Positions 1 through 64,000 are shown, counted from the first letter of the stretch. The stretch is 64,000 nucleotides of DNA from Octopus vulgaris (GCA_951406725.2 OX597814.1:5642001-5706000), one strand, 5' to 3'. Numbers and translations: made by a program. Notes: generated by a model not told the origin, from the letters alone.

Positions 1-40000: not shown

Positions 40001-43000
40001 AGCCGGCAGTGACATCGACTACACTCGAATGATGCTTTTTATGTGCTACCAGCACAGGAGCCAGTGAGGTGGCACTGGCCATAATCACGCTCGAATGGTG
40101 CTTCTAATGTGCCACCATCATGGGTGCAAATCAGGCAGCACTGGAATTGGCCACGACAACGATTTCGCTTACTTCAACAGGTCTTCTCAAACACAGTTTA
40201 TTGCCCAATGATTGAAGGGTACTCTTAAATGGGCTGGTTATGCTGCACTGGCATAGGCCACGGTTACAGTCTCACTTGGCTTGCCTGGTCTTCTCAAGCA
40301 TAGCATATGTCCAAAGGTCTCGGTCACTTGTCATCACCTCCGTGAGGCCCAACGTTTGAAGGTCATGCTTCACCACCTCATCTCAGGTCTTCCTGGGTCT
40401 ACTACTTCCACAGGTTCCCTCCACTGTTAGAGTGTGACACTTTTTCACACAACTGACCTCATCCATTAGTGTCTCATGACCATACCAGTCGTCTCTCTTG
40501 CACACCACATCTGATGCTTCTTAAGTCCAACTCTTCTCTTAGGCCACTTACACTCTGTTGTGTATGCACACTGACATTACACATCCAGTGGAGCATACAA
40601 CCTTCATTTATTGCAAGCTTACGCATGTCCTCAGCAGTCACATCCCATGTAGCATGACTGTTCACATGCATGCGTCATACAGTCTACCTTTCACTCTGAG
40701 TGAGAGACCCTTTGTTACCAGCAGAGGTAGGAGCTTTCTGAACTTTGCCTGGTTTATGCTTATTCTAACAGTTATGCTCTCAGAGCATTCACCCCCTACT
40801 ACTGGGTTGGTCACCTAGGTAACAGAAGCTATCAACTACTTCTAGTTTTTCACCCTCGAATGTGATGTAAATTGTTTTCTGCACATCTTCAGTGTTTATT
40901 GCTCCTGAGCATCTGCCACACACAAAAACTATCTTCCCAGTTAGCCCCACCCCTTTGATATTGCTGCTTCTCTCATGTGTCTATATCTTATACCGGGTAC
41001 ATCTTATGGAGTTTCTATCTACACATTTCCTACAAATTGAGCAGGGCCATCTATCTGAAGGGATTTATGGGATGTCTGCCTTCTTACTAAGGCTTTGGTT
41101 TTTGCTAGATCGACTCTAAGGCCCTTCAATTTTTAGACCTTGCTTCCGCACATGAAATGTCTTCTCTAGTTCTGGTAGTGACTCAGCTATTAGAGCAAGG
41201 TCATCAGCATAGAGAAGCTTCCCAAGGGCAGACTGTCTTGAATTCCTCTTTTATTGTCTGGACGACTATGAAAGGGGCCTGAAGACCAATCCTTAGTGAA
41301 TCTCTACTTCTACCTGGAATTCTTCACTAGACTCATTGCCGACCCTTATCTTACTGACAGCATCCCTGTACATGGCTTGCACAGCTCTCACTAACCATTC
41401 ATCTATCCCTAGTTTCCTCATTGACCACCAGATAAAGGATTGGGGCACCCTGTCAAAGGCTTTCTCCATATCAACAAAAGCCAGATACAGAAGTTTATGT
41501 TTGGCTAGGTATTTCTCTTGCAGCTGTCTTACCAGAAATATAGCATCAGTGGTGCTTTTCCACGGCACAAACCCAAACTGCATCTCGTCTAAACTAACTC
41601 TCTCCCTAATTAGTTGGGCTACAACCCTCTCTGTGACTTTCATTACTTGATCCAACAACTTGATACATCTGTAATTATAGTATCTAATGCATCACCTTTA
41701 CCTTTGTAGCAGTTGACTAGTATGCTGCTACACCAGTCATTGGGTATGACTCCTTCATGTATCACCTCATTGACTATACAAGTGACTAGACTATAGCCTA
41801 CACCACCAGATATTTTAAGCACCTCTGCAGTGATTCCTGATGGACTGGGGCTTTCCCTGTCTTCATACTCTTAATTGCTTTATCTACCAAGGTACTGTAA
41901 ATTTAGATAGCTGGTCCCTATGTTGGGTCGACATTTGGCAGACTCTCTTTCTCCCATTCATTCTCTTCATTTGGCAACCTTTCATAGTGATGTCACCAAG
42001 TCTCTCTCTTTGCAGCATCATTAAATGCAAGTGAGCCATCCTCCATGCAGACACATTTCTCTCCTATGACATCACGATTCTCTCTCACACACTGTCTTGC
42101 AACATGAAGCACCTCAAGTCTTTGGTCCTCACTACGCAAAACATTGGCAAATTTTTTCCTTTAGTGCTGTTAAAATGTCCAACCCATGCCAGCATGGAAA
42201 CCAGATGTTAAATGATGATGATGATAATTCCATGTTTTATTTTGTTTTCTATTTCCTTTGTGTATTTCAAAATACATTTTTTGTAAATTCTAAAAATTTC
42301 AACATAAAACAACAAATACAGCAACCAACCTTTATTATTTTTGTCTCTGTAGGAAAAACAACAAAGTAAACGTCTTTGATCTGGCTTGAATTTTGATTTG
42401 AGTAGTTTTTCACTGCTTCATACATAATTCCAGGTAGTTCTTCAATGGGGTACCTCATTTTTCCAGTCCCTAATATAGGAAATGCCAGGCTTTTTGCTCC
42501 CATTCTCTCAGCAGTTTTTAGACAATTGGTTATTATTTGAGTCAAGTTTGCTAAAATCTATAAAAATAATTGTTTAGTAATTGATAATGAACATTTTATT
42601 AAATTATTTTCTTACTACAGGAAGGAATCATTAAGTTGTATTAAATATAATCCCCCTTCAGTTAGATGGCCCTGCTCGATCTGTAGAAAAGGCGTAGGGA
42701 GAAACTCCATAAGATGTACCCAGTCTAAGCTATGGACACATAAGAGGGGCAGAGGTATCAGAGGAAAGTTATCTGGGAAAATATTTTTTGTGTGTGGAAG
42801 GTGTAATAAACAGTAGAAATGTACAGAAAAGAGACTCCATCAAGTGACAGTGGGGAAAGTTAGAAGTAGTTGATAGCTCCTATTATCTAGGTGACCAAGT
42901 TAGTAGCGGAGGTGGATGCTCTGAAAGAATAGCTACTAGAATAAGACGAGGCCAGGCAAAGTGCAGAGAGCTTCTACTTCTGCTGGTAACAAAAGACCAT

Positions 43001-46000
43001 GAAGTTAGTGTGCTACACTGGATGTGCAATGCCATTGTGCGTGTACAACAGAGAGTAAGTGTCATGAGAGTCGAGAGAAAAAAATGGCCATAAGAGGCAT
43101 CAGATGTGGTGGTGGTGCAAGAGACACAACTGCATTGGTATGTGATGTGCACGGACAGGGACGGCTGTGTGAAGAAGTGATGATATCTAACTTTGGAGGG
43201 AACCTGTGGAAGACCCAGGAAAACATGGGATGAGGTGGTGAAGCATGACCTTTGAATGTTTGGGCCTCACAGAGGCAATCACTACTGACCGAGACTTTTG
43301 GCAATATACTGTGTGTGAGGGGACTAATCAGGTCTAGTGGAATCGTAGCTGAAGCCATGCCAGTGTCATGTAAAGGCTAGCTGTGAATGGTCATCGTGGT
43401 CACTGCCATATACATAACACCCATGCATCATACTTGTGCTCATTGATGGTGCCATGTAAATTGGGACGTGGGAATCATGACCAATGGTGATGCCATGCAA
43501 ATGGCACCTACGCATTGTGGTCATAGTCACTGTCGGTGCCATGTAAATTGCACCCATCCACGAATCATAGTTGTGGCTGTGGTCGGTCTCATGTGAATGG
43601 CGCCCATACTGGTGGTATGTAAAGGTACCCATTACACTCCTGGAATGGTTAGCGTTAGCAAGAACATCCAGCTCTAGAAACCATGCCAAATCAGACTGGA
43701 ACCTGGTGCAGCTCCTCAGCTTATCATCCCCCAGTTAAAATGTCCAACCCATGCCAGCATGGAAAGCAGACGTTAAAATATGATGATGATTTTGTTGTTC
43801 TAAACAGAAATGTTTTACAGATTTGAATAATAATAAACAACTTCGAGTGACTATTGGATTAACAGATCATGTGGTCATTGGATTAACACAGATCATGTGA
43901 CAGAAGGATCAACACAGATCATGTGATAGCAGAAAGTCTGGTCTGAGTGAAGATATGGATGCCATGAATGGAAAGAGAAATGTTCCAAGATTTGGTAGTT
44001 GCACAGTGTAATTCAGGTGGAATTTTGTAATTAACAAAAAAAAAAAAAAACAGTAATATGGAAGAGGGGAGATTAATTATTATTTACAAGAGGGAAATCT
44101 GGGTGAGAACATACTGCAAGAAGCAACAAAACCACCCACAAGGCAGGGTGCCACAGGCACAAAAGACTCTTCACTGCACACAAGAGACTATGGTTGAGTC
44201 GAAATGTTCAGGGAATATCTACAATAGAGTCTACATCAATTTCAAACAACCAGAATCCATGCTTTGGAAACTGTACAGAATACCACAACACCAGACTGTC
44301 ACACTGTAGCCCAAACTGTACATCACTGGACATCAAAGTACATGCTACTGTCTTGAAGCAGACGGAGGTGTTGTATGACTGGAAAAACATATCTGTGGAT
44401 TGTGCATAGTTTTATGGACAATTCCATTCATGCCACAGGGATGCTGGATCAATGATTACCTAGGGTTGTACAACAACTCTTTCAATAAAACAATATCATA
44501 TGATTGATACTTACTGAATCGGGGGAATCGTCATTCCAAAAGCGTAATGCCAGATGAAATACATTCTTACACTTGAGGTTGTATCCTTTAGTGATGGCTA
44601 TTTCAGATGCAGAAATACCTCGAGGATATTTCTGGTTACATTCGCTTTGTATCTCTGAACCAGCAGCATTGAGAATAAATTTGGAGACAGCACCTCTCTG
44701 AAGCTGGAGCTGTTTATTGCTGCTGTTAACGATGACATCAACCTAGAAAAGTAATTAATGGTAAACAACTAAGGAACATTCCGTGGAGAGAAGAGAGATA
44801 CATTGTTGCAGTTGATATTGTTGTTAAGAAAGGCTCTACAGAATGGCTGTAGTAAGTTTGAGGTTGTTAAAGTTAGCAAAAGATGTACTCAAGATATCAG
44901 ATGTGAAGGAAATAAAATGTTTGAGTTTGATTGAGAAAATGTTTTAATTAACTTTAATGATTCCTCATTTGGAAATGAAATAACAATTAAATATAAATAA
45001 GTTACATGAATCTATTTACTCACAGATGCATTAGAAATTGAATCAATCAATAGTTGTATTTTGATGCCAGCATTTTCTCTGGATGTCACAGTAGTTCTGT
45101 ATAACATGGAGGATAATTTCTGTAGTGAACCAGGAAAGGATGGGTTTGGTGATGGGGTATCTGAAAATAAACAAATAGCAATATATATATGTATAACAAC
45201 TCTCCTTTACAACTGTACACATGTTTCTGTTCTATTTCTGGTTATCTCTCTCTCTCCCTCTTCCCCTATGTCTCAGGCCAGGTAACCTTGTACCTCCTCC
45301 TCAGCAAGGCACATGTTTCTATCTCTCCATCTCACTCTAACATTTTATCATCTGACACAAGAACCCCTCCTGCAATGCCCCCTCTCCTCTCAAAGGATTC
45401 TTGTCTTGCAAGGTACTTGGTGACCCTGCCAGTGCTGGTGCCACTTAAAAAGCATCCAGTCCACACTGTAAAGTGGTTGGTGTTTGGAAGGGCATCCAAC
45501 AGTAGAAACCTTGCCAAAACTGACCTTGCCTGTGCTGGTGTCACATAAAAAGCAGTCAATCCACTCTGTGGGGTGGTTGGTGTTGGGAAGAGCATCCAGC
45601 CATAAAAACCATGTCAAAACAGACACAGATGTTTGGTGCGGTCTTCTTTCTGGCTAGCCCTGGTCAGACCATCCAACCCATGCCAGCAGGGAAAAAAGCT
45701 GTTAAATGACAAAGAAGATGATGGCGATGATATATATATTATCATCATCATCATCATTTAGCATCTGTTGTGCAAGCTGGCATGGGTTGGACAGTTTGAC
45801 CAGGTCTGGAAGGCTGCACCAGACCCCAATCTGATCTGGCATGGTGTCTACAGCTGGATGCCCTTCCTAATGCCAACCAATCCAAGAGTGTAGTGGGTGC
45901 TTTTACGTGCCACCAGCATGGGTGCCATTTGCACGACACTGGTATCTGCCCCGACTGCCATTTTACTTGGCTTCATGGCTCTTCTTCTTAAGCACGACAT

Positions 46001-49000
46001 AATGCCAAAGCACTCTGTCATTACTTCTGTGAGGCCCAACATTTGAAAGGTTGGCACGTGTGCCAGTTATGTGACACCAGCATCAACCACGACCATGATT
46101 TCACTTGGCTTCACAGGTCCTCTCAAGCACAGGACATTGCCAAAGGTCTTGATCACTAGTCAATACCTCTGTGAGGCCCAAAGTTTGAAGATCATGCTTC
46201 ACAACGTCGTCCCGTGTCTACCTCTACCACAGGTTCCCTCCACAGTTAGAAATCAGCACTTATTTACACAGCTGTCCTTGTCCAAACGCATCACATGACC
46301 ATACCAGTGCAGGCTTCTCTCTTGCACCACCACATCTGATGCCTCTTACACCCAGCTTTTCTCTAAAGATGTTTACACTCTGTTGAACATGCACATGGAC
46401 ATTGCACAGCCAATGAAGCATACAAGCTTCATTTCTTTCAACACTATGCATATCCTCAGCTGTAACAGTCCATGTTTCACTGCCATGTAGCATAGCCATT
46501 CACACACAATCTGCCTTTCACACACACACATGTATACACAAAACTTAAAGAATGGTATAGATAAGATCTGGGCTACAAGCGGAATATCAGAAGTGGTAAA
46601 TCTCCAAGCGAGGTGTATACTGCAGGCTACTCATCAGGCTGAGGGTATCTTGATTAAATAAATGTTTACATTGTAATAAGGAGGTACACGTTAACACATG
46701 GAAGACTCAGTCAGAATGAATAGAGAGCACAGAAGGAGAGGAGAACATAAATGGGGAGAGAAAGAAGAAGAAAAGAAAAAAAACATGTGAAGTGAGAGGA
46801 ATGAGGAATATAAATAAGGTCATTTGTCCAGTAGTATTCAATAAAGCTGCTAAGGTGGTATTTCATCTGTCTGTACGTCCTGAGTTCAAATTCCGCCGAG
46901 GTCGACTTTGCCTTTCATCCTTTCGGGGTCAATTAAATAAGTATCAGTTATGCACAGGGGTCGATATAATCGACTTAATCCATTTGTCTGTCCTTGTTTG
47001 TCCTCTCTGTGTTTAGCCCCTTGTGGGTAGTAAAGAAATAGGTATTTCGTCTGTTTTTACATTCTGAGTTCAAACTCCAGTGAGGTCGACTTTGCATTTC
47101 ATCCTTCCGGGGTCAATAAATTAAGTACCAGTTGTGTACTGGGGTCGATCTAATTGATTGGCCCCCTTCCACAAAAAATTTGGGCCTTGTGTCTAGAGTA
47201 GAAAAGATTATTCAATAGGGCTGCTTTGGTCGAATTGCAGAAGGGGAGAGGTATTAGAAAGGTAATGTGCGGGGAAGAGGGTGGGGAAATGTTTTTAGTG
47301 AAGAGGGAGACAAAAGTATGAAGAAAGCAAGAGAGAATGGAGAAGAATCATGGCGGCTACCACATGTGTCCAATTGGTGAATGTATATTGTGTGCTGGGA
47401 GCATGTTTACAGTATGAAGTAGGGGAGGTGTCTGTTGGCGGCTGTACCTGTAAGGTTATGAGCAGGAGTGGGGCGGCAGGTGAGATAATAGGAAAAAATG
47501 TTTAAATGGTATGGGAAAAATACAGAGAGAAGCAAGTAAATGGTAACATGGAATTAAAGGGAAGACATATTGCCGGTTTAATAATATGGCAGTAGTGAGG
47601 GGGGGCATAAGAGGGAAAATTTATGAAGGCTGGGGGGGGATGCGGAGTGTGGTTGTTGTGTTTAGAAAATGGATTTGGTGATCAAGTTTCTCAAATAAGA
47701 GACGTAGATTGGTTTGTTGGGGTAGGATGTGTGAAAAGTTTTCTTGTTAGGTGTGGGTGGAGCACACAGATCTGGGGCTAGGGGATAGCAGTGAGACAGG
47801 GCCAGGAGGACAGGACTGGGGAGTGGGAGGTAAGCCTAGTGCATGAAGGAGGAGATGTGAGGAAGAGATGTAGTTTGGTTTGTTGTGGTAGGGCATGCGA
47901 GAAGTTTTCTTGTTAGGTGTGGGTGGATCACACAGATCTGGGGCTAGGCGATAGCAGTGAGACAGGGCCAGGAGGACAGGATTGGGGAGTGGGAGGTAAG
48001 CCTAGTGCATGAAGGAGGAGATGTGAGGAAGAGATGTAGTTTGGTTTGTTGTGGTAGGGCATGCGAGAAGTTTTCTTGTTAGGTGTGGGTGGATCACACA
48101 GATCTGGGGCTAGGGGATAGCAGTGAGACAGGGCCAGGAGGACAGTATTGGGGAGTGGGAGGTAAGCCTAGTGCATGAAGGAGGAGATGTGAGGAAGAGA
48201 TGTAGTTTGGTTTGTTGTGGTAGGGCATGCGAGAAGTTTTCTTGTTAGGTGTGGGTGGATCACACAGATCTGGGGCTAGGGGATAGCAGTGAGACAGGGC
48301 CAGGAGAACAGGATTGGGGAGTGGGAGGTAAGCCTAGTGCATGAAGGAGGAGATGTGAGGAAGAGATGTAGTTGGGTTTGTTGTGGTAGGGCATGCGAGA
48401 AGTTTTCTTGTTAGGTGTGGGTGGAGCACACATATCTGGGGCTAGGGGATAGCAGTGAGACAGGGCCAGGAGGACAGGACTGGAGAGTGGGAGGTAAGCC
48501 TAGTGCATGAAGGAGGAGATGTGAGGAAGAGATGTAGTTGGGTTTGTTGTGGTAGGGCGTGCGAGAAGTTTTCGTGTTAAGTGTGGGTGGAGCACACAGA
48601 TCAGGAGCTAGGGGATAGCAGTGAGACAGGGCCAGGAGGACAGTATTGGGGAGTGGGAGGTAAGCCTAGTGCATGAAGGAGGAGATGTGAGGAAGAGATG
48701 TAGTTTGGTTTGTTGTGGTAGGGCATGCGAGAAGTTTCCGTGTTAAGTGTGGGTGGAGCACACAGATCTGGGGCTAGGGAATAGCAGTGAGACAGGGCCA
48801 GGAGGACAGGACTGGGGAGTGGGAGGTAAGCCTAGTGCATGAAGGAGGAGATGTGAGGAAGAGATGTAGTTAGGTTTGTTGTGGTAGGGCGTGCGAGAAG
48901 TTTTCTTGTTAAGTGTGGGTGGAGCACACAGATCTGGGGCTAGGGGATAGCAGTGAGACAGGGCCAGGAGGACAGGACTGGGGAGTGGGAGGTAAGCCTA

Positions 49001-52000
49001 GTGCATGAAGGAGGAGATGTGAGGAAGAGATGTAGTTGGGTTTGTTGTGGTAGGGCGTGCGAGAAGTTTTCTTGTTAAGTGTGGGTGGAGCACACAGATC
49101 TGGGGCTAGGGGATAGCAGTGAGACAGGGCCAGGAGGACAGGACCGGAGAGTGGGAGGTAAGCCTAGTGCATGAAGGAGGAGATGTGAGGAAGAGATGTA
49201 GTTAGGTTTGTCGTGGTAGGGCGTGCGAGAAGTTTTGGTGTTAAGTGTGGGTGGAGCACACAGATCTGGGGCTAGGGGATAGCAGTGAGACAGGGCCAGG
49301 AGGACAGGATTGGGGAGTGGGAGGTAAGCCTAGAGCATGAAGGAGGAGATGTGAGGAAGAGATGTAGTTTGGTTTGTTGTGGTAAGGCGTGCGAGAAGTT
49401 TTCGTGTTAAATGTGGGTGGAGAACACAGATCTGGGGCTAGGGGATAGCAGTGAGACAGGGCCAGGAGGACAGGACTGGAGAGTGGGAGGTAAGCCTAGT
49501 GCATGAAGGAGGAGATGTGAGGAAGAGATGTAGTTTGGTTTGTGGTGGTAGGGCGTGCGAGAAGTTTTCGTGTTAAGTGTGGGTGGAGCACACAGATCAG
49601 GGGCTAGGGGATAGCAGTGAGACAGGGCCAGGAGGACAGGACTGGGGAGTGGGAGGTAAGCCTAGTGCATGAAGGAGGAGATGTGAGGAAGAGATGTAGT
49701 TTGGTTTGTTGTGGTAGGGCGTGCGAGAAGTTTTCGTGTTAAGTGTGGGTGGAGCACACAGATCAGGGGCTAGGGGATCGCAGTGAGACAGGGCCAGGAG
49801 GACAGGACTGGGGAGTGGGAGGTAAGCCTAGTGCATGAAGGAGGAGATGTGAGGAAGAGATGTAGTTGGGTTTGTTGTGGTAGGGCGTGCGAGAAGTTTT
49901 CTTGTTAAGTGTGGGTGGAGCACACAGATCAGGAGCTAGGGGATAGCAGTGAGACAGGGCCAGGAGGACAGTATTGGGGAGTGGGAGGTAAGCCTAGTGC
50001 ATGAAGGAGGAGATGTGAGGAAGAGATGTAGTTTGGTTTGTTGGGGTAGGGCATGCGAGAAGTTTTCTTGTTAGGTGTGGGTGGAGAACACAGATCTGGG
50101 GCTAGGGGATAGCAGTGAGACAGGGCCAGGAGGACAGGACTGGGGAGTGGGAGGTAAGCCTAGTGCATGAAGGAGGAGATGTGAGGAAGAGATGTAGTTT
50201 GGTTTGTTGTGGTAGGGCGTGCGAGAAGTTTTCTTGTTAGGTGTGGGTGGAGCACACAGATCTGGGGCTAGGGGATAGCAGTGAGACAGGGCCAGGTGGA
50301 CAGGATTGGGGAGTGGGAGGTAAGCCTAGTGCATGAAGGAGGAGATGTGAGGAAGAGATGTAGTTTGGTTTGTTGTGGTAGGGCATGCGAGAAGTTTTCT
50401 TGTTAGGTGTGGGTGGAGCACACAGATCAGGGGCTAGGGGATAGCAGTGAGACAGGGCCAGGAGGACAGGACTGGGGAGTGGGAGGTAAGCCTAGAGCAT
50501 GAAGGAGGAGATGTGAGGAAGAGATGTAGTTTGGTTTGTTGTGGTAGGGCGTGCGAGAAGTTTTCGTGTTAAGTGTGGGTGGAGAACACAGATCAGGGGC
50601 TAGGGAATAGCAGTGAGACAGGGCCAGGAGGACAGGATTGGGGAGTGGGAGGTAAGCCTAGTGCATGAAGGAGGAGATGTGAGGAAGAGATGTAGTTTGG
50701 TTTGTTGTGGTAGGGCGTGCGAGAAGTTTTCTTGTTAGGTGTGGGTGGAGCACACAGATCTGGGGCTAGGGGATAGCAGTGAGACAGGGCCAGGTGGACA
50801 GGATTGGGGAGTGGGAGGTAAGCCTAGTGCATGAAGGAGGAGATGTGAGGAAGAGATGTAGTTTGGTTTGTTGTGGTAGGGCGTGCGAGAAGTTTCCGTG
50901 TTAAGTGTGGGTGGAGCACACAACACTTCCAGAATTCAGTTTTTACTGATGTGGCTGGGTCTTCTCAAGAACTTCATATCGCCAGACATCTTGGTAAATT
51001 GTCATTTCCTCCACGAGGCCCATCTTCCTGAGATCGGTCCTCACTATTTCATCCTGCATCTTCCTCGGTCTTCCTCTTCATCAGGTACCATCCACTTTCA
51101 GTGATCTGCACATCTTTATTCCAGCTGTCCTCATTCATACGCATCACATCTCCAAACCAATGTAGTCTCCTCTCTTGCAAGCTACACTTTATTCCTCTTA
51201 TGCCCAACTTTTCTCTCAATACATTTGCACTTTGCCGTACATGAACTTATGAATAGAAGCGGTGTCAGTCAGAAGCAAACATCTGTTTGCTGTTCTCACT
51301 GAAGATACTGAAGAAATTTTGGGCCATATACCTCCTTAATATAAGAGTACGAACCCTTGGCATCATTTCTGTCAGCTGCTTCTTGTGCCCCTTTTGCTCT
51401 ATCATTCTACCATTCCTGTTTAATTTTCTTTGGAGCAGTCTTCACTTTCCCTTTCAGCTTTCTGTAAGCTTTGAGTTGGGGTTCAATGACTGAGAAAGAA
51501 GTGTATTGCCTAAGTTTTTTTTTCTAAAAGTAGATCATGAATTTCTGCTGATCTGAGAACCAGTCACTGGACATATGTGATTTAAATCCCACTGACAAAC
51601 TTTTGTTTTGAAATCTTCCCATAGATTGTTTGGGCCAAGATTGATACTTTCTATAGCATTACTCTTTTACTCTTTTACTTGTTTCAGTCATTCGACTGCG
51701 GCCATGCTGGAGCACCGCCTTTAGTCGAGCAAATCGACCCCGGGACTTATTCTTTGTAAGCCCAGTACTTATTCTATCGGTCTCTTTTGCCGAAGTGACG
51801 GGAACGTAAACACACCAGAATCGGTTGTCAAGCAATGCTAGGGGAACAAACACAAACACACATACATACACATATATACGACAGGCTTCTTTCAGTTTCC
51901 GTCTACCAAATCCACTCACAAGGCATTGGTCAGCCCGGGGCTATAGCAGAAGACACTTGCTCAAGATGCCACGCAGTGGGACTGAACCCGGAACCATGTA

Positions 52001-52266
52001 GTTGGTTAGCAAGCTACTTACCACACAGCCACTCCTGCGCCTATATGGAATCTTTGCAAGTTGCTTGGTAATTAGAAGTTTGCAACATTTAACTTTTTGG
52101 GTACCTTAGGACCAGACTGTTGACTTTTAGACATTATGAAAAATTCCTTTTTCCACACACTAGACGATGGTCAGTCCAGCTCTCTGTTCCTCTCATGGCC
52201 CAAATCCAGGTTGTGCTGGATTACATGTTACCAGCAGCACTCAAGAGCAACCTGACATATATATAT

Positions 52267-52308
<42 letters not shown>

Positions 52309-52844
52309 CTTTATATATAAAAGAGAGGTTGTGTGCTGTCTGTCTCCTACGATTTAGATTCCTAACTACTCCCACATTTTGCGGTGCAGTTTAACCAAAA
52401 CCGGGTATCTTATAGTCGTGATTCATATCGAGCCCTTCTGGGTATTAGCGCGCGTCTACAATGAGTCTACGATTTAAAAAAAAAATTACCATAATTTTTC
52501 ATCATTTTTAATGCATTTTCGCTCAGTTTATATAAGGGAAGTAACTCTCTATAAATGCTTATATAGTTATTTCCCTTACAAACCCGAGCAACGCCAGGCA
52601 ATACTGCTAGTATAAAATAAAACAGGAAACTGGAAATTTTTTGTTTCCATTTCAAACAATCCAACCCAAACCAGCATGGAAAACAGACATTAAACAACGA
52701 TGATGATGATGATGATGATGGGTAAAAGTTTTATTGTTTTATTTCTGTAAATTTTCACAAGTATTATTTTTGAAACTTTAAATCCAAAAAAGAAAATTTT
52801 ATATAAATGTGATTAAAAAATAAATAAATACCTCTCTTTTCCAT
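16500..52844 (-). CDS. PARP14/PARP15-like: Macrodomain-containing mono-ADP-ribosyltransferase (PARP14/PARP15-like); 13 coding exons, ~651 aa, macro-macro-linker-PARP catalytic domain
   Basis: Hand-spliced exons 52832-52844, 45024-45160, 44515-44742, 42330-42557, 37299-37350, 32041-32180, 31532-31759, 30481-30708, 27603-27657, 26287-26352, 22199-22332, 21633-21810 and 16500-16768. All are GT-AG and phase-compatible and sum to 1956 nt with no internal stop. Macro motifs VDVIVNS and SLAFP.LG.G; ART motifs IERIQN, LWHGT, GFNRSYCGKNAT.FGEGVYFA and IYVIFHDSQAYPNYLITF. Confidence 0.9.
17230..18035 (+). mobile_element. RTE LINE RT fragment, degraded
   Basis: GVHQGSVL...LLYAD; GRLYDVCILTAILHGNEMWAL. 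Confidence 0.85.
18301..20270 (-). mobile_element. Young 5'-truncated RTE-clade LINE with uninterrupted 464-aa RT ORF (18846-20240), VNTR-containing 3' UTR and (GAT)n tail
   Basis: QFGFVPGKSTTDAIF, FVDMEKAFDRV, GVHQGSVLSPLLF, YADD, FRYLG and GRPRKTW motifs; (TA)n on both sides. Confidence 0.95.
20381..20620 (+). repeat. Inverted near-identical copy of 19548-19787 (RTE internal segment)
   Basis: 240 bp with one mismatch seen; bounded by (TA)n. Confidence 0.92.
21633..21810 (-). CDS. Macro-PARP exon (ART domain, HGT motif)
   Basis: ttttctacag / gtaagt. Encodes IERIQNKTLYHGYQVLKRKFEAENPNITNEVDGLWHGTAEGAVRGINKSGFNRSYCGKN; 178 nt, phase 0-1. Confidence 0.95.
22199..22332 (-). CDS. Macro-PARP exon (start of ART domain)
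   Basis: ggcctctag / gtttgt. Encodes (E)SVPVTWSPMGDEELFKIVPVTNGPEYDDIQATFRQNLPSYRIIK; 134 nt, phase 1-0. The P..W..M and EY..I...F pattern matches PARP14/15. Confidence 0.9.
22600..23530 (-). mobile_element. Degraded RTE LINE with 3' UTR pieces
   Basis: GGCMESVIARIRIGWRKFR and VQERRVYWFGDVMQM. Confidence 0.8.
23560..24815 (-). mobile_element. Penelope-like element remnant: GIY-YIG endonuclease preceded by an Asn/Thr-rich segment
   Basis: ORF 23813-24190: C..R...CPL...C....VYQCTV...YYIG...SW.II...C.LCL.E, the Cys-flanked GIY-YIG pattern of PLEs. No RT seen. Confidence 0.8.
24858..26172. repeat. 1.3-kb (AAT)n microsatellite with ATT/GAT variants
   Basis: Direct inspection. Confidence 0.98.
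26287..26352 (-). CDS. Macro-PARP basic linker exon (66 nt, symmetric)
   Basis: tttctttcatacaag / gtgagg. Encodes (A)STKSQPGKSQKKKFRHRNVKK; phase 1-1 fits both neighbours. Confidence 0.65.
26870..27070. repeat. 56-bp tandem repeat, about 3.5 units
   Basis: ggcagttccc at 26887, 26943 and 26999, with a variant at 27055. Confidence 0.9.
27603..27657 (-). CDS. Macro-PARP exon (last helix of macrodomain 2)
   Basis: ttacttctaacag / gtaaat. Encodes KFKEYFQEISTDGSTASS; 55 nt, phase 0-1. Positional paralogue of 37299-37350. Confidence 0.8.
28809..30034. mobile_element. Palindromic non-autonomous DNA transposon (GG...CC ends, 8-bp TSD; Merlin- or MULE-like)
   Basis: ggatcttttccttttgaacggc / gccgttcaaaaggaaaagatcc. 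TSD gaaaattt at 28801-28808 and 30035-30042. Inner arms at about 29390-29630 and 29640-29880 carry (ccctaa)n. Confidence 0.88.
28930..29372 (+). mobile_element. CR1/L2-type LINE 3' fragment nested in the palindromic element
   Basis: LRRLAADL..THKII...TRGH...RKHFFTLRVAEAWNKLPASVV. Its 3' UTR recurs inverted at about 28040-28140. Confidence 0.85.
30481..30708 (-). CDS. Macro-PARP exon (macrodomain 2, C-half)
   Basis: tttttttttag / gttggt. Encodes ILANLTQIITICLEKAEELGAKSLAFPTLGGGKLRYP...IKDVYFVVYPQDTEIVT; 228 nt. Confidence 0.93.
31532..31759 (-). CDS. Macro-PARP exon (macrodomain 2, N-half)
   Basis: cttttgtag / gtaagt. Encodes VDVIVNSTNEHLQLDKGSISKFILNAAGPQIQSEC...IAITKGYNLKCKNVFHLALRFWNEDSPDS; 228 nt. 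Confidence 0.93.
32041..32180 (-). CDS. Macro-PARP exon (linker and first strands of macrodomain 2)
   Basis: ttgttttcag / gtgagt. Encodes (D)TSSPNPSFPGPQQKAAPITSTTNVISTENVGGVKINLTIGSITNVS; 140 nt, phase 1-0. Confidence 0.9.
33690..34985 (+). mobile_element. Degraded R4/Dong-like (RLE) non-LTR retrotransposon fragments
   Basis: NITII...MINIAVPADQNV...KADKYQDLVIQV (RLE motif), YKYPG and the RKEGGRG region. Confidence 0.65.
35243..36427 (-). mobile_element. 5'-truncated RTE LINE with 3' UTR
   Basis: RVKGRLYDACVRAAMLHGSETWAV; (CAT)n tail; microsatellites on both sides. Confidence 0.92.
36622..36995. repeat. Near-perfect inverted repeat (about 180-bp arms, 13-nt spacer) resembling an inverted Penelope-type terminal repeat
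   Basis: Arms 36622-36802 and 36816-36995; the right arm runs into (TA)n. Confidence 0.95.
36854..36946 (+). ncRNA. Type I hammerhead ribozyme candidate (mirror copy on the minus strand at about 36670-36763)
   Basis: CTGAAGA at 36863-36869, stem II gaaagacacaat/attgtgcctttt, GAAA at 36925, palindromic stem III acacgtgt, GTA triplet at 36934-36936, weak stem I ttc/gaa plus tatt/aata. Confidence 0.65.
37299..37350 (-). CDS. Macro-PARP exon (last helix of macrodomain 1)
   Basis: ttgttttcacag / gtaaac. Encodes IFTEYLNRQKNEGFHSK; 52 nt, phase 0-1, bridging 42330 and 32180 in frame. Confidence 0.8.
39342..42110 (-). mobile_element. Long degraded RTE LINE with 3' UTR VNTR
   Basis: RT motifs in ORF 41293-41658, with frameshifts. 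131-bp repeats start at 39693, 39824, 39955 and 40086. Confidence 0.92.
42330..42557 (-). CDS. Macro-PARP exon (macrodomain 1, C-half)
   Basis: atttttatag / gttggt. Encodes ILANLTQIITNCLKTAERMGAKSLAFPILGTGKMRYP...IKDVYFVVFPTETKIIK; 228 nt. Confidence 0.93.
42650..43790 (+). mobile_element. Degraded RTE LINE 3' portion inserted in the macrodomain-1 intron
   Basis: RWPCSICRKGVGRNSIRC, YLGDQVSSGGGCSE and a (GAT)n tail. Absent from the paralogous intron 30709-31531. Confidence 0.85.
44515..44742 (-). CDS. Macro-PARP exon (macrodomain 1, N-half)
   Basis: cttttctag / gtaagt. Encodes VDVIVNSSNKQLQLQRGAVSKFILNAAGSEIQSEC...VFHLALRFWNDDSPDS; 228 nt. Confidence 0.93.
45024..45160 (-). CDS. Macro-PARP exon (N-terminal segment and first strands of macrodomain 1)
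   Basis: ttattttcag / gtgagt. Encodes (D)TPSPNPSFPGSLQKLSSMLYRTTVTSRENAGIKIQLLIDSISNAS; 137 nt, phase 1-0. Confidence 0.88.
45390..46510. mobile_element. Tail-to-tail RTE-related fragments (+ 45390-45730, - 45740-46510)
   Basis: Terminal segments in both orientations; AMLHGSETWTVTAEDM. Confidence 0.75.
46855..47207 (+). mobile_element. tRNA-derived SINE with duplicated core (9738 family)
   Basis: gagttcaaattccgccgaggtcgactttgcctttcatcctttcggggtc and a variant repeat. Confidence 0.8.
47690..50921. repeat. 166-bp tandem satellite, about 19.5 units, purine/G-rich on the + strand
   Basis: gtgtgggtgg recurs at 47751, 47917, 48083 and onward. Confidence 0.97.
51660..52043 (-). mobile_element. 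tRNA-derived SINE, second family
   Basis: Head ggcgcaggagtggctgtgtggtaag (A box), ggttcagtccc (B box) and a (taaaagag) tail. Partial copies near 35020-35210, 38530-38880, 61375-61550 and 62035-62215. Confidence 0.85.
52308..52610 (+). mobile_element. Non-autonomous Helitron-like element
   Basis: A/TC 5' end (tctttatatataaaag), imperfect GC hairpin cccgagcaacgccagg, then a CTAG/T 3' end; no TSD. Confidence 0.75.
52832..52844 (-). CDS. Candidate start-codon exon (exon 52832-52866, coding part ATG GAA AAG AGA G)
   Basis: Strong acceptor ttttattttcatttgcag and donor gag/gtattt. The ATG has A at -3 and G at +4; the phase 1 end matches exon 45160 (MEKRDTPSP...). Confidence 0.6.
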
Positions 52845-53489
52845 GATTTCAACATGTATTTTTGCTCTGCAAATGAAAATAAAATAATTAGGAAAAACAT
52901 TGTTAAGGTATTAAATACATCATTTGTTGTCAAAGTAAATTCTCTCTCTCTCTCTCTCTCCCATATAATTACAGTTAAGAGAGAGATCAGAACAACTGGG
53001 CAGAATTCAGACAGGAATCCATCTCCCCCCTTTACCATTCAGATTCCTCAGCCAAATGCAATGCTTGTCTATTCACATTGTTTTGAATCGATGCCATTAT
53101 CTCATAGCTTAAACATTGTGATAACGTGATTATCTTTTTAGCATGACATTGTAGGGTAGGTGTTACAAAGGCTGGATCTTTCCAGTTTAAATATAAAACA
53201 AGTTATATGATTGGGCCAGATTTGGCCAGTCTAAACGCTAAAAGGTTAATTGACCACATTGTGCAAGGTAATAAGGTTTACGTGTGTGTTTTTGAGTCCT
53301 ACTACAGTGCAACACTCCCAAAAAGCACACAAGAATAAACTCATACAGGAAATGCACAATAAAATGAACAAAGCCCAACAACATGTACAAAAGAGGCCCA
53401 GTAACCATCAGAAGAACACAACTACGCTACACACACAACACACAATACAAACACTAATACAAGAAAAGACTTAGTTCAAACCTCATAAC

Positions 53490-54095
53490 AAGCACGCGGA
53501 ATTCTGTTCTTGATTCGACGGTCATTCGGAATGCTCACAGCAGCCATATTCCTACCGCTCTATGTCACGCTGGTGAGACCCATATTGGAGTACGGGATTC
53601 AAGCCTCTTCTCCTTATCTCCTCAAAGACATACAGCATCTCGAAAGAGTCCAGAAGCTGGCTACCCGCATGGTTCTTGGTCTCAAGAATTTGTCTTATGA
53701 AGAAAGGCTGAAGACGCTCGACCTTTATTCTCTAGAAAAACGACGACGCCGTGGAGATCTCATTCTTGCTCACAACATCATAAGCGGAAAGTGTACCCTC
53801 TCGAAAGAGCTGTTCTTCACTCCTGCTCCAGAGCGTCGGCTGCGGGGTCATTCCGAAAAGCTCTATCTGCGACGATTTCATCTCAATCGAAGGAGAGGGG
53901 CTTTCTCCGCCCGGGTTGCGGATCCGTGGAATAAGCTGCCAGACGAGATGGTGAAGATGCCGACGACCGCTCAGTTCAAAGTCTCCCTTGACCTCAAGTG
54001 GCCTGAACTCTTTACATGAACACCACCCTGTACATAACTCCATGCCCCCCTACGTGGCCTTGGTTTTTGCTTTTTGAGCCAAAAAAAATAACTAA
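53490..54095 (+). mobile_element. CR1-type LINE 3' fragment, open 169-aa C-terminus
   Basis: LYVTLVRPILEYG...LERVQKLATRMVLGLKNLSYEERLKTLDLYSLEKRRRRGDLI...WNKLP. Confidence 0.92.
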
Positions 54096-54099
54096 AAGA

Positions 54100-55370
54100 A
54101 AGGGCTATAGAAAAGGGATTTCAACGCTTTGGGTAGAGAAGGGTTTGTTTAAAGTGACTGAGCACACAAGTTAGTTGATCAAGCTAATGTTTATAGAAGA
54201 AAGTGGATGACAGAATTGGAGGTGGAAGGGATCACAAGGGAACTGGAAAAGAAAGACCAGGCAGTGGGAAAGACAAACAACAACATAAGAGATACAGCTC
54301 AAACCAAAGAAGAACCTAAAGAAAAAAATAACAATAGTGCTACCAATAAGGAAGGGACAACTGGCACCAACGACTTAAGTGATTTAAGTGAGGAAGATCA
54401 GAAGATTTTAGATGTGTTGCAGGAATTCATGAGTAAAGAAGTAAGAAAAAGATTGCTCTCTTTAAAGGGTACCAACAGAAGAATGTTGCTAGATATGACT
54501 AAGAAAGTAGATTCTGTTATCAGTAGGATAGATACTAAAATACAGAAGACACTCATTGATCTCTGTCGGAGGAGTAGTAGTTACTAAAAGATTAGATATT
54601 CCACAAGGACAAATTAGAAAAAAGCAAGTGTGAAAAAGGAAATTACAAAATAAGGAGAAGACTTTAAGACAAGATCTGAGTAGAATAGAAACCTGGAAAC
54701 TGAACAAGATAGGAAACACAAGATTCAAATCTTCTCTTGGGAAAAGATACTTAGTCAAAGAGAAAGAAGGATTTGGGACAATAATAAAAGATTTGAAACA
54801 ATGTGTAACAACAATAGCAGGCAAGCTCTCCAGATATCAGAAAACAAACAGATCAGTATCAACAGAATAAATGACTTGAGACAGACCAGAAGAGATTTTA
54901 TAACCAAATAAATAGTGGAGAAGAAAGTACTGAAGATGAGGAACCTAATGCAGAAGAAGCTAGAATGTTTTGGAGTAATATTTGGTGTAAGCCAGACAAT
55001 CAAAAGGAGATGCAGGGTAGTTAAAGAAAACAAAGGAAGAAGTAGCCAGATCTAAGATTAACTAGCGCATTAATGAGTAATGTGTTAGGAAGAATGCTAA
55101 ATTGGAAGGGCCCAGGACCAGAAGGCATCCAATTACCTAATGGCCAGATATAAAAATCATTAAAAGAAGGAGAGAGTTATAAGTATCTTGGAGTATTAGG
55201 ATCTGACAGAGTACTACAGAAATGAAAAGGAAAATTGAGAAGGAGGAGGAAGCTAATGAAGTCAAAACTAAATGGTCGGAATCTAGTGAAGGCTGTAAAT
55301 ACTCGGGCAGTATTTTTACTTAGCAGCTTTTGTGATAAAAAGTGAACTAGCAAAGCTAGACAGAAGAACT
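54100..55370 (+). mobile_element. Degraded R4/Dong-like LINE fragment
   Basis: WMTELEVEGI, NWKGPGP, YKYLGVL, KLNGRNLVKAVNTRAV and LDRRTR segments with stops. Confidence 0.7.
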
Positions 55371-56080
55371 AGGGTCTCCCTCTTCCACAGGTACCATCCA
55401 TTTTTAGTGATCAGCACTTCTTTATGCAGCTGTCCTCATTCATGTACATCACATGTCCAAACCAAAGTAGTCTTCTCTCTTGCATACTACATTTGATATG
55501 CCCAACTTTTCTCTCAACACATTTGCACTTTGCCGTACATGTGCACTGTTGTTGCACATCCAACGGTGCATACCACCTTAATTTCTCTCCAGTCTACACG
55601 TCTTCTGTATTCAGAGCTCATTTCTCACTACCATGGAGTATAGCCATTCGCACACAAGCACCATATAGTCTACTTTTCACTCTGAGAGAGAGGGTCCTTT
55701 TTGTTGCTAACAGAGGTAATAGTTCTCTGAACTTCACCCACCCAATTCTTATTCTAGAAACAATATTTTCAGAGCATCCTCCACCATTGCTAATTTGGTC
55801 ACCTAGGTAACAGAAACTATCTACAACCTCAAGAGAACCTCCTGGGTTTTTGAGAGAATCTAAGTCCCGTGTGCTCTTAGTGCTTATTGTTCCTGCACAT
55901 CTGCCACACACAAAGACAATTTTATCTCTTAATCTACCTGTGATTCCACTGCCCACAGTTTACACTGGATACAGTACAAGGAATTTCTTCCAACTCCTTT
56001 CCTTCTTATGGAGCAGCACCATTTACCTGAAGGAAAGAGAGTTTTATCTTCCTTCTTACTAACAACCACTTTGGTTTTAA
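55370..56080 (-). mobile_element. Degraded RTE LINE fragment
   Basis: LEVVDSFCYLGDQISNGGGCSE...RIRIGWVKFRELLPLL. Confidence 0.85.
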
Positions 56081-57179
56081 TAATAATAATAATAATTCTT
56101 TCATTTATTTGCCACAAGTGTGAAGGATGAGGGGAATAATACAAAGATAGACATAAAGTCCTGGGGTTTACATATAATGGAATTGTAGGGAATACGACCG
56201 TATGTTGAGGTTGGTGACATAGGTAAGTCACACGGTCGCATTCCTAGCAAAATAAGATAAGCCATAAATACAATTTTATACAATGCAGTGCCAACAGAAT
56301 TTAGATGAATTGACGACAAGCCGTTCCACTGTTTGAGGGATAGATATTATTTTATTTACAATGGGTTAATGTTAGAAGGTTGTGAGGGCTAGCAAGCATT
56401 GTGTATGTGTGCGTACAACACGTGTTTGTGTCTGTGTGTTCGTGTGTGTGACAGATACAATAAGGGTGAATGTGTGTGGCATAGTAGGTACAGAGCATAG
56501 AGTTAATAATAGATTTACTGTTCATGAGGTACACGAAGTGTAAGACTTCAATATCAAGATGTTGTGTCTCGGAGCTGAGATTAGTTGAATCACTTGTTGT
56601 GCTTATCTTTCTCTTGATATAGATATTCTTTCAGATATATATACTGCAACTGTTTTTCCGTGGTGAGATTTTCACCTAACAGCATGAGTTGAATCTGTAG
56701 TTATCTTGTGTACAAGTTAAATCTTCGTAGATAGAGACGATGTTGGCGATGACGTTATGTCTGTCGCTTGGTTTACTATAGCGTCTTCATATCATGTTTT
56801 GCTTGGTTATTTTTCTCTTGATATAGATATTCTTTCAGATATATATACTGCAACTGTTTTTCCGTGGTGAGATTTTCACACTAACAGTATGAGTTGAATC
56901 TGTGAAGTTGGTGTGTACATGTCTGAAGTGGACGATGGTGATGGCGACTTGAAGTTGGTACAATGATGGTGACGACGGCGGCGGAGATAGAAATTGGTTT
57001 TCTGTTGCGTCGTCGTGGCTGATCGTCTGTCGTTGTGACTGGAACATGTTGAGTAGCTCTGTGGTCAGAGGTTAGCCCTTATAAGGACTGGAACCAAAGA
57101 CGCAAGTATACTGAAAACACTCCCTTATATACAAGTAAGGTGGCTCAACAGAGCCTAGGAAATGGGACCTTAACCATTA

Positions 57180-57775
57180 GTCATTAAGGATAAAAATGTC
57201 ACTATCCTCTGGGATTTCACTAACAGAATGATCCATGCAAATCAACCAGACATAATTATTAAAGAGAGAGAAGAAAATATTTTAGGACTAATAGATGCAA
57301 GTGTTCCCACTGATAAAAATATATCATCATCATCATCATCATCATTTAACGTCCGTTTTCCATGCTAGCATGGGTTGGAGGGTTCAACTGGGGTCTGGGA
57401 AGCCAGAAGGCTGCACCAGGCCCAGTCTGATCTGGCAGTGTTTCTACAGCTGGATGCCCTTCCTAACGCCAACCACTCCGTGAGTGTAGTGGGTGCTTTT
57501 TACGTGCCACCGGCATAGGTGCCAGGGGAGTCTGGCATCGGTCAAGGAATTTGACAAATTAAGTAAATATAAGGAGCTGTTAATTGAAATAGAAAGGATG
57601 TGGAATCTTAAAACGAGAACTGTTCCTGTTATTGTAGGTGCCCTAGGTATAATAAAAAAAAATGGGATGTCAGAAACATCTAGATAAGATCCCAGAAGAA
57701 CCATGTCTCAGAGAAATCCATAAGATTGTGTTGGCAAGTACTGCTGACATCCTTAGAAAAACCCAATCAATTTAA
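57180..57775 (+). mobile_element. RLE-type LINE endonuclease fragment interrupted by an RTE tail (57323-57540, minus)
   Basis: QPDIIIKE...IDASVPTDKNI [insert] KEFDKLSKYKELLIEIERMWNLKTRTVPVIVGALG. Confidence 0.8.
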
Positions 57776-58055
57776 ATGTCTGTGTTGTATTACATGAGGC
57801 TATTTCACTACTGCCCTTGCCTCTTCCCCTCCTCACGTTTTCAGTTATACTGTAACATCTCATCTCTACTAGAAACAGAGAAACTTCAAAAAAACAAAGA
57901 TCTAGAAAAGAGGTAACTTGAATGTGGAATCTAAAACCAGGAACAATTCCTATCATAATAGGCGCATTAGGTATGATGAAAGAACATTCAGACAAATGCA
58001 TAACACAGAGCTGTGCTGGGGAGTGAAGTGAAAGCATGTGATAAAAATAAAACTA

Positions 58056-58098
<43 letters not shown>

Positions 58099-58654
58099 TT
58101 AATGGTTTCAAATTTTGCCGTAAGGGCAGCCATTTTGGGGAGGGGGAAGGGTCAATTTCATTGACCTCAGTGATGATAATAATAATAATAATTGTTGGCA
58201 CCCTTTTGTCTCGGGAGACAATGGAGTTGCGCATAAACTAATCCAGTCTGGTTTTTACATTTCATGTCCTCTCCAGTTTCCTCTCCAATTTTGCGCAGGC
58301 CTGGGCTAGATGTAAGAAAATCCTGGGTAGCCCAATCGTCAGGATTCCTCTCTCGACCTTGCTGATGTAGTCCAAAGGAATGCAGAGCATTACGTTTGGC
58401 ACCGGCTTGGTTGCAGGAGCTGCCGGAAGAGTGTCAAGTCAAACACTAAACCACCTATGGGGCTCCACTCTGGATTTCTTTGAAAGTTGTCTCCTTTCCG
58501 TAACCCTGGATAGGGGCCCATACTGGGTACTGTCAGCCGGAGCCAGCTGAGCCCCGAGACTCGTGTCAGGCAGGATCGTAACTCCCTGAAGTAGTGGAGA
58601 AAATCGCTACCCACTACCTATAATAATAATAATAACAACAACAACAACAATAAT

Positions 58655-58863
58655 CATTTCTACTAAAGGCACAATGCCTCAAATTTCTAGGGAGGGGAAG
58701 TAGTCGATTATATTGACCCCCAGTGTGTAACTGGTACTTAATTTATCGACCTCCAAAAGGATGAAAGGCAAAGTTGACCTCACCTGAATTTGAACTAAGA
58801 ATGTCACAATGGGTGAAATACCGTTACGCATTCAGCATGCTAACGATTCTGCCAGCTCGCCAC
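58655..58863 (-). mobile_element. tRNA-derived SINE (9738 family)
   Basis: Same head and core, within (AAT)n. Confidence 0.8.
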
Positions 58864-59602
58864 TTTCATAATAATAATAATAATAAGTCACAGGCAGTGG
58901 CTCTCATGGCTTCTGATCTTAACTGATTGGAAGTGTTATCATGTTCATTGTTTTGTCTTGGTATAAAAGATGGGCTAAAGCAAATATTCTGCTCAATACC
59001 ACAGATTTGCTTGTCAGTTGTTGGACCTTAACCAGTTGAGCATGTCCCTTAGTGGCTAACGAAATGTGCATCTCTGATCACGAGCAGAAGTAGTGGGGGA
59101 GCATCATAGCCATGTGTTGAGAAGGATTCTTTGGGGTTTGAATAATTCACCTCTGGAAACATGGGTATTTCGTTCAACGTCCTTAAACAACCCTTATTCA
59201 GGGACCTTTTGAGCAGGATGGGCTACTTGATCTGAAGAAAACTCTAACTGAGCCTCCACCTGCAAGGTCATGCAACGTTTATTTTGATATGAGATCACCA
59301 TGTCGCGCACATGTGGTTGTGATGCATGTGCCTGGTGTACCCTTATCAGACGGGTAGTCATGATGGGTATACTGGGCTTTCTATATTTTACCCCAGTGTC
59401 ACTTTGATGGCATGCACTGCTCTCTCACTGAAGAAGAAGAAGAAGGAAGAGGAGGTGGAGGAGGAGAAGAAGAAGGAAAAGAGGAAGAAGAAGAAGAGGT
59501 GGAAAAGGAAGAAGAAAATAGTGAATAAAAAAACTAATAAATGTGTCAAGTCAAGATCCTTCATGCTTCACATAAAATGTCAAAATGAAAGCAAGAAAAA
59601 CC

Positions 59603-60411
59603 GGTTAATATAGGGCGTTACGTCTATCAGAAAATCAAAACAAAAATGTGTGTAATAGGTGTAAAACAACTTCCTATGAACGAATATGAAAAAAAAAATT
59701 CGCGCACGCGAAAGGGGGGTGGGGGAGAGGCCTCGGAAAATTCACATCGGGAAGTTCCGAAAGCGTCTGAGGAGCTGACCCGGGCACCAAAACAAAAAAA
59801 AAAAATAGTGTAATATGTGTAAAACAACTTTATTTATTTTTTTTTTTTGCGAAATATGTACAAAAATTCCTGTGTGAGTGTGTGTTCTTGATACTCGTTT
59901 AGAACAAGTAGTTTTACACCAATTACACTATTTTTTCTTAGTTTAAAGGCCGTGGACTGAAGATGTGAAATTTCCGAAGCCTCTCCCCCACCCCCCTTTC
60001 GCGTGCGCGCATTTTTTTCATGATAGTCGTTTAGAGCAAGTTGTTTTACACCTATTACGCTGTTTTTGTTTTTGTTTTTGTGCCCGGTTCAGACGCTTTC
60101 GGAAATTCCCGATATAAATTTTCCGAGGCCTCTCCCCCACCCCTCTTTCGCGAGAGCGCATTTTTTTTTCATATTCGTTTAGAGCAAGTTGTTTTACACA
60201 TATTACACTATTTTTTTTTTGTTTTGGTGCCCGGGTCAGCCCCTCAGATGCTTTCGGAACTTCCCGATGTGAATTTTCCGAGGCCTCTCCCCCACCCCCC
60301 TTTCGCGTGCGCGAATTTTTTTTTTCATATTCGTTCATAGGAAGTTGTTTTACACCTATTACACACATTTTTGTTTTGATTTTCTGATAGACGTAACGCC
60401 CTATATTAACC
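59603..60411. mobile_element. Long-TIR MITE (GG...CC ends, 8-bp TSD; Merlin-like)
   Basis: ggttaatatagggcgttacgtc / gacgtaacgccctatattaacc. TSD gaaaaacc at 59595-59602 and 60412-60419. Arms of about 225 bp are built from roughly 120-bp subunits. Confidence 0.9.
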
Positions 60412-60647
60412 GAAAAACCCGTAACAGAAAATTAATCGCAGCCAAAACAGCTGACGTTCTTTTCGAAACGCACCTCTCCAACAAAATGACGCCTAATTTA
60501 TTATTTTTTTAATATGAAAATGGGAAATATATCCAAAATGAATGAAGTATGCAAAAAAATTTTTTAATATTTAAAAATATTTTATACTAAAAAATAAAAG
60601 AAACGGAAATATTCGCGAATATTAAGAAACATGGGGAGGTAACTTAC

Positions 60648-60960
60648 TTTACCAGTCGTTAATGATACGAGGGACGAAATAACCACTGAGTTATATGTTT
60701 TGTCATTTATTTTCTCTGTAAACTGATAACAAAACTTGCATACGACTTAAACATATTTATTTCTGTCGTTTATCAGAACATCATAAAATGGGCGAAAGTA
60801 AAGCGAGTTCACACCACCGAACTAACCTGTTTGCGCAGTAGAAAAATCTGGTTAAAAGCAATCAAGAATTTACAAACGATATTGTCGGTGTGTGGGGTCC
60901 CTCTTGCCGCCCTTTTTTCCGAACCAAAATAAGGGATTTGCTGCATATTAGGAAGTCGGG
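60648..60960 (-). promoter_or_regulatory. Candidate non-coding first exon and promoter of the macro-PARP gene (upper boundary uncertain)
   Basis: Donor aaa/gtaagt at 60648 in CpG-richer, non-repeat-looking sequence upstream of the ATG exon. Splicing to 52866 places an in-frame TAA upstream of the ATG. Confidence 0.4.
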
Positions 60961-61068
60961 GTACCTGATTGCAAGCAAAAAATCGGGTTTTTTTTTATTT
61001 TGTCTTAGTGAAAATCGTGCGGGTATTAATATAGAAATATACCCTTACATACGCACGAACGTTTATAC

Positions 61069-61235
61069 CAGTGGGTTTCAACCAGGGTTCCGCAAGAAGT
61101 TACAAAACTGCTAAAATCAGCAGTAATTTTTAATTCACCTGTGCATAAGACAATTAAATTATTGCACAGGGCTTCCTCGAGCCAGTGGAATGTTTCCTTG
61201 GGGTTCCGCTCCAGCAAAAAGTTTGAAAAGCACTG
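61069..61235. mobile_element. hAT-type MITE with 8-bp TSD
   Basis: cagtgggtttcaa / ttgaaaagcactg. TSD gtttatac at 61061-61068 and 61236-61243. The mirror copy at about 62353-62508 lacks one end. Confidence 0.85.
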
Positions 61236-61552
61236 GTTTATACAGACACATAAATGAAATCACGTAAATACATATACACATACATTATATATACACACAC
61301 AAAAATACATGTACATACGTACACACACATACATACATACAAAAAATGCATGTATATATTCTTGTATTTATTTCATTCATTTAACAGCGCTCATGCTGGA
61401 GCACTGCCTTTAGTCGAAGAAATCGATCCCAGGACTTATTCTTTGTAAGCCTAGTACTTATTCTATCGTCACCTTTGCTGAACCGCTAAGTTACGGGGAT
61501 GTAAACATACCAACAACGGTTGTGAAGCGATGGTGGTGGGGAGACAAACACG

Positions 61553-61607
<55 letters not shown>

Positions 61608-61610
<3 letters not shown>

Positions 61611-62010
61611 TTATTTACATTTGACGGATATTTGTTCCTCATCTTGTTTCTTGTTAACATGCTTCGGCTGATATACCCTCCAACCTTCTTCAGGTGTATC
61701 TGGGGAAATTTCAAACTTGACTTCTCATTCCTAAGGTATTTTTTTATGTTGTTGTTATTATTAAGGTCACTGCCTGAAATCGAACTCGGAATCTTGGGCT
61801 TAGTAGCCCGCGCTCTGAACCACTACGCCCGTGGCATGTGGCGTAGTGGTTCAGAGCGCGGGCTACTAAGCCCAAGATTTCGAGTTCGATTCCAGGCAGT
61901 GACCATAATAATAATAACAATAACTACAATAACAACATAAAAAAATACCTTAGGAATGAGAAGCTAGGTTTGAAATTTCCCCAAGGTTGGAGGGTATATC
62001 AGCCGAAACA
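61608..62010. mobile_element. Head-to-head tRNA-derived element with hammerhead-like tail, inserted in (TA)n
   Basis: A box tggcgtagtgg and B box gagttcgatt(c/t)c on both strands. ctgaaga-ggttgg..tcagcc-gaa on the minus strand at 61655-61697. Confidence 0.7.
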
Positions 62011-62961
62011 TATATATATATATGTGTGTGTGTGTGCGTGTTTGTCTCCCCACCACCATCGCTTCACAACCGTTGTTGGTATGTTTACATCCCCGTAACT
62101 TAGCGGTTCAGCAAAGGTGACGATAGAATAAGTACTAGGCTTACAAAGAATAAGTCCTGGGATCGATTTCTTCGACTAAAGGCAGTGCTCCAGCATGAGC
62201 GCTGTTAAATGAATGAAATAAATACAAGAATATATACATGCATTTTTTGTATGTATGTATGTGTGTGTACGTATGTACATGTATTTTTGTGTGTGTATAT
62301 ATAATGTATGTGTATATGTATTTACGTGATTTCATTTATGTGTCTGTATAAACCAGTGCTTTTCAAACTTTTTGCTGGAGCGGAACCCCAAGGAAACATT
62401 CCAGTGGCTCGAGGAAGCCCTGTGCAATAATTTAATTGTCTTATGCACAGGTGAATTAAAAATTACTGCTGATTTTAGCAGTTTTGTAACTTCTTGCGGA
62501 ACCCCTGGACAGCGATCCGACTTCCTAATATGCAGCAAATCCCTTATTTTGGTTCGGAAAAAAGGGCGGCAAGAGGGACCCCACACACCGACAATATCGT
62601 TTGTAAATTCTTGATTGCTTTTAACCAGATTTTTTTACTGCGCAAACTGGTTAGTTCGGTGGTGTGAACTCGCTTTACTTTCGCCCATTTTATGATGTTC
62701 TGATAAACGACAGAAATAAATATGTTTAAGTCGTATGCAAGTTTTGTTATCAGTTTACAGAGAAAATAAATGACAAAACATATAACTCAGTGGTTATATA
62801 TATATATATATATATACAAACAAACGAAAATATTTTGACAAATTAAACTTAAATGTTGAAGTGAATCGAACGGCTTTTGTGTGTTTCTTAAATGGCTTAT
62901 AAACACCTTCCTCGCTGCAATTGTTTTCGTTTCAGCACACGATCTCAGATCAAATTACTTG

Positions 62962-63400
<439 letters not shown>

Positions 63401-63420
63401 CACATCCATCGGAGCATACT

Positions 63421-64000
63421 GAAGCCAGTATGCTCCGATGGATGTGTAATGTCAGTGTTCATAATCGTCAGAGTGTAAGTTCCTTGAGAGAAAAGCTGAA
63501 CCTAAGAAGCGTCAGTTGTGGCGTGCAAGAGAGACGGCTGCGCTGGTATGGTCATGTGACAAGAAAGGCTGAAGATAGTTGTGTGCAAAAGTGCTACACC
63601 CTAGCAGTGGAGGGAACCTGTGGAAGAGGTAGACCCAGGAAAACCTGGGACGAGGTGGTGAAGCACGACCTTCGAACTTTAGGTCTCACTAAGGAAATGT
63701 CTAGAGACCGAGACCTATGGAAGTATGCTGTGCATGAGAAGACCCGGCAAGACTAGTCAGGCCATAACCCGTGGCCCCGACCTGGGACGTAGTCAGTCCT
63801 GTGCATACCTTCCTTCTTGTGACACTTATGAAGACCTGTTGAGGCAAGTGAAAATCAAATCAAATCAAATTAAAACAAATCAAATAGATGAACATCAGTG
63901 GAATTGTATTCTTTGTGGTACCAGTGCCGGTGGCACACAAGAAAACCACCCAAACATGGCCGTAACCAGTACCGCATCGACTGGCCTCCGTGCTGTGGGC
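63421..64000 (+). mobile_element. 5'-truncated RTE LINE (ORF end 63756) continuing beyond the window
   Basis: EASMLRWMCNVSV...GRPRKTWDEVVKHDLRTLGL...KTRQD*. Confidence 0.92.

Follow-up and report, generated by a model that had tools for sequence, protein, structure and literature searches.

A 2.1-kb palindrome near a PARP14-like gene of Octopus vulgaris, probably formed by fold-back repair at a TA microsatellite

The 64-kb stretch of Octopus vulgaris DNA analysed here, which we refer to as the window, contains a palindrome at positions 60679 to 62797, the right arm of which is a recent inverted copy of the left arm, probably initiated at a break in a TA microsatellite, extended by fold-back synthesis and closed by microhomology-mediated joining. 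The sequence itself shows both arms, the polarity of the copy, an inner pair of arms older than the outer pair, and a TA microhomology where the derived arm ends. The resulting scar is most likely neutral or does slight harm.

Architecture of the palindrome and its centre

Self-comparison of the window returned a real palindrome of about 2.1 kb in the place where a first-pass annotation had put one (Table 1). The outer arms aligned in two ungapped pairs, an inner pair of 495 nt (61085-61579 and 62010-62504, with a reported identity of 100%) and a distal pair of 281 nt (60679-60959 and 62517-62797, reported identity 99%). Substitutions were found at 3 of 757 non-microsatellite positions (60828, 60841, and 61185), corresponding to an arm identity of 99.6%, and the derived arm was 788 bp long. 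The annotation had described nearly identical arms, a gap of about 125 bp on the right and a right end in (TA)n, and all of this was recovered: 125 bp have been replaced by a short filler in the right arm, which starts in a TA run of 14 nt and ends in a TA run of 22 nt. A source for the filler was not found in the window, where matches of 6 to 8 nt at chance level were all that was obtained. The 64-kb window contained no Ns.

Table 1. Positions of the features discussed in the text, numbered from the first nucleotide of the window.
Feature	Position	Strand	Description
PARP14-like gene	16500-52868	-	12 coding exons; two macro domains and PARP; likely start ATG at 52844
Sister event at 20.4 kb	20381-20620	+	240-bp inverted copy of 19548-19787 (RTE segment), 1 mismatch, between two TA tracts
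Sister event at 36.6 kb	36622-36995		Fold-back with arms of ~180 bp (1 substitution, 1 indel), 13-nt loop, right end (TA)22; in a PARP intron
Candidate non-coding exon 1, 3' end	60647-60678	-	GTAAGT donor, putative use; not duplicated
Left outer arm	60679-61579		Template; unique CpG-rich DNA, hAT MITE, SINE and CA/TA tail
Right-arm deletion	60960-61084		125 bp absent from the right arm; includes left TSD and left TIR of the MITE
hAT-type MITE	61069-61235		167 bp; 8-bp TSD GTTTATAC at 61061-61068 and 61236-61243; TIRs 11/13 identical
SINE-like dispersed repeat	61357-61560	+	79% identical to 51668-51862; the central element sits in its CA/TA tail
Left target half	61568-61607		(TA)20 tract
Left inner copy	61608-61829	-	tRNA-like head, AAT/AAC spacer, degenerate Penelope-type minimal hammerhead core at ~61693-61660, ~50-nt tail
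Tip loop	61830-61839		10 nt, beside a 40-bp perfect stem
Right inner copy	61833-62011	+	Head with A-box and B-box; hammerhead CUGANGA box hit by a 14-nt deletion; no tail
Right outer arm	62010-62797		Derived inverted copy; begins in (AT)7, ends at TAT microhomology with the next TA tract
Filler	62505-62516	+	12 nt in place of the deleted 125 bp
TA tract at the end of the derived arm	62795-62816		(TA)11, 22 nt; presumed other end of the break
Unique DNA	62817-62982		CpG-undepleted, o/e 1.55; likely original continuation of the TA tract
Long TA tract	62983-63400		~420 nt, with irregular interruptions
Sister event at 63.4 kb	63400-63447		Snap-back hairpin (22 bp, 4-nt loop) where a truncated RTE has its 5' end; TA microhomology at the join

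The direction of copying was read from a MITE inside the arms, which has the 8-bp TSD and the short TIRs of a hAT-type element. The MITE is whole only in the left arm, and because one TSD and one TIR have been lost on the right side only, we consider the right arm to be the derived copy. The earlier claim that the left arm is the original is thereby upheld, and the junctions agree with it. Further copies of the MITE, of the unique arm DNA or of the central element were not found in the self-comparison of the window.

The inner arms have diverged more than the outer arms, with substitutions at 7 of 142 positions and three indels as compared to 3 of 757 (Fisher p = 1.7e-4; about 12-fold), as expected from the annotation, which had taken the centre to be older, although the inner divergence could also stem from the use of two different RNA templates rather than from age. 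Folding of the segment 61540-62050 as RNA gave a z-score of -41, with 0 of 100 shuffles as good. In an RNA fold of the palindrome region, 93% of the bases were paired.

The centre consists of 2 head-to-head copies, 5% diverged, located inside (TA)n. In each copy, the order from the tip outward is a tRNA-like head, an AAT/AAC spacer and a 3' part. The pattern of A-box plus B-box is intact in the right copy, and the match at 61839 on the plus strand was the sole one in the window. The Rfam tRNA model scored 11.2 bits on the central head (E = 6.3), which is below gathering, and ARAGORN reported 0 tRNAs. In the left copy, the 3' part contains a CUGAAGA box, a bulged A, a G10.1-C11.1 stem of 6 bp with wobble pairs, and GAA, and it was the sole match in the 64 kb to a hammerhead descriptor, which was written post hoc and also matched 1 of 200 shuffled windows. 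The core of this copy has A15.1 changed to G, and helix I cannot form. The right copy terminates directly past its GAAAC box, approximately where a Penelope minimal hammerhead would be expected to cut, and the tail of about 50 nt is unique to the left copy. An active ribozyme is not claimed because the monomer RNA fold was not a hammerhead (z = -0.12); that candidate was rejected also in view of the changed core base, the lack of a CUGANGA box in the right copy, and an Rfam search of the hammerhead region that matched no hammerhead family.

The minimal hammerheads of Penelope elements are described as having a bulged nucleotide after A9 and a G10.1-C11.1 pair, and as occurring in pairs on opposite strands, 100 to 700 bp apart (PMC4209133). 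Insertions of Penelope-like elements are characterized by an inverted copy at the 5' end, a tail of 30 to 40 nt at one end, and (TA)n targets (PMC8557442). The octopus centre likewise has its inverted copy next to the 5' end, carries a tail on one side only and lies in a microsatellite, and it may also share the minimal hammerhead core and the opposite-strand motifs, but it differs in that it has a tRNA-like Pol III head, no ORF, a tail of about 50 nt rather than 30 to 40 nt, and decay in both cores. Animal retrozymes, in contrast to the head-to-head octopus centre, are organized in tandem arrays (PMC7229834; bioRxiv 10.64898/2026.07.22.740005). Comparison of the central element with the RTEs in the window gave no match. 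Because of its hammerhead marks, inverted 5' copy, one-end tail and (TA)n target, the centre looks like a decayed, non-autonomous, tRNA-headed insertion of the Penelope type, which is a matter of resemblance and not of established membership. The nearest parallel is the SM-alpha repeat of Schistosoma, a tRNA-like repeat with a hammerhead. The centre is also a candidate for a tRNA-headed SINE mobilised by Penelope; none like it was found in the literature covered, but it may already be catalogued. Neither TA-anchored fold-backs nor a hammerhead SINE in cephalopods appeared among the literature matches listed.

Other inverted copies that end in TA tracts

When the window was compared with itself, three further local copies in inverted orientation, near-perfect and with an end in (TA)n, were identified at positions 20381-20620, 36817-36995, and 63400-63421 (Table 1). 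The (TA)n end is the common feature of all 4 events. In each of them, the copy follows the template up to an AT or TA dinucleotide, after which the tract begins, and all 4 derived copies join the tract at an AT/TA microhomology of 2 to 3 nt, for which the chance probability is 0.152 per junction and 5e-4 for the four.

The events at 36.6 and 63.4 kb have plain hairpin tips with no element in them, and the latter adjoins the 420-nt TA tract. The copy at 20.4 kb is separated from its template by a spacer of 594 bp, and the second-best RTE match of comparable length within the window had an identity of 80%. This copy may have been templated by RNA or in trans, because it has neither a hairpin tip nor homology at the left junction. 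It was also noted that 2 of the sister events involve RTE sequence.

We collected all inverted pairs with at least 90% identity over at least 20 nt and less than 2.6 kb apart, which yielded 24 pairs at 12 loci. An arm ended at most 4 nt from a TA tract at 4 of 10 non-focal loci (p = 0.007), and at 3 of 10 (p = 0.048) if a doubtful AT-rich pair of 21 nt at 16.8 kb is omitted. Among the loci with arms that are at least 98% identical, 4 of 5 ended in TA (p = 2.5e-4), or 3 of 4 without the focal locus (p = 0.002); the 98% criterion was chosen after looking, and all of these enrichment tests are small and post hoc, based on 4 events in a window that was picked for holding one of them. The inverted loci without TA ends were TIR elements or dispersed repeats in opposite orientation. 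A looser test, in which any local inverted 18-mer beside a tract edge was counted, gave 8 of 68 edges as compared to 5.1% of random positions (3.0% without the focal region); it missed the 36.9-kb event and was set aside as weak.

The PARP14-like gene and the proposed promoter

Across 12 exons on the minus strand (52868 to 16500), all 620 residues compared agreed between the window and the O. vulgaris protein CAI9714739.1. A query with the macro-domain exon returned 34 proteins, 32 of which were Octopus PARP14/15-like or hypothetical records; the other 2 were left aside. The first 33 residues of the annotated protein had no 5-residue match on the minus strand of 52869-64000. Furthermore, 3 paralogs with the same exon carry N-terminal extensions before that exon, and because these extensions differ, the annotated N-terminus may have been mispredicted, in which case the real first exon may carry no coding sequence. 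The gene annotation does not place the start of the gene in the left arm, but points to a start further upstream.

The palindrome had been proposed to duplicate the putative promoter of this gene in the opposite direction, with the left arm continuing to a candidate exon-1 donor. The GTAAGT of this donor is present at 60647, where it is the only one on the minus strand of 52870-64000, but nothing marks it as used; and because only 1 of the 11 real donors in the PARP14-like gene is GTAAGT, its strong appearance says little. The CpG o/e ratio was 0.33 over 16500-52900 and 0.46 over 52900-59000, whereas the unique segments of 60413-61069 had values of 2.1, 1.12, and 1.83, and 62817-62982 had a value of 1.55 (6 to 12 CpG each). 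CpG-undepleted DNA is thus located at the 5' edge of a CpG-depleted gene body. Methylation in octopus is reported to lie mainly in gene bodies, with little of it at promoters and repeats (PMC9476566). The pattern is what a 5' end close by would give, but plain intergenic DNA would fit as well. Both the donor and 125 bp of upstream DNA are absent from the right arm, which is directed towards a TA tract and the 3' remnant of a 5'-truncated RTE. Of the promoter proposal, the CpG contrast stands, whereas the unmatched N-terminus and the uninformative donor speak against it, and a working twin promoter is, as judged from the sequence, possible but unsupported.

An IRF-like GAAANNGAAA motif at 60600 was dropped, as it occurred 17 times in the window. 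An Rfam scan of 59000-64000 gave 37 sub-threshold matches, mostly of miRNA models to hairpins and TA repeats, which were rejected as structure-only.

Origin of the inverted copy and its wider meaning

The order of events that we propose starts with a tRNA-headed element with a Penelope-type hammerhead, which would have inserted head-to-head into the TA tail of the SINE and given rise to a 170-bp inverted repeat flanked by TA. About ten times more recently, the right-hand TA tract would have broken. The exposed strand may then have folded on the inner repeat, with its (AT)n end paired to the left (TA)20 and the 50-nt tail looped out, whereupon a polymerase would have copied about 0.8 kb leftwards; the 125 bp would have been skipped, with a 12-nt filler in their place, either then or later. 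Finally, the new strand would have halted at TAT and joined the (TA)n of the other end. The empty site before the insertion is reconstructed from a single assembly window, and the TA may have been gained, or may have lengthened, at the junctions instead of marking the site of the break.

A near-identical, adjacent, inverted copy, a tip repeat capable of priming (170 bp plus TA), and the TAT at 62795-62797 are all present at the locus, and distal AT/TA microhomology, within the range of 0 to 5 nt, was found in 3 of 3 sister events. The length of 788 bp lies outside the 5 to 150 bp reported for fold-back insertions, and because it exceeds the published cases, the likeness to known fold-back events does not extend to size. 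The proposal in the first-pass annotation that fold-back at the central element templated the duplication is supported by the junctions, but such an element is not generally needed, given that the fold-back at 36.6-37.0 kb has a loop of 13 nt and no element.

In yeast, resection at a break exposes an inverted repeat, synthesis starts from the hairpin, and the new strand, once displaced, is joined to the other end over 0 to 5 nt of homology; the local foldback insertions reported there, at an induced cut, are mostly 5 to 34 bp and at most about 150 bp (PMC11724301). The octopus copies resemble these in their inverted orientation, in their presumed origin next to a break with priming from a nearby inverted repeat, and in the 0 to 5 nt join, but they are 22, ~180, 240, and 788 bp in length, are anchored in (TA)n, and are found in a reference genome. 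Snap-back SD-MMEJ in flies and insertions by Pol theta also involve inverted repeats, AT/TA primer repeats and nascent microhomology, with Pol theta templates within about 50 bp of the break (PMC9303309), whereas the octopus copy of 0.8 kb suggests a more processive polymerase. TA repeats are described as sites of cruciform breakage that are repaired by MMEJ with the repeat as microhomology (PMC13645644), and the octopus TA tracts would likewise have broken and supplied the joining microhomology. In contrast, the known fragility concerns human cancer or WRN-deficient cells, and the words 'foldback' and 'fold-back' appear in neither main text (PMC13645644, PMC13738482). The octopus copies would be longer, germline-fixed fold-back insertions anchored in microsatellites, 4 of them in 64 kb, within a class of mechanism that is already known.

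The main rival to fold-back repair is that the copy was made by a retroelement, whereby a TA-targeting endonuclease and reverse transcriptase of a Penelope or RTE element made a nick in the tract and used as template either its own cDNA together with flanking sequence or nascent PARP pre-mRNA, and both the inner and outer inversions were products of retrotransposition. The anatomy of the centre, with its degenerate minimal hammerhead, inverted copy, one-end tail and (TA)n target, is consistent with this scenario, as are the TA microhomology at the cDNA-priming end (minus-strand RNA) in 3 of 4 events, the RTE sequence in two sister events, and a GIY-YIG-like remnant at 23816-24199, which is a lead only (a 40%-share Atlas lead, for which Pfam gave nothing). 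It is nevertheless unlikely, given that divergence is about 12-fold lower in the outer than in the inner arms and that the 36.6-kb fold-back has no element. The copy contains no poly(A) and no spliced junction, and spans no known intron boundary, and its internal deletion is not of the GT-AG type. Furthermore, read-through transduction by Pol III is disfavoured because the copied strand contains 13 runs of T4 or longer, which would act as Pol III stops. Duplication of flanking sequence was not described in the available text of PMC9977147, 10.1101/2020.07.20.188979, PMC10886601, and PMC6962438. A Penelope nuclease may nonetheless have cut the TA tract. It is rather improbable that the palindrome is an assembly artefact, produced by a chimeric read that folded back or by haplotypes wrongly joined, either at the hairpin or at a TA tract that pairs with itself. 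The source was probably an assembly of ONT R9.4.1 reads at about 27x with short-read polishing (10.1101/2023.05.16.540928), as inferred from the 620/620 identity, the difference of 0.4% between the arms is compatible with haplotype differences or polishing noise, and the neighbouring 420-nt TA tract looks noisy. However, the right arm has 2 new junctions, namely the deletion with its filler and the join to unique DNA, and a folded read would not yield inner arms that differ by 5% and three indels. In addition, the TA tracts at the junctions are just 14 and 22 nt, in a window free of Ns, and the 20.4-kb event has TA on both sides and a long spacer.

The remaining 2 scenarios are the least likely. 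An older twin promoter under selection, with arms homogenised by gene conversion and divergent transcription from the PARP14-like promoter, would agree with the CpG o/e of 1.1 to 2.1 at 60413-61069 as compared to 0.33 in the gene body, with the scant methylation of octopus promoters (PMC9476566), and with the sole minus-strand GTAAGT at 60647. We consider it very improbable: unmethylated intergenic DNA would keep its CpGs too, the unmatched 33 residues point to a start further upstream, GTAAGT is rare among the real donors, the right arm without donor and 125 bp faces TA and a truncated RTE alone, and identical signatures occur in introns that have no promoter features. The possibility that all 2.1 kb make up a single DNA transposon bounded by long terminal inverted repeats, similar to Foldback elements or MITEs, is hardly credible, although true palindromic elements with long TIRs are located nearby (59602-60412 and 28036-30043). 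TA-targeting transposons such as MuTAnT (PMC4486113) and Foldback/MITE palindromes also have long inverted repeats beside TA tracts, but the octopus palindrome has no TSD and no multi-copy family, with no further copy in the window; its left end is located on unique sequence and its right end alone on TA, and its arms contain local unique DNA and half of another MITE.

Taken alone, the palindrome is probably a scar of repair, and its value lies in the recurrence of the pattern. Near-perfect inverted pairs at short range are reported to be exceptionally frequent in octopus (4.4e-3 of random 50-mers), as is hyper-editing; a similar value in frog is partly explained by a palindromic Harbinger, and no source for octopus is named in the available text (PMC5625713). 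The three similar copies elsewhere in the window point to a common source of octopus double-stranded RNA and not to a twin promoter made for the purpose. It is conceivable, albeit doubtful, that the 4 copies belong to a genome-wide class of thousands of TA-anchored inverted copies of unique DNA, 20 to 800 bp in length, which would form each time a (TA)n tract breaks, possibly through cutting by the very Penelope endonuclease that inserts a tRNA-headed, hammerhead-tailed SINE head-to-head into such tracts, and that this class is a main cause of the exceptional density of near-perfect dsRNA-forming loci and of the A-to-I hyper-editing reported for octopus. The palindrome would then put a duplex of 0.78 kb, or a second, outward promoter, at the 5' end of an immune-type PARP14-like gene. 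If near-identical inverted copies of unique DNA do end at (TA)n throughout the genome, the fragility of TA repeats, so far known mainly from cancer cells, would shape a germline genome and feed ADAR.

With a measure similar to that of PMC5625713, 221 of 6178 tiles in the window were positive when the focal region was left out. Two TA-anchored fold-backs accounted for 73 of these, TA tracts for 40, TIR elements for 97, and other repeats for 11; because this is a single selected window, far above the genome-wide figure, the tile count is a lead only. The hairpin itself may be intronic dsRNA, because the annotated first coding exon lies outside the window. If the transcript does start beyond the window, the palindrome would form a near-perfect intronic RNA duplex of 0.78 kb in which ADAR editing would be expected. 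At the DNA level, the extrusion of a cruciform is less likely from the tip, which has a GC-rich loop of 10 nt, than from the TA tracts.

Inverted copies at TA tracts

Three further inverted structures associated with TA tracts were identified in addition to the 2.1-kb palindrome at 60679-62797. The second fold-back palindrome in the window is located within an intron of the PARP14-like gene, where it would give rise to intronic dsRNA. The inverted copy of 240 bp is located within the last intron of the same gene, flanked by two TA tracts and separated from its template by about 600 bp. A short TA tract abuts the 5' end of the truncated RTE at 18846-20303, and the 5' end of the RTE remnant at 63421, where the snap-back hairpin is located, likewise abuts a TA tract.

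Features identified in the window in addition to the 2.1-kb palindrome
Feature	Position	Strand	Description
Degenerate transposase fragments	1382-2381		Seen in ORF list
RTE, 5'-truncated	18846-20303	-	Open 485-aa reverse-transcriptase frame, Pfam RVT_1
Inverted copy, 240 bp, 1 mismatch	20381-20620		Template 19548-19787, part of young RTE
Broken ORF, Penelope-type GIY-YIG endonuclease-like	23816-24199	-	Atlas lead, 40% family share
Nested palindromic element	28036-30043		Several inverted arm pairs, 92-98%
Fold-back palindrome	36622-36995		Arms ~180 bp, 13-nt loop, (TA)22 end
Satellite, 166-bp unit	47697-50922		19.4 copies, 96% identity
Long-TIR element	59602-60412		229-bp arms, 98%; 155-bp repeats inside
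Snap-back hairpin, 22 bp	63400-63447		At 5' end of truncated RTE, joined to ~420-nt TA tract

The PARP14-like gene family

The PARP14-like gene (16500-52868, minus strand) is part of a large expansion in octopus, with 32 matches to named Octopus records in the protein search, and macro-domain exon blocks are duplicated internally. The annotated N-termini ahead of the common ATG exon are unlike one another among the paralogs, which suggests that the first exons are non-coding.

Other repeats and mobile elements

The nested palindromic element, which has a palindromic core of 490 bp with CCCTAA-like runs, is not anchored in a TA tract. The long-TIR element is CpG-rich and directly adjoins the left arm of the 2.1-kb palindrome. 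A Pfam search of the GIY-YIG-like ORF, which is located beside a 1.3-kb AAT tract (24858-26175), gave no match. The transposase fragments are presumably of the mariner type, as judged from their motif pattern. The satellite, located within an intron of the PARP14-like gene, has a strong G skew.
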